Shown here: positions 1 to 60,367 of the stretch, piece after piece | How positions within the stretch are numbered: position 1 is the first letter of the stretch | How the letters are laid out: each line of letters opens with the position of its first letter | IMG/VR virus record: IMGVR_UViG_3300016466_000235 | Location: 1 to 60,367 of that record | DNA: 60,367 nucleotides | Direction: 5' to 3' (one strand) | Origin: a virus | Taxonomy: Duplodnaviria; Caudoviricetes | Made by a program: the position numbers and the translations under genes | Notes under the pieces: generated by a model | Seen by the model: the letters and a program-made list of their open reading frames with translations, nothing else | Database searches by the model: none | Told to the model about the DNA's origin: nothing

Positions 1-43
1 AGACCTTGCCCGTGAAATGGGTCGCACAGAGGAAAATCAATGA
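1..43 (+). CDS. C-terminal end of portal protein (continues from 57957..60367 across the circular junction)
   Basis: GT at the window end plus A1 gives GTA, then DLAREMGRTEENQ and TGA 41-43, which overlaps the next ATG (ATGA). Confidence 0.85.
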   Translation, partial: DLAREMGRTEENQ

Positions 44-228
44 GAGACGTTCTCCTACATATCTCCAAGCGATTGAAAGAAGAACAGGAAGTTATTAAAG
101 AAGATTTGGTTGCAGGTAAGGCCAAAGACCACGCGGCGTATCAACATGCCTGTGGGGTAGTACGTGGGTTATTAATCGCAAATAACATGCTTGCCGAAAT
201 GGCAGAAAGGCTTGATCACGATGAGTGA
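40..228 (+). CDS. small hypothetical protein between portal and GroES
   Basis: 62 aa; ATGA coupling to the portal stop; GAGG upstream. Confidence 0.75.
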   Translation: MRDVLLHISKRLKEEQEVIKEDLVAGKAKDHAAYQHACGVVRGLLIANNMLAEMAERLDHDE

Positions 229-628
229 ACTTTTAATCGGTTCTACAAGCGATCCGAACGAGACAACAGTGCTTCCAGAAACTGCAGAAGAAAAAGCAAG
301 GCAGCTTCCAGACCCGTCTGGCTATCGGATTCTCTGCGCAATCCCTGAAATTGAAAATAAATTTGACAGTGGTTTAGTCAAAGCTGAAGTTACCGTACAC
401 AACGAAGAACTTCTCACAACGGTTCTTTTTGTGGCAAAGATGGGCCCTGATTGTTACAAAGACAAAGAGCGGTTTCCGTCTGGCCCGTGGTGTAAGGTCG
501 GGGACTTTATTTTGGTTAGACCCCACGCTGGCTCGCGCCTGAAGATTCACGGACGTGAATTCCGCATTATCAACGATGACTCTGTCGAGGGGGTAGTTCA
601 AGATCCTCGCGGCATTAGTCGCGCATAA
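221..628 (+). CDS. groES: GroES/Cpn10-like co-chaperonin
   Basis: PSGYRIL...SGL...GPDCY...WCKVGDFILV...G...FRIINDDSVEGVV pattern; start placed at ATG 221. Confidence 0.85.
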   Translation: MSELLIGSTSDPNETTVLPETAEEKARQLPDPSGYRILCAIPEIENKFDSGLVKAEVTVHNEELLTTVLFVAKMGPDCYKDKERFPSGPWCKVGDFILVRPHAGSRLKIHGREFRIINDDSVEGVVQDPRGISRA

Positions 629-639
629 GGAGTAGGAAA

Positions 640-1557
640 ATGGCTGAAAAAGATATAGTTGATGAAATCGAGCTGGAGGTTGTAGACGATACACCACCAG
701 AGGACCGAGGCCGTGAGCCCATGCCAAAAGAGCTTGTAAAAGAGCTTGAAGAGGATGAGCTTGAAGATTACTCCGAGAAAGTAAAAAGCCGACTCAAGCA
801 GATGAAAAAGGTTTGGCACGATGAAAGGCGAGAAAAAGAAGCCGCGCTTCGTGAACAACAGACTGCGATTGAGATGGCGCGGAAGGTTGCTGAAGAAAAT
901 CGTGCGCTAAAAGCGCGGTTAACTGATGGTGAAAAATCCCTAGTTTTGACGGCTACAAGCGCTGCAGAACTAGAAATGGAAATGGCTAAACGGGCCTACA
1001 AAGAGGCTTATGACTCTGGAGATTCTGATCGACTTGTAGAGGCCCAGGAAAAACTGAATAACGCTGGATACAGACTTCAGCGGCTAAAAGGTTATAGACC
1101 CCCTGTACAAGAAGAGAAAAATGAGGTAAATATCCCTCAAGCGCAACCTCAAGAGGTTCGTCTTGATCCAAAAACGGACAGCTGGCGTCGCCAGAATACA
1201 TGGTTTGGGTCGGATGAAGAGATGACAGCATCTGCTCTTGGGCTGCACCAAAAGTTAGAAAAACAGTATGGCAAAGATTTTGTCAATACTGACAAATATT
1301 GGAATACAATTGATAGCACAATGCGTAAGCGTTTCCCTGAACACGATTGGGGAGACGAAGAAGAAACAGTTGATGTGGATACAAGACCCGCTCAGCGTAC
1401 AGAAAGATCAGCCACTGTTGTGGCTCCGGTGTCACGAAGCACATCCGCCAAAAAGGTGCGCTTAAGTCAGACGCAACTGAACGTAATCAAGAAAATGGGG
1501 ATTACTCCCGAGCAGTATGCGAAAGAAATGATGAAACTGGAGAAACAAAATGGCTGA
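640..1557 (+). CDS. putative capsid scaffolding protein
   Basis: Acidic coiled-coil; C-terminal LSQTQLNVIKKMGITPEQYAKE; upstream of the capsid genes; strong RBS. Confidence 0.7.
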   Translation: MAEKDIVDEIELEVVDDTPPEDRGREPMPKELVKELEEDELEDYSEKVKSRLKQMKKVWHDERREKEAALREQQTAIEMARKVAEENRALKARLTDGEKSLVLTATSAAELEMEMAKRAYKEAYDSGDSDRLVEAQEKLNNAGYRLQRLKGYRPPVQEEKNEVNIPQAQPQEVRLDPKTDSWRRQNTWFGSDEEMTASALGLHQKLEKQYGKDFVNTDKYWNTIDSTMRKRFPEHDWGDEEETVDVDTRPAQRTERSATVVAPVSRSTSAKKVRLSQTQLNVIKKMGITPEQYAKEMMKLEKQNG

Positions 1558-1999
1558 AAATAGAATTGCACGTGAACTTGAATCGCGCTCCACGAAAGAG
1601 CGTCCTAAGCAGTGGCAGCGTCCCGAAACGCTACCTCAGCCCGATAAACAGCCCGGATATGCGTATCGTTGGATTCGCGTCTCGATGATGAACCAGGCTG
1701 ATGCCCGCAACATCTCGGCCAAATTCCGGGAGGGTTGGGAGCCAGTGCGTATTGAGGAACAGCCACAGTTTAAGCTGTTGGTAGATCCAGACAGCCGATT
1801 CAAAGACAATGTAGAAGTTTCTGGGTTGTTGTTATGCAAGATGCCTGAGGAATTTGTTGAGCAGCGTACTGATTATTACGCCAAGATCGCAAAGGCCAAT
1901 ATGGAGGCTGTAGACAACAATTTTATGAGAGAGAGCGATCCTCGGATGCCGTTATTTAAAGAGGGCAAAACCAAGGTGTCGTTCGGTAAAGGAATTTAA
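1550..1999 (+). CDS. conserved head-module hypothetical protein
   Basis: YRWIR...REGWEPV...GLLLCKMP; overlaps the upstream gene; GGAG RBS. Confidence 0.75.
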   Translation: MAENRIARELESRSTKERPKQWQRPETLPQPDKQPGYAYRWIRVSMMNQADARNISAKFREGWEPVRIEEQPQFKLLVDPDSRFKDNVEVSGLLLCKMPEEFVEQRTDYYAKIAKANMEAVDNNFMRESDPRMPLFKEGKTKVSFGKGI

Positions 2000-2022
2000 A
2001 CTTTTTCTGAAAGAGGCTAAAA

Positions 2023-2823
2023 ATGGCTTATCCTACCGTTCAAGCCCCCTATGGGCTAATCCCGATCAACTTGATCGGCGGTCAGGTATTTGCTGGCGCC
2101 ACTCGTCAGATTCCTATTGCTTCCGGCTACACGCCTTCCATTTTTTATGGTGACGTTGTTAAGCTTGCTTCGACTGGAACCCTGAACATTGACACCGGCA
2201 CTTCCACCGCTACTCCTGTTGGTGTGTTTCTTGGCTGTTCTTACACAGACCCTACATTTGGTAAGGTCTTCCGTCAGTATTTCCCCACTGGCACTGTTGC
2301 TTCTGACATCGTGGCTTATGTCCAAGATGATCCTGATGCGCTGTATAAAGTGGCGGCTGTTTCTGCAACAACTGTGATCGCGGCTCCTGGTCGTACGTTC
2401 GTTGGTAACAATGCTGAGCTGGTTCAAAATACTGGTAGCACCACTACGGGTAACTCTGGTGTGGCTATTACTGGTTTTGACACCACGGCTACGTTGCCTA
2501 TTCGTGTTATCGATGTTGTACCCGATACCTCGATTACGACTACCCAAACTGCAACCACTACTAATAGCAGCACTTCAGTCACGTTGTCTGCGGCTAACGC
2601 CAATATTCTGAAGTACATGGCTATTTCTGGTACCGGTATCGCTGCTGGCACCACTGTCAGCGCTATCTCTGGAACTACACTAACTCTGTCTACCGCTGCA
2701 ACTGCTTCTGGCACTGTGACGCTGACTTTTGTTGGTTATCCTGAGATGGTCGTTAAGTGGAACGCACCTAGCGCTACTGGTCAGGCTGGTGGTCATCAGT
2801 ATCTCAACGCCACTGGTGTATAA
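2023..2823 (+). CDS. putative capsid decoration/minor head protein with Thr/Ser-rich beta insertion
   Basis: Directly upstream of the MCP; IFYGDVV...GVFLGCSYTDP...DDPD. Confidence 0.65.
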   Translation: MAYPTVQAPYGLIPINLIGGQVFAGATRQIPIASGYTPSIFYGDVVKLASTGTLNIDTGTSTATPVGVFLGCSYTDPTFGKVFRQYFPTGTVASDIVAYVQDDPDALYKVAAVSATTVIAAPGRTFVGNNAELVQNTGSTTTGNSGVAITGFDTTATLPIRVIDVVPDTSITTTQTATTTNSSTSVTLSAANANILKYMAISGTGIAAGTTVSAISGTTLTLSTAATASGTVTLTFVGYPEMVVKWNAPSATGQAGGHQYLNATGV

Positions 2824-2834
2824 GGAGCTAGATC

Positions 2835-3743
2835 ATGGCTATTTCACGCGCACAACTACTTAAAGAACTCCTTCCTGGCCTGAACGCTCTGTTTGGTCTT
2901 GAATATGCTACTTATGGTGAGGAGCATAAAGAGATCTACGAAACGGAAACTTCTGAGCGTTCGTTTGAAGAGGAAACCAAACTGTCTGGCTTCTCCGCCG
3001 CTCCGGTGAAGAACGAGGGCAGCGCAATTGCCTACGATAACGCACAGGAAGTCTTCACGGCTCGCTATACCCACGAGACCATTGCTCTTGGCTTCTCGCT
3101 AACTGAAGAGGCAATTGAGGACAACCTCTACGACTCTCTGGCCACGCGTTACACCAAGGCTCTGGCCCGTGCTATGGCATACACCAAGCAGACCAAGGCT
3201 GCTGCTGTTCTGAACAACGGCTTTAACTCCGCTTTCGCTGGCGGTGATGGCGTCTCTCTGTTCAATACGGCTCATCCCCTGGTTTCTGGTGGAACCAACA
3301 GCAACACGCCCGCAACCGCCGCTGACCTGAATGAGACTTCTCTTGAAGCCGCTGTTATTCAGATCGCTGCATGGACGGACGAGCGTGGTCTGCTGATTGC
3401 TTCCAAGCCTGTGAAGCTGATTATCCCTCCCGCACTGCAGTTCGTTGCAACACGTATCCTGGAGACTGAACTCCGTACGGCTACTGCTGATAACGACATC
3501 AACGCTCTGCGGAACAACCGTTCGATTCCTGGCGGATATTCTGTCAATCACTATCTGACGGATACCGATGCATGGTTCCTGACCACTGACGTGCCCAATG
3601 GTATGAAGCACTTTGTGCGGACTCCGATGAGCCAGTCAATGGACGGGGATTTTGATACAGGCAACGTACGTTACAAGGCCCGCGAGCGCTACTCATTTGG
3701 GTTCTCGGACCCGTTGGGGATGTTCGGAAGTCCCGGTGCTTAA
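2835..3743 (+). CDS. major capsid protein (Mu gpT-like, HK97 fold)
   Basis: MAISRAQLLKELLPGLNALFGLEY...RYKARERYSFG; AAGGAG RBS; followed by a terminator. Confidence 0.92.
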   Translation: MAISRAQLLKELLPGLNALFGLEYATYGEEHKEIYETETSERSFEEETKLSGFSAAPVKNEGSAIAYDNAQEVFTARYTHETIALGFSLTEEAIEDNLYDSLATRYTKALARAMAYTKQTKAAAVLNNGFNSAFAGGDGVSLFNTAHPLVSGGTNSNTPATAADLNETSLEAAVIQIAAWTDERGLLIASKPVKLIIPPALQFVATRILETELRTATADNDINALRNNRSIPGGYSVNHYLTDTDAWFLTTDVPNGMKHFVRTPMSQSMDGDFDTGNVRYKARERYSFGFSDPLGMFGSPGA

Positions 3744-3753
3744 ATAGTAGTGG

Positions 3754-3779
3754 AGGGGGGTTGCAAAACCCCCCTTTTT
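3754..3779 (+). terminator. intrinsic terminator after the MCP
   Basis: GGGGGGTT-GCAA-AACCCCCC followed by TTTTT. Confidence 0.85.
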
Positions 3780-3788
3780 ATTTATACT
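3761..3788 (+). promoter_or_regulatory. sigma70-like promoter overlapping the MCP terminator
   Basis: TTGCAA-16 bp-TATACT. Confidence 0.55.
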
Positions 3789-3795
3789 GACAGTA

Positions 3796-3865
3796 CTAGG
3801 ATTTTTCACCCGTACAGACTGACCTAGCAGACTTAGTAGAGACGGTACGGGGATGTGCTACTACA
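3796..3865 (+). ncRNA. pseudoknotted RNA element downstream of the gpT-like MCP (probably the Mu-gpT-DE motif)
   Basis: Three interleaved helices: CTAGG/CCTAG, CCCGTAC/GTACGGG, TAGTAG/CTACTA; genomic context fits the Mu-gpT-DE motif. Confidence 0.6.
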
Positions 3866-3878
3866 CGAAAGGAATGTC

Positions 3879-4868
3879 ATGGCACGCACTACTTTTTCTG
3901 GCCCCGTGGTCTCCCCCGGCGGCTTCATTGGTCCTGTTCTTGGCGGTAACACCATTTTCACAGGCACCTTTTTCTACGTTAATCCCGCTACAGGCGCCGA
4001 TGGCAACGACGGATTGACCCCTGCTACCGCTGTTCAAAGCATTACCACTGCTTTTAATAAGTGTACTTCGGGTAATAACGATGTCGTCTATCTGATTGGT
4101 GACGGCACTACCGCAGGCACGGCCCGTATTTCTAGCACCCTGACATGGAATAAGAATGCCACTCACCTAATTGGTGTCTGCTCTCCCGTGGCGATTTCTC
4201 AGCGTGCCCGTATTTCTCACGCCGCCTCTGCTCCTACCACTGCGTTTACCCCGATGGTCCGTGTCACTGGAAATGGATGTCTGTTCTCAAACATTCAGAT
4301 TTTTGAAGGCTTTGCTGCTTCTACGGCAGTTGTGACTTGGGAAGATCAGGGCAATCGCAATTACTACTCAAATATGCAATTTGCTGGTATGGGTAATGCA
4401 ACCTACTCTGCTGATGAGACTGGAAGCGCCTGTTTGCTTCTGACCGGCGGCGGTGAGCATGTGTTTGACGGCTGCACATTTGGTGTTGATACAATCCCCC
4501 GTACGGTTGCTAACGCTAATATTCGTCTGCGTTCTGAGACTGCCCGTAATATCTTCCGTGGTTGTTTGACTTTAATCTATGCAACTGCTGCTGGTGTTCT
4601 GGCTGTTGATGCAAACGCTGCTAACTCTCTTAACCGTTGGGTTTTGTTTGAGGACTCAGTGTTTATCAATGCACAGAATATTTCAGGCGAAACAACTATG
4701 TCGGTTCTTGCTATTGGAAACGCAAACCAGAATGGTGTAATTCTTCTTACTAACTGTGTGCGTAATAACATCACTGCTTACGGTGCTGCTGGCGATCTAA
4801 TTAAGATTGCTAACTCCACTGATGCTGATACCACTAGCGCTGGTGGTGACTTCCAAAACGCCGCTTAA
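3879..4868 (+). CDS. virion protein with probable pectin-lyase-like beta-helix (head fibre/spike)
   Basis: MARTTFSGPV N-terminus; FYVNP..G.DGNDG.TP..A..SI..A motif; beta-helix-like periodicity; start follows the GAAAGGA RBS. Confidence 0.65.
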   Translation: MARTTFSGPVVSPGGFIGPVLGGNTIFTGTFFYVNPATGADGNDGLTPATAVQSITTAFNKCTSGNNDVVYLIGDGTTAGTARISSTLTWNKNATHLIGVCSPVAISQRARISHAASAPTTAFTPMVRVTGNGCLFSNIQIFEGFAASTAVVTWEDQGNRNYYSNMQFAGMGNATYSADETGSACLLLTGGGEHVFDGCTFGVDTIPRTVANANIRLRSETARNIFRGCLTLIYATAAGVLAVDANAANSLNRWVLFEDSVFINAQNISGETTMSVLAIGNANQNGVILLTNCVRNNITAYGAAGDLIKIANSTDADTTSAGGDFQNAA

Positions 4869-4873
4869 TAAGC

Positions 4874-4892
4874 AGGGGGCTTCGGCCCCCTT
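4874..4892 (+). terminator. UUCG hairpin (weak terminator or stabiliser)
   Basis: AGGGGGC-TTCG-GCCCCCT with a short U tail. Confidence 0.5.
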
Positions 4893-4903
4893 AAGGAGTT
4901 AGT

Positions 4904-5506
4904 ATGGGAACAATGCAATATGATGTATGGTCGGTGTCGGCTGACTCTAACGTTGCGTATTTTAGAGCTGCAGCCACAATCGGCGCTGCCGGGTCCTTGG
5001 CGCTTTTAAAGGCCAATCTCGGCACCAACGGTTACGGGTACAAAGTTTCGATCACCTCTAATGGCAATGATTCGGGCATCACGTTTACGATTATCGGAAA
5101 CAAAGTTGGACTTATTACCAACACGCCCACCATTACCGAAACAGTTACCGGACCAAATAACACAACCGTTTTTTCGACCAACTACTACAGCCGGATCACA
5201 AGCATTACAGTAAGCGGAACGTCCGTAAATAACGTTTCAATTGGCTATGGAAGCAACCTTGCGCTTCCCCGCACCCGGATCAAGGGCTTGTACTACGTTG
5301 GTGGCGGCTCGGCTGGAAGCATTACTGTGACCTCTCCAAACCGTGAGTTTCCGTTATTTAAAATTACAACCCCAGATCAAGCTGACAGCTTTGCAGACAG
5401 CCTATTTATCCCCTCTGAGGGTATTTTGGTTGGTGGAGATGCCCCGAATGACTACGGCGTTGTCACGGTTTCCAACGTCACGTCCTATACGCTTATCTGC
5501 GGGTGA
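4904..5506 (+). CDS. beta-rich virion structural protein
   Basis: 200 aa, S/T/G/N-rich; AAGGAG RBS. Confidence 0.7.
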   Translation: MGTMQYDVWSVSADSNVAYFRAAATIGAAGSLALLKANLGTNGYGYKVSITSNGNDSGITFTIIGNKVGLITNTPTITETVTGPNNTTVFSTNYYSRITSITVSGTSVNNVSIGYGSNLALPRTRIKGLYYVGGGSAGSITVTSPNREFPLFKITTPDQADSFADSLFIPSEGILVGGDAPNDYGVVTVSNVTSYTLICG

Positions 5507-5509
5507 GTT

Positions 5510-5779
5510 ATGGCCAAGTCCCCAGCATGGCAGAGGAAAGAGGGAAAGTCGGAAAAAGGCGGACTTAATGCCAAGGGGCGTGCTTCTTATAACGCCGCTA
5601 ATCCTGGCAAGCCTGGACTGAAACCGCCAGCGCCCAATCCAAAAACGGAGAAGGACGCTGCGCGGCGCAAGTCTTTTTGTGCTCGCATGACCGGCATGAA
5701 GAAGAAACTGACTAGCGAAAAGACCAAGAAAGACCCCAACTCCCGAATCAACAAGAGCCTGCGGGCGTGGAAGTGCTGA
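5510..5779 (+). CDS. small basic conserved phage protein
   Basis: AWQRKEGK..GGLNAKGRASYN...RRKSFCARM...SLRAWKC. Confidence 0.75.
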   Translation: MAKSPAWQRKEGKSEKGGLNAKGRASYNAANPGKPGLKPPAPNPKTEKDAARRKSFCARMTGMKKKLTSEKTKKDPNSRINKSLRAWKC

Positions 5780-5780
5780 T

Positions 5781-6020
5781 ATGACTATCGAAATGTATGT
5801 AGGATTTGTTTACTTCCTTTTGGGAATTGTCGGCTGGTTTTTAAAGGGGGCTTTAGATTCTGCCAAAGATACTAAAGAACGCTTAAATGACTTCCGGGTT
5901 GAGGTAGCACAGCAGTACACGCACAAGAACGACCTGCGTGACATTATGGTCAGTATCAACGAACGCTTTGACCGGATTGAGAAAAAACTTGACCGGATCA
6001 TGGAGGTTAAAAATGGCTGA
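5781..6020 (+). CDS. small membrane-anchored coiled-coil protein
   Basis: N-terminal TM helix; C-terminal RFDRIEKKLD. Confidence 0.65.
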   Translation: MTIEMYVGFVYFLLGIVGWFLKGALDSAKDTKERLNDFRVEVAQQYTHKNDLRDIMVSINERFDRIEKKLDRIMEVKNG

Positions 6021-6396
6021 GAAAGAAGACAAACGCTCTACTAGAACTAAGATGTTAGATGCGGAGTATGAGAAGAACCCCGGCGTAATTACTGGTGTTG
6101 GTCGAATGCTTAGCCGTGCGGGCGATGCAGTGGGTTTTACTCAAGAAGATGAGTACAAGGATAAAACCAAAGAAGATTTAGCAAAGCGCAAGCGCGCTGG
6201 AGGAAAGATCGTGAACGAAAGCATGATGATGAAAAAAGAGGGCCGTGGTATGGCTAAAGCTGACATGCAAAAAGTGGCCTCTAAAGCCGTTAAGGGTCAC
6301 GAGAAGCGTATGCATGGTATGAGGTCTGGCGGCACTGCTTCTAAACGCGCTGATGGTATTGCTATCCGTGGTAAAACTAAAGGACGGATCGTCTAA
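6013..6396 (+). CDS. basic protein with xxGG and RADGIAIRGKTKG motifs
   Basis: Start placed at ATG 6013 after GGAGG. Confidence 0.7.
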   Translation: MAEKEDKRSTRTKMLDAEYEKNPGVITGVGRMLSRAGDAVGFTQEDEYKDKTKEDLAKRKRAGGKIVNESMMMKKEGRGMAKADMQKVASKAVKGHEKRMHGMRSGGTASKRADGIAIRGKTKGRIV

Positions 6397-7049
6397 TGTA
6401 CCTAACCAGCAACATTCCGTATTTTAAGTGCTGGGTTAGAAAAGAGTTTACAAATGGGCATCAGAACTACCACGGAGAATATATTCATGGTCTTGCGGTA
6501 GCAGTAACAACGATCCCAGACAGATGTTTAAGTTTTCAGGTTATTTTTACCGGTTGTGAGTCTGAAGAAAATCCACACGGCGGGGCTATGTGGGCGAGGA
6601 TGCCGATCACGGGTTTAGTTGGGGATATACCATTAGAGCAGTGGCCCGAGCGTATGCAGACTCATCTAGCGCAGCCTTGGGACTGTAGTTCGCACCACCA
6701 TGCAGTTGTGAAGTTTAGTAGGGCACAGCCATCTCCTTGGCTATGTAAGATAGATAATGAGTTTTATACCGGTCGTTATTTATTCACAGTAGACTATGCA
6801 GAAAGTGATGTAGCAGAAGACCCCTCCCAACACAAACAGAGCCATGTATTGATTCTGACTGATGCGGGGAAGTGGACAGGCAATGTAGTTGCATTACCGA
6901 ACAATCGAGTGCGAGTTACCAGCCCAGCCTATTGGGTAACAGGTCAAGGAGCGCCAGATTTTAGACCCAGCCAATGGATTCATTGTGCAGAGCAGGACGA
7001 CAGTTACATGGACCCAGAGGTTACTTTTAACAATCTGTACAAGGAGTAG
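6396..7049 (+). CDS. conserved hypothetical phage protein
   Basis: 217 aa globular protein; GAMWARMPI, QPWDC, YLFTVDY, HKQSH, LPNNRVR; TAATG coupling. Confidence 0.8.
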   Translation: MYLTSNIPYFKCWVRKEFTNGHQNYHGEYIHGLAVAVTTIPDRCLSFQVIFTGCESEENPHGGAMWARMPITGLVGDIPLEQWPERMQTHLAQPWDCSSHHHAVVKFSRAQPSPWLCKIDNEFYTGRYLFTVDYAESDVAEDPSQHKQSHVLILTDAGKWTGNVVALPNNRVRVTSPAYWVTGQGAPDFRPSQWIHCAEQDDSYMDPEVTFNNLYKE

Positions 7050-7052
7050 GAA

Positions 7053-7241
7053 ATGAAAGCAAAGATGATGTATGGCGGCGGCATGTCTAAAATGAAAGCC
7101 GGTGGCGGGGTTAAAATGGCAGCAGGTGGTGGTGTTGCGCCCTCTAAGATGGGTAAAGTCAAGACTGCTGCTCCTAGCCGTGATGGTGTTGCTGTTAAAG
7201 GCAAGACCAAGGGCAAGATGGTTGCTATGCGGGGTAAATAA
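7053..7241 (+). CDS. small basic MxxGG-repeat protein
   Basis: MYGGG/MKAGG/MAAGG; C-terminal RDGVAVKGKTKG. Confidence 0.7.
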   Translation: MKAKMMYGGGMSKMKAGGGVKMAAGGGVAPSKMGKVKTAAPSRDGVAVKGKTKGKMVAMRGK

Positions 7242-7522
7242 TGATGCCTTCACGCGGGATGGGTGCGATCCGCCCATCCAAGATGCCTAAAGGGGAAACC
7301 CGAACCCGTAAGGACGGGGATAAATTCACCATGTACAAAGAAGGTGGAAATGTCTCTCGCGTGAATGAAGCAGGTAATTACACCAAGCCCGGAATGCGCA
7401 AGTCTTTGTTTAACAAGATAAAAGCCGGTGGTAAAGGTGGCGCGCCAGGGCAGTGGAGCGGAAGAAAAGCACAAATGCTGGCCATGCAGTATAAAAAATC
7501 TGGGGGCGGGTACCGTGATTGA
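7241..7522 (+). CDS. small basic conserved protein
   Basis: SRGMGAI, YKEGG, GQWSGRKAQMLA..YKKSGGGY. Confidence 0.7.
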   Translation: MMPSRGMGAIRPSKMPKGETRTRKDGDKFTMYKEGGNVSRVNEAGNYTKPGMRKSLFNKIKAGGKGGAPGQWSGRKAQMLAMQYKKSGGGYRD

Positions 7523-7718
7523 TTTTATTCAAAAACAGCTTGATGCATCTGAGCGGCTATTTAACATGATGGCCGAAGACCACAAAGTGCGAACAAAAAA
7601 TTTGCAAATGTGGATTGAGATGAACGAGAGCTTTCAAAAGAAGCTAGATCAGCGTGATGCAGAGATTGCGGTTTTGCGTGCTAAATTATCTCAATACGAA
7701 GTAGTCGAAAGAGTGTAA
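7515..7718 (+). CDS. small coiled-coil hypothetical protein
   Basis: Probable GTG start at 7515 overlapping the previous stop. Confidence 0.5.
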   Translation: MIDFIQKQLDASERLFNMMAEDHKVRTKNLQMWIEMNESFQKKLDQRDAEIAVLRAKLSQYEVVERV

Positions 7719-7964
7719 ATGAAAGCCCCCCAGAAAAGTCTAAAGGACTGGACTGACCAGAAGTGGAGGACCAAAAGTGGAAAACCGTCAACACAGGGTC
7801 CAAAGGCAACTGGGGAACGATACCTCCCAGAGGCGGCGATTAAGGCCCTCTCACCAGCAGAATATGCGGCGACTACTAGGGCAAAACGAGCAGGAAAAAA
7901 GGCTGGAAAGCAGTTTGTTGCCCAGCCAAAATCAATCTCTAAAAAAACAGCGGGGTACAGATAA
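7719..7964 (+). CDS. small basic conserved protein
   Basis: QKSLKDWTDQKWRTKSGK...GERYLP...KQFVAQP. Confidence 0.7.
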   Translation: MKAPQKSLKDWTDQKWRTKSGKPSTQGPKATGERYLPEAAIKALSPAEYAATTRAKRAGKKAGKQFVAQPKSISKKTAGYR

Positions 7965-8230
7965 TGGCTAAGAAATTTCCAGACCTGACCGGCGACGGTA
8001 AAGTAACTCAGGCAGATGTCTTAAAAGGCCGTGGGGTAGAAATGAAAAAAGGCGGTTCTGCTAAGAATTGGATTCAATCTGCTATTAAGAAGCCTGGTGC
8101 TCTGCGTGAGCAGCTTGGGATTAAGGGCAAAAAGCCTATCCCTGCTAAGATGCTAGATAAAGCTGCTAAGGCTCCCGGCAAGCTGGGCCAGCGTGCACGT
8201 TTGGCTAAAACCTTGAGGGGCATGAAGTGA
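7964..8230 (+). CDS. small basic protein with EF-hand-like DLTGDGKVTQAD and MKKGG motifs
   Basis: Translationally coupled on both sides. Confidence 0.7.
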   Translation: MAKKFPDLTGDGKVTQADVLKGRGVEMKKGGSAKNWIQSAIKKPGALREQLGIKGKKPIPAKMLDKAAKAPGKLGQRARLAKTLRGMK

Positions 8231-8955
8231 CAACTTCCGGTACCAACCTATTCAATCTCGACCTAAACGATATTATCGAAGAGGCGTTTGAGAGATGCGG
8301 GGTTGAGGTTCGTACTGGATATGAGCATCGTACCGCTCGACGTTCGTTAAATCTTCTAACGATTGAATGGGCCAATCGAGGGATTAATCTGTGGACCATC
8401 GAGCAGGGCCAGATTTCCATGGTGCAGGGGCAGATCGTTTATAACCTACCTCTAGATACGATTGATCTTTTAGATCAAGTTATTAGAACCCAGACTGGCG
8501 TTGAGCAGACAGACATCAACATCAGCCGCATCAGTGTTTCTACCTACGCTACGATCCCCAATAAGAACGCTCAGGGCCGCCCAATTCAAGTATGGGTTAA
8601 TCGCCAGTCTGGCGAGACTTATCCGGCGGGGAGTGATTTTTCTCCTAACGCTACGGCAAATCCAACGATTAACGTCTGGCCAGCACCTGATCAAAACAAC
8701 TTCTACACATTTGTCTACTGGAGACTCCGCAGGATTCAGGACTCTGGGAACGGCACGGCAACTCAAGATATACCTTTCCGTATGCTGACCTGTCTAGTCG
8801 CAGGGCTTGCGTATTACCTGTCTCTGAAGATCCCTGAGGCGGCGAATCGGATTGAAATGCTGAAGATGGAGTACGAGAGCCAATGGGCTTTAGCTTCGTC
8901 TGAGGACCGTGAAAAGGCTTCTCTAAGGCTTGCGCCTAGAGAGATGTTTTACTAA
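8227..8955 (+). CDS. head-tail adaptor/neck protein
   Basis: IIEEAFERCG...ARRSLNLL..EWANRGINLWT...GRP...WPAPD...GLAYYLS. Confidence 0.7.
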   Translation: MTTSGTNLFNLDLNDIIEEAFERCGVEVRTGYEHRTARRSLNLLTIEWANRGINLWTIEQGQISMVQGQIVYNLPLDTIDLLDQVIRTQTGVEQTDINISRISVSTYATIPNKNAQGRPIQVWVNRQSGETYPAGSDFSPNATANPTINVWPAPDQNNFYTFVYWRLRRIQDSGNGTATQDIPFRMLTCLVAGLAYYLSLKIPEAANRIEMLKMEYESQWALASSEDREKASLRLAPREMFY

Positions 8956-9377
8956 TGCCTACTAAATTTGCCTCTGGTAAACGGGCCATATCGCAGTGTG
9001 ACCGCTGCGGGTTTCGTTACAAGTTAAAAGAACTTAGAGAGATTGTCATCAAGACAAAGAACACCAACATCCTTGTCTGCCCTACTTGTTATGAGCCTGA
9101 TCAGCCACAACTCCAACTGGGTATGTATCCTGTAGACGACCCCCAGGCTTTAAGAAACCCAAGGCCGGACACGACGTACATCACGGCAGGTAACACGGGC
9201 CTACAAATTGATTCAGGATCAGGTCCTTTAGGTAGCGGAGACAAGTCAGGTGGTAGTAGAATTATCCAATGGGGATTTGCTCCTGTTGGCGGGGCCCAGG
9301 CTTACGATACAGACTTAACTCCAAATAATCTGGTGCTGGGTATTGAGCTTGGCACCGTCACAGTAGCGACAACCTAG
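8955..9377 (+). CDS. Zn-finger hypothetical protein
   Basis: CDRCG...CPTC, DPQALRNPRPD. Confidence 0.7.
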   Translation: MPTKFASGKRAISQCDRCGFRYKLKELREIVIKTKNTNILVCPTCYEPDQPQLQLGMYPVDDPQALRNPRPDTTYITAGNTGLQIDSGSGPLGSGDKSGGSRIIQWGFAPVGGAQAYDTDLTPNNLVLGIELGTVTVATT

Positions 9378-9386
9378 GAGTCCGTT

Positions 9387-9524
9387 ATGCATAACCAACC
9401 CAAACCGGTACCTGTGCCTAACACCGCAGGTTACCCAAACAACATCCCCAGCACACAGACTGTTAAGACTCGTGGCACCGGGGCTGCAACCAAAGGCACA
9501 AAGTCTTCTAAAAAGCTCGGATGA
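9387..9524 (+). CDS. 45-aa basic protein absent from the ORF track
   Basis: AGGAG RBS; MHNQPKPVPVPNTAGYPNNIPSTQTVKTRGTGAATKGTKSSKKLG; ATGA overlap with the next gene. Confidence 0.7.
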   Translation: MHNQPKPVPVPNTAGYPNNIPSTQTVKTRGTGAATKGTKSSKKLG

Positions 9525-10201
9525 ACTACGCAACTTTGTTCAAAACAATTCAAGGCTACGTTGAGAACGACTTCCCAGCGGAGACGCTCGCGTCTTCAAC
9601 TGGCGGTACGGTTAGCTTTACGTCCAAAGAACAGATTGACACGTTCATACGACAGGCTGAGCAGAGGATTTTTAACTCGGTTCAGTTTCCTGACTTCCGT
9701 AAAAACCAGACCGGCACAACGACCGGCAGTAATAAATACCTAGCCACCCCGGTTGACTTTCTTGCTCCTTACTCTTTGGCGGTAGTAAATCCAACTACCA
9801 GTGAGTATGAGTATCTTCTAAATAAAGATGTAAATTACATCCGGGCAGCTTACCCCAATCCTGCCACCACGGGAATTCCAAAATACTACGCTCTGTTTGA
9901 TAGCAATACATTTATTCTTGGGCCGACCCCGGCGGCAAACTATGCGGTGGAGTTGCATTATTTCTATTATCCTGAGTCGATTGTTACTGCTGGAAATACA
10001 TGGCTTGGAGATAATTTTGACTCTGCCCTACTATACGGCGCTTTAGTCGAAGGATATACGTTTATGAAGGGAGAGCCAGATGTTATTGCTAATTACAACA
10101 AGCGTTACGAAGAAGCAATGATTCTGGCTAAACGTCTTGGTGACGGAATGGACAGGAGAGACAGTTACCGATCCGGTCAGATAAGGCTTTCGGTGAACTA
10201 A
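9521..10201 (+). CDS. tail tubular A-like/adaptor protein
   Basis: MNY..L...I..Y.EN, FI.QAE.RI, G.PKYYA, LGPTP, LLYGALVE. Confidence 0.7.
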   Translation: MNYATLFKTIQGYVENDFPAETLASSTGGTVSFTSKEQIDTFIRQAEQRIFNSVQFPDFRKNQTGTTTGSNKYLATPVDFLAPYSLAVVNPTTSEYEYLLNKDVNYIRAAYPNPATTGIPKYYALFDSNTFILGPTPAANYAVELHYFYYPESIVTAGNTWLGDNFDSALLYGALVEGYTFMKGEPDVIANYNKRYEEAMILAKRLGDGMDRRDSYRSGQIRLSVN

Positions 10202-10629
10202 TGGCTTTTACCGGAAACTTCACCTGTAACTCCTTTAAGACGGATCTGTTTAACGGAACCACCGACTTCTCTTCGACCACGACCTATAAGATCGCCCTAT
10301 ATACAAATGACGCTACGCTAAACGCTTCTACTACGGTCTACACGACTGTAGGTGAGGTGGTGGCTTCTGGCTACTCTGCTGGTGGGAATGTCCTTACCCC
10401 GACGGTTGGATCTACTGGCGGCACAGCATTTGTGAACTTTGCCAATACATCTTGGAGTTCCGCTCTGACTGCCCGTGGGGCTTTAATTTACAGATCAGGG
10501 ACTTACGGGGGTGTTACTAACCCCGCTGTTTGTGTTCTTGACTTTGGTGCAGACCGGACCTCTACAACGACATTCACTGTGCAGTTCCCTGCGACAAGCA
10601 GTACAACCGCTCTGATAAGGCTTGCTTGA
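10201..10629 (+). CDS. tail-associated structural protein
   Basis: SFK..LF.G...YKIALYT...GY.AGG..L...ARGALIY...VLDFG. Confidence 0.75.
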   Translation: MAFTGNFTCNSFKTDLFNGTTDFSSTTTYKIALYTNDATLNASTTVYTTVGEVVASGYSAGGNVLTPTVGSTGGTAFVNFANTSWSSALTARGALIYRSGTYGGVTNPAVCVLDFGADRTSTTTFTVQFPATSSTTALIRLA

Positions 10630-11486
10630 TGTTTACTTCCTTTCATTCTGATCCGCCGACAGTTTCAATTAAGCCGATCCCACCAAAGGAATGGATTCCG
10701 CTTGAGAACGTCAAGATGGAAGGGACTATTAATACCGAGATTGATATTGTTAAGGCGAATGTATTTACCAATGTCAGGCTTGGCTTTCAACAGGTAGAGC
10801 CGCACATCACAAACGATGTTGAGGTTATGTTAGTCGGCGGTGGACCGTCTTTGATTAAAGACATTGAAAAGATCCGAGAGCTGCGCGAGCAGGGCGTTAA
10901 GTTGATCTGCATGAACAACGCCTACCAATACTGTATTGATCAGGGTTTAAGTCCTTCTGCGCTGGTGATGGTGGATGCAAGGGCTTTTAACAGCCGATTT
11001 GTAACTACAGTCATTCCAGATTGCAAATATTTCATTGCTTCTCAGTGTAATCCTGAAATCTTTGCCAAGCTCCCCAAGGAGCAGACCTACATCTGGCACA
11101 CCGGGGCCGAGGAGGTTAGGGAGATTTTGTTGGAGAACTATGAAAGATGTTACCCAGTCCCCGGCGGCTCGACAGTCTTGTTGAGAGCGATCCCTTTGTT
11201 TAGAATGTTGGGATTCAAACGCTTCCATATTTTTGGCTGTGATTCATGCTTAGAAGACGGAGCGCACCATGCCTACTCCCAGCCTGAGAACGACGATCAG
11301 TCTGTGTATGTTGTAAAAGTCGGCGGCAAAGAATTTTTGTGTCACGCTTGGATGCTCGCACAGGCTAAAGAATTTATTGACTTAGTCCAATGCATGAGTG
11401 ATGTTATTGAACTAGAAATCTACGGCGGCTTGCTCCGTCAAATCTTGCAATCTGGCGCTGACCGCGCCGCTCTAGAGGAGTTTTGA
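10629..11486 (+). CDS. MptE-like/DUF115 (Maf-type) Rossmann-fold transferase
   Basis: LVGGGPSL, ICMNNAY, MVDAR, IASQC, GGSTV, LGFKRFHIFGCDS. Confidence 0.7.
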   Translation: MFTSFHSDPPTVSIKPIPPKEWIPLENVKMEGTINTEIDIVKANVFTNVRLGFQQVEPHITNDVEVMLVGGGPSLIKDIEKIRELREQGVKLICMNNAYQYCIDQGLSPSALVMVDARAFNSRFVTTVIPDCKYFIASQCNPEIFAKLPKEQTYIWHTGAEEVREILLENYERCYPVPGGSTVLLRAIPLFRMLGFKRFHIFGCDSCLEDGAHHAYSQPENDDQSVYVVKVGGKEFLCHAWMLAQAKEFIDLVQCMSDVIELEIYGGLLRQILQSGADRAALEEF

Positions 11487-11487
11487 A

Positions 11488-11955
11488 ATGGCTGCTTCAG
11501 CATGGACACTTTACAACGATGGCAAGCGTTACATCGGTAACGGCACCATCCAACTCGGGGCAGGTGGAACCGGAAACTTTAAGATTGCTTTGTTTCGGAC
11601 ATCTGGTAGTGCGACTGTAACCAACTTGGCTATCAGTACCTTTGCTTCTCTTACGGTTGCTCAGGTTTCTGCTACGGGCGGTTATGTTGCTGGTGGAAAG
11701 GCGATTGCTCCAGTTACAGGTCAGTGGACCACAGGCGCTTCGGCTTCTCAGATGAAGTTCACTTATACGACCGCTGGGCTTACTTTTACAGCGTCTGGGT
11801 CTTCAATTAACAACATCCGCTATGCGGTGCTTTATGAGTCCTCCGCCGGTAAGCTTTTGTGTTATGCGGCTCTGTCTACGGTTCAGTTTACTGTAGCTTC
11901 CCCTAACACCTTGACAATTCTGCCTGCTGCGACCGGTGTATTTACCCTGACCTAG
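11488..11955 (+). CDS. tail-associated structural protein, distant paralogue of 10201..10629
   Basis: FKIALF...GGYVAGG...RYAVLY. Confidence 0.7.
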   Translation: MAASAWTLYNDGKRYIGNGTIQLGAGGTGNFKIALFRTSGSATVTNLAISTFASLTVAQVSATGGYVAGGKAIAPVTGQWTTGASASQMKFTYTTAGLTFTASGSSINNIRYAVLYESSAGKLLCYAALSTVQFTVASPNTLTILPAATGVFTLT

Positions 11956-11964
11956 GAGCCTTAA

Positions 11965-12693
11965 ATGTCGGCTGGCTGGGGCATATCTCCATACGGGATA
12001 GGTAGTTTTGGAGGTTTAAACACCGTTACCCCCGGTGTGGTAGCTCTCACAGCCGCAGGTGTAGCTCCGTCTTTAAATGTTCAGATTGCCCCGGGGACTG
12101 ATTCTCTATCTTTAGTCGGAGTAGTACCGGAGTTAAACACACAGATCTCACCGGGATCAGACAGTCTCTCTGTAGTTGGGTTAGCCCCGTCTTTAAGTTT
12201 CACCATCGAACCGGGGACCAGAGCGGTTGTAGTAGCAGGTGTAGCACCCAGTCTGGCTGCAGAAATCTTTGTCGGTTCTGATTCTTTATCTTTAGTCGGG
12301 GTAGCGCCAGAGTTAAACACACAGATTGCACCCGGAACAAGGGCGCTTAGTATTGTTGAAGCGGCTCCGTCTTTAAGTTTCACGATTGAGCCGGGGACCA
12401 GATCTGTTTCAATAGTCGGGATCGCTCCAAAAGTAGATGCTGGAATTAAACCCGGAACAAGGGCGGTTTCAATTGTTGGAATTGCCCCGACCAGTGTAAT
12501 AGGTCATGTAAGAATCCCATCCACGAGGGCGCTTGTGTTAGTAGGATCTGTTCCTACCATAAACAACCCAAACTGGGTTAATATTGACGACAGTCAGACA
12601 CCAAACTGGACTGGAATATCCGATTCTCAGACACCAAACTGGACAAACATCCCTGACAGTCAGACACCAAATTGGCTGCCGGTCGCAGCATAG
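11965..12693 (+). CDS. repeat-rich tail fibre/shaft protein
   Basis: About nine 20-aa repeats of type I.PGT.SLS.VG.AP plus C-terminal WxxIxDSQTPN repeats. Confidence 0.75.
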   Translation: MSAGWGISPYGIGSFGGLNTVTPGVVALTAAGVAPSLNVQIAPGTDSLSLVGVVPELNTQISPGSDSLSVVGLAPSLSFTIEPGTRAVVVAGVAPSLAAEIFVGSDSLSLVGVAPELNTQIAPGTRALSIVEAAPSLSFTIEPGTRSVSIVGIAPKVDAGIKPGTRAVSIVGIAPTSVIGHVRIPSTRALVLVGSVPTINNPNWVNIDDSQTPNWTGISDSQTPNWTNIPDSQTPNWLPVAA

Positions 12694-12702
12694 GAGCTTT
12701 AA

Positions 12703-14664
12703 ATGACGGTTAACCGCACGACACTTTTGGATCTTCCGCTTCCGGTAACGGGCACTGAGTCTGGTACTTGGGGCAACGTAACGAACAACGGCCTGACCGA
12801 GTATGTGGATATTGCCATTGCGGGGATGTCTAACCTGACAAGTGCTAACTTTTCCACCGGCGCCCTGACGATTGAGACCACAGAGGGCGATTCAAACGGT
12901 ACAAATATCACAGCGACTAGCGCCCAGTATGCGGGGTTTAGGGTTTCTTCTCTGGCTCAGAACTCAATCATCACGGTAGGAAACACGGGGACAAACCCGG
13001 CAAGGTCTTACAGACTGATCAACGCAGATGCGACCTACACACTGACGTTTAAAGCCACAGGACAGAATGGGATCACGCTCCAACCGGGGCAGACAGCGGT
13101 TGTTGCGTTTAATGGTACGGACTATGTGATTGTCGGGATGGTTGGAGCAGGCACCGTTACAGATAATGCAGTAGTTCGATTTGACGGCACGACAGGAAAG
13201 CTTGTCCAGAACTCCGTAGTCACAATTGCTGACTCGACGGGTGATATTTCCGGGGTCGGCACTTTAAATGCCACGACAGCGGATCTGACAAACCTCGAAG
13301 TCACCAACCTAAAAGCTAAAGACGGTACTGCTGCTGGTTCTATTGCAGACTCTACGGGTGTAGTGACTCTTGCGTCATCTGTCCTGACTACTACGGACAT
13401 TAACGGTGGCACGATTGATAACACTACTATCGGTGGCGCTACTCCTGCGGTGGGTTCGTTTACGCAGGTAAATGCAGATAACCTCCGACTAGATGGTAAT
13501 GCACTCACCTCTACAAACTCCAACGGCAACATTGACCTAACGCCTAACGGTACTGGTGAAGTCAACATCAGTAAGGTTGATATTGATTCAGGTGCTATCG
13601 ACGGCACTGCTATTGGTGCTAATTCTGCGAGTACAGGTGCGTTTACTACTCTGTCTGCTAGTTCTACTGCGACGTTTGCTGCTGGTGCGGTAGGCACTCC
13701 TTCTATTACGACTGCTGGAGATACCAACACAGGCATCTTCTTCCCTGCTGCGGATACGATTGCTTTTGCAGAGGGTGGTGCAGAGGCGATGCGTATCGAC
13801 TCCTCGGGTAATGTTGGTATTGGTGTAACGTCTCCAGCAAATAAGTTAGATGTAGCGGGAGATTCGTCTGCTTCTGCTCGTTTGCAATTAGCACGATATT
13901 CTGCTGATGCAGGCGGTTCAAATATGTTCTTGTTTAAATCAAGAAACGCCACAATTGGAAGTCAAACAGTTGTTCAAAGTGGTGATGCTTTAGGAACAAT
14001 TAACTGGTCGGGATCAGATGGAACTGACGCAGAGGTTGCAGCCTCTATTTCTGCTGCGGTTGACGGCACACCCGGCACAAACGATATGCCGGGAAGATTG
14101 GTTTTTAGCACAACCCCAGATGGATCAGGTACACCAACAGAACGCATGCGTATTAGCGCAGACGGCACAATTAAAACAAGTTCTACTATTTCAGTAGGCA
14201 ACGCAACACCATCAACTTCTGGTGCAGGCATCACCTTCCCCGCAACACAATCCGCATCCACAGACGCAAACACGCTGGATGATTATGAGGAAGGGACTTT
14301 TACATTAAGTAATGGTGGAAACACAACCTACACGACTAGGTCTGGCCGTTATACAAAAATAGGAAATTTTGTTAAATGTTCTTTTTTCCATAATATCAAT
14401 ACTATTGGAACAGGAAGTGCAACAACTTTATCAGGGCTTCCTTTTACTCCATCAAGCACAGCCCCAACAATCAATGGTGGAGTAGTAACTTATATAAGCG
14501 GTCTTGCGGTTTCAGCATTAGCAATTGGAGTTTATGCGGATAACGCCGCACAAATTATTTTTATGACAAGAAACGCAAACGATACTAATGCAACAACACA
14601 ATTACCAGCAGTAATGGGAAATAGTTTTGCAGTATATGCTGAAGTTTCATATTTAATCGATTAA
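12703..14664 (+). CDS. tail fibre/receptor-binding protein
   Basis: GTESGTWG.VTN anchor; RIDSSGNVGIG; C-terminal TLDDYEEGTFT...GRYTKIGN. Confidence 0.85.
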   Translation: MTVNRTTLLDLPLPVTGTESGTWGNVTNNGLTEYVDIAIAGMSNLTSANFSTGALTIETTEGDSNGTNITATSAQYAGFRVSSLAQNSIITVGNTGTNPARSYRLINADATYTLTFKATGQNGITLQPGQTAVVAFNGTDYVIVGMVGAGTVTDNAVVRFDGTTGKLVQNSVVTIADSTGDISGVGTLNATTADLTNLEVTNLKAKDGTAAGSIADSTGVVTLASSVLTTTDINGGTIDNTTIGGATPAVGSFTQVNADNLRLDGNALTSTNSNGNIDLTPNGTGEVNISKVDIDSGAIDGTAIGANSASTGAFTTLSASSTATFAAGAVGTPSITTAGDTNTGIFFPAADTIAFAEGGAEAMRIDSSGNVGIGVTSPANKLDVAGDSSASARLQLARYSADAGGSNMFLFKSRNATIGSQTVVQSGDALGTINWSGSDGTDAEVAASISAAVDGTPGTNDMPGRLVFSTTPDGSGTPTERMRISADGTIKTSSTISVGNATPSTSGAGITFPATQSASTDANTLDDYEEGTFTLSNGGNTTYTTRSGRYTKIGNFVKCSFFHNINTIGTGSATTLSGLPFTPSSTAPTINGGVVTYISGLAVSALAIGVYADNAAQIIFMTRNANDTNATTQLPAVMGNSFAVYAEVSYLID

Positions 14665-14713
14665 TTATCTACGCCGGACTAGCGTAGACGGATTTTTATA
14701 AAGGAGCATTAAC

Positions 14714-14962
14714 ATGGCAATTACTAAAGAAACCGTAGTAGACCAAATTACCGTAACCGAGAACGGCATCGTTCTGTACCGTGAGGCAACCCGCATCATC
14801 GAGGACGGCAAAGTCTTAACGCAAACCTACCATCGTTCAAGCCTCACGCCGGGACAGGACCTAACAGGCCAACCGGCTAACGTAGTTGCCATCTGCAACA
14901 CAGTTTGGACACCTGAAGTGATTGCGGCATATCAGGTTGCACTAGAAGCGAATAGACCGTAA
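14714..14962 (+). CDS. tail-fibre-associated small protein (putative assembly chaperone)
   Basis: Follows the fibre gene; VDQI.V.ENG...YHR...VWTPEVIAAY. Confidence 0.7.
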   Translation: MAITKETVVDQITVTENGIVLYREATRIIEDGKVLTQTYHRSSLTPGQDLTGQPANVVAICNTVWTPEVIAAYQVALEANRP

Positions 14963-15417
14963 TGCTGGTTGAACTCGCTGCTGCTAATGCCGCCTTCGCA
15001 GTCATTAAGGAGGCGATTAATAACAGTGGCGAATTAGTTCAGGCAGGGAAGGCGATTGCAGAATGGTTTGATGCGAAGTCTTCCCTCCAGAAGAAAGTAG
15101 AAGAAAAACCGTACGACCAGCGCAGCGACTTGGAAGAGTTCTTTGCGCTGGAGCAGTTAAAGCAACAGCAGGAAGAATTAAAGCAGATGATGATCTACCA
15201 AGGCCGACCTGGGCTTTGGGATGACTGGTTGATGTTTCAGGCAGAGGCCAAGCGCAAGCGAGACGCAGAGGCTAAACGCATCGAGCTAGAAGAAGCAGCA
15301 AGAAAAGAAGCAGATAAACAGGCCCTTATTACCATTGCTGCAGTCCTGAGCGGCATTTTAACCTGTAGTGGGCTAATATGGTTCACGGTGTATGTTATAA
15401 AGAACAGAGGTATATGA
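14962..15417 (+). CDS. hypothetical protein with C-terminal TM helix (lysis module)
   Basis: Coiled-coil plus terminal TM; coupled to both neighbours. Confidence 0.7.
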   Translation: MLVELAAANAAFAVIKEAINNSGELVQAGKAIAEWFDAKSSLQKKVEEKPYDQRSDLEEFFALEQLKQQQEELKQMMIYQGRPGLWDDWLMFQAEAKRKRDAEAKRIELEEAARKEADKQALITIAAVLSGILTCSGLIWFTVYVIKNRGI

Positions 15418-15920
15418 TGCTTTCGTTAATATCTACCATCATGGGGCTGCTAGTCTCAGGACTACCAAAGCTACTTGAGTTCTTCCAAGACCGTGCTGAC
15501 AAGGCTCACGAGATGAACCTGATGCGTCTTCAGTCTGAGCGGGAGCTGGCTTTGGCTGCACAAGGCTTTGCCGCACAGGCTCGGATGGAGGAGATCCGCA
15601 CGGAGCAGGTCATGATGGAGACCACGGCTGAGATGACAAAAGCCGCTCTGAAGCATGATGAGAAGGTCTTGGACAGGGCTCATAAATGGGTGGCGTCTTA
15701 TGTCGGAACGGTGAGGCCCACGGTTACCTACATTTTCGTGCTTGAGCTGGTTGGGATCAATGTCTGGCTGTGCTACTTCTTGTGGAGCAATCCCCAGCTA
15801 ATTAACTCAATTGACGACGTGATTCGTTATGCTGACATCGTGTTTTCCTCAGACGAAATGGCCATGCTTGGCGGGATTATCGGGTTTTGGTTTGGAAGCC
15901 GAGGCTGGAGTAAGCGATGA
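15414..15920 (+). CDS. putative holin (3TM, GTA-holin-like)
   Basis: VRPTVTY and IIGFWFGSR motifs; TM segments; directly precedes the lysozyme. Confidence 0.7.
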   Translation: MMLSLISTIMGLLVSGLPKLLEFFQDRADKAHEMNLMRLQSERELALAAQGFAAQARMEEIRTEQVMMETTAEMTKAALKHDEKVLDRAHKWVASYVGTVRPTVTYIFVLELVGINVWLCYFLWSNPQLINSIDDVIRYADIVFSSDEMAMLGGIIGFWFGSRGWSKR

Positions 15921-16432
15921 AGGTCTCCGAGGAAGCTCGGAAAATGATCACGCACCACGAGGGGGTGCGATTCAAGCCATACAGATGTCCGGCTGATTTG
16001 TGGACTGTGGGCGTTGGGTCGGTGCTTTACCCTGAGCAGAATAAATTGCCAATGGTGAGGAAGAATGGATACACTGGGGCACTCCGCAAGGATTACGGTT
16101 TACACCCGCCGGATAGCAGAATCTGGTCGAAGGAGGAGGTTATGGCTCTCCTTGAGAAAGACCTGGGTCGTTTTGAGCGTGGTGTTATTCGATATTGCCC
16201 TAGCGTATTGGGCCACCAGGCAGCTTTTGACGCTTTTGTCAGTCTGAGTTTTAACATCGGGTTAGGTGCTTTTCAGCGCTCTTCCGTCCGAATGCGACAT
16301 AACCGAGGGGACTACCAAGGGGCTGCAGATGCGTTTATGATGTGGACTAAAGCAGGTCCCCGTGTGCTTCCAGGACTGGTCAAGCGCCGCAAAGATGAAC
16401 GTGAACTTTATTTGAGCGACTATGGCCAATAA
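15917..16432 (+). CDS. endolysin, GH24 phage lysozyme
   Basis: HEG...PYRCPA..WTVGVG (E-C-T triad), FNIG.GAF, GLVKRR..E. Confidence 0.92.
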   Translation: MKVSEEARKMITHHEGVRFKPYRCPADLWTVGVGSVLYPEQNKLPMVRKNGYTGALRKDYGLHPPDSRIWSKEEVMALLEKDLGRFERGVIRYCPSVLGHQAAFDAFVSLSFNIGLGAFQRSSVRMRHNRGDYQGAADAFMMWTKAGPRVLPGLVKRRKDERELYLSDYGQ

Positions 16433-17146
16433 CTACACGCTTTTTTTAGCACTCCAATACTTTTTAGAAATTTCAGAACGCTTTGCCTTGAATTCAGCGC
16501 TTTGTAGAGTAGCGCGTCTTTTTTCAGCTATTTCTGGATCACTGTTTAGTTTCTTGTGGGATTCCCTTATGGGGTTGTTTGGGTCAAGCAAACGTTGTCT
16601 CGCAGTTTCTTTGAAAGCCTCGGTATGCTTAAGCTTGCCCCTCCTTGCTTCCATCATTTTTTCTCTAAAAACAGGGTCAGCCCACTTGGCTTTCATTTTG
16701 GCGCGGGCCTGCTCGCTTTTAGCAGGGTTGTTTTCTCCGCTCATTCGAGCCCTCATTTCTGGTGACCGCATTTTCTCAATTACCTTGGCGCGTACCTCAG
16801 GTTGCATCATGGGATTAAATACTTTTAATCGTTCGCGCATAGCTTGTTTGGCTTCTTCTGACACGTTTTTGCGCCCCTCACCCCCACTGCGTAAATTTGT
16901 TAAAGAGCCTGTTCCGGTCTGGATGCGCCCAAACTTTTCAATCAGATCTTTTTCAAGCTGCTGTGCGGCTTCAAGGGTTTCCGTCCTATGAAGTTCTACC
17001 ACAACATTTTTTCTGCCAACTTCTTCAAGTTTTTGCTTGCAAAGCCATCCTCGTCCGCCGGACAATGTGGGATCTGTGCGCGACTTGTTTTTGGACATGC
17101 CAACATAAAATGGGGTGTCTTCAAATTTCCAAACGTACACGAACAT
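16433..17146 (-). mobile_element. free-standing GIY-YIG-like homing endonuclease with NUMOD3-type repeats, antisense to the late operon
   Basis: FVYVW...PFYVG...R...E..LI...G.LTN..SGGEG; repeated NP..PE.RAK helices. Confidence 0.75.
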
Positions 17147-17187
17147 TTTTTGCTCCCAGTTAATACCATACCGAGAGTGTAGCGCAA

Positions 17188-19065
17188 ATGTTCATAAAAC
17201 TCAACTTCCGACCGGGGGTCAACCGGGACCAGACTAGCTATTCAGGCGAGGGTGGCTGGTTTGAATGTAATAAGATCCGGTTCTTTTCTGGGTTTCCTCA
17301 GAAGCTTGGCGGCTGGCTAAAGACTTCCCCTAATTCTTTTCTTGGTGTCTGCCGACAAATGTGGAACTGGGTCACCACATTTGGTGATGATCTGCTTGCG
17401 GTCGGTACAAATAATCATGTCTACATCGAGGTTGGTGGGTTCTTTTATAACATCACCCCGCTCAGAGCTACGCTCACCACCCCGGCTACAGATAACTGCG
17501 TAGACACAACCAACGGCTCTACCACAGTTAACATAAATGTTAACGCACACGGATGTACAACAGGTGACTTTGTCATAATTTCCGGCGTAACAGGAAATCC
17601 GGGTGGTGTGCCGAATACAGAGATTAATACCGAACACGAAGTCACGGTAGTAAACGCAAATAACTTCACCATCACGGTCACGACCGCAGCTACAAGCACC
17701 ACAACCGCAGGCGGCACTGCAATCGTAATCAAATGTCAAATCTCTCCGGGGTATGCCTCCACTACATATGGATACGGATGGGGAACAAGCGGTTGGGGTT
17801 CTTTTGGATGGGGCCTTGGTGGTGCAAACCCAATTAACCTTCAGCAGAGAGACTGGTGGTTTGATAACTTCGATAATGACCTAGTAATGAATATCCGTAA
17901 CGGGGCTATTTATTACTGGGAAAGAGGCTCTACCACATCTCCTTCTACAGCCCTCTCTACACCAGCAGTCTTACTATCCTCCCTCACGGGGGCAAACTCA
18001 GTTCCTAATAAGGCGATGCAGGTTTTAGTCTCTCAGAACGATAAACATCTTCTGGCTCTAGGATGCCAACCTTATGGTGGTGCATCTACAGATTTTGATC
18101 CTCTTTTAATCCGCTGGTCTAGTCAGGACGAACCGCAGGTCTGGAACCCAACCAACGCTAACTCGGCTGGATTTATCCGGGTTTCACGGGGATCGAACAT
18201 TATCCGTGGGCTGGCGACCCGTCAGGAGATTCTGGTCTGGACCAACTCAAGCCTTTATTCACTTCAGTATGTCGGAACCACAGATGTCTTTGCTCTTCAA
18301 GAGTTGGGTGACAATATCTCAATCATCAGCCCCCGGGCGGTCGCCACGGCTAACAACGTCACCTACTGGATGGGGCAGGACAAGTTCTATGTCTACAACG
18401 GTCAGATCCAAACACTCCCAACCACACTGAGGCAACATGTATTTCAAGATCTCAACTTTGATCAGGTGGACCAGATCGTTGCTGGTACGAATGAGGGTTT
18501 TACCGAAATCTGGTGGTTCTATCCGAGTGCAAATTCCAACTGGAACGACCGGTATGTCATCTTCAACCACCTCGAAAACGCATGGTATTACGGCACTATT
18601 GTCCGCACAGCGTGGCTCGACACGGCGATAAGGGGTAACCCCATCGGAGCTTCTACCACATCGGGAGCGTCTTCAGGGTACCTCTATGAACATGAAGTTG
18701 GTGTAAACGACGACACCTTAGCAATGGATTCTTATATTCAGTCTTCAGACTTTGACCTTGGGGACGGGGAGCAGTTTATGCTAACCCGCCGGATGCTGCC
18801 TGATATTAACTTTAGTAACTCTACTGCGGCTGCACCAGAAGTCACGCTGACTATAAAACCCAAAAGGTTCCCGGGAACAGCTTACACTAACGACGCAACA
18901 GACTCTCAGCCCGTCATCGAGACTTCAGTAGATCAGTACACAAGTCAGGTCTTTGTCCGTGCCAGAGGGAGGCAGATGGCGTTTAAAATTGCATCTGATG
19001 ATCTAGGGGTTCAGTGGCAGCTGGGTTCGGTTCGACTGGATGCGCGTCTGGATGGCAGAAGATAA
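17188..19065 (+). CDS. tail tubular B/nozzle (stabilisation) protein
   Basis: KL.FRPGVN, IRWSSQD, YWMGQDKFYVYNG, EIWWFYPS, RTAW, RARGRQ, DGRR. Confidence 0.85.
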   Translation: MFIKLNFRPGVNRDQTSYSGEGGWFECNKIRFFSGFPQKLGGWLKTSPNSFLGVCRQMWNWVTTFGDDLLAVGTNNHVYIEVGGFFYNITPLRATLTTPATDNCVDTTNGSTTVNINVNAHGCTTGDFVIISGVTGNPGGVPNTEINTEHEVTVVNANNFTITVTTAATSTTTAGGTAIVIKCQISPGYASTTYGYGWGTSGWGSFGWGLGGANPINLQQRDWWFDNFDNDLVMNIRNGAIYYWERGSTTSPSTALSTPAVLLSSLTGANSVPNKAMQVLVSQNDKHLLALGCQPYGGASTDFDPLLIRWSSQDEPQVWNPTNANSAGFIRVSRGSNIIRGLATRQEILVWTNSSLYSLQYVGTTDVFALQELGDNISIISPRAVATANNVTYWMGQDKFYVYNGQIQTLPTTLRQHVFQDLNFDQVDQIVAGTNEGFTEIWWFYPSANSNWNDRYVIFNHLENAWYYGTIVRTAWLDTAIRGNPIGASTTSGASSGYLYEHEVGVNDDTLAMDSYIQSSDFDLGDGEQFMLTRRMLPDINFSNSTAAAPEVTLTIKPKRFPGTAYTNDATDSQPVIETSVDQYTSQVFVRARGRQMAFKIASDDLGVQWQLGSVRLDARLDGRR

Positions 19066-19895
19066 TGGCCTTCACAGGGTTCCGTGCGCCTGCACTCCCA
19101 ATCCCGGGCGGGGTTTATGAACAACGTCAACAGGCTGAACTCATCCGTGCGCTCCGACTCTACTTTAACATCCTTGACTCTCAGACCCCCCAAGAAGCAC
19201 AGTCTTTTACGGCGGGGCAGTTTATCGGGGGAGGTTTTTCAGGAAGCTCTATAAACGGCGGTACGGTCTCAGGGTTTGGAAACGGGCTGGAGATGCCCTA
19301 CGCCATGTTAATGTCAAATCAGGACCAGACCAACTCAGGAACGACCTCTGAGAACCTGATTACTTACAATCAAATTATCACCAGCCAAGGCATATCAGTA
19401 GAAGACAACAGTAAGATCAGGTTCGCATACCCGGGAGAATACCTAGTAACCTTCACCCTTCAGGTTACAAATGAAAACAACCAGATCAAAGAGTTTGAGG
19501 TCTGGGCAAAGAGTAATGGAACCAATTACCCACTCAGTAACACCCGATTCGATGTCCCGGCAAAAAAAGGTGTATCCAGTCTAGGGCATGTAGTCCCCGC
19601 TATCACAGGTATATTTGGCGTTAACGAAGACGATTATCTAGAAATCGCTTGGTGGGGGGAGTCAACAGATGTCTACCTGCAACATTATGCGGCGGGGACA
19701 AGCCCTACCAGACCGGAGATCCCATCGGTTATTCTGACAGTTAACTTTGTCGGGGCCTTGCCAAAGAGATTCTTTGTATCACTGCCTGATAGGTTGTCTA
19801 TTTCCGGCGCTGCGCCTACAATCGGGATTACTGTACCCCCAGCTGCCAGCACCTTATCCATTGTCGGGTCGGCTCCGACTATTACCATCGCATAA
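19065..19895 (+). CDS. tail-associated protein with jelly-roll (C1q/BclA-like) domain
   Basis: Start placed at 19065 (TAATG); G.Y.VTF.LQ...DYLEIAW...PEIPSVILTV. Confidence 0.65.
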   Translation: MAFTGFRAPALPIPGGVYEQRQQAELIRALRLYFNILDSQTPQEAQSFTAGQFIGGGFSGSSINGGTVSGFGNGLEMPYAMLMSNQDQTNSGTTSENLITYNQIITSQGISVEDNSKIRFAYPGEYLVTFTLQVTNENNQIKEFEVWAKSNGTNYPLSNTRFDVPAKKGVSSLGHVVPAITGIFGVNEDDYLEIAWWGESTDVYLQHYAAGTSPTRPEIPSVILTVNFVGALPKRFFVSLPDRLSISGAAPTIGITVPPAASTLSIVGSAPTITIA

Positions 19896-19906
19896 GCGGG
19901 CTACAC

Positions 19907-22900
19907 ATGAACGGACTAATGGGAATTCGACGGTTTCAAGATGGTGGAGGGGTCTCCCCCGGTTTGTCTTATGCGCGCAGCTCAGGCATGGGCGACACGC
20001 AGTACTACCGGAACATCTTTGATCGTGCTTCCACAATGGATGGCCCGACTCTTGCGGCCCAGATGGATCAGTACGGAATATCCCCAGCAGATGTTGCAAG
20101 GGCATACCAAATTTATTCCCCCAGCAGCAGAATGACCTCAGCCGATATTGTCAGTTCGTATATTGGTGGCGGCGGTCAAGGGGCTGCTCTTTTTAACAAT
20201 CTTCAAAACAATCAAATTGATTACGTTGCGAATGCGTCCGAGACTGGACTTCTTGGGGGTACGATCAATCCGGTTTCTGCTGGGCTGGCTTATGCTCGCA
20301 TGCCTGGTGGGATTACCGAAGAAGAGTACTACCGAAACATTTTTGATCGTTCACAAAATTTAACTGGCGCTGAGTTTTCCCGCCAGATGGATCTTTACGA
20401 CATCAGCCCAGAAGACGTTTCCCGTGCATTTCAGATATACGCCCCAAATGAAAGCCTGACTGCAGCTGACGTAAGAGAGTCTTATCTAAGTGGGAAAGGT
20501 GGTACAAGCGGCGGTGGGACTGGTACTGGGACTGGAACTGGGACTGGTACTGGGACTGGTACTGGGACTGGTACTGGGACTGGGACTGGGACTGGGACTG
20601 GAACTGGGACTGGTACTGGGACTGGAACTGGGACTGGAACTGGGACTGGTACTGGATCTGGGACTGGGCAAACCTTCTTTGTTTTTGGTGATCCTAGATA
20701 TACGTGGAAAACCACTGACTCGTTAGACGCAAAACAACAACTCGTTCGGCAGCTGCTTGCTGCTGGGTTTACTGTTCAGCAGATCCGCAATGAGATTAGT
20801 CGCTTGGAGCCAGATCGCAGTGCACTGACTGAATCTAACTTTGAGCTTCTCGGTCTAAAACTTCCGACCCAAACCGGAAACGGGGGCGACACTCTTATCG
20901 GTGGCGGCGCAAACGATGTTGTAACCACGACTGATAAATATCCTTGGTTTGATATTTCTAAATTAGGCACCACCCCAGACTCCAAGGCACGTTACTACAA
21001 TGCTCTTTTATCGGCTGGATATACAGAGGCTGATATTTTAGCGGCTGCTAAAGCAAAGATTCCAGGTGGTATTGGAACAGATGCCCAATGGAAAGAGCTT
21101 ACAGATTTAGCTCTTAAACTACGAACACAGACTAAAATTGACGAAGTAATTGATGACAAAAAAGAGACAATTGACCAATACGCATGGTTTGACCCTACAA
21201 AATTCTCCAGCACAGACGCTACTTCAAAAGCGCGTTATTACAACCTATTAAGATCTGCTGGGTACACAGATGCTCAGATTATGGCTGCGGCAAACGCCAA
21301 GCTGCCTGGAGGGATTGGTAGTCCAGATCAGTTTAGAGAGCTTCAACAGATTGCCTATGACCTTCGTTACCCTACTCCTGTTGGGGGGCTTCAAAATTTA
21401 GCTCAAACGCAAGCTGCGTCTATGGTGCCCGCGTTTATTCTGTCGGGGACTGCTGAACAAAAAGCGGACTACTATAATTTTCTCCGTGGTCAAGGATTTA
21501 CTGATGCTCAGATTCGAGCCGGTGCTGGCACTCAAACCGATGAAAACTGGACGTATCTTACAAACCTAGCGGCGCAAAGGGTTGGGAAGACCGCAACAGA
21601 CACAAGAACTGACTTTTCTAAATTGCCTCCCGAATTGCGGATGGCTGGGCAATATGCGCCTTTGCTGGCTGAGCAAACAAAACGACCCACCTTGGACCAG
21701 GTAATTCAGAGGCTGGATGTAGGCACTCAAAAGTTTGGGCCAGCAGAGGGGACGTTTGAGGGTTTGTATGAGATGCCCGCTCAGGCTGCTGCTCCAACTG
21801 CTGAAGAAGCGTTTAGGAATTACATCTATGCCGGTGGTGCCAATGACACTCTTGCAACCACCCGTGGCCTTCAGTATGCACGCAATTTAGGTCTGACTCC
21901 TGAGCAGACAACTAACTTATTTAACCGCTCTCTTGGCACATCGTTTGGATTAGCTGACTACGACAGAGTCATGGCAGAAAATGCGGGTCTTTTCCCAGCT
22001 ATGCCACAAAGGCCAACAACTCAAGTCTTGCCAAGCCCCGTTATGCAGCAGGCACCAATCACAGGTGGCCTTGCTTTTGCTCAACAACAAAGCGGTATTG
22101 GCAAAGATAAATACTACGAAAACATCGCCGGTGCCTTAAGAGCTGGAATAGACCCCAATCGCATATTAACTGAGATGGGAACTTACGGTATTACGACTGA
22201 CGATTTAATTGCGGCTGTTGCTAAATATCCTAAAGACACTGTTCAAGAACTTGGTGCGGTTGGATTTAAACCAGCAATCACTGGAGGGGCTGGGAATGAT
22301 ACTGTTGATACATCAAATGATCAAGGTGGCAAAGCAGGTGGATTAGTTCTTTACGCAGGTGGTCCGGTTATGGGATCTCCTCAGTACTTTGCTGAAGGTG
22401 GTCAGCCTAAAACAGAATATATAAGCCTGCCAGACGTAGAGTATGGGGAAAATAAAAAGTACACACCCGCTGAGCTTGGGTCTACGTTTAATATTGCCGA
22501 CTACATTGATCCTGAGACTGGTCGGTTCATGATTAATGAATTTCGTCGTGATGTTATCTTCAATAAAAATTTAGAAGAGGCAGAAAAAGAAGCTCGTGCT
22601 CGTATGACTCCAGAAATAGAGAGAATGGCAATGCGTGACCTGATGATCCGACAAGGTCGCACGGGAAAAGAATATGAACTACCTGAAATTACTGTTGGAG
22701 GTCCAGCTACAGGTAACATTCGTCCCCTGAATTATTACTACGCTAAGGGTGGTCTTGCTGACATTGCCATGAAAGGCTATGCAGAAGAACTGCGTCAACA
22801 AGGACGCAACGGTGATACGATATTAGCTCACATAAACCCTCAAGAAGCCGCAATGCTTGAGGCCATGGGCGGATCTGGCACGATCAATCCAAGAACTGGA

Positions 22901-23923
22901 CTGCCTGAGTACTGGTTTAGCTGGAAGAAGTTGTTTAAGGCTGCAAGCTTTATTCTTCCGTTTATTCCTGGTATCGGCCTGCCTGCAAGAATTGCTCTTT
23001 CTGGCGCATTGGCTGGTGCTTCTACTCCCGGCAAAGCGTTTGACTTTAAGCGAGGCATTCAAGCCGCTATTATGACCTATGCTGGAGGAAAACTTGGAGA
23101 AAAAATTGGCACAGAGTTTGGGGGGTCAGTTCCTGCTAGCGGAACACCTTCAGTAGACCAAAATATTTTAGGCAGTGTCGGTTCTGAGTCTGCTGGGCAG
23201 GCTGCAACAAAAATTGGTGAAGCTGGGGCTGTAGCATCGAACGCAGCTACTGCGGCTGCAGATCGATTTGCAAATGCTTACGATGCAATACCTGCGTATG
23301 AAGCGGGAATAAGTAGTCCGGGCCAAGTGCTTTCTAATATTGGGTCGAATGTAAAAGCCACGGTTGGTAACTTAACTGCTTCAATTCCAAGTACTGTTAC
23401 TGAAAATATTGATATCAACCCCACAAGCGTTGGTCAGGCTTATGGGGCGTACACATCTGGAGTTGCAGCAGACGAAGCTATAAAAGCTAGACAAGAAGCA
23501 GATGCCATATTATTTGCGCAAGAAGAAAAGAAAAAACGAGCACGAGATGTATTCCGTAGTTCAATGGGATCAATATATGGCGCTGATGGTGGGTTAGTTG
23601 CATTTGCTGACGGAGGTGAGATTGATCCTGTAGCCTTTGTAGGTGGGGGTATGACTGCCCCAATGAATCAGCCTCGCATGTTATCTGGTGGTGGGGATGG
23701 CATGAGCGACAGTATCCCGGCTACAATAGATGGAACGCAGCCTGCTCGTTTGGCGGACGGAGAATTTGTGGTGCCAGCCGATGTAGTAGCAGATATTGGG
23801 AATGGTTCTAGCAGTGCAGGTGCTAAGCGCCTTTACAGCATGATGGATCGTGTGAGAACCGCACGACATGGGACCACCAAACAACCGCCTGAAATTAAAA
23901 TGAATCGGCTGATGCCAGCCTAA
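19907..23923 (+). CDS. large internal virion/ejection protein with internal repeats
   Basis: GRNGDTILAHINP.EA..L..MGGSGTINP.TGLPEY and GDGMSDSIPA...LADGEFV domains; many xxGG motifs. Confidence 0.8.
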   Translation: MNGLMGIRRFQDGGGVSPGLSYARSSGMGDTQYYRNIFDRASTMDGPTLAAQMDQYGISPADVARAYQIYSPSSRMTSADIVSSYIGGGGQGAALFNNLQNNQIDYVANASETGLLGGTINPVSAGLAYARMPGGITEEEYYRNIFDRSQNLTGAEFSRQMDLYDISPEDVSRAFQIYAPNESLTAADVRESYLSGKGGTSGGGTGTGTGTGTGTGTGTGTGTGTGTGTGTGTGTGTGTGTGTGTGTGTGSGTGQTFFVFGDPRYTWKTTDSLDAKQQLVRQLLAAGFTVQQIRNEISRLEPDRSALTESNFELLGLKLPTQTGNGGDTLIGGGANDVVTTTDKYPWFDISKLGTTPDSKARYYNALLSAGYTEADILAAAKAKIPGGIGTDAQWKELTDLALKLRTQTKIDEVIDDKKETIDQYAWFDPTKFSSTDATSKARYYNLLRSAGYTDAQIMAAANAKLPGGIGSPDQFRELQQIAYDLRYPTPVGGLQNLAQTQAASMVPAFILSGTAEQKADYYNFLRGQGFTDAQIRAGAGTQTDENWTYLTNLAAQRVGKTATDTRTDFSKLPPELRMAGQYAPLLAEQTKRPTLDQVIQRLDVGTQKFGPAEGTFEGLYEMPAQAAAPTAEEAFRNYIYAGGANDTLATTRGLQYARNLGLTPEQTTNLFNRSLGTSFGLADYDRVMAENAGLFPAMPQRPTTQVLPSPVMQQAPITGGLAFAQQQSGIGKDKYYENIAGALRAGIDPNRILTEMGTYGITTDDLIAAVAKYPKDTVQELGAVGFKPAITGGAGNDTVDTSNDQGGKAGGLVLYAGGPVMGSPQYFAEGGQPKTEYISLPDVEYGENKKYTPAELGSTFNIADYIDPETGRFMINEFRRDVIFNKNLEEAEKEARARMTPEIERMAMRDLMIRQGRTGKEYELPEITVGGPATGNIRPLNYYYAKGGLADIAMKGYAEELRQQGRNGDTILAHINPQEAAMLEAMGGSGTINPRTGLPEYWFSWKKLFKAASFILPFIPGIGLPARIALSGALAGASTPGKAFDFKRGIQAAIMTYAGGKLGEKIGTEFGGSVPASGTPSVDQNILGSVGSESAGQAATKIGEAGAVASNAATAAADRFANAYDAIPAYEAGISSPGQVLSNIGSNVKATVGNLTASIPSTVTENIDINPTSVGQAYGAYTSGVAADEAIKARQEADAILFAQEEKKKRARDVFRSSMGSIYGADGGLVAFADGGEIDPVAFVGGGMTAPMNQPRMLSGGGDGMSDSIPATIDGTQPARLADGEFVVPADVVADIGNGSSSAGAKRLYSMMDRVRTARHGTTKQPPEIKMNRLMPA
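20516..20665 (+). repeat. in-frame hexamer microsatellite (GGNACT)x25 encoding poly-Gly-Thr
   Basis: 150 bp; 24 GT units and one GS unit. Confidence 0.95.
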
Positions 23924-23932
23924 GGAACAGAC

Positions 23933-25372
23933 ATGGTCCAACAAGTTCAATCTTTAGAGTCGTCAATACCAGAGGTATTAGAACCGTTTTATATCGGTGA
24001 GGGCAAACCCGATACTCCTGGATATGTGCCAGGTTTAATTGCTCGTGGTATTGGCGCAATTTTTCCTGGTGGTCTAACAGGTCAAGCCGCATATGCTGCG
24101 CAGTATGCTCCGGTGTATCAAGCCGGTCTTATGGGCGCCGGTTCGGTTGCCGGGATGTCGCCGTTTCAACAACAAATTGGAACTCAGTTAGCAGGGATGC
24201 AGGTTCCGGGTCAGTTTGGCCTTGGCACCGAAGCGGCTCAGCAGGCGGCGGCAGGGATGCAATCTCTGCAAAATCTCCAAGCCATGGGGGTTGCCGCTCC
24301 TGAATTAACGACTTACCAGATGGGGGCGCCTACAACCGTTAAAGATACTAGCCCAGTAACTGCGGGAAAAATTTCAGCAGCAGAAACAAAATATGCCCCA
24401 AACCTTGCTCAGTATAAAATTGAAAGTCCTGATGTTTTTACGTCAGAAGTTGCTAAGCAGTACATGTCGCCGTATTTTCAAACGGTGGTTGATGCCCAGC
24501 AGCGTGCGGCAATTGATGCGGCAAAGAAAGCGCAGTTAGGACAAAACCTTGCAGCTGCTCGGCAGGGGACTTATGGTGGAGCACGTCAGACTCTTTTACA
24601 GGGCGAGCGTGAATCTGGTCTTAGGACTCAACTCGGTGATATTCAAGCAAGGGGGTTGCAAGATGCTTATGCACAAGCTCAAGCACAATTTGAAAGAGAC
24701 CGCGCAGTACAACAAGCAGTTCTTAGTCAAAATTTACAAGCGGCGCTTCAAACACAACAGCTTGGAACTCAGACCGGACTTCAAACAGCGCTTGCTAATT
24801 TAAACGCTGATCAACAAGCGCGTGTACAAAATGAAGCTATGAAGCTTCAAGCAGCAGGCATGAATCAGGAGGCTGCACTTCGTGCGGCTTTAGCCAACCA
24901 ACAAGCGGGGTTAACAAGTGCTCAAACAAATTTACAAGCAGCTCTCGGGGTTCAGCAGTTGGGTGCGGGACAAAGTCTTGAGGCTCAAAGAGCAAATCAG
25001 CAAGCTGCTCTCCAAGCTGCGCAACAAAGACAAGCAGCCGCCACAGGACTCACAGGGCTAGCGTCCACATTCGGCGGGCTCGGGACTCAACAACTTGCTG
25101 GACAACTTGACATCCTTAAAACTCAAGGCGCGTTTGGTGATCTTCAGCGGGCGATTCAACAGCAGCAGCTTGACGCACAGCGTTCGGCACTTATGCAGCA
25201 GGCCGAGTACGGACAGACTCAAGTGGGTCAACTCTCTAATCTGCTGCGTGGTATTCCGACCACAAGCACAACTCAGACAACAACCACACCGCCCCCGTCA
25301 TTCGCATCTCAATTGACTGGACTTGGCCTGACGGGTCTGAGCCTGTATAACATGTTGGGTGGAGGCAAGTAA
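23933..25372 (+). CDS. Gln/Ala-rich DNA ejection/pilot protein
   Basis: YMSPY...GTYGGARQ...AY.QAQ.QF; ANQQA repeats; hydrophobic C-terminus. Confidence 0.75.
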   Translation: MVQQVQSLESSIPEVLEPFYIGEGKPDTPGYVPGLIARGIGAIFPGGLTGQAAYAAQYAPVYQAGLMGAGSVAGMSPFQQQIGTQLAGMQVPGQFGLGTEAAQQAAAGMQSLQNLQAMGVAAPELTTYQMGAPTTVKDTSPVTAGKISAAETKYAPNLAQYKIESPDVFTSEVAKQYMSPYFQTVVDAQQRAAIDAAKKAQLGQNLAAARQGTYGGARQTLLQGERESGLRTQLGDIQARGLQDAYAQAQAQFERDRAVQQAVLSQNLQAALQTQQLGTQTGLQTALANLNADQQARVQNEAMKLQAAGMNQEAALRAALANQQAGLTSAQTNLQAALGVQQLGAGQSLEAQRANQQAALQAAQQRQAAATGLTGLASTFGGLGTQQLAGQLDILKTQGAFGDLQRAIQQQQLDAQRSALMQQAEYGQTQVGQLSNLLRGIPTTSTTQTTTTPPPSFASQLTGLGLTGLSLYNMLGGGK

Positions 25373-26874
25373 TGAGCATTGGTGATCTTTACGAGAAAAG
25401 TGTTCTTGAAAAAACCGAAAACCCATCGGTCGCTGCAATTATGGCTGCATATCCAACCATGGATAAGTTAGATGCGGCTATTCAGATGAAAAAAGTACCT
25501 CAAACTACTGAAGTAGGAATTGTTGCTGAAATCTACGGCCGCATCATCGCTGATGCAATGGCAAAACAAGCGCAGGCTAATACCAGCACCGTATTAGAGG
25601 ATCGGTTAGCTATGGGTGCGCCACCTAAAGCTGCTGGTCTCCCAGCAGTGCCTGTTAGAGAAGAAATGTTTCAAGAGACCATGACTGGAGCGACGGGCGG
25701 TCTAGTGGCTATGGCGAATGGGGGAACTCCTCCAACGTTTACAAATGCTTTATACGGTGCAGATCCTAATATTCCTGTTCGTCCGTATCAGTTTCAACAG
25801 GCTGACATGGAGCCTCGTAGACCTTTTGGGACAGGCAAGCCACTTACAATACAAGAAAAAATTGCTAGATATAAATTTCTTTTAGAAGCCGCACCCCAAG
25901 TAGCAGCAGAAGAATTAAATAAAGACCCTGAGTTAAAAGCGGCTCTTTCACCTAAACCTGCTGCTCCTGCTGCCCCCACACCCGCGCCTGCTGTTAAACC
26001 TCCTGCTGGATTGCCTGCCGCAGCTGCCGCTGCTAAACCTACTGCACCTGCAGCGGGGGTTGCAGGTCTTGATGAGTATAAAAAAGCGGAAGAAGAGCGT
26101 ATAAAAGCAATGGAAAAAGCTGTAGGTAAACAAACTACTACTCCTGAGGAAGTTGCGCGGCAACAAGAAATTTATAAGGCAATGGGCGTTGACCCTGACT
26201 TCTTTCAAAAACGAGCTAGAGAATTAGTTCAACAAACTGAAGCATTAAAAGGTGACCGCAAAGAAGCTGCCAATATGCGTTTGCTTGAGGCTGGTCTCAG
26301 CATCCTTGGTGGGACGTCGCCGTACGCATTTGAGAACATCGGTAAGGGCGCAAGCAAAGCGCTGGCTGGGTTTGCTGATGACATCAAGGACATCAAAAAA
26401 CAGACTCGTGAGCTAGATAAAGCACGCCAAGAAGTTCTTGCTGCAGAGCAAGCAGCTGCTAGATCTGATTCCGCTACTATTTCAGCTAGGCTAGATCGTA
26501 GTAAAGAAAAAGTTGAGGCTAAAGAAGAAGCTGTAAGAAACGCAAAATCTGACCTTCAAAAGAATTTGTACAGTATGGATCTTGAGGGTAGAAAAACTGC
26601 TGCTACTGAACTGTCAGCTAAAGCACAAATGACGTCTGCCCAAAGACCAAGAGAGTCTGAAAGAAAGCCAACATCTTTTAAAGATATTATTGAAATTGCA
26701 AAGAGTCTTACACCTTCAGGGAAAGTTTGGGAAAGTATGACTGATCAAGAAAGACAAAACTTAATTGATCAAGCCCAAATTTACAATGCATTTAATGCGA
26801 GCGGAATGAGTTTAAGTTCTGTTCTTTCTCCTTCGTTCCAAGAAGCATTAAGACGAAATCTATCAGGAAAATAA
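25372..26874 (+). CDS. internal virion/ejection protein
   Basis: GATGGLVAMANGG; LLEAGLSILGGTSPYAFENIG; coiled-coils. Confidence 0.7.
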   Translation: MSIGDLYEKSVLEKTENPSVAAIMAAYPTMDKLDAAIQMKKVPQTTEVGIVAEIYGRIIADAMAKQAQANTSTVLEDRLAMGAPPKAAGLPAVPVREEMFQETMTGATGGLVAMANGGTPPTFTNALYGADPNIPVRPYQFQQADMEPRRPFGTGKPLTIQEKIARYKFLLEAAPQVAAEELNKDPELKAALSPKPAAPAAPTPAPAVKPPAGLPAAAAAAKPTAPAAGVAGLDEYKKAEEERIKAMEKAVGKQTTTPEEVARQQEIYKAMGVDPDFFQKRARELVQQTEALKGDRKEAANMRLLEAGLSILGGTSPYAFENIGKGASKALAGFADDIKDIKKQTRELDKARQEVLAAEQAAARSDSATISARLDRSKEKVEAKEEAVRNAKSDLQKNLYSMDLEGRKTAATELSAKAQMTSAQRPRESERKPTSFKDIIEIAKSLTPSGKVWESMTDQERQNLIDQAQIYNAFNASGMSLSSVLSPSFQEALRRNLSGK

Positions 26875-26877
26875 ATT

Positions 26878-29800
26878 ATGAGCCCACAAGACCTCCTCAC
26901 CGCCTACGAAAATGCTAAAAAAAGGGGTGACAAAGAGGCAGTAAAACTTTTTGAGCCGGTACTTAAAGAGTACTTGCGTATCGGCGATGTTTTTGCTACT
27001 GCCCCAGCTCCTGAAGCGCCAAAGTCTTCATCTGTTTTGGACATACCACTTGGGGTGGCTAAGGGGGCAGTAACTGGCATCCGGTTCTTAGCTGATACTT
27101 TTGGCGCGGACAATCCCATATCAAAAACCTTGATTGGGGCAGAAGACTACCTAGCTAGCCTTTATTCCGCAGGCGCTAAACAAGATCAACAAGAAATCGC
27201 ACGCATCTTAAAAGATGCAGAAGACAAAGGTGTTCTTGATCAAGTTATTGCAGGACTTAAAGCATTTACTGTAGCTCCTGTTGATCTTCTTTCTCAGGCT
27301 TTGGGCACTGCCGCACCGACTGTAGTTGGTGGGTTGTTAGGCACTGCGGCAAAACTAGGCGTTACAGGTATAAGAGCAATCCAAGCTGGTACTGGCGCAG
27401 CAATGGGCGCTGGTATGACCAAGAGCAACATCTACACTGCCGTAAAAGAAGAGCTTGAAAAAGCTGGGGTAGATCCTGCGGTTGCAGAAAAACAGGCGGT
27501 TCTTGCTCAAGAATACGGCGGTCAGAACTTAGATCAAATCATGCTTGGCGCAGGTTTAGGCGCGGCGGCATCTGTTGGCCCTCTAGAAAAAGTCCTTACT
27601 CGGATCGGTGCACGGCAAGGTGCGACTAAACTTGAAGAGGGCGTTGCCGCACGGGGATTAGGTCGGCGCATAGTAGAAGGTGGTGCTAAAGAAGCATTAC
27701 CAGAAGCGGCGCAAGCAGGTCAAGAACAGCTTGCTCAAAACATCGCGCTGCAGAGAGAAGGCTTTGATGTGCCGACTTTCCGTGGTGTTGCAGGCCAAGC
27801 TACGTTGGAAGGACTTGCTGGCTTGGGTCTGGGTACTGTGTCGGGTGCACTGGACACAGAAAAAGAAGCTCCTCCCCCTCGGCCTCCTCAACCTCCGATT
27901 CCGACCGAAGCTCAGGAAGCAATGTTCACTGAGGAAGAAGCTCCTCTACAAGAGGCTGCGGACATAAGAACTCAGAGAGCTCAAGAGGAAAAAACAAAAG
28001 CTGAAGATATTGAGAATTTGCGCGTCATGCGGGATCAGTACGACGTCCTGCAACGACAAGCTGAAAGCCTTCAAGCAAAGTACGAGGCCGCGCAGACTGC
28101 TGAAGAAAGACAACAGTTAATTGAGGAAGGTCAAGGACTTGTTAACTATCTTGGTGAGCCAATTAAGTTAGGGGCGCGCGAGATAAGGCCGACCATATCG
28201 GGTCTTGCTGATCAAATAACAGAGCTAGACAAAAAACTTCAGCTAAACACTCTTAAAGAAAAGTCTTTTAACTTAAAAAATCAGTTAGATGCCCTTAATG
28301 CGGACATGCAAAAGGCAACGACTGTTGAAGATAAAAATCTTCTTGACGAACGTATTAAACGGACAAGTTTTGACTTAAACCAGACTAACGAGCGGATCGA
28401 CAAGTTTGACCAGCTTTACAAGTCGTCTAGAGCCCAAGCTCCCGCAGGACAGACGTCATTTGCGTTTGAAGAAGAACCTGCCAAACCGTTTGCTGAACCT
28501 GTAGAGGTACCTAGTGCAGCTGTTGAGCCGACTTTGGAAACGGACGAAGGCGGCAGAGAAATACCTACAGGACCTGTTCGTAAATATGCCGTGCAAGAAG
28601 ACGGAACATACGCACCTGCCGAAGAAGGGGGTCCAGCAAATACTTTATTTATTGATCAAGCAACAGGTCAAATCCAGATGCTCACTCCTGAAGGAGAGCG
28701 GGTCAAACTTACATCTCAGCAACAAAAAACAGCGCGTGACTCAGTGAGTGAACTTTATGAGCAGGTGCGTGGACAAGAAGAAAAACTACCTGCGTTTAAA
28801 AGTCTTTCTAAACAGCTCCGTCAAGTATTCTTAAAAGCATTAGCAGTAGGGTTTAGGCCCGAAAGCGCGGTATCGCAGGTTGCCATGTATCGGTCTAATC
28901 CTGAGGCGTATCTTGAAAACTTCGGGCCAATCGACCAGATCACTCCTCCTACTAGCCGAATTGAAAAACGGACCACAAAACGCTTAGTCGCTGAAGAAAT
29001 TGGCCTTAAGCAAACCGAAGCTGAAACAGGAATTAGGCGTCAGCTTTTAAGTGCACTTGATCGTGTAGGTGTTGTCCCCACACCAAAAATTGAAGCCGAT
29101 CAAATTGTTGGTATAGAACAGCCAAAAAACATTAAAATAAATCAAGTTCTTTTTAGAGATACTTCTGTTCTTCCTGCTAATAGATCGGCTCAATATGACC
29201 CCGATGCCAAACGTGTTGACGTAAGACTTGATGATCGTGGGCAGATTAATTTAGAGTCTGAAGAGCTAGCGCACGAACTTACGCACGCAGGTACTGTCGA
29301 GGTATTAAACACGTACGAAAACAATCCGGAGCTGCTGACTAACGAACAAAGAGAAGCTGCTGAAAACATCTTTAATCTGTTAGAAGAAGCTCGTCGGCTC
29401 ATTAAAAATGAGCAGTTCCAACCTGCGCTGGAAAACGTCTACGAGTTCGTGGCATATGCGCTAAACAACCAGCCCTTTCAAGCTCGTTTGGCCCGGACAA
29501 AAGTTAAACCTGAACTTGCTAAGTACACAAAAGATAGATCTTTGTGGAGCGCGTTGTCGTATGCAATTCAGCGGTTGTTAGGGATCACTGACCCTGAAGG
29601 TAACGTTCTTCTAGAAGTTTCTGAATCTTTTAAAAGAATTCTTAAAGCACCTATCGGCGGCGTAAAGATGGCGCCTCTACCAATGCAAGCAGCGGCACAG
29701 CCTGCGGCACAGCCTGCTGGGCCTAAAAAAGCTCAGATGAAGAGCGAAACCGCTGATGAGGTGCGGGAACGTCTTAAGCAGACTTTAGTTAATAAAAGAC

Positions 29801-32800
29801 CTTCTTTGTCCACAATTGGTAGCTACATTAAAAAACTGTTTGGAAATTATGGGGCTAAAAAAGGTCTGTTTACGGACCTAGTAAGGTACTTCCAAAACGA
29901 ACGAGAAGAGCTTAAGACGCTAGAAGATTTTTTAGAGCGCTCAGGCCAGGTCGATTATACGAGTGACAAGAAAAACGCAATTGCTACGTTTTTCTCTCAG
30001 GCCAAAAATTTTGCTATGAACGCTTTGAAGCGTGAGATAGAGCCGCTTCAGAGGCAAGTCGCAGATCAGATACGCACAATCATGGACGCCAAAAAAATGG
30101 ATGAGAACGAGGTTCTCGGTCTATTGCATACGTTTGTGATTGGACAGCACGACAATGAACGCCGCCTACAGGCGTTTTTACAAAAAGTGCCGTTAGAGCC
30201 GAATGCTGACACACAACGGCAGGTCATCTACGAAACCGTAGCCATGAAACAAGACACACCGCACGGCAAAGCATTTGCGGATCTGTGGAAGAAAGATAAG
30301 AAAGCTGCGCTAAAACAAATAGAACAGCTTCGCAACGATCTTCACCGTCTTGTTGGGTACGATGCGGCAAAGAATGAAGTAACTAATTTTACCAACCACA
30401 AATACCCAAATGATGTAGAGCTGCGTAACTTTAAGATGCCGAACTACGACGCCTTGGGCTATTCGTATCAGGTAGCAGAGCAGTTCAAGAAAGATCTTTC
30501 TAGAGAAAGTAGAGAGGTACAAACTGCCTTTAAAGATCTGTATGCTGCCATCAAAGAGCTTCAAGAAGTAACGAACCGGTTCAACAAAGATTCTAACTAT
30601 GCTAGTCCGCAGACTGACAGTGTCATAGCTTTCTACGACTGGAAGAACTATATGCCGTTTAAAGGCAAGCCGCCCAGTGCAGGTGTTCCTAGCAACTTAG
30701 AAATCAGCGGTGAAAAAATAAGTGGGGATTTTGTCCAAGGTGACTACGCTTTTGGTGGACGAGACAGCGATGCAGATAACCCGATTCTGCAAGCGCTAGT
30801 GGATGCTCGTAGGTCTGCGGTTCGTTATGGGTACCGAGACGTGGCAATTGCGACCAGAAATGTGATTGATTTGCTGGGTAAAAACATCGGTAAAAAAGTT
30901 AAAACTATTAGTTTTGCTGATCGTTATTTAGACAAAATTCAACCGCAAGATTTGGTCAAAGAAAACGCTGTGTTTATCTACAACGACGATGGATCAATCG
31001 ACATCTACGAGATTAACGACCCAACACTAAGAAACGCTATCAAAGGAACATTCCAAGCACAGGGACCGTTTGACTCGATCATTGATAGCGCTAACACAAT
31101 TACCAGCGCTATGGGCAAGATGCACACTCGTTGGAATCCTGCGTTTGCTCCGTGGGACTTCACGCGTAACTTGTTCACTTACGCAGGTATTGTTGGTCTA
31201 GAAAAAGGTGGTAAGGCAGCAGCGAACGTTCTGACTTCTATGGCAAACATTGTCGCTAGAGGTGGGTTCCAAAAGACGTTTAAGTTTTCGCAGATGTACG
31301 CAAATGGAAAGTTTGACGAGTTGGAAAAACTAGCTGCGAGAGATCCTTACTACAAAAACATCCTTGATTACTTCGAGCTAGGCGGCAAAGTTGCATACGT
31401 TGACGCGCTCAACTCGGCACGGATGTTTGAAAAGACCGCCAAAGAACTTGCAGCAGGTAAACGGCAAAAGTACCAAGAAAACGCCACGCAGTTTATGGAT
31501 TCTTGGATGGATATGTTTGAACTTTCTAGCCGCATTGCCGCGTTCAGAACGATGCGGGATCAGTATTTCAACGAGATGATGAAAGACCCGAAAGGGAAAT
31601 CAGAAGCTGAGATACGAAAAGCCGCTGACATCAGAGCTGCCAACTACGCTAAAGAGCTGGCTAACTTTGAAGAAGTGGGTAAGTACGGACGGGAGATTGG
31701 TGCATGGTTTATGTTCTTCCGACCAGCAGCTACTGGCTCGGTACGGGCTATAAAAGCACTTGCTCCGGCGTTCTCTTTTGTTGGCGAGAAAGAATTTAAA
31801 GAGTACTACAAAAGTCAGACACGTTATGGCGGAGAAAAACTCACTGACAATCAGCTAGACGCCATGTATGAACGCTATAACAAAGAGCGCAAAATGGCCC
31901 GAGTGATGTCTACAGCCATCATGGGGATTGGCTTTTTTACATACATGATGGCGTATATGATGTCCGGGGAAGATGATCAAAAACGAAACAAAGTTGGTAC
32001 CGACGATATGGCCCGATGGGTACGGGCGCTTCGTATAAATACCGGCATAGACGTTAACGGACGAGATCTTGTTCTTCAATTGCCGTGGGGGTTTGGCTCC
32101 GGTGCCCTTGCATCTGCTGGATCTCAGGTAGCTGCGCTCTTTACTGGCGGTCAGTCATTCATGCCAGCGATTAGCAATATTGCTGACGCTGCGTTTGAAT
32201 CTTTCATGCCTATTCAAACGTCTCGTATTGATAAACTTGAGAACCCAACAGGCTGGTTTATTGACTCAATTACGCCATCTGCACTAAAGCCTTTTGTGCA
32301 GTTCACTATGAATGTAGATGGTCTTGGGCGCAGAATTTATCCTGATCGCCAGACGTCGCGTTACGCAGACGCGTATATGAGCACGGACAATGTGCCTTCA
32401 ATGTATAGCGACATAGCCAGATGGTGGCTCTCAAATACGGGCATGGATGTGTCACCAAACAGCATCTACTTTTTTGCGAACAACTACATAGACGGATTAG
32501 CAAAAGCGATTTCGACAACAAACAATTTGGTACAAGTAGCAGCGGGTAATAAAGATTTTGACCCACGCACAGACACGTATCTGCTCGATTCCTACTTGAA
32601 GGCGCCTTCTAACTACGATGCTATCCAGTTCAAGAAAGTTGAAAAAGAAGTTATTGAACTTTCTAAACGGCTAAAAAGTCTAGAAGGAAAGCCAGAGTAT
32701 GCAGAGTTTGTTCGTGAAAATCCTATTGCGCCAGCTCTTGTTGCACAGTACAACAAGTTTGTTAACGGTGGTCTACGCAACATTAATCAGGCGATGAACA

Positions 32801-32934
32801 CAATCAGGCGTTCGGACACCATGACCGCTAAAGAAAAAGAAGATCAGCTACAGTTGCTTAGGAAGACTCAGAACCTGCTTAAGTCTTCTTTCACAAATTC
32901 CGCGCAACAATACATGGAAATTAAACCCGATTAA
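26878..32934 (+). CDS. 2018-aa ejection/polyvalent protein with zincin-like HELTH motif and probable LPD38-like C-terminus
   Basis: Gly/Ala hydrophobic N-region, coiled-coil, LAHELTHA...YEFVA, C-terminal LPWGFG...N.DGLGR.I. Confidence 0.8.
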   Translation: MSPQDLLTAYENAKKRGDKEAVKLFEPVLKEYLRIGDVFATAPAPEAPKSSSVLDIPLGVAKGAVTGIRFLADTFGADNPISKTLIGAEDYLASLYSAGAKQDQQEIARILKDAEDKGVLDQVIAGLKAFTVAPVDLLSQALGTAAPTVVGGLLGTAAKLGVTGIRAIQAGTGAAMGAGMTKSNIYTAVKEELEKAGVDPAVAEKQAVLAQEYGGQNLDQIMLGAGLGAAASVGPLEKVLTRIGARQGATKLEEGVAARGLGRRIVEGGAKEALPEAAQAGQEQLAQNIALQREGFDVPTFRGVAGQATLEGLAGLGLGTVSGALDTEKEAPPPRPPQPPIPTEAQEAMFTEEEAPLQEAADIRTQRAQEEKTKAEDIENLRVMRDQYDVLQRQAESLQAKYEAAQTAEERQQLIEEGQGLVNYLGEPIKLGAREIRPTISGLADQITELDKKLQLNTLKEKSFNLKNQLDALNADMQKATTVEDKNLLDERIKRTSFDLNQTNERIDKFDQLYKSSRAQAPAGQTSFAFEEEPAKPFAEPVEVPSAAVEPTLETDEGGREIPTGPVRKYAVQEDGTYAPAEEGGPANTLFIDQATGQIQMLTPEGERVKLTSQQQKTARDSVSELYEQVRGQEEKLPAFKSLSKQLRQVFLKALAVGFRPESAVSQVAMYRSNPEAYLENFGPIDQITPPTSRIEKRTTKRLVAEEIGLKQTEAETGIRRQLLSALDRVGVVPTPKIEADQIVGIEQPKNIKINQVLFRDTSVLPANRSAQYDPDAKRVDVRLDDRGQINLESEELAHELTHAGTVEVLNTYENNPELLTNEQREAAENIFNLLEEARRLIKNEQFQPALENVYEFVAYALNNQPFQARLARTKVKPELAKYTKDRSLWSALSYAIQRLLGITDPEGNVLLEVSESFKRILKAPIGGVKMAPLPMQAAAQPAAQPAGPKKAQMKSETADEVRERLKQTLVNKRPSLSTIGSYIKKLFGNYGAKKGLFTDLVRYFQNEREELKTLEDFLERSGQVDYTSDKKNAIATFFSQAKNFAMNALKREIEPLQRQVADQIRTIMDAKKMDENEVLGLLHTFVIGQHDNERRLQAFLQKVPLEPNADTQRQVIYETVAMKQDTPHGKAFADLWKKDKKAALKQIEQLRNDLHRLVGYDAAKNEVTNFTNHKYPNDVELRNFKMPNYDALGYSYQVAEQFKKDLSRESREVQTAFKDLYAAIKELQEVTNRFNKDSNYASPQTDSVIAFYDWKNYMPFKGKPPSAGVPSNLEISGEKISGDFVQGDYAFGGRDSDADNPILQALVDARRSAVRYGYRDVAIATRNVIDLLGKNIGKKVKTISFADRYLDKIQPQDLVKENAVFIYNDDGSIDIYEINDPTLRNAIKGTFQAQGPFDSIIDSANTITSAMGKMHTRWNPAFAPWDFTRNLFTYAGIVGLEKGGKAAANVLTSMANIVARGGFQKTFKFSQMYANGKFDELEKLAARDPYYKNILDYFELGGKVAYVDALNSARMFEKTAKELAAGKRQKYQENATQFMDSWMDMFELSSRIAAFRTMRDQYFNEMMKDPKGKSEAEIRKAADIRAANYAKELANFEEVGKYGREIGAWFMFFRPAATGSVRAIKALAPAFSFVGEKEFKEYYKSQTRYGGEKLTDNQLDAMYERYNKERKMARVMSTAIMGIGFFTYMMAYMMSGEDDQKRNKVGTDDMARWVRALRINTGIDVNGRDLVLQLPWGFGSGALASAGSQVAALFTGGQSFMPAISNIADAAFESFMPIQTSRIDKLENPTGWFIDSITPSALKPFVQFTMNVDGLGRRIYPDRQTSRYADAYMSTDNVPSMYSDIARWWLSNTGMDVSPNSIYFFANNYIDGLAKAISTTNNLVQVAAGNKDFDPRTDTYLLDSYLKAPSNYDAIQFKKVEKEVIELSKRLKSLEGKPEYAEFVRENPIAPALVAQYNKFVNGGLRNINQAMNTIRRSDTMTAKEKEDQLQLLRKTQNLLKSSFTNSAQQYMEIKPD

Positions 32935-33167
32935 CTCACCCGCCAAGACCTGACGCCAAGCACACCGTCTTCTACGACGGTATAGGTCTTCATTCGAACA
33001 CCGTCACGTTTTGACGTCACATCAATAATGTAATGCGCGTAAGCAGGTCTGACAGTCGGAAAGAAGAAGCTCTCCCCTATTTGCATCACTTCGTAGGGAA
33101 AGAGCCACTCCGGTTCCTCAAACGCTACTATCTTCTCCGAGGGTTTCAGTGATAAAGCTTTCGGCAT
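32931..33167 (-). CDS. small putative DNA-binding protein
   Basis: FPYEVMQIGESFFFP...GVRSWRV; start uncertain. Confidence 0.6.
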   Translation of the reverse strand: MPKALSLKPSEKIVAFEEPEWLFPYEVMQIGESFFFPTVRPAYAHYIIDVTSKRDGVRMKTYTVVEDGVLGVRSWRVS

Positions 33168-36033
33168 CTTTTTTGAAGTAGTAAGCCCAAACATTTGCTG
33201 ACCCAAGACCGTTCTTCCAACCAGCCCCAAGACGCTTTTTATCTCTCTTAATCAAAAGACCCGACTTCGTGAGCTTGTTTTCAAACTGCTCAAAGTTGGT
33301 CATGTTCCTCTCGGTCAAGTACTTCTTGAGTTCTGAAGAACTCACATAGACCATGCCTTCATCTACTTCGTACCTGACTTTCAATGCTGCCCTAGGTTCA
33401 AGCACGCACTTGTCACCATTGAAGGCAATTGAATGTTGAATATTCGCCAATAAGAAATCATCAACATAATCGGCCATGTCCTTGTTCGCGGCTTTTCTGT
33501 AGTTATGTTGGCGGTGCATATCCTTTAAGAAGAATTTAAACATTGCCTCAAGGTCGTAGTTTAACAACCCCATCCTGTTGGCTATTTCTCCTGCGGCAAA
33601 AATACACGCCGTAACACTATTCCAATAGGTATAGTCCGTCATGTCATAAAATTCACTTTCCATACGCAACTTCCATTTTTCAATAAGATTAGCTACGTAC
33701 GGCAGACCTAGTCGATATAGTTCTTCAATATAAACGGGCCCAGCATGTCCATAGTGATGCCGCAAAGGCTCTATCAAACTACGACCTACGCTATCAGATA
33801 ATTTAATACCTCCATTTAAGTTAATAATTTCAAACTCAAGTAGGCGCCGCATTTCACCACCAGCGTCAGGGTTGTAAGACTGAATTTTATCAATCACTGA
33901 TCTATTTGACGTCATAACAGTAATTAATTTAGAACCTTCATGAGTTTTACGTTCTTGATTGTATGAACTCTGCAGCCTGATCTTAGAAACTTCATTCATT
34001 GCTAATTTATAAACAACCTGACCAATAATTTCATCTTTCCAATGAGTAACCTCATCTAGCCCCAGCATTAGGCTATTAAGAGTTGTAGCTCGTGATATCA
34101 AAGCCTGTTGAGTTGCTCCATCTTGGGTTGCAATTTTTTGTTTTTCTGGATCGCCAAATACACTTAAACCACCATATAAAGTTCCCGTCTTACCCATACC
34201 CTTATCGCCGTTAAAAGAAATTGTGCAGCCCGGGATGTTGGATAGTGCAATCAACGGAGATGCAAAACCTACAAGCACTCCGTAAGCAAACATATAGTAC
34301 CGGTCAGTTTCCATATATTGCTGAACCGTTTTTTGCCAAACCTCAAGGTCTCCGTACTCTTTTAGAAGCGGCGCGACATTGCGTGTCGTAGATGCGATTG
34401 GGCAAGTAAAGCGGCCTCGTGGTGTTATTTCTAACTCACCGATTACAAATGATCCCTTCTCAGGGTTCTTAGTCCAGCCCATCTGGACGCGCATTTCTTC
34501 TACCTTTTGCATCTTAATCAAGTATGAGCTCCATTTCATAAGATATTCTTTGAAGTGAGGGAAGGCTATCTCAGTGATCATTACCGCGTTGGAGTACAAG
34601 AACTCTTTAAACGCATCGGTCTTGCCCAACATCTTCATTGGGATGATTAGATCCTGTACACCATCTTTAGGGGTGAAGTGCCGCATATGCAAGCACTCGC
34701 CGTCGAACGGACTCGTCATCCGTTTAATTGGTACTAGATCATATGGGTAAACCTGAAAGTCTTCTTGAACAATCTTTGTTCCGTCTTTGGCAGTCTTGTC
34801 AGGCATCTGCCTATATATACCACCGCTGATAGCACGTCTGAACGGGAAGAGTGCTTCGGGAAAGACTACATACTTCTGCGGGAACGTTTTGTCGTCTTCA
34901 TTTTGTACTGATTCTGGCTCAACTGATTCGACTGGTTCTGACTCGGTTGGTACTGTGGGAGGAGAAGACCCCGGTTCGGCGACGCGTAATCTGATTCCGA
35001 TCCCAATTGGGGACTTGGTTTTAACTTGCCCTTTATAGGGACAACCTTCGCAACCACCGGGGTTTGCGTCTTCAAACTTGTCGCACCCGTGTGCCCATTT
35101 TGCTTCGTTGAGACTTTGTTGGGCTTTTCTTTCTGTTTCGTCGTAGCTATATCCGGGGTAGTCTTCGGACATGAGGTGGATAGCTGTATCAGCATCAACA
35201 CACCTAGCGGCGACAGATATTCCAGCGTACCAGAGCGGCTCCGGACAACTAGCGGAGTTTTCGAGCATCCACTTGATCTGGTTGCACCCGTTTCCGTCGA
35301 GGGATCGTTGAGCAATTTCTTGAAAGACGTATTCATAATTGTCGTACCCAAGGAGTTTGAGAGTGTCTTCGTCTAGACCTTTTTTGACTTTCTTCAGGTC
35401 AAAGGCATCGGGGTTAATTTGCACTTCACCTAGGCGTGAAACGAAATCTTCCAAGTCGTAGGTAAAGATCTCAGTGATCAGCTCTGTGCCCGCAGTCGTA
35501 CCGTCCTTGTTGTACTTCGTCGTATAAGGGATACGTAAGACACGCGAGGAGTCGGCTGGCACTGCTGGGTCGATAACCAACCCATGATCCTGCATCATCT
35601 TTTTAAACGTGGACGCGTACATGCGCCACACCTTGGCTTCTATCTCTTCTTTAAGAATCCAGTAGACGTGCAGTCCGTTGCCAGAATCAACGATGGTTGG
35701 TTCAGGAAATTTATACGCCTCAATGAAAGACGCTAACGCCGCGAACGCTTCGTCGCGCGTGTTATAACTATTCTTTGCCTTACCAACGTCGATATCAATG
35801 AAGAACGTCTTAAGGTACATACTATCTTCGGCAAGGCGGCGATAGCCCTCAAAAGAAGACAGTGCAAAGTAGATGTTCCCTTCTTGTTTTTTCTGCTTTT
35901 CAATCTCCTTGTAAAGTTTTTCTAAGTCTGCATTCTCAATGAAGTGCTGATGAACTTCCTTGGTGCCTTTAATTCTTACTACGCAATAATTGCCTTGGCT
36001 TGGCAATATTGTCTCAAGAAATTTTTTGTACAT
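33118..36033 (-). CDS. primase-helicase (AEP/RepB-like primase, Cys cluster, DUF927-type P-loop helicase)
   Basis: FIDID, VDSGNGLHVYW, RVLRIP; Walker A GDKGMGKT; LDE. Confidence 0.85.
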   Translation of the reverse strand: MYKKFLETILPSQGNYCVVRIKGTKEVHQHFIENADLEKLYKEIEKQKKQEGNIYFALSSFEGYRRLAEDSMYLKTFFIDIDVGKAKNSYNTRDEAFAALASFIEAYKFPEPTIVDSGNGLHVYWILKEEIEAKVWRMYASTFKKMMQDHGLVIDPAVPADSSRVLRIPYTTKYNKDGTTAGTELITEIFTYDLEDFVSRLGEVQINPDAFDLKKVKKGLDEDTLKLLGYDNYEYVFQEIAQRSLDGNGCNQIKWMLENSASCPEPLWYAGISVAARCVDADTAIHLMSEDYPGYSYDETERKAQQSLNEAKWAHGCDKFEDANPGGCEGCPYKGQVKTKSPIGIGIRLRVAEPGSSPPTVPTESEPVESVEPESVQNEDDKTFPQKYVVFPEALFPFRRAISGGIYRQMPDKTAKDGTKIVQEDFQVYPYDLVPIKRMTSPFDGECLHMRHFTPKDGVQDLIIPMKMLGKTDAFKEFLYSNAVMITEIAFPHFKEYLMKWSSYLIKMQKVEEMRVQMGWTKNPEKGSFVIGELEITPRGRFTCPIASTTRNVAPLLKEYGDLEVWQKTVQQYMETDRYYMFAYGVLVGFASPLIALSNIPGCTISFNGDKGMGKTGTLYGGLSVFGDPEKQKIATQDGATQQALISRATTLNSLMLGLDEVTHWKDEIIGQVVYKLAMNEVSKIRLQSSYNQERKTHEGSKLITVMTSNRSVIDKIQSYNPDAGGEMRRLLEFEIINLNGGIKLSDSVGRSLIEPLRHHYGHAGPVYIEELYRLGLPYVANLIEKWKLRMESEFYDMTDYTYWNSVTACIFAAGEIANRMGLLNYDLEAMFKFFLKDMHRQHNYRKAANKDMADYVDDFLLANIQHSIAFNGDKCVLEPRAALKVRYEVDEGMVYVSSSELKKYLTERNMTNFEQFENKLTKSGLLIKRDKKRLGAGWKNGLGSANVWAYYFKKDAESFITETLGEDSSV

Positions 36034-36050
36034 GGCAGTAGAGACAATAA

Positions 36051-36071
36051 GGGCAGGGACCAGCCCTGCCC
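36051..36071 (-). promoter_or_regulatory. GC-rich hairpin just upstream of the primase start
   Basis: GGGCAGGG-5 nt-CCCTGCCC; the primase ATG has no SD. Confidence 0.45.
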
Positions 36072-36086
36072 AATTAACAATACCCG

Positions 36087-36401
36087 TTATACGGGGCCAG
36101 AAGTGAGGCTTTCGTAGTACGCCTCAATGCTTTTATAGTTCGTGAGTGGTAGAACCCCTTTTTGTAGGTCTGCGTCAATTATTCGGATAAGTGCTTCAAG
36201 ATACTGAACACGTTCTGAGCTTACTTTGCCGCCTCTAAACCAAGCGTGCACGGTCTGTCTGCTGACCCCAAGAAGTTTGGATACCAGCGTGGTAGGTATG
36301 TTTGCTTTAACACATCTTTTAGCAAGTACAACCCCAATCCCGTCGCGTACACCCATGGTTTTAAGCGACTTAATAAACTCAGAACTATAGTTCCTAGGCA
36401 C
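36087..36401 (-). CDS. XRE/Cro-like HTH protein
   Basis: VSKLLGVSRQTVHAWFRG. Confidence 0.8.
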   Translation of the reverse strand: MPRNYSSEFIKSLKTMGVRDGIGVVLAKRCVKANIPTTLVSKLLGVSRQTVHAWFRGGKVSSERVQYLEALIRIIDADLQKGVLPLTNYKSIEAYYESLTSGPV

Positions 36402-37224
36402 TCTTCTTTGCCCACTTCTTTACAAGATCAGATGCGCTACCATCGGTAGCTGCCCCAGCTTCAGCGCGTTTAGTACTCTCACGCTTGACTGGTTCGGGCT
36501 CAGGCTCACCTTCATCAACTTGGTATACAGTCAGTTTAACAGCCCCTTCAGCAGCGGGTGTCTTACCTTGACGACGAATTACATCCATATCATCCGCTGA
36601 TACTGCTCCAGCAGGAGAAAACAGGACACGGGGTACTTTTGCCTTGGTATCAAACTGCATCTTGGTAACAACAGCACCCGCACTTACGTTGTGGGAAGCA
36701 AGCATCTGCACATAGGGACGGAAGGGCCAGCGACCATTGTCTTCCTCGCCAAAAGAAGATGTTGCGGGAAGAACTAGCTGATAAACAGGGCCATCTAACT
36801 GCTGAGGCAACACGACCGCAGTACGCCAAGATAAACGGCATGCCGTACCAATACCACCTTGACCAGAGCCTTTAATCGCATTAGCACATCCTTGACAGGT
36901 ATCGCTTACAGGATTTTTTACATCAGGACTGGGTGTCTTGGAATCGTTAGACCAACATGCTGGAGAGACCTTCTGACCTTCCTTATACGACTCCGCGTAG
37001 AAAGTACGCGATGGATCATGGGCCATCTTAACAAATACGATGTTCATGAAACGATCCTCAATAGAAGCTTGCTCCTTGCCGTTGACCATCATACGGAAAG
37101 TGCCACCAGCGATTGAGATTCGCTTAGTGCCTAGGCCACCTGCGACTGCTGCGGTATCTTCGTCAAGACCGTGTTGAACAAGGGCTGCAGCGTTAGAAAG
37201 AATAGTTGCAAGTTCGTTACTCAT
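36394..37224 (-). CDS. putative ssDNA-binding/replication protein
   Basis: RISI.GG.FR, PACWS.D...P, C..C...KGS...AC; charged tail ending in W. Confidence 0.6.
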   Translation of the reverse strand: MSNELATILSNAAALVQHGLDEDTAAVAGGLGTKRISIAGGTFRMMVNGKEQASIEDRFMNIVFVKMAHDPSRTFYAESYKEGQKVSPACWSNDSKTPSPDVKNPVSDTCQGCANAIKGSGQGGIGTACRLSWRTAVVLPQQLDGPVYQLVLPATSSFGEEDNGRWPFRPYVQMLASHNVSAGAVVTKMQFDTKAKVPRVLFSPAGAVSADDMDVIRRQGKTPAAEGAVKLTVYQVDEGEPEPEPVKRESTKRAEAGAATDGSASDLVKKWAKKSA

Positions 37225-37238
37225 TTTGTACTGCTCCT

Positions 37239-37667
37239 TTACTGGTTGAGTGCTTCAAAGTCAAGTGACTGTGTTTCTTTGGATGGCTTACGTACCGTGA
37301 TGACATACTCCTTCGCCACGTTCACGCCGGGAGGGAGGCCATCCGATTCCTTCCCGATCATGAATTCTTCAAAGTTTGACTCATGAACCCGCTTCTGCAA
37401 AAGCTGCGGTGCGCGATTTTTGATGACAAACTCATAAAACGTATCCCAGTCAAGCACATGGAATCTTGACTTGACCCCGCGCATGACGGTGCCGTTGGGG
37501 GTACGGATACTATCTGCGCCCTGCTCCGCGCAAAGTTTGAGCATCTCTTGCTCAAGGATAGTCTGCTCAGATTTTAGGCTCTCATCTACTTTTTTAAACT
37601 CAAACGACAACTTCTCACGCTCGGTGCGTATCGCCATGTATGCACTGGTAAGGTCGTTAATATTCAT
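37239..37667 (-). CDS. conserved replication-module hypothetical protein
   Basis: S.RT..GT...DWD.FY.FV...LLQKRV...PPGV. Confidence 0.75.
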   Translation of the reverse strand: MNINDLTSAYMAIRTEREKLSFEFKKVDESLKSEQTILEQEMLKLCAEQGADSIRTPNGTVMRGVKSRFHVLDWDTFYEFVIKNRAPQLLQKRVHESNFEEFMIGKESDGLPPGVNVAKEYVITVRKPSKETQSLDFEALNQ

Positions 37668-39040
37668 ACTTCCTCCGTTTCTAACTCGTTTGTGTACAGT
37701 TCGACTAGTTTTGAATGTAGGTCAATCTTGTTCTCAAGCATTTTGTACATCTTGCGCTCTACCTCTGACCCTTCAAGGTTAATGACAGTCATCTTTTTCT
37801 GCTGTCCCACCCTATCAATACGCGCTACACACTGAATATAAGTCTCAACTGACATGACTGGCGACCAAAATATGATCGTATCAGCCGCAGTCAACGTGAC
37901 TCCATGTGATGCTGCTTGAGGCTGGATGACTAAAACCCGTGGGTTGTCTGTCGTCTGGAACCTGTTAAAGATAGCTCCTCGTTCAGATGCGCTTACGTCG
38001 CCTGAAATTATCTCTGCGGTATAACCCTCCTTTCTTAAGTAGTTTGTGACAAGCTGGATAGTGTGCGTGTACGGCACAAAGACCAGCACCTTATGCTCTG
38101 TCTCTTCCAGAGCTTCTTTTAAGATGGCAAGGCGGTTAGATATATCAAACTCAACTATCTCGCCATCATCCGTATAGACTGCGCCGCCTGACAACTGAAG
38201 AAGTTTTGTCAGTAACGCTGCTGCATTGACTGCTGAGATCTGCTCTCCCGCTGCCTTCACCATGCGGTCGTCACGGATCATTTTGTAATACCTTTGCTGC
38301 TGCAACGTAAGCGGCGCGGCCCTGTATTGATAGGTCACATCAGGTAGATCAAGACACTCTGCTTTGGTGTAGCGGATCGCAGGTTGAAGCGCCCTGTATA
38401 CGATGTCCCGTGACCCCGGCTTTGGTAACCACTTGAACTTGCTTACCTGGAACATGACTTTGTCTTGCCATGAGTTTTTAAATTTTGGTACGTTGTCAGG
38501 ACATACAAGCCGCGCTAGTCCGTACGCATCAATAGGTGACTGAGACGCAGGGGTGCCAGTCATCATCCACAATCCCATGTGCGGATACAAAATAGACCTT
38601 AAAGTCTTCCATCGTTGGGTGCTTGTGCTTTTGTATGCGTTGGCCTCGTCAACAATGACCAGATCAAACTGCGCGGCATTGATCTCACTGCGTACGATGT
38701 TTACACCATCGTAATTAATGATGATGAACTCGTAGTCGCTCTCAAGAATTTTCTTACGCTTGCTAGCCGATCCATGGGCAACGGCAGTTCGTCTGTGCAT
38801 CGCAGTCTTAAACAAGTCTGCTTGCCATGCCGAGTACATAATTGAGAGGGGACATATGACAAGAACTTTTTTTATTAAGCCAAGTTCCATAAGATAGTCC
38901 GCAGCCCATATCGCTGAGGATGTCTTGCCTGTGCCAGCTTCGTTAAAACAGAACGCGCGTCTGTTATTGACTAAAAAGTTAGCAGTGCTAATTTGATGTT
39001 GGAACGGTTTAAACAAACCGGGCCATTTGTAATCCTGCAT
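37664..39040 (-). CDS. SNF2-family (DEAD-like) helicase
   Basis: EAGTGKT, DEA, MTGTP, HGVTLTAA, ARIDRVGQ. Confidence 0.92.
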   Translation of the reverse strand: MQDYKWPGLFKPFQHQISTANFLVNNRRAFCFNEAGTGKTSSAIWAADYLMELGLIKKVLVICPLSIMYSAWQADLFKTAMHRRTAVAHGSASKRKKILESDYEFIIINYDGVNIVRSEINAAQFDLVIVDEANAYKSTSTQRWKTLRSILYPHMGLWMMTGTPASQSPIDAYGLARLVCPDNVPKFKNSWQDKVMFQVSKFKWLPKPGSRDIVYRALQPAIRYTKAECLDLPDVTYQYRAAPLTLQQQRYYKMIRDDRMVKAAGEQISAVNAAALLTKLLQLSGGAVYTDDGEIVEFDISNRLAILKEALEETEHKVLVFVPYTHTIQLVTNYLRKEGYTAEIISGDVSASERGAIFNRFQTTDNPRVLVIQPQAASHGVTLTAADTIIFWSPVMSVETYIQCVARIDRVGQQKKMTVINLEGSEVERKMYKMLENKIDLHSKLVELYTNELETEEV

Positions 39041-39258
39041 ACAACTCCTTTAACTAGATTCGACTAGACGTACTAGCTGGGGCCGAAGCCCCACTAGCAC
39101 GGTTGAACCTAACACGCCGGAGAGCATAGAGTGCAAGAGCGCCGTTCAACTGATGCGGTTAATTGAGACCACCGTGGGAGGGCGGCTCCTAAAGGCTCAC
39201 TCACACCTTACGACCTTCAGGCTATCAGGCAGAAAAGAAACTGATAGGCTCAGATCGT
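39041..39258 (-). ncRNA. candidate structured sRNA/leader RNA with CU-rich anti-SD loops
   Basis: ORF-free ~220 nt behind its own promoter; stems CTATCAG/CTGATAG, CCGCC/GGTGG, GTTGAAC/GTTCAAC and a long UUCG hairpin. Confidence 0.6.
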
Positions 39259-39286
39259 ATTTTAGGGCGACTTAAAAATATGTCAA
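39259..39286 (-). promoter_or_regulatory. sigma70-like promoter
   Basis: TTGACA-16 bp-TAAAAT on the minus strand. Confidence 0.7.
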
Positions 39287-39597
39287 GTCTTTTTTCGTTC
39301 GCGCTTGCTTTTTTCTGAAACTAGACGCCTAGAGGAATCCCTTAGAAACGAACGGTTGACACTTGCGGGCTGTATGGTGTAGCCATCTTTGTTATTACCA
39401 CCTTTGCTCAAAGCTTTTTTGTGAGAGACGTCTTTGCCCTCACGCATGTCTGCTTTGCCGTTACCGTTCTTGTCTTTGCCCTTCTTGTCAAGAGCACGTC
39501 TAGCCCGTTGTCGCTCCATGCGGTCTGCATGTTCACCCCGCGCAACTTGTTGCTCGTATTCTTTCTTGTAGGGCCTTGGCTTGTTGACGTAGGGCAT
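39283..39597 (-). CDS. small basic HNH-like protein
   Basis: YKKEY...RQRARR...GKDVSHKKALSKGG.N...NRS. Confidence 0.65.
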   Translation of the reverse strand: MPYVNKPRPYKKEYEQQVARGEHADRMERQRARRALDKKGKDKNGNGKADMREGKDVSHKKALSKGGNNKDGYTIQPASVNRSFLRDSSRRLVSEKSKRERKKT

Positions 39598-39599
39598 GA

Positions 39600-40262
39600 T
39601 TAAGCCTTATTAAATTTGCATGTTTTCACTGCGCAGTACGCACACAGAGCTGATGGAGACTCAACCCACTCGTCCTTCTCATGTGCCAACTTCAGTCGCT
39701 CAAGGTCGGGCAGGAAGTGCTCCCAAAGAGATGCGCTATTTTCTCTCGTATAGTCTTCTGATACAAGATGTTTTTTATTGACAAACACAAGAGCAGAGCG
39801 TACAGAGTCCACCTCAGAAAAGTGCGCAAAAATCATCAGCGCCATGAGCTTCAACTGGTTCACGTCAGGGTAGCGCTCACTGCCTGTCTTCCAGTCAACT
39901 ACTGTAGCGATCTTGTTCTCGCGGTTTAGGATGATCAGGTCAGCAATGCCTCGCACCCACCGATTCTTGTCTGAAAAGTCGCATGCGGTACGGTCAAACT
40001 TCAACGCCATCTTATGCTCAACCATCTTTTCTCCGGGTAGCTCCAAGATGGGATCAATATATTCCTTGTAGTGCAGATAATTTTTAGGTAGAGGTGTGCC
40101 ATCCTTAATGTAGTGTTCGATGGCGCTATGGATTCGTTGCCCTACAAGGATTGCTTCAGTGGGTACAAACTCAAAGTTCTTAAGAATTTTTATTTCATGG
40201 TATCTCTTAGGACACCCAGCAAAATCTTTAAGACTTGAGTACGACCACTGAAGCTGATCCAT
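39600..40262 (-). CDS. PD-(D/E)XK Cas4/RecB-like exonuclease
   Basis: SYSSL..F..CP...G..IH...RGIADL...DWKTG...QL...CAYC....C. Confidence 0.88.
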   Translation of the reverse strand: MDQLQWSYSSLKDFAGCPKRYHEIKILKNFEFVPTEAILVGQRIHSAIEHYIKDGTPLPKNYLHYKEYIDPILELPGEKMVEHKMALKFDRTACDFSDKNRWVRGIADLIILNRENKIATVVDWKTGSERYPDVNQLKLMALMIFAHFSEVDSVRSALVFVNKKHLVSEDYTRENSASLWEHFLPDLERLKLAHEKDEWVESPSALCAYCAVKTCKFNKA

Positions 40263-40266
40263 TTTA

Positions 40267-40473
40267 CTAACCCTTTATTGTATGCGGCAACGGGACCACC
40301 TTATGGAGACGGTGTTTCATCTCACGAGCTTCGGTACAAAGTTCGGTAACCGCTTGTAGACACTCATTAAAATTTTTGTCGTTAAAAAATCTTTCGACGC
40401 CCGTCACTAAACTCTTGACGCGGATTAAATTTTCTGAGTAGTCATCATACTCCATGGCTTGTTTCATTAGCAA
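40267..40473 (-). CDS. hypothetical protein
   Basis: Short in-operon ORF; start uncertain. Confidence 0.55.
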   Translation of the reverse strand: MLMKQAMEYDDYSENLIRVKSLVTGVERFFNDKNFNECLQAVTELCTEAREMKHRLHKVVPLPHTIKG

Positions 40474-42347
40474 TCTCCATAAGAACGACCAAAATTTGCT
40501 TCACAGGTGACTGGAAGCCCCGACGCCCAAGTGGGCGCTATCTTCATACACCGAGTTATGTACTCGGTTGCACTTTCTACCTCATCTTCAGGAACTACGC
40601 AAACCACCGCGTCATGAACAGTCAGCACGGGGCGATACTCCTTACTGATCTCCAACATCTGCTCCCCCACGATGCACCGTGCCAATGCTTGCACGATATT
40701 CTCCACAACTGCTCCACCCCAGATTGACACCGGACCTTTGCGAGACTCATACATAATTTTGGATTTTGCTTCGCTAGTGTCTTTCTTAATATTTGCGTAT
40801 CTTATAAAAAAGTTATTAGGCAGTAAGATCCCTTGCGGCGTAGCGGTCACGCAGTCTTTCTTGCCAAGATAGTAATCAGTGATGGGCGCACCGTTTTTGA
40901 TAGGCCAAGATATAAGCTGCTCCAAGTATGAGTCGCAGTCAGCCCACAGGTCTGTGATCTTGTCATTCTCTTCTCTGTAAAGATTGACCATCTCTTTGGC
41001 TTCGTCTTCCGTGACAGTCGCGCCGGGAGGTTGCGTCTTTAGAGTGTGCTGGAGCTTCAGCGCGCCTGTGCCATATCCTAGCCCCAAGATGCAAGTCTTA
41101 CCCACAAAGCGTTCAATAGGATTATCTTTGCTAATCCTTCGCTTATAAATTTTACTAGCAAACTCGGAGTAGACATCACGCCCCTCAGCAAACGCCTGTA
41201 CCACGTCTGTTTGACCTGCCAGCCACGCAAGCACACGCGCCTCGATCTGAGAAGAGTCACAGTTAATGACTACGTAACCGTCTGGAGCGACCACCGCGTT
41301 CTTGAGAGCTTTCTTCTTTTTGTCTCTACTCGGAAGATTTTGAAAGTTAACCTTATCAGAGCCAGCCCATCGACCTGTGTGAGCACCATAATATTTAAGA
41401 GGAATAGGTAGTCGACCATTATTTCTAGAACCAACGTCAATGAACCGTTGTATACGGGATTCTTCGATGGTTGATTTAGTACCGAGCCGGACAGAGCATA
41501 AATGTTGTACGAACGAGTCTTCATGCTCTAATAATTCAAGGAAGCCCTCATCATTTTTAGCGAGTGCGTACGTATCTTTTCCTGTGCGAGGTGAAACTTT
41601 CATTGGTACTTCAACACCAAACGACGTTAGCGTATCCGCGAACTTTTTATTTGATGCTAGTTTTTGCCTGACCTCTTCTTCGTCTGCGCACTCAAGTTTT
41701 TCTTTGAGCGACCCAAGCAGTTCCATCTTCTCGTTGTTTAGCTCAACAAGTCTTTCCTGAAGCAGACTGCTATCGACCGTCAGCACAGGCTGAATAAACA
41801 TGCGTAGCGTTAAGTCGATAAGGTCAAGCTCACTCTCCGCAAACCTCGACACCATGCAATTGAATAGTTTATAAGTTAGCTCAACGTCGTTCTTGCAGTA
41901 CTCGCCATAGCGGTTTAGTTCTGCTTCGGTAAAGTCGGCTGCGCGTTTGCCTTTAGCCTCAATTACCTCAGTACCTTTCACTCCGATCTCATATCGTTCG
42001 GCAAGAGCTTTTAATGAGCCACCTGCGTCTACGCCGTGCAGTGCGCGAGCCATGCTAAGTGTGTCAATGTATTTCTTTGGAAAGATTTTTAGGTTCCACG
42101 CTAGTATCGCGCCGTCAAACATTGTATTATGACAGATCAGCGCAGAGTTTCTCCAAGGAAGAGAGAGAAGATGCTTATTTAGTGTTTCACGTGCACCTGA
42201 AACCCAATATGCCGGGGCATCATCAATCTTTATTCCTACTCCGATAATCTCAAATTGCTCGTCTCTGATGTACTCTTCAGTCGTTAGGCGAGTCAGCGAG
42301 AAGCCTGTGTCATAAAAAGTTTCAAAGTCGAGCGTTATTAGGTGCAT
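40467..42347 (-). CDS. polA: family A DNA polymerase with 3'-5' exonuclease
   Basis: LDFET, HN..FD, DSSQIEARV (motif A), KTCILGLGYG (motif B), TVHDA (motif C). Confidence 0.95.
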   Translation of the reverse strand: MHLITLDFETFYDTGFSLTRLTTEEYIRDEQFEIIGVGIKIDDAPAYWVSGARETLNKHLLSLPWRNSALICHNTMFDGAILAWNLKIFPKKYIDTLSMARALHGVDAGGSLKALAERYEIGVKGTEVIEAKGKRAADFTEAELNRYGEYCKNDVELTYKLFNCMVSRFAESELDLIDLTLRMFIQPVLTVDSSLLQERLVELNNEKMELLGSLKEKLECADEEEVRQKLASNKKFADTLTSFGVEVPMKVSPRTGKDTYALAKNDEGFLELLEHEDSFVQHLCSVRLGTKSTIEESRIQRFIDVGSRNNGRLPIPLKYYGAHTGRWAGSDKVNFQNLPSRDKKKKALKNAVVAPDGYVVINCDSSQIEARVLAWLAGQTDVVQAFAEGRDVYSEFASKIYKRRISKDNPIERFVGKTCILGLGYGTGALKLQHTLKTQPPGATVTEDEAKEMVNLYREENDKITDLWADCDSYLEQLISWPIKNGAPITDYYLGKKDCVTATPQGILLPNNFFIRYANIKKDTSEAKSKIMYESRKGPVSIWGGAVVENIVQALARCIVGEQMLEISKEYRPVLTVHDAVVCVVPEDEVESATEYITRCMKIAPTWASGLPVTCEANFGRSYGDC

Positions 42348-42549
42348 CTATTTTTACCCTGTAAAGTTTAGTATTGCCTTGTTTGGTCACGATTATTAAC
42401 CCAGCCGCTTCAAGTCCACTAAGCGCGTTTGAAATTGAACTTGTGCTCAAAATAAAATATTTAGCTAACTGTTTTTGAGTGACGGGTTTTTTATGCGTGT
42501 TTAGGTAGTCAAAGACTTTTCGTTCTACTCTAGAAAAAATTGGTTTCAC
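42322..42549 (-). CDS. winged-HTH protein
   Basis: TQKQLA...STSSISNALSGLE.AGLI...LY. Confidence 0.7.
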   Translation of the reverse strand: MKPIFSRVERKVFDYLNTHKKPVTQKQLAKYFILSTSSISNALSGLEAAGLIIVTKQGNTKLYRVKIDAPNNARL

Positions 42550-42881
42550 TTTTCTTCCCCGTAAAGAATTTTAGTCAAAGCTTCACGACGATCTTTAACT
42601 TCCGGGGAATAATCTAAAGTATCGCTTTCCTCCCACACACGCAGAAATCTTTCAAGGTCGGCAGCTGCTTCCTTAAGTTTTAAGAACTGATCATTATCTT
42701 TCTTTGTTGATTTAATCCCTTCGATTACGGCACGGGTGAATAAGATAGAAATTAGCTGGTTCATGTCTTCCCGCGAGCAGTCAAGGTTGTAAGTAACAGT
42801 ACCATCATCGTTCTCCTCTACCTCTTCAAGATGAAAAGAAAAGGATTTAATACCTGCGTCATTGTTTTGTGCAATCGTCAT
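42546..42881 (-). CDS. hypothetical protein
   Basis: GAAAGGA RBS; coupled to the downstream gene. Confidence 0.65.
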   Translation of the reverse strand: MTIAQNNDAGIKSFSFHLEEVEENDDGTVTYNLDCSREDMNQLISILFTRAVIEGIKSTKKDNDQFLKLKEAAADLERFLRVWEESDTLDYSPEVKDRREALTKILYGEEK

Positions 42882-42907
42882 GAGGTTTCCTTTCGGGGGG
42901 TTGGGAA

Positions 42908-43339
42908 ATGGTTAAGTTCAAAAAAATAAAAAAGCTGACCGTGGGCTTGAGGCAAGAATTGGAGACACTCCAACGCGCCTGCTTACCCGAAGACACCCCC
43001 GTCTTTCCTGAGAACGGAGTATGGTGGGTCGGTCTCGACGGGTCACAAGCGGTAGCATTCTGTTTGATAGAACCATCTTGCCAATGGCTCGACACCGCTT
43101 ATCTTGCTCGTTCTGGGGTCTTGAAGGCATGGCGGGGTCAGGGATTGCAGAAGAAAATGATCGGGATACGCGAACGCTACGCAAAAAAGGCTGGCTACAG
43201 ATGGATGATCAGCGATACTACCGACAACCCCCCAAGCGCTAACAGTCTCATGTCTAGAGGTTACCGCATCTTTGCCCCCAGTGCACCTTGGGGAATGGAC
43301 TGCACTCTTTATTGGCGAAAAAGGCTTAGGGAGGACTAA
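42908..43339 (+). CDS. GNAT acetyltransferase
   Basis: GV..AWRGQGLQKKMI, N.PSANSL...GY. Confidence 0.85.
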   Translation: MVKFKKIKKLTVGLRQELETLQRACLPEDTPVFPENGVWWVGLDGSQAVAFCLIEPSCQWLDTAYLARSGVLKAWRGQGLQKKMIGIRERYAKKAGYRWMISDTTDNPPSANSLMSRGYRIFAPSAPWGMDCTLYWRKRLRED

Positions 43340-43731
43340 TGCCATACAAAGACCCCGAAGTTAAGAAAGCCAAACACCGAGAGTATTCCAAAAAGTGGTA
43401 CCAAAAAAACAAAGGAGCACATCAGAACACTGTCAAGAAGAACAAAGTTAGTGCCAGAAAAAAATGGGTTGAGTTCAAAGCATCCCAAAAATGCGCCCAT
43501 TGCGGAGCGTCTCATCCAGCCATCATTGACTTTCATCATGTCATCAGAGATAAAACTAAGAAAGCCGTAAACAGGTTAGTAGGGGACAACAAATACAGAG
43601 CGGCATACGAAGAAATAAAAAAATGTATACCGCTCTGTTCAAACTGCCACCGAGTCCTGCACTGGGACGAAGCACAGATTAAAAAGCTTAAGCGGGAACG
43701 GAAGAAGGCCAAAGTAAAGGTATCTCAATAG
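43339..43731 (+). CDS. HNH endonuclease
   Basis: CAHCG...DFHH...C.PLCSNCHRVLH; TAATG coupling to the GNAT. Confidence 0.8.
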   Translation: MPYKDPEVKKAKHREYSKKWYQKNKGAHQNTVKKNKVSARKKWVEFKASQKCAHCGASHPAIIDFHHVIRDKTKKAVNRLVGDNKYRAAYEEIKKCIPLCSNCHRVLHWDEAQIKKLKRERKKAKVKVSQ

Positions 43732-43984
43732 CCTCTTCCTCATCCTCATCCTCATCTTCTTCTGCTACAACTTCCTTGGCTTCACGGTTTGCAATGTAAA
43801 CCTCTTCCACGATGTCCTTAATTTCAGCAGCTTTTGACGATACGATGCCCAATACCGTGGCGACAGAGTCCGCGTTAAACCCGGACGTATCATTAAGAAC
43901 GGCGTCTTGCAGCACATCAACGAGCGCCTGAAGTTCATAGGACGAGGTCTCAAGATCGTTAAGATGGTTCCATGTGATGTTCAT
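43688..43984 (-). CDS. acidic hypothetical protein
   Basis: AGGAG RBS; EEDEDEDEEE tail. Confidence 0.65.
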   Translation of the reverse strand: MNITWNHLNDLETSSYELQALVDVLQDAVLNDTSGFNADSVATVLGIVSSKAAEIKDIVEEVYIANREAKEVVAEEDEDEDEEEAIEIPLLWPSSVPA

Positions 43985-43993
43985 TTGATGCTC

Positions 43994-44215
43994 CTAAGTT
44001 AGAAATTTTTCAAAGAGCCGACAAAAGTCAGCATGTACATCTTCCAGCAAGTGTGTTTCATTTTCAGGTAGATCCTGATGTTTAATACGGTTTCTCAAAA
44101 GATAGTAAAAACCGTTTGCATTTGTACGCGCTTCTTCTGCCAGCCGTTCAGAGGTCAGCAGTTGGATGGCATCCTCTATGCTTTCCACTTCAATCGTCAT
44201 CCGAATCATGGTCAT
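43994..44215 (-). CDS. hypothetical protein
   Basis: Start placed after GAGGAGGAAG. Confidence 0.6.
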   Translation of the reverse strand: MTMIRMTIEVESIEDAIQLLTSERLAEEARTNANGFYYLLRNRIKHQDLPENETHLLEDVHADFCRLFEKFLT

Positions 44216-44291
44216 CTTCTTCCTCCTCGTCGTCTGGGCCATTAATCTTCCAAAAGTCTGGGTCTGGGGTCCAAGGTGGTATATCGCTCAT
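44190..44291 (-). CDS. 33-aa acidic peptide absent from the ORF track
   Basis: AAGGAG RBS and ATGA coupling; MSDIPPWTPDPDFWKINGPDDEEEEDDHDSDDD. Confidence 0.55.
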   Translation of the reverse strand: MSDIPPWTPDPDFWKINGPDDEEEEDDHDSDDD

Positions 44292-44656
44292 GTATTTTTC
44301 TCCTTTAGTTTGGCTTCGATGGCTCGGGCAAAATCAAACTCATCCTCATTGTCCATCGCATCATAGATGTCAGCCTCTGTCAGCCCAACCCATTCACGCT
44401 TTGCTAAATGCCTTCCTCTTGGTGTACATGGCTCCTTACAAGAGTCATACTTTTGGCAGCATAGTTCATACTCATCTTTAATCTTTGGTGAAATCTGAGC
44501 ATCACGAATTGGAAACCCACGCCTACGCACCTCTTCAAGCAAAGCATCATCAGTAACGTTCCGCCACTGTTCCATGCAAATCAACTCGGCAAAGTGTTCG
44601 ATGTCCCCATGCAAAGTCAGGCCGTGTTCTTCGATCAGTTTGAATACGTCAGTCAT
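44288..44656 (-). CDS. modular WVGLT/AIEAKLKEKN protein
   Basis: EWVGLTEADI...FARAIEAKLKEKNT. Confidence 0.7.
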   Translation of the reverse strand: MTDVFKLIEEHGLTLHGDIEHFAELICMEQWRNVTDDALLEEVRRRGFPIRDAQISPKIKDEYELCCQKYDSCKEPCTPRGRHLAKREWVGLTEADIYDAMDNEDEFDFARAIEAKLKEKNT

Positions 44657-44847
44657 TTCTTCTCCTCATGATTGTTTATCACCGTCACACCCTTACATGC
44701 CGCAGGCCAAATGTATTCGGCTTGATTGATAGTCAGGTCTCTCGGCCCGTCACGCAACATAGAAAGAAGTTGCGGCGTAGTAGCAGTCCAGTTCTTTGGC
44801 GCTGGCTCTTCTGGGCAAATCGTGAATGTATAAGGCAGTTTAGCCAT
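44653..44847 (-). CDS. hypothetical protein
   Basis: AAGGAGAAG RBS; coupled on both sides. Confidence 0.6.
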   Translation of the reverse strand: MAKLPYTFTICPEEPAPKNWTATTPQLLSMLRDGPRDLTINQAEYIWPAACKGVTVINNHEEKK

Positions 44848-45193
44848 TGTTCTTCTCCTTTAGTTTGGCTTCGATGGCACGAAAATACTTGTATGTATCT
44901 ACTGTGCTGCACGACTTCACGGCGTTATCTATCTCTTCGTCCGTCAGCCCAACCCATTCTGCCTTTTTGATCGCCAGCGCAAAGCTGACTAACCTATCTG
45001 GTTGAAAATTCCAGCGTCCAAAGTCGTCCATCCAACCGTGCTTCTCAGCCAAGTCAAAGATCTCCTCATCAGTCAACCCAACCCATTTGTCAGAAACTCG
45101 TACATTTTTTTCTGACCATGCCGCTTGTTGAGCCTCGTCCCATGCTTTTTCAAGCCAGTTCAGCCATTCGGTTTTTATCATTGGTTTAGCCAC
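44840..45193 (-). CDS. modular WVGLT/AIEAKLKEKN protein (two WVGLT units)
   Basis: GTG start at 45193 after GAGGAGAAG. Confidence 0.7.
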   Translation of the reverse strand: MAKPMIKTEWLNWLEKAWDEAQQAAWSEKNVRVSDKWVGLTDEEIFDLAEKHGWMDDFGRWNFQPDRLVSFALAIKKAEWVGLTDEEIDNAVKSCSTVDTYKYFRAIEAKLKEKNNG

Positions 45194-45204
45194 TGTTCTT
45201 CTCC

Positions 45205-45399
45205 TCATAGGCCAAGTTCCGCATCGATGCGGGCCAGTTCGTCCAATGCTGCCCTTTGACGAGCAGTCAGCCCGACCCATTCTGCCTTTTTGATCTCCAG
45301 CGCAAACTTGATTAGCCCGTCATCCTTGAAATTCCAACGCCCAAAGTCATCCTGCCAACCATGCCGCTCTGATATCTCAAAGATATCTTCGTCAGTCAT
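45205..45399 (-). CDS. modular WVGLT protein
   Basis: HGWQDDFGRWNF...KKAEWVGLT, duplicated in 44840..45193. Confidence 0.7.
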   Translation of the reverse strand: MTDEDIFEISERHGWQDDFGRWNFKDDGLIKFALEIKKAEWVGLTARQRAALDELARIDAELGL

Positions 45400-45602
45400 T
45401 TCTCATTCCCCTTTAGCCACAGTGCGGCGCAAACATATTCAAGTCTTTCGCTTGGCTTCTCAGCGTTTAAAGCATCTTGAAAACCTTTCTCGTAAGACTT
45501 CACAAGATCTTCGGGATTGATGGTCTTAACGTTATCCCTCCAAAACCCAAGCAGTACTACCAATAAACAACCTGCGATAAATCCATATCTGAATCTGTTC
45601 AA
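45396..45602 (-). CDS. small membrane protein
   Basis: N-terminal TM; LEYVCAALW. Confidence 0.65.
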   Translation of the reverse strand: MNRFRYGFIAGCLLVVLLGFWRDNVKTINPEDLVKSYEKGFQDALNAEKPSERLEYVCAALWLKGNEK

Positions 45603-45820
45603 AATAAAGCCTCCTCAATGTTTGATAAAGAATCCGTTTTTGACGTGGCAACACGTTTAATTAGGTCTTTATGGGTGTGGATATAAGATGGGTAAGGCCA
45701 GTCGGTGTTACTGGGGATGCGCACTGTGACGTTATCTCCCTCAATCTTGGAAATAAAACCGATCTGACCTGTCTGCTTAATTCTTACGCGCTGATCTAGC
45801 CGTAGCATCTTTGTGCGCAT
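45599..45820 (-). CDS. SH3/KOW-like small protein
   Basis: RVRIKQTGQIGFI..I....VTV. Confidence 0.5.
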   Translation of the reverse strand: MRTKMLRLDQRVRIKQTGQIGFISKIEGDNVTVRIPSNTDWPYPSYIHTHKDLIKRVATSKTDSLSNIEEALF

Positions 45821-46169
45821 TAATACGATTTATAAGGTGAACCTTTATAAGCAGCAAATCTTCAAGGCGTTTGTTGATTGATTCTACCTCACCCAATAGA
45901 ACTTCAACGTATACATCTAGTACAGGTGTAGCTTCTTCAGGTTTGATTTCACGCACGGATGAACTCATATTTACGTGCGACTTAGATGACTTCACAAAAT
46001 ATTTCTTAGCGGCATTGCGAGAAATAAATCCCTGCTTACGCATGCGGTCAAGGACAGAATAAACAAACCCATTCTTGATGTTTAACTCTTTACCAATTTC
46101 AACCGCGTTTAGTGGGCCCTTATCATTCAACAGGGTTACGATTTTGTGGTCATGTACAGGCTTACGCAT
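45777..46169 (-). CDS. winged-HTH protein
   Basis: GPLNAVEIGKEL....VYSVLDRM.KQGFI. Confidence 0.7.
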   Translation of the reverse strand: MRKPVHDHKIVTLLNDKGPLNAVEIGKELNIKNGFVYSVLDRMRKQGFISRNAAKKYFVKSSKSHVNMSSSVREIKPEEATPVLDVYVEVLLGEVESINKRLEDLLLIKVHLINRINAHKDATARSARKN

Positions 46170-46464
46170 AGTTTGATACTCCTTCTTCTAAAAGTTGAAC
46201 TAAGTTAACTACGTTGAACTCGTTTATCACTAAGGATTGCCCTCCGTTGGTTTCTATCTGCTGAAGATTGTGTATCTGTAGCGCAGTCGGCTTACCTCTT
46301 CCGGCCTTGCATTCGATACCGATGAAGCGACCTTTGTGACAAACAAGGAAATCGGGCGCCCCTGAGTTGCCGTACCCGCCAGTGACAGGCATGACATAGT
46401 AGGCGCCCACTGCTAAGAGAACTTCTTTGACTTTCTTCTTTACCTTACTTTCCGGTGTAGCCAC
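46162..46464 (-). CDS. VRR-NUC-type PD-(D/E)XK nuclease (Holliday junction resolvase-like)
   Basis: TPESKVK...GAPD...FIGIECKAG..KPT.LQ. Confidence 0.85.
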   Translation of the reverse strand: MATPESKVKKKVKEVLLAVGAYYVMPVTGGYGNSGAPDFLVCHKGRFIGIECKAGRGKPTALQIHNLQQIETNGGQSLVINEFNVVNLVQLLEEGVSNYA

Positions 46465-46906
46465 AGAAGCTCTCTAAGTACGGGAATGTTGGGCGATCAT
46501 TGGCGATGTACGCACCGCCGATCCGTCTGTACGAAGTGGTTATAAATGCCATCTTGTTAGAACCATACATCTCACCCTTCATATATGTCAAGTGTTTGCT
46601 CGGTATGACTACAACAAAAAGTGAGGGCGTGACCATCCAACCGATCTCGTACAAGGGATGATCTGGGCGGCACTCATACACATCTCGTAGAAGATTCCCA
46701 CTAGACGGAAGCGCTAGTGGTTCGATAGTAGCCGCACGGATCATTGTGAGTTTGGACTTTATCTCATCAGGTAGTTCGTCTGGTGTGTAATACCTGATAA
46801 GGTTGTCCCCGACATACACCTCGTAGTTGCCCTCAATGAAAGCGACCGGCACACGATGGTGGTCTGTAAGAAGTGGATGTTGTATCGGGGTTAGTTTAGT
46901 TTGCAT
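46445..46906 (-). CDS. hypothetical protein
   Basis: In-operon overlapping ORF. Confidence 0.7.
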   Translation of the reverse strand: MQTKLTPIQHPLLTDHHRVPVAFIEGNYEVYVGDNLIRYYTPDELPDEIKSKLTMIRAATIEPLALPSSGNLLRDVYECRPDHPLYEIGWMVTPSLFVVVIPSKHLTYMKGEMYGSNKMAFITTSYRRIGGAYIANDRPTFPYLESFCGYTGK

Positions 46907-47792
46907 TTAGGCCCACAATCATGAGTTTCTGTAAGAACATGTAGCGGTGATCGTAGTAATGCATCGTGCCAAATTCTTCATCCACATGATCGATTTTAGG
47001 CAGGATCTCTTTGTCCAAATTACCGTGTTGAGTCTCTCGGGCGGTGCGCCACATCTTGTACTGAACTAAAAACTCAACAGGAAGCTCCTCCAAGCTTAAA
47101 TAAGATTTCATGGGCTCCGTGAATTCATACTGTTTATTGTCGTTCAGTTTGATCTTGCCGAAGCTCATCGGCTCGTTATCGCACACACAGAATACATACG
47201 CTTCACTGAACACAGACTTAGCTTCCTCAGAGGCTTTGTCCTCTGCCTCCTTCTCGCTTACAAACTTTTTGATCTTGTCCAACGTGTAAGACAAGGTTGC
47301 GGATTTGTAGGTTGGGTTGATCTCAAGTTTCAGGATTTCCGCGAGTTCGCTTGATACAAGCGGCATGTTGCGATTATGCGAAGTATATCTTCTTGACAGT
47401 GTTTCACGTATGTCTTCTACTTTTTTCTTGGGGTAGTAACGCTCGATTGGTACTACCGGAAGATCTTTCTTTATGGTTCTTATCAGCATCTTGAGGCTAT
47501 TAGATACACGGGAGAGTCTATCTATACCACGGCCTCGATCTCTCTTGACTAATGGGCTAACGAACCGATAAATCGTAGAAAGATCACCATCTTTTGTAGT
47601 GCCGGGCGTAGTAGTGATCGCCCCGACATAAGCGCCATCCTCAGTTGTGATAACCACCATATCGCTCTGATGAACGTCGTAAGCAAACCAGCCGAATACG
47701 ACATTAAGTTCTTGCATAAATTGCCGTGTTGCTTGGTTCTTGTTCAGCATCTCTAGTGCTTCGGGCTTTGTGAATTGGTTGGTGTATTTCAT
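46896..47792 (-). CDS. hypothetical protein
   Basis: 298 aa; AAGGAGAGCAC RBS. Confidence 0.75.
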   Translation of the reverse strand: MKYTNQFTKPEALEMLNKNQATRQFMQELNVVFGWFAYDVHQSDMVVITTEDGAYVGAITTTPGTTKDGDLSTIYRFVSPLVKRDRGRGIDRLSRVSNSLKMLIRTIKKDLPVVPIERYYPKKKVEDIRETLSRRYTSHNRNMPLVSSELAEILKLEINPTYKSATLSYTLDKIKKFVSEKEAEDKASEEAKSVFSEAYVFCVCDNEPMSFGKIKLNDNKQYEFTEPMKSYLSLEELPVEFLVQYKMWRTARETQHGNLDKEILPKIDHVDEEFGTMHYYDHRYMFLQKLMIVGLNAN

Positions 47793-48604
47793 GTGCTCTC
47801 CTTTATAAGGTCTACATCTTGCTCGTTGCTCGGGATACCCTGACCACTCTGTACAAGTATTTGCCTATATGCGTTCCTTTCTTTGTAGAGATGTTTGTAA
47901 TAAGCTTCCTTAAATGCTTTGAAAGTAAAATCACGTAGGCTTGGGGAGTCTAACTGTCTTTCAACTGCCCACTGCCTCCAATTAGCACTGCTACTAAGCT
48001 GCCTTACATCTTTTGCTGCCATGAAAGCGCACATCTTCTCTAGTGGGTCGTTGATTGTATTTAGCCTGACTGACTCCCCACGATACTGCTTCAGCATATT
48101 TATCAGTTCACCGGTAGATGAATTCATAAAGTAAGTCTTCATCAAGGTTATCTCTTCCTTGACAGAGTCCCGCACCGCTTTAGTCTTTGCGCGGTCGATC
48201 ACAGATACCGCAAGATGGTACTTAGAACTGTGGTGCACCTCACCCGTGTCTAGATGCACGCGCAGTCCGTTAAAGATCACATGCGTCTTGTCCCTCACAT
48301 ACGCCATGTCTCTGTGGTCCTGAAGACGGGTATAAAAGGATGGGAACAAACGATGGAGCATCATGTGTGCATCGCCACCATACCCGTTGGGGGCAATGAA
48401 CTCAAAGGTCCAGTCTTTGTGCAGTTTGCCGAGTACATTGCTGTAGAGTTTTATCTCAATGTAACCATCATGAACGATGTACTTGCGGTGTGAGTAGTCC
48501 CGTTTCCCCAACGGATACTCATTTTTTGTGCCCCGATACGGTGTCTTGGCATCCTTCAAAAATTCTTCGTACGTTTTACGTTTTACGATGTCGTTGTAAG
48601 CCAT
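47789..48604 (-). CDS. hypothetical protein
   Basis: 271 aa; GGAGG RBS. Confidence 0.75.
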   Translation of the reverse strand: MAYNDIVKRKTYEEFLKDAKTPYRGTKNEYPLGKRDYSHRKYIVHDGYIEIKLYSNVLGKLHKDWTFEFIAPNGYGGDAHMMLHRLFPSFYTRLQDHRDMAYVRDKTHVIFNGLRVHLDTGEVHHSSKYHLAVSVIDRAKTKAVRDSVKEEITLMKTYFMNSSTGELINMLKQYRGESVRLNTINDPLEKMCAFMAAKDVRQLSSSANWRQWAVERQLDSPSLRDFTFKAFKEAYYKHLYKERNAYRQILVQSGQGIPSNEQDVDLIKEST

Positions 48605-48605
48605 A

Positions 48606-49874
48606 TTAGCCCTCCATTAGAACTTTTTTGCCAACAGGAACTTCCAGTCCTTTGTTCTGCGTCACAAGCCAGAGCACAGGCGCTTGGTGTTCCCACTTGA
48701 TGTTGTTCTCCACATAACCGTCCGTGAAGACGATCACACACTCTGCGGAGATGTTTTTGTTATTTAAGAATTTACTTACACATGAAACCTTAGTTCCGCC
48801 ACCACCGACGGGCTTCAACATACCTGCAATACCAGCGTATGAACCAGTGAAGACCTGCTCGCCATGAACCTTTGCGTCCCACCAGACAACACGAACTTTC
48901 TCAGGTTCGACCGTCTCGCAAATCGAGACCAGTTCTGTAGCGAACGCGGTCAGCTCTGGCCCACCAATAGAACCGCTAGTGTCGATTGCCACCACGATCT
49001 CGCCCACAGTCTCGTTGTATGTAGATGGCATGTAGACATCATTTGCCACCAGACGACGATTGAATTTACGCCATGTATATTCTGACTTGCCTACTGTGTA
49101 TGAGGAGATAAAGTCTCTCAACACTTCGCGCCAATCGACCTTGACCTCAAGAAGACCATCAATGGCACGGTTAGTCTTACCTCCCAACACACCAGCCAAG
49201 ATCGCACCTTGACGCAACACGCGGTCGATGTCCGCGTCAATCTCTTTCTCGTCATAGTCTTTCGCGGACTCATAGTCGTGCTCATCAATTGAGTCACTAT
49301 CCATCAGGTCATCAATGTCGGTAGGCTTCGGTGGGTGGTTATTTTGCATTTCACCCTCACCTGAATCACTATCTTGCGGCTTACCTTTGCCTCTACCCGG
49401 ACCATTACCATCCTCAGGTTTTTCTTTCTTCTTCTTGCGCAGATAGTCATACACTTGTTGCATCGACCAGCCACGGAACATCTCATTCCATAGCGCTCCT
49501 GGTGGTAGCTGGATTGAGTTATCGTTCAGCAAGAAGATCATATCGTTGACAACAAAGTCTGCTGCCATGTTGGCGAGTCGTCGATCTTCCTTGAACATAG
49601 CCTTGCCACGGAGTATGTGGCGAAAGAACACATGACCATTCTCGTGCATGATCAAACCATTGAGTTGCTCGTCGGTTAGTTTCTGCATGAACTTGTAGCC
49701 ATACCGTTTATTGAGTCCGTCGGTATATGCGGTTGGAACATCCATCTCAACCGATGACTTACCCAACAAGATCACGCCAGACAGAAGCATGACCTTAGGG
49801 TTCTTCAGCAACGCAACGTGTGCTCTCTCAAGTCTCTGCTTCTGCATCAGTAAATCTAATTCTGCTTTACCCAT
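48606..49874 (-). CDS. DUF2201-type metallopeptidase-vWA protein
   Basis: TAYTDG, HENGH (HExxH), N.AAD..VN, MIDAS DTSGS, GGGGT, FTDG. Confidence 0.88.
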   Translation of the reverse strand: MGKAELDLLMQKQRLERAHVALLKNPKVMLLSGVILLGKSSVEMDVPTAYTDGLNKRYGYKFMQKLTDEQLNGLIMHENGHVFFRHILRGKAMFKEDRRLANMAADFVVNDMIFLLNDNSIQLPPGALWNEMFRGWSMQQVYDYLRKKKKEKPEDGNGPGRGKGKPQDSDSGEGEMQNNHPPKPTDIDDLMDSDSIDEHDYESAKDYDEKEIDADIDRVLRQGAILAGVLGGKTNRAIDGLLEVKVDWREVLRDFISSYTVGKSEYTWRKFNRRLVANDVYMPSTYNETVGEIVVAIDTSGSIGGPELTAFATELVSICETVEPEKVRVVWWDAKVHGEQVFTGSYAGIAGMLKPVGGGGTKVSCVSKFLNNKNISAECVIVFTDGYVENNIKWEHQAPVLWLVTQNKGLEVPVGKKVLMEG

Positions 49875-49883
49875 ATACCCTCC

Positions 49884-50990
49884 TTAGAGCATGTGATGGT
49901 TGTTAACTGCCCAGTTAGCCACGTCCTTGTTGACACGGGCAAACTTGGCTCGGGGACTACGCAACAGACATACAAACCAAATCGCTTGAATCTCGTGACT
50001 CTTGATGCGATTCACAAACTTCTGAAACGCAGTGAGTTTTTCTTGCCCGTCGATATGATCCAAAGCTTGGAATATCATCAGAAGCAACGCGGCAACGTCC
50101 TCATCTTTCGGCATGGTTACACCCTCGGGGTCCTTGAAGACATCAATAATCGGTGTCACCTTGTCCTGAAGTGATATGAACGCCATCATGTCACGGGCGG
50201 CTCGCTCGCCCACAGTGCCAGAAAGTAATCCAAGAGTGACTGCCTCAGACAATTGCTTCCTGACAACATGATCTGCCTTCTCCAACGAACGGGGAGAAAC
50301 AAACGACGTAGACTGCTTGTTTGGCATGAAGATATACGGATTCTCTTGCTGATCTGCGTCCATGTAAGACATAAGCATCCGTGGGTACATCGCCACAGTT
50401 GCACGGGTGACTGCACTGATGCCATTCTCGTCTGCCCACTTCAACCACTCCTTGAGCTTGGGCTTCTCCATGCGGACAATTGTGAGTCGGTTCGCAGTAT
50501 GCGCAGGTAGAACATCGCCCACACCATCCGACGCATTGTTAGAAGTCGCAAACACAATCGAACTCTCAGGCAACGGCACATCGCCTACAGTCCGCTCAAG
50601 ATACATGCGGGTGTAGATCGGCTGCATGAGCTTGGGAACCTTGAGTGCCTCGTCGATCATGATGACCTTGGGTCGTGGGTTACCCATGTTGAACACGCTA
50701 GCGACATAGTACTCAAGCGCCTTCGTATCGTGGTTCGGAATGGACGCGGCAATGTCCATCATCTCTTTGTTAGGACCGTCGATGTAGACATAGTCATACT
50801 TGTCTGTTTCGTAGTTGTCGCCCGGCCGTCTCCACTGATCTCCGTTATCAATGGCAATCTGTTTGAGGATAGAACTCTTACCGCATCCGGGCTCGGACAT
50901 CACCATGATTGTGTTGGTCGTACCGATCTGTTTGATAGCCTCAGTGACTTGCTCGATGGTGAGGGTGGGGTGGGTGTTGATTGCTGACAT
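49884..50990 (-). CDS. MoxR-like AAA+ ATPase
   Basis: Walker A EPGCGKS, Walker B MIDE, ATSN, NR, SPRS. Confidence 0.88.
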   Translation of the reverse strand: MSAINTHPTLTIEQVTEAIKQIGTTNTIMVMSEPGCGKSSILKQIAIDNGDQWRRPGDNYETDKYDYVYIDGPNKEMMDIAASIPNHDTKALEYYVASVFNMGNPRPKVIMIDEALKVPKLMQPIYTRMYLERTVGDVPLPESSIVFATSNNASDGVGDVLPAHTANRLTIVRMEKPKLKEWLKWADENGISAVTRATVAMYPRMLMSYMDADQQENPYIFMPNKQSTSFVSPRSLEKADHVVRKQLSEAVTLGLLSGTVGERAARDMMAFISLQDKVTPIIDVFKDPEGVTMPKDEDVAALLLMIFQALDHIDGQEKLTAFQKFVNRIKSHEIQAIWFVCLLRSPRAKFARVNKDVANWAVNNHHML

Positions 50991-51011
50991 ATGGCTCTCC
51001 TATTTAGTAGT

Positions 51012-51899
51012 TCACGAAAGGGTGACACCGAACTTAGACAGAATGCTATCCATGCCATCTTTGACGGATGACCGGACTGCCTCGCTATCTCGGATATCTT
51101 CTGCGGATAGATCGCCAATGACTGCTTGCGCCTCCTTACGCATGGCTTCTAGGGTTTCGTCCTGAGTGATGTTGAAGTGGCCTAGCATGTTAATAAGCTC
51201 TTTGAGGGAAGAAATAGTTGATTCATAAACTTTCGGCTTACGCTTGCCTTCCTCCGTTGGGTCCGAACACGCGTGAGCGATTCGCTTGATGTAGTCAAGT
51301 AATTGTTCCGACGCATCTCGCATCGCGTTCTGGATGGTCTCTTGTGCTGTGTTCTCATAGTGGGTTTTCAAATCCTCTGCAATGTCGTTGGCGATAGCGA
51401 CCCTGAAGTCTGACTCAGGGACGGGCATGACTGATAGGCGCATAGCGAACCTACTACCGATCTCGTTCACACTAGGGTAGTCCTCCTTCTGAAACAGATC
51501 GCCCTGCTTGAACGCCATCTCTGCCACGATGTCTGGATAGCGGTTCACGAACTCCTGAACCAATTCCTTGTGGTCCTGCTCATGCTTGGCCCACTCTGCT
51601 TTGAACTTCTCCAGCCGAATGAACGGCAACAGACGATTGGACCCGCACCAGTCATAGGTCCAGCGCTTCATCCAGTTGTATACAGTCTGGCGATGTAGCA
51701 ATAGTTTCTTGTGGGTTGCATCACCTGCCAGCAAATTCTTAACGAACCTGCCCGCATCCTTGTGCGCTTTGTATGCGTCTGTAACTTCACCAGAGATAGC
51801 GCGGTCTTGCTTTGTTGCTGACCAGACATTGACCTCTACATTGACTACCACCGACGCGCTTGCCAGCGAGATTAGGTGGTTATGTTTTTTCAGTTCCAT
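51012..51899 (-). CDS. DUF3150-like helical protein accompanying the AAA+/vWA pair
   Basis: WSATK.D...KNLL...R.LP...FV..YP...DYP....RF...N.T.D..LE. Confidence 0.6.
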   Translation of the reverse strand: MELKKHNHLISLASASVVVNVEVNVWSATKQDRAISGEVTDAYKAHKDAGRFVKNLLAGDATHKKLLLHRQTVYNWMKRWTYDWCGSNRLLPFIRLEKFKAEWAKHEQDHKELVQEFVNRYPDIVAEMAFKQGDLFQKEDYPSVNEIGSRFAMRLSVMPVPESDFRVAIANDIAEDLKTHYENTAQETIQNAMRDASEQLLDYIKRIAHACSDPTEEGKRKPKVYESTISSLKELINMLGHFNITQDETLEAMRKEAQAVIGDLSAEDIRDSEAVRSSVKDGMDSILSKFGVTLS

Positions 51900-51908
51900 A
51901 AGTCCTCC

Positions 51909-52085
51909 TTAAAAGGTAAAAGTAACGGCAATGACAAACCAAACAAACGCGAGCACAACCAACGCGGCAATGCCTTCCATCAAGTACTGATGCCACGCGA
52001 CACGGTCTTCTTCGATCTTTTGCTGCTCTTCTTCTAGAAGAATATGCGAGTAGTCGTCCTGCTCCCAGTCAAGCGGTGGTTTCAT
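51909..52085 (-). CDS. small membrane protein
   Basis: C-terminal TM; start placed after GGGAG. Confidence 0.55.
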   Translation of the reverse strand: MKPPLDWEQDDYSHILLEEEQQKIEEDRVAWHQYLMEGIAALVVLAFVWFVIAVTFTF

Positions 52086-52086
52086 T

Positions 52087-52275
52087 TTATGGTCTCCCTC
52101 TTGAATCAACCCACCCCATACCGACATAGTCGGATGGGTCTTCGTACTCCTCATCTTGGCTCACCTGCTTATCGTCCTTTGCGGCAGACTCATAGGCGGC
52201 ATTCAACTCGTTCACTTCTTGCATGAACTTGGCTAGTTCATCCTCGGTCATGTTGTCTCGGTATTTCATATTCAT
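52087..52275 (-). CDS. small acidic protein
   Basis: Ends in YVGMGWVDSRGRP. Confidence 0.6.
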   Translation of the reverse strand: MNMKYRDNMTEDELAKFMQEVNELNAAYESAAKDDKQVSQDEEYEDPSDYVGMGWVDSRGRP

Positions 52276-52484
52276 CTCACCAACCCTCCTTTGTTGTTAA
52301 GACCTGCCAAGTCGTGCAAGTCTGTGATCAGCATGTAATTGCTCTTGTGCATCGGTGCTACGCACCAATGTGCTCGCTTTTGTTTTGCTACTTCTTCACC
52401 ACACAATAAACAGGTGTGATACCCCAACTCCCACCTGCCTTTTGTCATGTATTCACCACACATAACGCATTGCTCATTCATCAT
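52272..52484 (-). CDS. C4 Zn-finger protein (DksA/TraR-like finger)
   Basis: CVMCGE....R..LG...CLLCG. Confidence 0.65.
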   Translation of the reverse strand: MMNEQCVMCGEYMTKGRWELGYHTCLLCGEEVAKQKRAHWCVAPMHKSNYMLITDLHDLAGLNNKGGLVR

Positions 52485-52945
52485 TTTTCTCCATGAAAAG
52501 GTTCACTGTTGTATTGCGATTCACAGGGAGGTGAACTTTTCTCTATCTCCCGTCGGCATACGATGTCGATCACCTCAAACGCATACAACCCGTGGTAGTT
52601 GTGCTCGATGTCGTCGTCGTTTTCCCCCAACCGCAAGAAGATATAATTGGCAGTCGGGAACTCGTCCTTGTCAGACACCACCTCCAACAGTCGGATGTGC
52701 TGACTTACCCACTCGTAGTCCGGGTACCACTTAATGTGGTCGGCATACAATGTCAGCGTCTGCTTCTCGTCGTTCATGTAGAACTGCCCTTCGGAGTCGT
52801 TCTGCCCAACTCCTGCGGCAATGGTGTTGAACCGAGGGTCCGCCAATAACATCATTGCAAACTTGTGGTAGTCGGCAAATGACCGGTCGGGGTTCTCGGG
52901 GTCGTGGAAACAAATCTCGTAAGCAACTTCTGATCGGTAACCCAT
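52481..52945 (-). CDS. hypothetical protein
   Basis: MGYRSEV...KWY...RLGE..DD.E; GGAGGAG RBS. Confidence 0.75.
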   Translation of the reverse strand: MGYRSEVAYEICFHDPENPDRSFADYHKFAMMLLADPRFNTIAAGVGQNDSEGQFYMNDEKQTLTLYADHIKWYPDYEWVSQHIRLLEVVSDKDEFPTANYIFLRLGENDDDIEHNYHGLYAFEVIDIVCRREIEKSSPPCESQYNSEPFHGEK

Positions 52946-52949
52946 GGCT

Positions 52950-53129
52950 TCACTCCTCCGTGAATTGATATTTAAGGATGTCCGCGAAGAAGTACTTCAG
53001 TTCTTCATCTTCTATAACATCATCAAAATAACGGGGTGAGTAGTTGCGAACTTTTGGCTTATGCTCGCGCTTGTGTTTACGCTCAAGAATGACGCGGTCG
53101 GCTTTGGACTTGATCTGATTGTGTTTCAT
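52950..53129 (-). CDS. 59-aa first gene of the early operon, absent from the ORF track
   Basis: AAGGAGAGCATC RBS; MKHNQIKSKADRVILERKHKREHKPKVRNYSPRYFDD...FTEE. Confidence 0.65.
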   Translation of the reverse strand: MKHNQIKSKADRVILERKHKREHKPKVRNYSPRYFDDVIEDEELKYFFADILKYQFTEE

Positions 53130-53421
53130 TTGATGCTCTCCTTTAAGTGTGTTGGTGCAGAATGCACCCAGAGGGACATGCTCCTACCATGCCCCTGAAG
53201 TTGGACTCTGCTACGCATAGGTCTACGCTTTTTGTCCCCTGCTTTTTTGGCAGTCACCTGTAGGTGAAAGGTTAAGGACCGAGTGAGGTCTGAATTGCCG
53301 GTCCAGATGTGCGCACCGCCAACCATCGGGCGATGACGCTCTCACTCTCACATGCCGGTACTGCTCGGGGATATGACTCCCCTACGCCTACGGCACGGCT
53401 GGTTGCTCCAACCAGCAAACC

Positions 53422-53454
53422 AAATTGTTAAAGAACGATTCACCAGAAGGTGAA
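53422..53454 (-). promoter_or_regulatory. rrn-type boxA antitermination site preceded by a boxB-position hairpin
   Basis: Minus strand reads TTCACC-TTCT-GGTGAA then CGTTCTTTAACAATTT. Confidence 0.75.
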
Positions 53455-53496
53455 CTACTAAACAACGACACAACAACTTACTGCTACTACAATAAT

Positions 53497-53505
53497 ATTA
53501 TAACA
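53497..53505 (-). promoter_or_regulatory. extended -10 promoter of the main early operon
   Basis: TGTTATAAT on the minus strand, about 45 nt upstream of the boxB/boxA element. Confidence 0.65.
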
Positions 53506-53569
53506 CATAATGGGGAATAAGGAAGGCCGTTATCTGACTTTTTTTCGTAGAGCTGCAGGTTAGAAGAGG

Positions 53570-53920
53570 TTCCGAATTTTTGGGGCTGGAACAGGGTCAT
53601 TGGAACACTGGAACGCAGATTTTCAGGGGGGTGTAGTTCGCTAAGTTGTTGATTTATATATATAAATATATTTATTATTATTAAGAAGAGAGAGAAAAAA
53701 GCTGCGTGTTCCAATGTTCCAGTGTTTTTGAAGCGTCGGGGGGTTTTGGGCTTTTTTTGCTTGATGAACTTTGCAGTCTGCAAAAGCTTCTCTTCTTCTC
53801 TGCCAACCCCTGTGTTCTCTAAAAACCCCGGAACATTGGAACTTTGGAACGCGGAGCAAAAAAGTTGTTTTAAATCAATACTTTGCTGTGTTCCAGTAAA
53901 ACCCGGTTTTCGTTCCACGG
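53570..53920. promoter_or_regulatory. candidate replication origin: TGGAAC iterons, AT-rich tract, two IHF sites
   Basis: Convergent TGGAAC/GTTCCA clusters around WATCAANNNNTTR matches at 53642-53654 (-) and 53873-53885 (+). Confidence 0.55.
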
Positions 53921-54003
53921 ACGCTGTTTAGTGGTTCACCTAGACCTGAACGGCTAATTACGCGGCTAGCCCTGCAAAAAAGACTTGCACTTAGCCAAAA
54001 AAA

Positions 54004-54029
54004 GTGATACGCTGCACGCAGCGTATCAC
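54004..54029. repeat. perfect 12-bp inverted repeat
   Basis: GTGATACGCTGC-AC-GCAGCGTATCAC. Confidence 0.85.
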
Positions 54030-54109
54030 CTGACGGACTCGGCACACGCGCGCACAACGGCGCTCCAGCACGCGCGCACAAACATATAACTGGTCTCAAA
54101 TGGCGGGCG

Positions 54110-54141
54110 AAAAAAAACCCCGCTGACCGAAGTCAGCGGGG
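54110..54141 (-). terminator. intrinsic terminator
   Basis: CCCCGCTGAC-TTCG-GTCAGCGGGG followed by T8 on the minus strand. Confidence 0.9.
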
Positions 54142-54148
54142 TGAAGTA

Positions 54149-54811
54149 CTACTTCATTTTAAGCTTAAACGCTGCAATCGCGGCGTCCAGTTTGGTGAGG
54201 TCCACTGTCGTGTCACCTCGCGCTTTCGCGTTGACTGCCCTCTGCCTGATCACTGCTAGTTCTGCCTTGGCAGGGTTAGTGCCTCCGGTCATTAGCCAAT
54301 CGGTGAAGTCCAGAGTCGCACCTCGTGTCTGCTGAATGTTGTTGTCGATGCGGTATAAGCGCTTTGCCTCATTCAGCAGTGCCTTGCGACAGTTCGAAGC
54401 ATACTTGCTAAACGCGCTCCGAAGTCCGCCGATCAGTTCGTGCTTTGCAGGGTCAGTAGACTTCAGTCCCCCATACGCTTGCTGGGTGTAGGACATAGCC
54501 GCGAAAATCGACAGTTCGAACTTTTCTAAAACAGAGTCCTTTTTCTTGGTGATGTCGCATGAACGGACCCAGTTTTTATCCACAAGGGAATACTCAATCG
54601 CGGGATGGCGCTCATTGTATGCGAGCATATAACCCTGATTCAGTTCTTCCGTGACTTCATCACTGAACTTGAAATTGTCAGTTCCAAGTCCGGGAATCAG
54701 TCGCATCATGGCGCGAATATTGGAATCTGACACGCCTTTGATAATTCCCTGCTGACGGGCGCCGTCTTTGATTGAGTGAACTTCGGTGTTTAAAACAATG
54801 TCGTGAGACAT
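54149..54811 (-). CDS. early hypothetical protein
   Basis: Start placed at ATG 54811 after GAAAGG; followed by a terminator. Confidence 0.7.
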   Translation of the reverse strand: MSHDIVLNTEVHSIKDGARQQGIIKGVSDSNIRAMMRLIPGLGTDNFKFSDEVTEELNQGYMLAYNERHPAIEYSLVDKNWVRSCDITKKKDSVLEKFELSIFAAMSYTQQAYGGLKSTDPAKHELIGGLRSAFSKYASNCRKALLNEAKRLYRIDNNIQQTRGATLDFTDWLMTGGTNPAKAELAVIRQRAVNAKARGDTTVDLTKLDAAIAAFKLKMK

Positions 54812-54988
54812 GGTATTACCTTTCATAGAAAACCGGAATCCGTCCGGCGCGGTAGTAAAACTATCCCATAATACAGTCAAATTAGATAGGGTTTCAGGAG
54901 AGGGTGAAGCATAAAATAGCCATCTTACCCGCGCGCACGCGCCCGCCTAAGCCCGCCCGCACCCATACATAACTGGTATCAAAAGGGT

Positions 54989-55016
54989 TACACCCAAGGC
55001 CGAAGCCCTGGGTGTG
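54989..55016 (-). terminator. UUCG hairpin/terminator after the early cassettes
   Basis: CACACCCAGGGC-TTCG-GCCTTGGGTGTA on the minus strand. Confidence 0.6.
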
Positions 55017-55022
55017 ATGGTG

Positions 55023-55241
55023 CTAGATGTTGATGATGAAGACCTTGGTGCAACGGGAAAAGCGGAAGGTGATGGCCGTGAAGCCGTCATGCTTGAGATC
55101 ACGCAGTTGCGCCTTATTCACATAGCCGCCGTGGCTGATGTGGTTGACCATGAAGTCCTTGTTGGCGTCCCAATCTGCAAGCACTGCGGCCTTGGACTTG
55201 TAGTCGCGTCCGTATGCGGGGGTGAGGGTGATGGTGTTCAT
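55023..55241 (-). CDS. early cassette gene
   Basis: GGAGAGCATT-ATG; LTPAYGRDYKSK..V.ADW...KDF. Confidence 0.7.
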   Translation of the reverse strand: MNTITLTPAYGRDYKSKAAVLADWDANKDFMVNHISHGGYVNKAQLRDLKHDGFTAITFRFSRCTKVFIINI

Positions 55242-55281
55242 AATGCTCTCCAAGAAAAGGGGGCCGAAGCCCCGGGGTTTA
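55239..55281 (-). repeat. cassette spacer copy 1 (stop-UUCG hairpin-RBS-ATG)
   Basis: Near-identical to 55408-55451. Confidence 0.85.
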
Positions 55282-55410
55282 AAGGTCCAGCCAAAGTGAT
55301 TCATCAGGAACGCGTCTAGCTAACTCTAGCTCTCTAGGGAACAGATCTAACTGAACGAACCCGTAGAGTTTGTAGTGCAACATCTGACCAAGCGTGAGTG
55401 ATGTATCCAT
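55279..55410 (-). CDS. early cassette gene, 43 aa
   Basis: GGAGAGCATC-ATG; MDTSLTLGQMLHYKLYGFVQLDLF... Confidence 0.55.
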   Translation of the reverse strand: MDTSLTLGQMLHYKLYGFVQLDLFPRELELARRVPDESLWLDL

Positions 55411-55451
55411 GATGCTCTCCAAGAAAGGGGGCCGAAGCCCCCGAGGGTTTA
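55408..55451 (-). repeat. cassette spacer copy 2
   Basis: TAAACCCTCGGGGGCTTCGGCCCCCTTTCTTGGAGAGCATCATG. Confidence 0.85.
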
Positions 55452-55634
55452 GCGATTGCGTTCTACTACGCATTCGCCACGGGCCTGAATGATCTTGTTG
55501 GACCAGACGGGTTTGACCACACACAGGACATCGTGGCGTGGGTACTTGAACATCCAAGCGATGGCTTCGGACTTGGACCAAGATTTGTGCTCGTGGGTCT
55601 TGTTGCCCCACTGCACGAGGGTGCGATACATCAT
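55449..55634 (-). CDS. early cassette gene, 61 aa
   Basis: GGAGAGCATC-ATG; ends exactly at spacer copy 2. Confidence 0.65.
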   Translation of the reverse strand: MMYRTLVQWGNKTHEHKSWSKSEAIAWMFKYPRHDVLCVVKPVWSNKIIQARGECVVERNR

Positions 55635-55687
55635 GATGCTCTCCTATAAGGTTGGGAAATATGGCAACACCGCGTTGCCATGACTAA

Positions 55688-55717
55688 ATTATGTCTTAAA
55701 AGAAGGGGGAATATCAA
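55688..55717 (-). promoter_or_regulatory. sigma70-like promoter for the early cassettes
   Basis: TTGATA-18 bp-CATAAT, then 5' hairpin ATGGCAAC/GTTGCCAT (55661-55681). Confidence 0.55.
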
Positions 55718-55846
55718 GCCTTTCGACCCATGGTGACCCCACCTACCCCCCACCCCCCGGACGGCCCAGATGGGACCCGGCCCCACCCCCTACCCCGTAA
55801 TCCACACAAATAATCCGCAAAATTTCAAAATATCAGAAACCCCCCC

Positions 55847-55874
55847 TTGCTCTTTTTGGTTCCATATGTAAAAT
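55847..55874 (+). promoter_or_regulatory. promoter of the packaging/late operon
   Basis: TTGCTC-16 bp-TAAAAT, ending 8 nt before the ATG. Confidence 0.5.
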
Positions 55875-55882
55875 GAGCCTCC

Positions 55883-56473
55883 ATGTCTAGCTACATTCTT
55901 AATGTAGAGAGCAACATCCCATTACCCAGCTCTGCTACAGACGCTTTGCCACCTATGACTCAGAAAGAGGAGTTAGAGGTACGTGCACGCACTATCAAAT
56001 TAATTGCCGACTTGCAGGGTAAGCCCATTGAGCCTGATGATCACGACAGATCAGAAGCCCGCGAGCTTGCTCAAAAAATGCTAGGCGACACAGCTTCCAA
56101 CATTGAATTTAGTAACTACCGTAACGAGACGCTGGCTTATCTAGCCGGAATGGTCGCTCAATACGATCAGATGCTTGTGAAGGACTTAGCTGACTACAAA
56201 CTATATGTAGTTAACAAGCTTGTAGAAAAAAGCGCATGCCCCGACGACAAGATTGCGCTTGCCGCAGTTAAGGCTCTTGGCGAAGTCGATGGGGTGGATG
56301 CCTTTAAGAAGCGGTCAGAAGTTACGCTCCAGGTTAAACCTATTGAGCAAGTCGAGAAAGATCTTCTTAGTAAGTTAGAGAAGCTTGAAAGATTGGCTGA
56401 ACGGGCCAAACCTCACGAAGTAATTGATGTGGAAGCTACGGATGCTGACGTTAGAGAAGATAGCGAAGCTTAA
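55883..56473 (+). CDS. putative terminase small subunit
   Basis: Directly upstream of and overlapping TerL; ALAAVKALGEVDGVDAF. Confidence 0.6.
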   Translation: MSSYILNVESNIPLPSSATDALPPMTQKEELEVRARTIKLIADLQGKPIEPDDHDRSEARELAQKMLGDTASNIEFSNYRNETLAYLAGMVAQYDQMLVKDLADYKLYVVNKLVEKSACPDDKIALAAVKALGEVDGVDAFKKRSEVTLQVKPIEQVEKDLLSKLEKLERLAERAKPHEVIDVEATDADVREDSEA

Positions 56474-57947
56474 AAAACTCATGCCAATGATGTCTGCTGA
56501 TGAAAAACGAGAGTTTTTAGCAGATATAGAGGTGTGGGAAAGGGAAAATTTGCGCAAAGTTGGGCAAGATGACTTACTTGCCTTTGCAGATCACGTCTAT
56601 CCAGGCTATAAAGTAGGCCCACACCACAGAAAACTAGCAAGAATTTTTGAAGATATTGCCAACGGCAAGAAAAAACGCGTTGTAGTGAACATTGCCCCTC
56701 GCCACGGCAAGTCTGAGCTGATTTCTTACCTCGCTCCAGCGTGGTTTTTAGGCAAATACCCCCACAAAAAGGTGATTATGGCCTCGCACACTGCCGATTT
56801 GGCAGTGAATTTTGGTCGTAGGGTGCGTAACCTTGTAAATATGGATACATATAGAGACATTTTCCCGCAAATTGAGCTTCAGCAAGACTCAAAATCAGCT
56901 TCTAGGTGGGGTACAAACTTTAATGGCGAATATTTTGCAATTGGTGTGGGTGGTGCGCTGGCTGGACGAGGTGCTGATCTATTTATTATTGATGACCCGC
57001 ACTCTGAACAAGAGGCAAAACAAGGTCGTTCAGATGTATTTTTACCGGCTTGGGAATGGTTTCAATCTGGCCCTATTCAGCGGTTAATGCCAGGGGGGGC
57101 CATAGTCGTAGTAATGACTCGCTGGTCTAAATTAGATTTAACTGGTCAGATAATCAACCATATGTCTCAAAACGACGATGCAGATCAATGGGAAGTGGTT
57201 GAATTTCCAGCTATTCTACCGTCCGGGAACCCGCTCTGGCCGGACTTCTGGCCGATTGAGGAGCTAGAATCAAAACGTATTGGAATGGACCCTAGATATT
57301 GGCAAGCCCAATATATGCAAAACCCCACTGCTGAGGAGGGGGCATTAATAAAAAGAGATTGGTGGCAGATCTGGGAAAAAGACGACCCACCCCGTTGCGA
57401 ATTTATTATTATGTCTCTCGATGCCGCGCAGGAAGCAAATAATAGAGCGGATTATAATGCTCTGACGACTTGGGGGGTATTTTTTAATGAAGAGACTAGC
57501 AACCACAACATTATATTGTTGAACTCTATAAAGAAAAGGTTGGAGTTTCCGGAGTTAAAGCAGCTGGTGTTTGAGGAGTACAAGGAGTGGGAGCCTGATT
57601 CGTTTATAGTGGAGAAAAAGTCTAACGGTGCCGCGTTGTATCAAGAACTTAGGAGGATGGGAGTGCCGGTACAGGAGTTCACCCCCAGTAAAGGACAGGA
57701 CAAAATATCTCGTGTGAACGCAGTGTCAGATTTGTTCGCTAGTGGTATTGTGTGGGCGCCGGACACTCGCTGGGCGAAGGACGTGATTGAGGAGTGTAAT
57801 GACTTTCCGAGTGGGTCAAACGACGACTTGGTGGACTCCACAACACAAGCGCTATTAAGATTCCGTAGAGGGGGCTTTATCCGCCTGCCGAGTGATGAGC
57901 CCGAGGAACAAAAATACTACCGTCGTAGGCAGTACGCCTACTATTAA
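56442..57947 (+). CDS. terL: terminase large subunit
   Basis: NIAPRHGKS, IIDDPH, VMTRW, YMQNP, VEKK..G, DDLVDS. Confidence 0.95.
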   Translation: MLTLEKIAKLKKLMPMMSADEKREFLADIEVWERENLRKVGQDDLLAFADHVYPGYKVGPHHRKLARIFEDIANGKKKRVVVNIAPRHGKSELISYLAPAWFLGKYPHKKVIMASHTADLAVNFGRRVRNLVNMDTYRDIFPQIELQQDSKSASRWGTNFNGEYFAIGVGGALAGRGADLFIIDDPHSEQEAKQGRSDVFLPAWEWFQSGPIQRLMPGGAIVVVMTRWSKLDLTGQIINHMSQNDDADQWEVVEFPAILPSGNPLWPDFWPIEELESKRIGMDPRYWQAQYMQNPTAEEGALIKRDWWQIWEKDDPPRCEFIIMSLDAAQEANNRADYNALTTWGVFFNEETSNHNIILLNSIKKRLEFPELKQLVFEEYKEWEPDSFIVEKKSNGAALYQELRRMGVPVQEFTPSKGQDKISRVNAVSDLFASGIVWAPDTRWAKDVIEECNDFPSGSNDDLVDSTTQALLRFRRGGFIRLPSDEPEEQKYYRRRQYAYY

Positions 57948-57956
57948 GGACTAAAA

Positions 57957-60367
57957 ATGGCTATTGAGAAAGCTCTGTATCAGGCTCCCGAGGGCATTAC
58001 CGAAGACATGATGGAGCCCATGATTGAGATTGAGATTGAGGACCCTGAGTCAGTGACCATCGGTATGGGTGGGTTGGAGATTGAGATTAGTCCTGATGAA
58101 GAGAATGATAAGTTTAATGAGAACTTAGCTGAGAAGATTGACGAGGATGAGCTGGTTGGTCTGGCGACTGACTTGATCGGTGACTATGACGACGACATCT
58201 CTTCTCGAAAAGACTGGGTACAGACTTACGTTGATGGCCTAGAGCTGCTTGGTCTGAAGATTGAAGAGCGGACTGAGCCGTGGCCGGGGGCTTGTGGTGT
58301 GTATCACCCGCTGCTGACTGAAGCTCTTGTTAAGTTCCAGTCCGAGACAATTATTGAGACATTCCCCGCGCAAGGCCCGGTCAGGGTCAAAATTTTGGGC
58401 GAAGAGACTATTGAGAAGATCGACGCGGCCCAGCGGGTAAAAGATGACATGAACTTCCAGCTGACGGAGGTCATGACTGAATACAGACCTGAACACGAGA
58501 GAATGCTCTGGGGCCTAGGGCTTTCGGGTAATGCGTTTAAGAAGGTGTATTTTGATCCGTCTCTGGGTCGGCAGGTCTCTTTGTTTGTACCAGCAGAAGA
58601 CATCGTTGTGCCCTATGGCGCGTCAGATCTTGAGTCCTCGCCACGAGTAACTCATGTAATGCGTAAAACTCCGAATGAGATGCGCAAATTGCAGGTAGCC
58701 GGGTTTTATCGGGACGTTGATCTGGGGGATCCGGTAGATACATTTGATGAAGTCGAGAAAAAGATTGCCGAGAAAATGGGGTTCAAAGCCTCTGTTGATG
58801 ATCGGTTCAAGCTTTTAGAGATGCATGTAGACCTAGATCTACCGGGTTACGAAGATAAAGAAAAAGGTAAGCCTACGGGAATTGCGTTACCGTATGTTGT
58901 AACGATAGAAAAACACACTCAGACGATTTTGGCAATACGTCGGAATTGGCACCCAGATGATCCTCTTAAACAGAAGCGACAACATTTTGTTCACTACGGA
59001 TACGTTCCTGGATTTGGCTTCTATTGTTTTGGCCTTATCCATCTCATTGGCGCTTTTGCTAAGTCCGGGACTTCTATTCTGCGGCAGCTTGTCGATGCAG
59101 GCGTGCTCTCAAACCTCCCCGGAGGATTTAAGACTAAAGGGCTTCGCGTTAAGGGCGACGACACTCCAATTGCCCCGGCGGAGTTCCGAGATGTAGACGT
59201 TACCTCTGGGACGATCAAAGACAACATCATGACGCTTCCTTATAAGGAGCCGTCTCAGGTCTTGTACACACTTCTCGGCACAATCGTAGAAGAAGGCCGT
59301 CGCTTCGCTTCTGCAGCGGACATGAAGATCTCCGACATGTCTGGCCAGACCCCGGTGGGAACAACCCTGGCGATTCTTGAGCGAACCCTAAAGGTGATGT
59401 CGGCAGTTCAGGCTAGGGTCCACCACGCGATGAAACAAGAGTTCCGACTCTTAAAGAACATCATCCGTGACTACACCCCCGAAGAGTACGAGTATGAGCC
59501 AGAAAATGCCGAGCCTAGGGCAAAACAGTCTGACTATGATTATGTTGAGGTAATCCCAGTCTCGGACCCCAACGCCGCGACAATGGCTCAGAAGGTTGTC
59601 CAGTATCAGGCGGTTCTTCAATTAGCGGCGACTGCCCCCCAACTTTATGACTTACCTCTTCTCCATCGGCAGATGTTGGAGGTCCTTGGAATTAAGGATG
59701 CAGCCAAGCTTGTCCCGATTGAGGACGATATGAAGCCCAAAGATCCCGTGTCTGAGAATATGGATGCTATTAAGCTTAAACCCTTAAAAGCTTTTATCTA
59801 TCAAGACCACGCAGCGCACATTACGACACACATGTCGTTTATGCAAGATCCGATTACGGCTCAGATGATTGGTCAGAATCCCCTAGCACAACAGATGATG
59901 TCGGCTCTTATGGCTCACATTGCGGAGCATTACGCCTTCCAGTACCGCAAAAACCTGGAAGAGAAGCTTGGCGTTCCCTATCCTGCACCTAACGAGGAGA
60001 TGCCGGAAGAGCTTGAGGTTGAGATCTCTCGTCTGGCCGCAGCCGCTTCACAGAAACTTCTCCAGAGTAATCAAGCGATGGTGGCTCAGGCTCAGGCACA
60101 ACAGGCTGCACAAGATCCAATTGTCCAGATGCAGCAACAAGAGCTTCAGCTTAAAGCCGCAGAAATCCAGCGTAAGGCTCAGAAAGATCAGATTGATGCA
60201 CAGTTAAAGGCTCAACAGATTCAGACCGAGCAGATGCGGATTCAGACACAGGCTGAGATTGACGGGGCAAGACTTGGGGCGCAGATCGCCCGTGAGCAGA
60301 CCGAGCAGCAGTTTAAAGAAGGCGTGGAGGCAGTCAAGCAAGAAGTTGAAGGCTTCCGTATGGGCGT
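57957..60367 (+). CDS. portal protein (missing from the ORF track because it crosses the junction; ends at 43)
   Basis: AAGGA RBS; MAIEKALYQAP...SRKDW..Y..GL.LLG...PWPGACGVYHPLL...AFKKVY...GFYCFGLIHLIG...; follows TerL. Confidence 0.92.
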   Translation, partial: MAIEKALYQAPEGITEDMMEPMIEIEIEDPESVTIGMGGLEIEISPDEENDKFNENLAEKIDEDELVGLATDLIGDYDDDISSRKDWVQTYVDGLELLGLKIEERTEPWPGACGVYHPLLTEALVKFQSETIIETFPAQGPVRVKILGEETIEKIDAAQRVKDDMNFQLTEVMTEYRPEHERMLWGLGLSGNAFKKVYFDPSLGRQVSLFVPAEDIVVPYGASDLESSPRVTHVMRKTPNEMRKLQVAGFYRDVDLGDPVDTFDEVEKKIAEKMGFKASVDDRFKLLEMHVDLDLPGYEDKEKGKPTGIALPYVVTIEKHTQTILAIRRNWHPDDPLKQKRQHFVHYGYVPGFGFYCFGLIHLIGAFAKSGTSILRQLVDAGVLSNLPGGFKTKGLRVKGDDTPIAPAEFRDVDVTSGTIKDNIMTLPYKEPSQVLYTLLGTIVEEGRRFASAADMKISDMSGQTPVGTTLAILERTLKVMSAVQARVHHAMKQEFRLLKNIIRDYTPEEYEYEPENAEPRAKQSDYDYVEVIPVSDPNAATMAQKVVQYQAVLQLAATAPQLYDLPLLHRQMLEVLGIKDAAKLVPIEDDMKPKDPVSENMDAIKLKPLKAFIYQDHAAHITTHMSFMQDPITAQMIGQNPLAQQMMSALMAHIAEHYAFQYRKNLEEKLGVPYPAPNEEMPEELEVEISRLAAAASQKLLQSNQAMVAQAQAQQAAQDPIVQMQQQELQLKAAEIQRKAQKDQIDAQLKAQQIQTEQMRIQTQAEIDGARLGAQIAREQTEQQFKEGVEAVKQEVEGFRMG

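Follow-up and report, generated by a model that had tools for sequence, protein, structure and literature searches.

The DNA analysed in this study (the window) comprises the full 60,367 bp of a virus record that is 96% complete. Its plus strand carries the structural genes, and a block of minus-strand genes spans about 55.8 to 33.1 kb. Within this block, a gap referred to here as the leader lies between a small ORF and the gene of an SNF2-family helicase (Table 1), with DNA polymerase A and a PD-(D/E)XK nuclease encoded upstream and a DUF927 primase-helicase encoded downstream. The original prediction had described an ORF-free stretch with several stems and a UUCG hairpin at this place, and our analysis found four stems and no ORF of at least 60 aa in the gap, which holds small ORFs of 31, 31 and 40 aa. 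The upstream neighbour had been taken for an HNH gene, a designation that was not borne out, as the Pfam search of the 104-aa ORF returned zero matches and an HNH match was absent. No match was obtained by blastn of 2.5 kb around the gap against annotated phage records, by an exact-pattern scan of bacterial and archaeal genomes for the P3 motif, or by an Rfam 15 search of the whole window at the gathering score. The Rfam search of positions 38800-39700 at E-values up to 10 yielded a single match to a fly lncRNA model, situated on the opposite strand inside the helicase coding region (15.2 bits against a cut-off of 50 bits, E = 1.7). The sequencing runs listed for this sequence include no RNA run.

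Table 1. Coordinates of the leader, its parts, its neighbours and the tagged ribosome sites in the window.
Feature	Position	Strand	Description
Upstream ORF	39283-39597	minus	104 aa; matches phrog_4590 (unknown function)
Leader gap	39041-39282	minus	242 nt
Sigma-70-like promoter	39259-39286	minus	TTGACA (39286-39281), 16 nt, TAAAAT (39264-39259); 11/12 to consensus
P1 hairpin	39222-39247	minus	CUAUCAG/CUGAUAG; loop UUUCUUUUCUGC (39240-39229); sub-family A only
P2	39152-39207	minus	base helix GGUGUG/CGCAUC and core (G)UGAGUG...UAACC, both family-wide
P2 tip segment	39183-39177	minus	GCCCUCC
P3	39102-39150	minus	base helix GUUGAAC/GUUCAAC; inner helix GCGCU/GGCGU (39142-39138 with 39118-39114)
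P3 tip	39137-39119	minus	pyrimidine-rich
Candidate seed	39127-39119	minus	AUGCUCUCC; in the P3 tip, inside the GTTGAAC/GTTCAAC stem
P4	39069-39101	minus	15-bp G+C-rich hairpin, UUCG loop; U-tract absent after it
Spacer and helicase start	39038-39068	minus	A/U-rich; Shine-Dalgarno GGAG (39048-39045)
SNF2-family helicase gene	37664-39040	minus	458 aa; ATG 39040-39038
Tag GGAGAGCAU	53133-53141	minus	precedes 59-aa ORF 52950-53129; duplex -16.2 kcal/mol
Tag GGAGAGCAU	55243-55251	minus	right after terminator-like hairpin; precedes 72-aa ORF 55023-55241
Tag GGAGAGCAU	55412-55420	minus	right after terminator-like hairpin; precedes 43-aa ORF 55279-55410
Tag GGAGAGCAU	55636-55644	minus	precedes 61-aa ORF 55449-55634
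8-nt tag GGAGAGCA	47794-47801	minus	precedes 298-aa ORF 46896-47792
7-nt tag GGAGAGC	50994-51000	minus	precedes ATPase gene 49884-50990

Every sequence feature named in the original prediction was recovered at the position given for it, including the promoter, the -35 hexamer of which overlaps the TGA stop codon of the upstream ORF. Among the close copies of the leader, designated sub-family A, the -35 region of this promoter is identical in all copies and the -10 region is variable apart from its second letter, A, and its sixth, T (read by eye). Folded as a single sequence, the leader of the window reaches -78.8 kcal/mol (z = -3.0). The inner helix of P3 was initially drawn as GGCGUU/GAUGCC and was replaced by a GCG/CGC register, which covaries in both sub-families. 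A role of P4 as an intrinsic terminator was considered and rejected: apart from the missing U-tract in the window, only four U follow the hairpin in sub-family B, after a gap of 2 nt (read by eye), and no canonical terminator was called 3' of P4 in the window or in sub-family B.

Further copies of the leader were collected by way of helicase relatives in IMG/VR, which gave one contig with an alignable leader, and then by exact scans with conserved stretches. The close copies (n = 14) share an RNA of about 215 nt and are followed by the helicase in all 14 cases. A search with a degenerate pattern built on the best-conserved core revealed 51 distant loci, 45 of them with a helicase homologue downstream, whose start lies 330-380 nt past the pattern; five of the other six are cut by a contig end (coordinates read by eye), and the exception, L089, carries the motif with no helicase after it. 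A narrow covariance model recovers 38 of the 51 distant loci at E <= 0.01. The pattern matches L029, L031, L032 and L035, which are situated in coding regions, were set aside as false. All copies have in common the order of a P2 helix with the invariant core AGGCAUGAGUG...UAACC, P3, a G+C-rich P4, an A/U-rich spacer and the helicase ribosome site, and the length of the P3 tip ranges from 15 to 25 nt across the family. In the distant copies (sub-family B and others) P1 and the promoter-like site are absent and the RNA starts about 8 nt past the stop of the upstream gene, and most members of the family are without a promoter of their own. The helicase of the distant copies carries an extra stretch of about 70 aa at its N-terminus; the idea that the RNA had replaced this stretch was rejected, since phages that keep the extension also carry the RNA.

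Comparative analysis of the copies supported the fold by covariation. In the alignment of sub-family A (covariance model, 14 copies), 95.4% of cells were paired, against 38-49% when the 3' partners were slid, and two-sided changes were present in 18 of 50 pairs, against at most 6 after sliding. Shuffling of this alignment equalled the observed values in 0 of 500 cases on four of five measures, and the count of further pair types was equalled in 87 of 500. Both sides were changed in four of the five pairs of the P1 helix (sub-family A) and in six of the seven pairs of a P3 helix. Over 31 diverse copies the shared helices were 97.1% paired, against 25-36% when slid, with the P2 base helix reaching 98.8% over the 31 sequences. 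An inner pair of P3 is C-G in 17 of these copies and U-A in 9, an alternation that places the candidate seed AUGCUCUCC in the P3 tip. Because many of the pairs are G-U, the fold was assigned to the helicase-sense strand. Readings of the element as a group I intron, HEARO or a retron-like element were rejected, no Rfam model being matched and a reverse-transcriptase or IscB-type gene being absent among the neighbours scanned. The leader, which had been expected to be conserved as a structured RNA across relatives, is a member of a structured RNA family that lies outside Rfam and directly before the SNF2 helicase gene in uncultured water phages; both the fold and the position were established directly. 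A fixed position immediately ahead of one and the same gene across relatives, as found here, is a property of cis-regulatory leaders.

The sequence of the P3 tip recurs, in complement, at ribosome sites elsewhere in the window. As originally described, the seed is complementary to four GGAGAGCAU sites, with further matches of 8 and 7 nt (Table 1), so that the window targets of the P3 tip are four small ORFs without a family, the 298-aa ORF and the ATPase. The motif GGAGAGCAT is present in the window in five copies where 0.52 are expected, a number attained in 0 of 100 shuffles; four copies lie on the minus strand, each 1-3 nt ahead of an ATG, and the sole inverted copy lies in the leader. The four 9-mer sites are not independent, as two of them follow near-identical terminator-like hairpins. 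In the relatives G003-G007 the motif GGAGAGCAT is found in 0-2 copies; G003 and G004 are without the RNA, G005 and G006 carry its distant form, the two copies in G005 are, by position, outside an early-gene block, and G007 has one copy. In five genomes of sub-family B, GGAGAGGGAG has 0-1 copies, and where there is a single copy we take it to be the complement of the leader itself.

Several anti-Shine-Dalgarno loops had been proposed for the leader, and this description stands family-wide for the P3 tip; it does not extend to the P2 tip hairpin, which is variable, or to the P1 loop, which is confined to the sub-family of the window. The sequences named for these two loops are present, and in sub-family A both P1 and the P2 tip have loops rich in pyrimidines. 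The segment held by the P2 tip in the window has one 7-nt match, at the start region 48604 (GGAGGGC, 48609-48615). The P1 loop can pair with a second set of sites in the window, consisting of GGAGAAGAA (10 bp with two G-U pairs) and several of 9 bp: the longer duplex falls at the start region 44656, where GGAGAAGAAA precedes the ATG, and duplexes of 9 bp fall at 44847 and 45193. The pairings of P1 and of the P2 tip are not family-wide and were given little weight.

The chance of about 1e-3 given in the original prediction is adequate for a 9-mer named beforehand and fails as a measure for the window by itself, in which the start regions matched by the leader do not go beyond dinucleotide shuffles (P 0.13-0.49), a result that counts against the pairing. 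The duplexes of the eight listed targets have energies of -14.1 to -18.5 kcal/mol, which are strong though not extreme: the 1st percentile of random 28-mers is -17.9 kcal/mol, and only one of the eight targets (-18.5) lies beyond this value. A loop complementary to several initiation regions, as is expected of a multi-target sRNA, appears to be offered by the P3 tip. Its exposure is predicted from the covariation fold, though the single-sequence partition function pairs the 9-mer of the window (unpaired probability 0.00-0.22), which counts against an exposed seed.

The P3 tip was compared with candidate start regions, called by crude simple rules, in 12 larger records that carry the RNA, some of these contigs being fragments and some lacking the early block. 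In several phages the tip proved complementary to the extended ribosome site that is most frequent in that phage, an example being CCUCCCUGUUU with AACAGGGAGG. The tip ACCUCCCUGUUUG of G012 pairs with AACAGGGAGG and has 9-12 own sites, of the form AACAGGGAG(G); the tip UUGAUCUCC of G017 pairs with GGAGAUCAA and has 4-6 own sites, GGAGAUCA(A); and the tip UACUUCUCCUU of G015 pairs with AAGGAGAAGUA and has four, AAGGAGAAGU(A). G008 and G009 have the tip CUCUCCUUU and the own sites AAAGGAGAG, and the window, with the seed given above, has 5-6 own sites. In G001, the nearest large relative of the window, the tip CAUGUGAUGCCUCC pairs with GGAGGUAUCACAUG at four own sites, GGAGGUAUCAC(AUG), over 11-14 bp with one G-U pair. 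Between the window and this relative the loop and the dominant tag changed together, and their orthologous ATPase genes, which are 68% identical and have the same start, each carry a tag that fits the tip of their own phage. Outside GGAG the tags are extended by different letters in different phages, on the 5' side in some and on the 3' side in others, and the flanks outside the Shine-Dalgarno sequence that are matched by the tips are AACA (G012), AGCAU (window), UAUCACAUG (G001) and AUCA (G017). In the window, in G012 and in G017 (where it is tied), the commonest upstream 8-mer has no complement on the same strand other than the one inside P3. G015 has three commonest 8-mers in a tie, of which two have their sole complement in P3 and the third has one of two there, and in G008 the complement in P3 is one of two copies.

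The original expectation that the loops co-vary with the early ribosome sites of each phage was upheld for the P3 tip by permutation. Ten lineages, which share ancestry, were represented by one genome each, and the tips were reassigned to other phages in 20,000 derangements. For matches of at least 8 nt, the own fractions summed to 1.295, where the derangements gave a mean of 0.269 and a maximum of 0.847, so that the true assignment beat 20,000 of 20,000 derangements. For matches of at least 9 nt, the own fraction summed to 0.557 against 0.067 (0/20,000), and the own-versus-other result was unchanged when one G-U pair was allowed at 9, 10 and 11 bp (0/20,000). The matches are restricted in place as well: those of at least 8 nt were found at 62 of 503 candidate starts upstream on the same strand, at 7 of 269 candidates downstream and at 5 of 404 on the other strand, that is, 62/503 against 12/673 elsewhere (Fisher odds ratio 7.7, P = 8.6e-14). 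The analysis shows directly that tip and tags are complementary, that they co-vary from lineage to lineage and that the matches keep to upstream genes on the strand of the leader. The joint change of seed and targets between relatives is uneven, being weak or absent in G016, G011 and G014. The own count of Watson-Crick matches of at least 9 nt is 0 in G001, G011, G014 and G016; it stays 0 in G016 even with one G-U pair, the fit in G011 and G014 is weak, and generic AAGGAG sites of other phages are matched by the tips of G011, G008 and G009 as well. In all, about three lineages fit weakly.

That the letters of the tip change in step with the early-gene tags of the same phage points to an RNA by which these genes may be turned off. 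We lean, by a small degree, towards a leader RNA whose tip pairs with the tagged start regions and represses the phage's own presumed early genes. In such a mechanism, the scaffold of P2, P3 and P4 (plus P1 in the sub-family of the window) would hold out the pyrimidine-rich P3 tip, which would form 8-14 nt of duplex with the tag, an extended Shine-Dalgarno sequence found on a subset of phage genes located upstream on the same strand and presumed to be early; in the window the pairing would be that of AUGCUCUCC with GGAGAGCAU. The pairing would mask the ribosome site, and in G001 the start codon too, so that binding of the 30S subunit would be blocked. As the transcript of the replication module accumulates, the tagged early genes would be shut down, and the helicase would escape owing to a site of its own without the tag. 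We infer the accumulation of the RNA, its action in trans, its repressive effect and the early identity of its targets, and with these the early-to-middle switch of the original prediction. A separate RNA species may never exist, given the absence of a terminator after P4 and of a promoter in most members, and the leader could act while joined to the helicase message.

It is unlikely, in our estimation, that the leader is instead a cis-acting or intercistronic element, the fold of which acts on the helicase message at the level of translation, processing or stability, or serves as a protein-binding site in the manner of the T4 gene 32 and 43 operators, with a tip that is a generic anti-Shine-Dalgarno sequence and fits other sites only as a by-product. 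The RNA is always placed directly before the helicase start, with its own promoter missing in most members and no terminator between RNA and helicase gene, and on these same grounds the free-standing sRNA unit of the original prediction had to be given up. The P2 core is conserved in sequence, as it would be for a protein or ligand site; tag pairing leaves this core unexplained, which counts against repression by the tip, and the matches of the G008, G009 and G011 tips to generic AAGGAG sites across phages fit a cis element too. Against it, the possible pairing between the tip and the helicase's own site, which carries no extended tag, comprises only 4-5 nt (read by eye), and in the window this duplex amounts to -10.3 kcal/mol. 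Furthermore, the lineage-specific letters of the tip match the non-Shine-Dalgarno flanks of other genes' sites, and the own-versus-other tests argue against a by-product. The 4-5 nt are all invariant, as are all columns of a long-range pairing of 3 bp proposed by RNAalifold, CCU with AGG of the helicase Shine-Dalgarno sequence, so that covariation speaks neither for nor against a masking of the helicase site.

A reversed sensor, in which the tip restrains helicase translation in cis until abundant tagged early messages titrate the tip and turn the replication genes on, draws on the same complementarity and co-variation as repression by the leader, and on the physical link between the leader and the helicase message. 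We regard it as quite improbable, the cis pairing of the tip with the helicase site being short and not conserved in form, and covariation for an alternative structure being seen in neither the 14-copy nor the 31-copy alignment. Less room still is left for a DNA operator, that is, for a motif serving as a double-stranded site for a phage or host regulator, of which the leader copy would be just another, turned round. The leader does carry the sole inverted copy of a repeated, asymmetric motif, as such an operator would allow, but the spacing between the forward copies and the start codons is short and fixed, these copies contain the Shine-Dalgarno core, the match in G001 spans the AUG and needs a G-U pair, which in DNA is a mismatch, and the inverted copy is always in the tip of an RNA helix supported by covariation. 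Chance and shared composition, by which pyrimidine-rich loops would always fit purine-rich ribosome sites, agree with the non-significant tests and the lack of extreme energies within the window and are already disfavoured to the point of being scarcely credible, as the cross-genome controls hold composition constant with no derangement equalling the observed fit and the matches are restricted to upstream same-strand genes. Mimicry of the 3' end of 16S rRNA by the tip was judged improbable, as the Rfam search of positions 38800-39700 gave no SSU match; presumably, a constant 16S tail would accommodate neither the G012 tag AACAGGGAG nor the range of extensions seen.

Antisense pairing of RNA loops at a ribosome site is known for c4 RNA, and phages P1 and P7 differ by matched changes in the c4 loops and their targets. 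According to the published description, the c4 antisense RNA of these phages shares an operon with icd/ant and binds as an antisense to block their expression (PMC8198154). Unlike c4, the leader matches no Rfam family (Rfam should include C4) and differs from it in size and fold; c4 has one downstream target in its own transcript, whereas the leader has many candidate targets 4-16 kb upstream. Among bacterial RNAs, S. aureus RNAIII and the Rsa-type sRNAs are described as presenting exposed pyrimidine-rich UCCC loops, by which several mRNAs are paired at their Shine-Dalgarno regions and repressed in translation (PMC3861533). The leader resembles them as a structured RNA with a pyrimidine-rich hairpin loop directed at the Shine-Dalgarno regions of several genes, and differs in being phage-encoded and situated before a helicase gene, without a match in sequence or Rfam model, and in a seed that reaches past the Shine-Dalgarno sequence into a phage-specific tag, its presumed targets being the phage's own genes.

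The task proposed for the leader, bulk inactivation of early messages at their initiation regions, is that of the T4 proteins RegB and RegA. In the account consulted, RegB cuts GGAG in early ribosome sites, from which middle and late messages escape, and the gene of the translational repressor RegA lies within the cluster of replication genes (PMC3014915); here, unlike with these proteins, the proposed agent is an RNA with specificity given by base pairing. The T4 gene 32 and 43 translational operators (PMC3014915) and cis-regulatory candidates from IMG/VR (PMC10690425) share with the leader a structured RNA immediately upstream of a replication gene and, as presented in those texts, act on the downstream gene only. 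The latter survey reports about 8,500 candidate structured RNAs (29-151 nt), which could include part of the leader motif; the word 'helicase' is absent from its main text.

For the tags themselves, the closest analogue is the SAS of Cluster K mycobacteriophages (GGGATAGGAGCCC), described as a repeated asymmetric motif with a Shine-Dalgarno core, placed few bases before starts in one orientation and confined to the non-structural half of the genome (PMC3203893). The tags of the window likewise constitute a repeated asymmetric motif with a Shine-Dalgarno core, few nt before starts, in one orientation and at non-structural genes only. Sequence, phages and hosts differ, and the tags are an analogue of the SAS, not a member. 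The authors of the SAS report left open whether the partner is RNA or protein, and the function of these motifs has been a question since 2011 (PMC3203893); in the present case there is a candidate RNA partner. Our literature search found no description of a phage multi-target RNA that reads a standardised ribosome-site tag.

The interpretation of the leader as a multi-target RNA silencing early genes is partly supported by the sequence comparisons. Whatever the mechanism, the leader defines an RNA family that is new and well supported, and public contigs of viruses and metagenomes contain at least 60 copies of it. Should the pairing prove functional, this would be the first case found of a lytic-type phage timing its own expression by a multi-target RNA that reads a standardised ribosome-site tag. 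It would be an RNA counterpart of T4 RegB/RegA, would provide a concrete RNA partner for start-associated motifs, and with it a candidate answer to the question of what binds SAS. It would also offer natural tag/anti-tag pairs that differ by few bases between relatives and are suited to compensatory-mutation tests. At its widest, and with the chances evenly divided in our view, this phage group might run an RNA address system, in which phage-specific tags fused to the Shine-Dalgarno sequence mark a subset of early genes, an anti-tag loop stands at the head of the replication module, and transcription of the replication genes silences the tagged ones, tag and anti-tag co-evolving and being reprogrammable by few bases.

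The helicase encoded behind the leader (37664-39040) and the other helicases of its sub-family start at a conserved DYxWPG motif, and about 70 extra N-terminal residues (MxIVDNxA...) are carried by the more distant relatives; among loci L003-L016 and L041-L091, the RNA was found with both kinds, the short and the N-terminally extended. A copy of the RNA core was as well detected on the minus strand of one searched contig (L089:4585-4770; 30.8 bits with model R1), where no helicase gene follows and no ORF of at least 60 aa starts just downstream. The stretch 39283-39597, assigned to HNH in the original prediction, is a 104-aa basic ORF that matches nothing in Pfam and matches phrog_4590, a family of unknown function, only weakly; the clear match to an HNH endonuclease family (phrog_1314) is located instead at 48606-49874.

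Our looser scan of the window, which accepted at least 4 of 6 matches in the -10 hexamer and a spacer of 15-19, revealed a single minus-strand promoter-like site besides that of the leader, at 46591 (cTTGACAtat, 18 nt, TATGGT). Both sites share the TTGACATAT start. A second GACTTGACATAT copy lies upstream of the leader in two of the searched loci, at about 6.9 kb in L017 and 7.0 kb in L020, forming there a 9-bp palindrome, TTGACATAT...ATATGTCAA, that surrounds a GGGGAGGCAAA ribosome site and its ATG. This palindrome over a start site could represent an operator or an RNA hairpin.

In G001 (L039), the nearest large relative, the window-type tag GGAGAGCAUCAUG is carried by the two earliest small genes (plus coordinates near 33785 and 34184), one of which was judged by eye to be homologous to the window's 43-aa ORF at 55279-55410. 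The G001 tip fits another tag, and its pairing with these two genes is possible only with a one-base bulge. A terminator-like hairpin joined to a GGAGAGCAU site is repeated ahead of different small ORFs in the window. Because the same junction occurs near 33785 in G001 ahead of an ORF of no evident likeness by eye, it suggests a shared module boundary.

Window coordinates of the repeated junction and of the conserved RNA core
Feature	Positions	Occurrence
Terminator-like hairpin GGGGCUUCGGCCCC-UUUUCUU joined to GGAGAGCAU site	55243-55275 and 55412-55445	
P2 core	39207-39190 and 39162-39152	Present in all copies

Within the P2 core, conservation across the family is highest in AGGCAUGAGUG and UAACC, which together form an asymmetric internal loop. 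None of the readings proposed accounts for this loop, which may be a site for a protein or a ligand.

Follow-up and report, generated by a model that had tools for sequence, protein, structure and literature searches.

A putative early mini-gene array with standard hairpin-RBS adaptors and changing cargo at the head of the replication-gene strand of a water phage

Organization of the mini-gene array

The array is found on the minus strand of the window (the whole 60,367-nucleotide stretch of viral DNA analyzed here), and all elements noted in the first-pass annotation are present there. Downstream of it, the same strand encodes DNA polymerase A, a helicase, and a primase; TerL and the structural genes are divergent, on the plus strand. 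The phage is a ~60-kb relative of the HTVC023P-type podophages, and the array stands at the head of the replication-gene strand of this water phage. It consists of the following elements.

55688..55717, minus strand: putative sigma-70-like promoter of the mini-gene operon (TTGATA-18 nt-CATAAT, 10/12 consensus matches)
55661..55681, minus strand: 5' leader stem-loop UGGCAACG...UGUUGCCA, directly 3' of the -10 element
55634-55449, minus strand: ORF1, 61 aa, family F2; RBS GGAGAG at 55644-55639
55451-55408, minus strand: adaptor 1, TAAACCCTCGGGGGCTTCGGCCCCCTTTCTTGGAGAGCATCATG; TAA, hairpin GGGGGC-UUCG-GCCCCC (55442-55427), UUUCUU, SD GGAGAG (55420-55415), AUG
55410-55279, minus strand: ORF2, 43 aa, family F7; QLDLF at residues 20 to 24 (nt 55353-55339)
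55281-55239, minus strand: adaptor 2, TAAACCCCGGGGCTTCGGCCCCCTTTTCTTGGAGAGCATTATG; TAA, hairpin GGGGC-UUCG-GCCCC (55273-55260), linker CUUUUCUU, SD GGAGAG (55251-55246), AUG
55241-55023, minus strand: ORF3, 72 aa, member of a widespread phage protein family (PAYGRDY...DANKDF)
55015-54990, minus strand: closing hairpin ACACCCAGGGC-UUCG-GCCUUGGGUGU, 11 pairs, -21.2 kcal/mol, z of -3.09; likely terminator of the array
54967..54983, minus strand: conserved box TTTGATACCAGTTATGT, directly 3' of the closing hairpin

Both adaptors, of 43 to 44 nt, follow a single plan: TAA, a G/C-UUCG hairpin, a U-rich linker, the RBS GGAGAGCAT, and ATG. The RBS of ORF1, TAGGAGAGCATCATG, is the same as that of the adaptors. 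The first-pass annotation, which described near-identical spacers with a shared RBS and a closing UUCG hairpin, is borne out, the two adaptors being 91% identical; the small ORFs that it called unrelated are assigned by BLAST clustering to families F2, F7, and F15, respectively.

Repeats, hairpins, and promoter

With up to 2 mismatches, GGGGCTTCGGCCCC has 4 matches in the 60-kb window against 0.27 expected, and none of 100 shuffles reaches 4. For the 16-nt RBS pattern, allowing up to 3 mismatches, there are 6 matches against 1.06 expected (0/100 shuffles reach 6); three of these are in the array, with 0, 0, and 2 mismatches. Four of the six UUCG-loop hairpins of the window are located between 54.1 and 55.5 kb. 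Folding in short isolation gives the adaptor hairpins no stability beyond that of dinucleotide-shuffled versions of their G/C-rich stretch (z of -0.24 and -0.40); their significance comes from repetition and conservation, not from folding energy. Both window adaptors pass the terminator consensus scan (5/8 T), and the U-run of the closing hairpin begins 5 nt past the stem. The leader stem-loop has an 8-bp stem in both the MFE and centroid structures, which is kept in the fold of the whole 726-nt transcript. Relatives have leader hairpins at the equivalent place, with different sequences (GCCGGTATGTTCCGGT, GGCAGTAATTCCTGCC).

The region has no excess of sigma-70-like sites (5 found versus 5.3 expected). 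The promoter scan detects no site within the adaptors, and the only strong one is upstream of ORF1. A -35/-10-like pair followed by a leader hairpin, 5' of the first ORF, recurs in most relatives whose upstream sequences were inspected; a strict promoter regular expression matched just 8 of the 37 arrays. Early expression of these genes is suggested by the sigma-70-like promoter and by the location of the array. A second copy of the conserved box TTTGATACCAGTTATGT is found 3' of the terminator that follows p220, at about 54105-54087. In the window, Rfam searches at gathering thresholds return no families and ARAGORN no tRNA genes.

Constant adaptors and changing cargo in related phages

The related set comprises the 36 of 99 fetched loci that contain both flanking genes. 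The distance between these genes is 704 to 2179 nt in the 36 loci, compared with 1072 nt in the window, and their cargo, 96 mini-ORFs, falls into 35 families, including 21 singletons. Homologs of ORF1 are found in 7 of these loci (as weak matches), those of ORF2 in 2, and those of ORF3 in none. A blastn comparison of the window gap with L022, L032, L034, and L053 recovers only the divergent promoter region, the two adaptors (80 to 90% identity), and the post-terminator box; the sole exception is ORF2, which matches L032. The promoter, leader hairpin, adaptors, and closing terminator are conserved across related phages, with different genes in between. The first-pass annotation had proposed to test its reading by looking for variable cargo between constant spacers, and this is what relatives, and also metagenome contigs, show. 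The array region has no blastn match among 50,697 phage records. The exact hairpin-RBS pattern occurs in 19 viral stretches, of which L001 and L011 are the only two with both flanking genes.

The catalogue of junctions includes 39 distinct ones of 30 to 65 nt, the standard adaptor measuring 37 to 47 nt from stop to start. In an alignment of 26 adaptors, G11 to C15, G20, C22-23, G33, and ATG are invariant; relatives also retain the lead-in TAATCAACC and, between SD and ATG, the GCATC. Adaptors are more similar within one genome (mean identity 0.865, 10 pairs) than between genomes (0.759, 315 pairs), and none of 10000 random sets reaches the within-genome mean, a difference for which shared descent also accounts. 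The outer stem pairs switch from G-C to A-U in 4 sequences each with the structure retained, and other clades have stem variants such as ACCGCAGGGATGCGGT versus ACCGCCGAGAGGCGGT and GAGGGTG..CACCCTC versus GCGGGTG..CACCCGC; such double stem changes may represent one single event. The 5 core stem pairs are invariant in the main adaptor class, so that covariation there is uninformative. Hairpins are missing from 6 of 59 junctions, which are overlaps or gaps of 1 to 10 nt (F7-F1 in L031 and L032, and junctions in L051, L081, L085, and L087).

Closing hairpins of the related arrays, defined by a GA[TG][AG]CCAGT box within 45 nt downstream (20 distinct sequences), have an average stem of 7.2 bp, 5.8 T in the next 8 nt, and an initial T-run of 3.1. 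The corresponding values for the 31 internal hairpins are 6.1 bp, 4.3 T, and 1.0, and at least 5 T in 8 nt are found after 17/31 internal versus 14/20 closing hairpins. About one-third of the internal hairpins have no U-rich tail (e.g., AUCAAC or AUAAAC), indicating that leaky termination is not their general role.

Breakpoints of cassette exchange

The content of locus L032 is that of L031 with one gene and one adaptor added, the two RBS copies bounding the indel. Compared with L048, L053 contains one extra cassette (F29) between the shared slots F12 and F4; the DNA similarity between these two loci (83% and 89%) spans F12 and its adaptor and restarts at the adaptor before F5. In L034, two F1 cassettes are found side by side, with adaptors that are 93% identical. 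A 1863-nt contig from run X9 joins position 54983 to position 55250, inside adaptor 2, and skips 266 nt (side, 255). It has neither ORF3 nor the closing hairpin, so that the adaptor-2 hairpin adjoins the TTTGATACCAG box. This junction includes 2 extra letters and lies between unlike sequences, with no clean repeat-to-repeat crossover; the variant may be ancestral, or illegitimate recombination may have produced it. In X1, X2, and X10, contigs resemble the window over an adaptor or a single cassette and differ from it beyond, with loose ends at 55443, 55406, 55403, 55251, and 54830; assembly would give some loose ends at adaptors in any case, because repeats of any kind interrupt metagenome contigs. 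A joint of 54854 to 55424 in X2, with a side of only 21 letters, was set aside, as were the X2 differences in depth between cassettes and flanks.

Cassette exchange is well supported, and the indel and replacement breakpoints lie in or beside adaptors. The first-pass proposal that the spacers are points of exchange holds as a pattern, in view of the variable cargo between constant spacers in relatives and metagenome contigs; its other half, recombination at the adaptors as the mechanism, we infer.

Proteins encoded in the array

ORF1 belongs to family F2, which has 11 members among the 96 mini-ORFs and occupies the first array slot in relatives. The alignment of this family (A5) shows invariant H16, A24, W27, Y31, and R52. 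Its AF2 model (pLDDT 86.5) weakly resembles T4 Dmd (5hy3_B; Z of 5.8, rmsd of 2.8, 53 aligned residues) and AcrIF9 (Z of 5.0), both below the trust level of Z of 8, and Foldseek finds nothing at an E value of ≤0.001 (E-value 1.7). Pfam and PHROGs searches return nothing below an E value of 0.09 for ORF1 to ORF3, p220, and p196, and a word-based homolog search finds only 3 proteins for ORF2 and 2 for ORF1.

The ORF3 family has 254 homologs at an E value of ≤1e-3, is present in 359 viral stretches, and shows invariant P8, A9, G11, R12, D13, Y14, D23, D29, and F30. Its model is of high confidence (pLDDT 93.7); the best Foldseek match in the PDB has an E value of 0.39, the best VIA-align match among 48,161 chains a Z of 2.8, and the ESM Atlas contains no usable match. 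In other phage groups, ORF3 homologs are found behind different adaptors, and other phages carrying this family have a second adaptor type (SD, hairpin, and then AUG), which suggests that the adaptor principle is general.

ORF2 contains the pentapeptide QLDLF, which exactly matches the beta-clamp-binding consensus QL[SD]LF (as given in the available text of PMC12867686 and PMC9690074). In the alignment of the ORF2 family (A2), Q20, L21, L23, and F24 are the only invariant columns, and in a profile search of 1.84 billion representatives all 9 of 9 small ORF2 matches keep the motif. The QLxLF pattern is found in 22 of the 96 mini-proteins, in 5 BLAST families (20 of 86 unique sequences), whereas shuffles give 0.1 on average and at most 2, and is missing from the window ORFs of ≥100 aa (18,482 aa in total). 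This enrichment in array cargo is new here. Known proteins with the motif include MuC/Mor of phage Mu (available text of PMC12867686) and Hda and polymerases (available text of PMC9690074). In Mor/MuC the motif is N-terminal, as are QLELF, QLSLF, and QLRLF at residues 2 to 7 in many cargo proteins of the relatives. Judging by the title of PMC8565349, the clamp inhibitor Gp168 of phage Twort occupies the DNA channel of the clamp, in contrast to the putative QLxLF motif binding of ORF2. ORF2 and its fellow cargo are small phage proteins, with no sequence or Pfam relation to Mor/MuC, Hda, or Gp168. Pfam searches with 13 F1-family members give chance-level rows only.

Cofolding of ORF2 with Escherichia coli DnaN, as a stand-in for the host clamp, gives weak support for clamp binding, with a score of 0.57 compared with 0.00 for the best of 3 controls. 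Among solved complexes, 58 of 80 reach the cofold mark, as do 2 of 110 mismatched pairs; the passes at ≤0.60 include only 7 of the 80 solved complexes and both passing mismatches, and passes in this range are mostly false unless there was good prior reason to expect the pair. At least 89% of the contacts agree between runs, with a partner pLDDT of at least 59 and no interface reported. Clamp-peptide complexes have already been solved, so the pass may simply reproduce known structures. Taken from the motif, ORF2 and about a fifth of the relatives' cargo would dock on the clamp via QLxLF. The host-takeover or anti-defense roles assigned to the cargo in the first-pass annotation have gained leads only, namely, this canonical motif in ORF2 and the weak likeness of the ORF1 model to Dmd and AcrIF9.

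Comparison with known systems

The closest known analog of the array is the PeSL (promoter-early stem-loop) cassettes of T4-type phages, as described in the available text of Arbiol et al. 2010 (PMC2839356) and Comeau et al. 2014 (PMC4122927). In both systems, a short composite motif begins at the stop codon of a small gene, ends at the SD and start of the following one, and contains a G/C-rich stem-loop, which in PeSL attenuates or terminates transcription; the window hairpins at 55442-55427 and 55273-55260 and the 31 distinct internal hairpins of related arrays are of this kind. Both motifs are concentrated among small early genes, those of the PeSL being nonessential and of obscure function. 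In both, the insertions, deletions, and replacements that distinguish related phages have the motifs as their borders; here, this is seen in L031/L032, in L048/L053, in the window versus L022, L032, L034, and L053, and in the X9 contig. Recombination between nearby PeSL units is described in the same text as yielding encapsidated mini-circles. However, each PeSL unit has a strong sigma-70 promoter, whereas the adaptors, with 37 to 47 nt, consist of hairpin, linker, and SD only and contain no -35/-10 hexamers. Since they have neither room for nor trace of these, the entire array depends on a single promoter upstream. The phages also differ, PeSL being described in T4-like myoviruses and the array in a podophage relative.

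Stable stem-loops directly after a cistron in polycistronic RNA are also familiar as intercistronic stabilizers or attenuators, such as REP hairpins and the RNase III sites of T7 early genes, which provide 3'-end protection or partial termination. In the adaptors, by contrast, the hairpin is fused to a fixed RBS, and the repeated module is conserved while the genes on both sides change. Integron arrays share with the mini-gene array the ordered, promoterless small genes behind one promoter, the repeat between them, and the variable content. An integron has a long imperfect inverted-repeat attC beside each cassette and an adjacent tyrosine-recombinase integrase; the adaptors instead have perfect 5- to 7-bp stems of 14 to 18 nt and carry the RBS, and no integrase is found among the 10 minus-strand proteins scanned. 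Unlike in integrons, cassette exchange here presumably proceeds by general homologous recombination.

Proposed function and alternative explanations

We consider it probable (about 60%) that the array is a conserved early-expression "cassette rack" that leads the replication-gene strand. A single promoter of host type, with its 5' stem-loop, would produce a polycistronic RNA of small accessory genes, joined by a standard adaptor of stop codon, short conserved lead-in, 5- to 7-bp G/C hairpin (mostly with a UUCG loop), U/A-rich linker, RBS GGAGAGCAUC, and AUG, and a longer hairpin with a U-run would end the transcript. The ~40-nt adaptor, shared within and between coinfecting genomes, would serve as a homology patch for gain, loss, and replacement of cassettes, as PeSL does in T4-like phages. 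On the RNA, each hairpin might give the upstream cistron a nuclease-resistant 3' end and/or act as a leaky terminator, and would keep the next RBS in a constant, cargo-independent context. The cargo would be changeable host-takeover or anti-defense mini-proteins, with ORF2 and about a fifth of the relatives' cargo docking on the host beta sliding clamp via QLxLF.

It is rather unlikely that the adaptors are operon punctuation only, that is, conserved regulatory signals with no part in exchange, with cargo turning over by illegitimate recombination in a dispensable region and breakpoints found at the adaptors through selection against gene or signal damage. The same hairpin is found 3' of the ORF at 3855-4868, on the other strand and with a different RBS (TAA..AGGGGGCTTCGGCCCCCTTAAGGAG..ATG), which makes it a phage signal of general use; GGAGAGCAT is also the RBS of the ORF at 52950-53129, outside the array. 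The absence of a repeat-to-repeat crossover at the X9 deletion junction agrees with such punctuation, and so do the unrelated adaptors in front of ORF3 homologs in other phages, which show that cargo moves without its adaptor. However, adaptor conservation, including the lead-in and GCATC, far exceeds the needs of a hairpin and an SD. The greater likeness of adaptors within genomes, the two RBS copies bounding the L031/L032 indel, the restart of L048/L053 homology at an adaptor, and the 93% identity of the adaptors of adjacent same-family cassettes in L034 likewise argue for a role in exchange. We give a lower rating to the adaptors being processing units, at which the early RNA is cut endonucleolytically, e.g., by RNase E in the A/U-rich linker, into monocistronic mRNAs with a protective 3' hairpin, comparable in its result to the RNase III sites that separate the early genes of T7. 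Most of the 39 junctions have a single-stranded linker rich in A/U (AUUUCUUAGG, UUCUUUAUAGG) after the hairpin, the conserved leader hairpin fits a transcript built for stability, and about one-third of the internal hairpins have no terminator-like U-run; the 5- to 7-bp stems are nonetheless too short for RNase III, which needs about two helical turns, and no Rfam family is matched. A role of the spacers in RNA processing or stability, as put forward in the first-pass annotation, is plausible but hypothetical.

The first-pass annotation also had the RBS matched by an RNA from around 39 kb. In this scheme, an RNA from the 39.0- to 39.3-kb intergenic region carrying AUGCUCUCC would target the adaptor RBS (GGAGAGCAU) and shut off translation of the early mini-genes. 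There is indeed ATGCUCUCC at 39119-39127, on the strand of the array, which can form 11 bp with UUGGAGAGCAU, counting two G-U pairs, and the 3' part of this intergenic region is strongly structured (z of -4.19). Nothing beyond this 9-nt complement was found, though, and its single antisense copy is near chance (0.39 expected per window); no contig contains both the 39-kb region and the array. The region is kept in only 1 of 15 helicase relatives (L100), which at the aligned place reads AATGCCTCC, suggesting a nonspecific anti-SD with a possible cis effect on the AAGGAG of the helicase itself. The proposed match to a 39-kb RNA is unsupported, and we rate it as very improbable. Least probable of all, and hardly credible, are mobile or site-specific elements, either REP/MITE-like insertions or integron-attC-like sites with a dedicated enzyme. 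The adaptors are short, palindromic, intergenic repeats in a cassette-like organization, and the exact pattern is shared by 19 viral stretches, but they are 14- to 18-nt perfect palindromes in a fixed stop-to-start frame, with no terminal inverted repeats or target duplications and only 4 copies in the 60-kb window, and no integrase or transposase is found among the 10 large minus-strand proteins scanned.

Implications

More tentatively than the cassette rack itself, and with considerable doubt, we suggest that a whole family of abundant water phages may carry a plug-and-play early rack in which lineage-specific adaptors would serve as both expression insulators and recombination sockets. Much of the cargo might then be an arsenal of proteins docking on the clamp via QLxLF, and swapping cassettes might tune how the host replisome is seized or blocked.

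Phages keep most of their host-takeover and anti-defense functions in small early genes, nearly all of which are orphans that are hard to find. The conserved adaptor provides a sequence handle for harvesting early mini-genes from metagenomes, and dozens of uncultured relatives have the platform. The array also extends the PeSL concept, in which regulatory cassettes anchor recombination, to an unrelated lineage of phages and to a form that carries an RBS but no promoter. The clamp-motif enrichment offers a testable hypothesis on how phages handle the host replisome, and the mini-proteins would be natural clamp-binding peptides.

Array layout and genome setting

The mini-gene array is found on the minus strand, with all of the elements described in the first-pass annotation. 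The full order, promoter and leader included, is as follows:

55717-55688, minus strand: sigma-70-like promoter TTGATA-18-CATAAT (promoter scan)
55681-55661, minus strand: leader stem-loop of 8 bp (folding)
between leader stem-loop and ORF1, minus strand: RBS TAGGAGAGCATCATG
55634-55449, minus strand: ORF1, 61 aa
55451-55408, minus strand: adaptor 1
55410-55279, minus strand: ORF2, 43 aa
55281-55239, minus strand: adaptor 2
55241-55023, minus strand: ORF3, 72 aa
55015-54990, minus strand: closing UUCG hairpin of 11 bp (-21.2 kcal/mol, z -3.09)

The two adaptors, which join ORF1 to ORF2 and ORF2 to ORF3, are 91% identical and share one plan: TAA, a short C-rich lead-in, GGGG(G)C-UUCG-G(C)CCCC, UUU(U)CUU, GGAGAGCAU(C/U), and AUG. 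The window contains 4 copies of the hairpin core (0.27 expected) and 6 copies of the RBS pattern (1.06 expected), the three best of which are those of the array; four of its six UUCG hairpins fall within 54.1-55.5 kb. Folded in isolation, neither adaptor hairpin exceeds shuffles of the same G/C-rich stretch in stability (z -0.24 and -0.40); the hairpins are supported by their repetition and conservation. The stop-hairpin-RBS layout is used once outside the array too, on the structural-gene strand (4862-4910, plus strand), where AGGGGGC-UUCG-GCCCCCU follows the stop of ORF 3855-4868 and precedes the RBS (AAGGAG) of ORF 4904-5506.

The window appears to represent an entire tailed-phage genome of ~60 kb. 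Its TerL (56424-57947, plus strand) shares 48-55% identity with those of Pelagibacter phages HTVC027P and HTVC023P and phage DSL-LC04. Plus-strand genes run from 55883 round to ~32.9 kb, and minus-strand genes, including those for a family-A DNA polymerase, helicase, and primase, run from the array down to 33.1 kb. By this layout, the array comes first in leftward transcription from a divergent control region, before the replication genes; its position and host-type promoter suggest early expression.

The non-coding stretch between the start of p196, the 196-aa gene upstream of TerL, and the array promoter (~55729-55826) is G-rich on the minus strand (GGGGTAGGGGGTGGGG...GGGGGGTGGGGGGTAGGTGGGGT) and retains ~80% identity with relatives although it is non-coding. 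Lying beside a TerS-like gene, it may represent a control, packaging, or G-quadruplex-type element. Another region, ~53130-54100, contains ~1 kb without a convincing ORF. Its A/T-rich tract (53640-53700), with repeated GTTCCA/TGGAAC words on both flanks, is followed by a G/C-rich structured stretch and then by ORF 52950-53129, which has the same RBS as the array, GGAGAGCATC. The region is a candidate for a replication origin and/or a non-coding RNA.

Conserved platform and variable cargo

The TerL and adaptor-pattern scans yielded 99 viral loci (L-numbers), with some redundancy: L011 and L064 are one contig, and L059/L061, L093/L094, and L042/L043 are near-duplicates. Both flanking genes, p196 and the 220-aa p220 beyond the array end, are found in 36 of the 99 loci, at intervals of 704 to 2179 nt. 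Most relatives keep the same platform, consisting of a G-rich stretch and a -35/-10-like pair, a leader hairpin whose sequence varies, a strong RBS, the mini-genes, a closing hairpin with a U-run, and the box TTTGATACCAGTTATGTGT. The 96 mini-ORFs of 37 arrays form 35 BLAST families (21 singletons). Weak homologues of ORF1 are found in 7 loci and of ORF2 in 2; ORF3 has none in the related loci. A blastn comparison of the window interval with four relatives aligns the control region, both adaptors (80-90% identity), and the post-terminator box, and no cargo except ORF2 with L032.

In L011, L026, L048, L053, L059, L061, and L064, the final slot ahead of the terminator is always taken by a Trp-rich family of 52-55 aa (..WGIWYALWLHG..LWTIFVA..), which suggests a positional constraint on some cargo.

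Breaks between close relatives lie within or next to the adaptors. L032 corresponds to L031 with a 36-aa gene and one adaptor added, and this indel is bounded by the leader RBS and the adaptor RBS. L053 has one cassette more than L048; similarity of 83-89% resumes exactly at the adaptor, and the gene between is diverged. L034 contains two neighbouring cassettes of the same family, whose adaptors are 93% identical.

Metagenome contigs from four runs of four studies (X1, X2, X9, and X10) were compared with window positions 54100-56500. The 1863-nt X9 contig, which differs from the window at 41 letters over 1157 aligned bases, joins 54983 to 55250, skipping 266 nt. This strain lacks ORF3 and the closing hairpin: its adaptor-2 hairpin is followed by CUUUUCUUGG and two extra letters and then by the TTTGATACCAG box, an arrangement that matches L022, L031, and L034. 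Contigs from X1, X2, and X10 agree with the window over an adaptor or a single cassette and diverge from it beyond, with loose ends at 55443, 55406, 55403, 55251, and 54830. In one of them, a different hairpin precedes a variant of ORF3; a second retains the ORF1 end and adaptor 1 and carries other cargo from the third ORF2 codon on. Loose ends at adaptors are partly expected because assembly graphs break at repeats; more weight is given to the bridging X9 contig and to the locus comparisons. The variable cargo between constant spacers anticipated in the first-pass annotation is thus seen both in relatives and in natural populations.

Adaptor classes

Among the 59 catalogued junctions between neighbouring mini-ORFs, 39 are distinct, 30-65 nt long, and consist of a stop, a lead-in (often TAATCAACC), a hairpin, an A/U-rich linker, an SD, and ATG. 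Adaptor classes differ by clade, e.g., GAGGGGC-UUCG-GCCCCUC with UAGGAGAA, ACCGCA-GGGA-UGCGGU with CUGGAGAU, and GAGGGUG-CGCUU-CACCCUC with AGGGAGAU, and share an identical architecture. Compensatory changes are found within classes (ACCGCA/UGCGGU versus ACCGCC/GGCGGU; GAGGGUG/CACCCUC versus GCGGGUG/CACCCGC). In the 26 aligned adaptors of the main class, pairing is kept in 89% of cells; five core pairs are invariant, and two outer pairs switch from G-C to A-U in four sequences each, a modest covariation that possibly reflects one event. Adaptor identity is 0.865 within genomes (10 pairs) versus 0.759 between genomes (315 pairs). Six of the 59 junctions, overlaps or 1-10-nt gaps, have no hairpin, which counts against a strict rule. 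The exact hairpin-RBS pattern is also present in 17 more viral stretches (L002-L010 and L012-L019) without the flanking genes of the window; other phage groups may use the adaptor.

The lead-in and the GCAUC between the SD and AUG are conserved beyond the needs of an RNA role, which fits a second role as a homology patch. The adaptors would then serve as points of recombination, as originally proposed.

Cargo proteins

Residues 20-24 of ORF2, QLDLF, exactly match the bacterial beta-clamp-binding consensus QL[SD]LF, as given in PMC12867686 and PMC9690074. In the ORF2 family alignment, Q, L, L, and F are the sole invariant columns. A profile search of 1.84 billion representatives retrieved 11 proteins; the motif is kept in 9 of 9 small ones, and the 2 long ones were taken for chance matches. 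Across all arrays, QLxLF is found in 22 of 96 mini-proteins from 5 BLAST families, often at residues 2-7, compared with a mean of 0.1 and a maximum of 2 in shuffles of the 86 unique proteins; the longer ORFs of the window (18,482 aa) contain none.

Co-folding of ORF2 with E. coli DnaN, a stand-in for the host clamp, gave "weak support" (score 0.57; best of 3 controls, 0.00), with contact agreement between runs of at least 89% and a partner pLDDT of at least 59. Of 80 solved complexes, 58 passed this mark, as did 2 of 110 mismatches; the passes at scores of 0.60 or below comprised only 7 of the 80 complexes and both of those mismatches. Clamp-peptide complexes have already been solved, so the pass may reflect structures already familiar to the model. 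We consider the odds that ORF2 binds the clamp to be roughly even. The QLxLF proteins might obstruct the host replisome, bring the clamp to phage DNA, or link transcription with replication. According to PMC12867686, MuC and Mor of phage Mu provide the last of these links via N-terminal motifs. Apart from those of Mu and Twort, a limited literature search found no small phage proteins carrying a clamp-binding motif. The motif provides a new testable functional lead for the array cargo.

ORF3 is a member of an unnamed phage family that is widespread (254 homologues; 359 viral stretches) and has an invariant PAYGRDY...D...DF signature. Its model is a confident small alpha/beta fold (pLDDT 93.7), which had no match among solved structures in the searches run. 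A perfect G/C hairpin is found within 60 nt upstream of 33 of the 77 homologues examined versus 27 of 198 control ORFs. Many homologues from other phage groups (L115-L123, L130, L136-L140, L144, L156, L158, L164, and L182) lie behind another adaptor, whose SD is upstream of its hairpin: stop, GGAGA, hairpin (GAAA loop, CGGGCGGGGAAACCCGCCCG), ~9 nt, and ATG. In L120-L122, it is repeated on both sides of the ORF3-family gene. Folding of this hairpin would place the SD close to the start codon. ORF3-type cargo thus occupies lineage-specific sockets.

The ORF1 family takes the first slot in 10 relatives. The ORF1 model (pLDDT 86.5) is closest to the T4 antitoxin Dmd (Z 5.8, rmsd 2.8, 53 aligned residues), followed by AcrIF9 (Z 5.0), both below the advised trust level of the tool; the likeness is a lead only.

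The 39-kb region and the post-terminator box

The word AUGCUCUCC at 39119-39127 is complementary to the adaptor RBS, from which an RNA matching this RBS had been proposed. One extra copy of this 9-mer is near chance, and the intergenic region is kept in a single relative (L100), which reads AATGCCTCC at the aligned place; the proposal is thus unsupported, albeit not refuted. The word might equally act in cis, as an anti-SD in the long helicase leader. Upstream of the helicase gene, the 240-nt intergenic region (39041-39282, minus strand) contains a promoter-like site, TTGACA-16-TAAAAT, and is strongly structured in its 3' part (z -4.19), where a further GGGGCUUCGGCCCC hairpin lies; this region, which carries the AUGCUCUCC word, is probably a long regulatory leader.

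A module consisting of a UUCG terminator, a TTTGA(T/G)ACCAGTTAT(G/A)T box, and a G/C-rich stretch is found in two copies:

54967-54983, minus strand: copy after the array
54070-54142, minus strand: copy after p220, ACCCCGCTGAC-UUCG-GTCAGCGGGGT, U8, then TTTGAGACCAGTTATATGT

The 20 distinct closing hairpins of related arrays were classed by their downstream box. The module also occurs in reverse orientation after the ORF3 homologues of L115, L118, and L119. The module possibly serves as a regulator site or as an unusual promoter.

Proposed roles of the adaptors

Among described systems, the PeSLs of T4-type phages (PMC2839356 and PMC4122927) come closest. Both PeSLs and adaptors are composite motifs that extend from the stop codon to the SD/start and include a G/C stem-loop; both are enriched among small orphan early genes, and indels between relatives are bounded by them. 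However, the defining feature of PeSLs is a promoter, and the adaptors, which have none, are not PeSLs. The array plausibly evolves like PeSL regions. A limited literature search found no description of promoterless hairpin-RBS cassette arrays in phages.

In the relatives, stems average 6.1 bp in internal hairpins (n = 31) and 7.2 bp in closing ones (n = 20); the 8 nt that follow contain 4.3 and 5.8 T, and the initial T-run is 1.0 and 3.1, respectively. About a third of the internal hairpins have no U-rich tail. With their longer stems and stronger T tails, the closing hairpins look like true intrinsic terminators, whereas the internal ones resemble, at most, leaky terminators. When the conserved 5' leader hairpin is considered as well, a stabilised polycistronic early RNA is the preferred reading. 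The architecture and conservation of the adaptors are observed directly; the RNA role is proposed from them. Each hairpin would protect the 3' end of the upstream RNA, after read-through failure or cleavage in the A/U linker, and would hold the next SD in a constant, cargo-independent context. Such 3' protection and constant SD context are what a site accepting arbitrary cargo would need.
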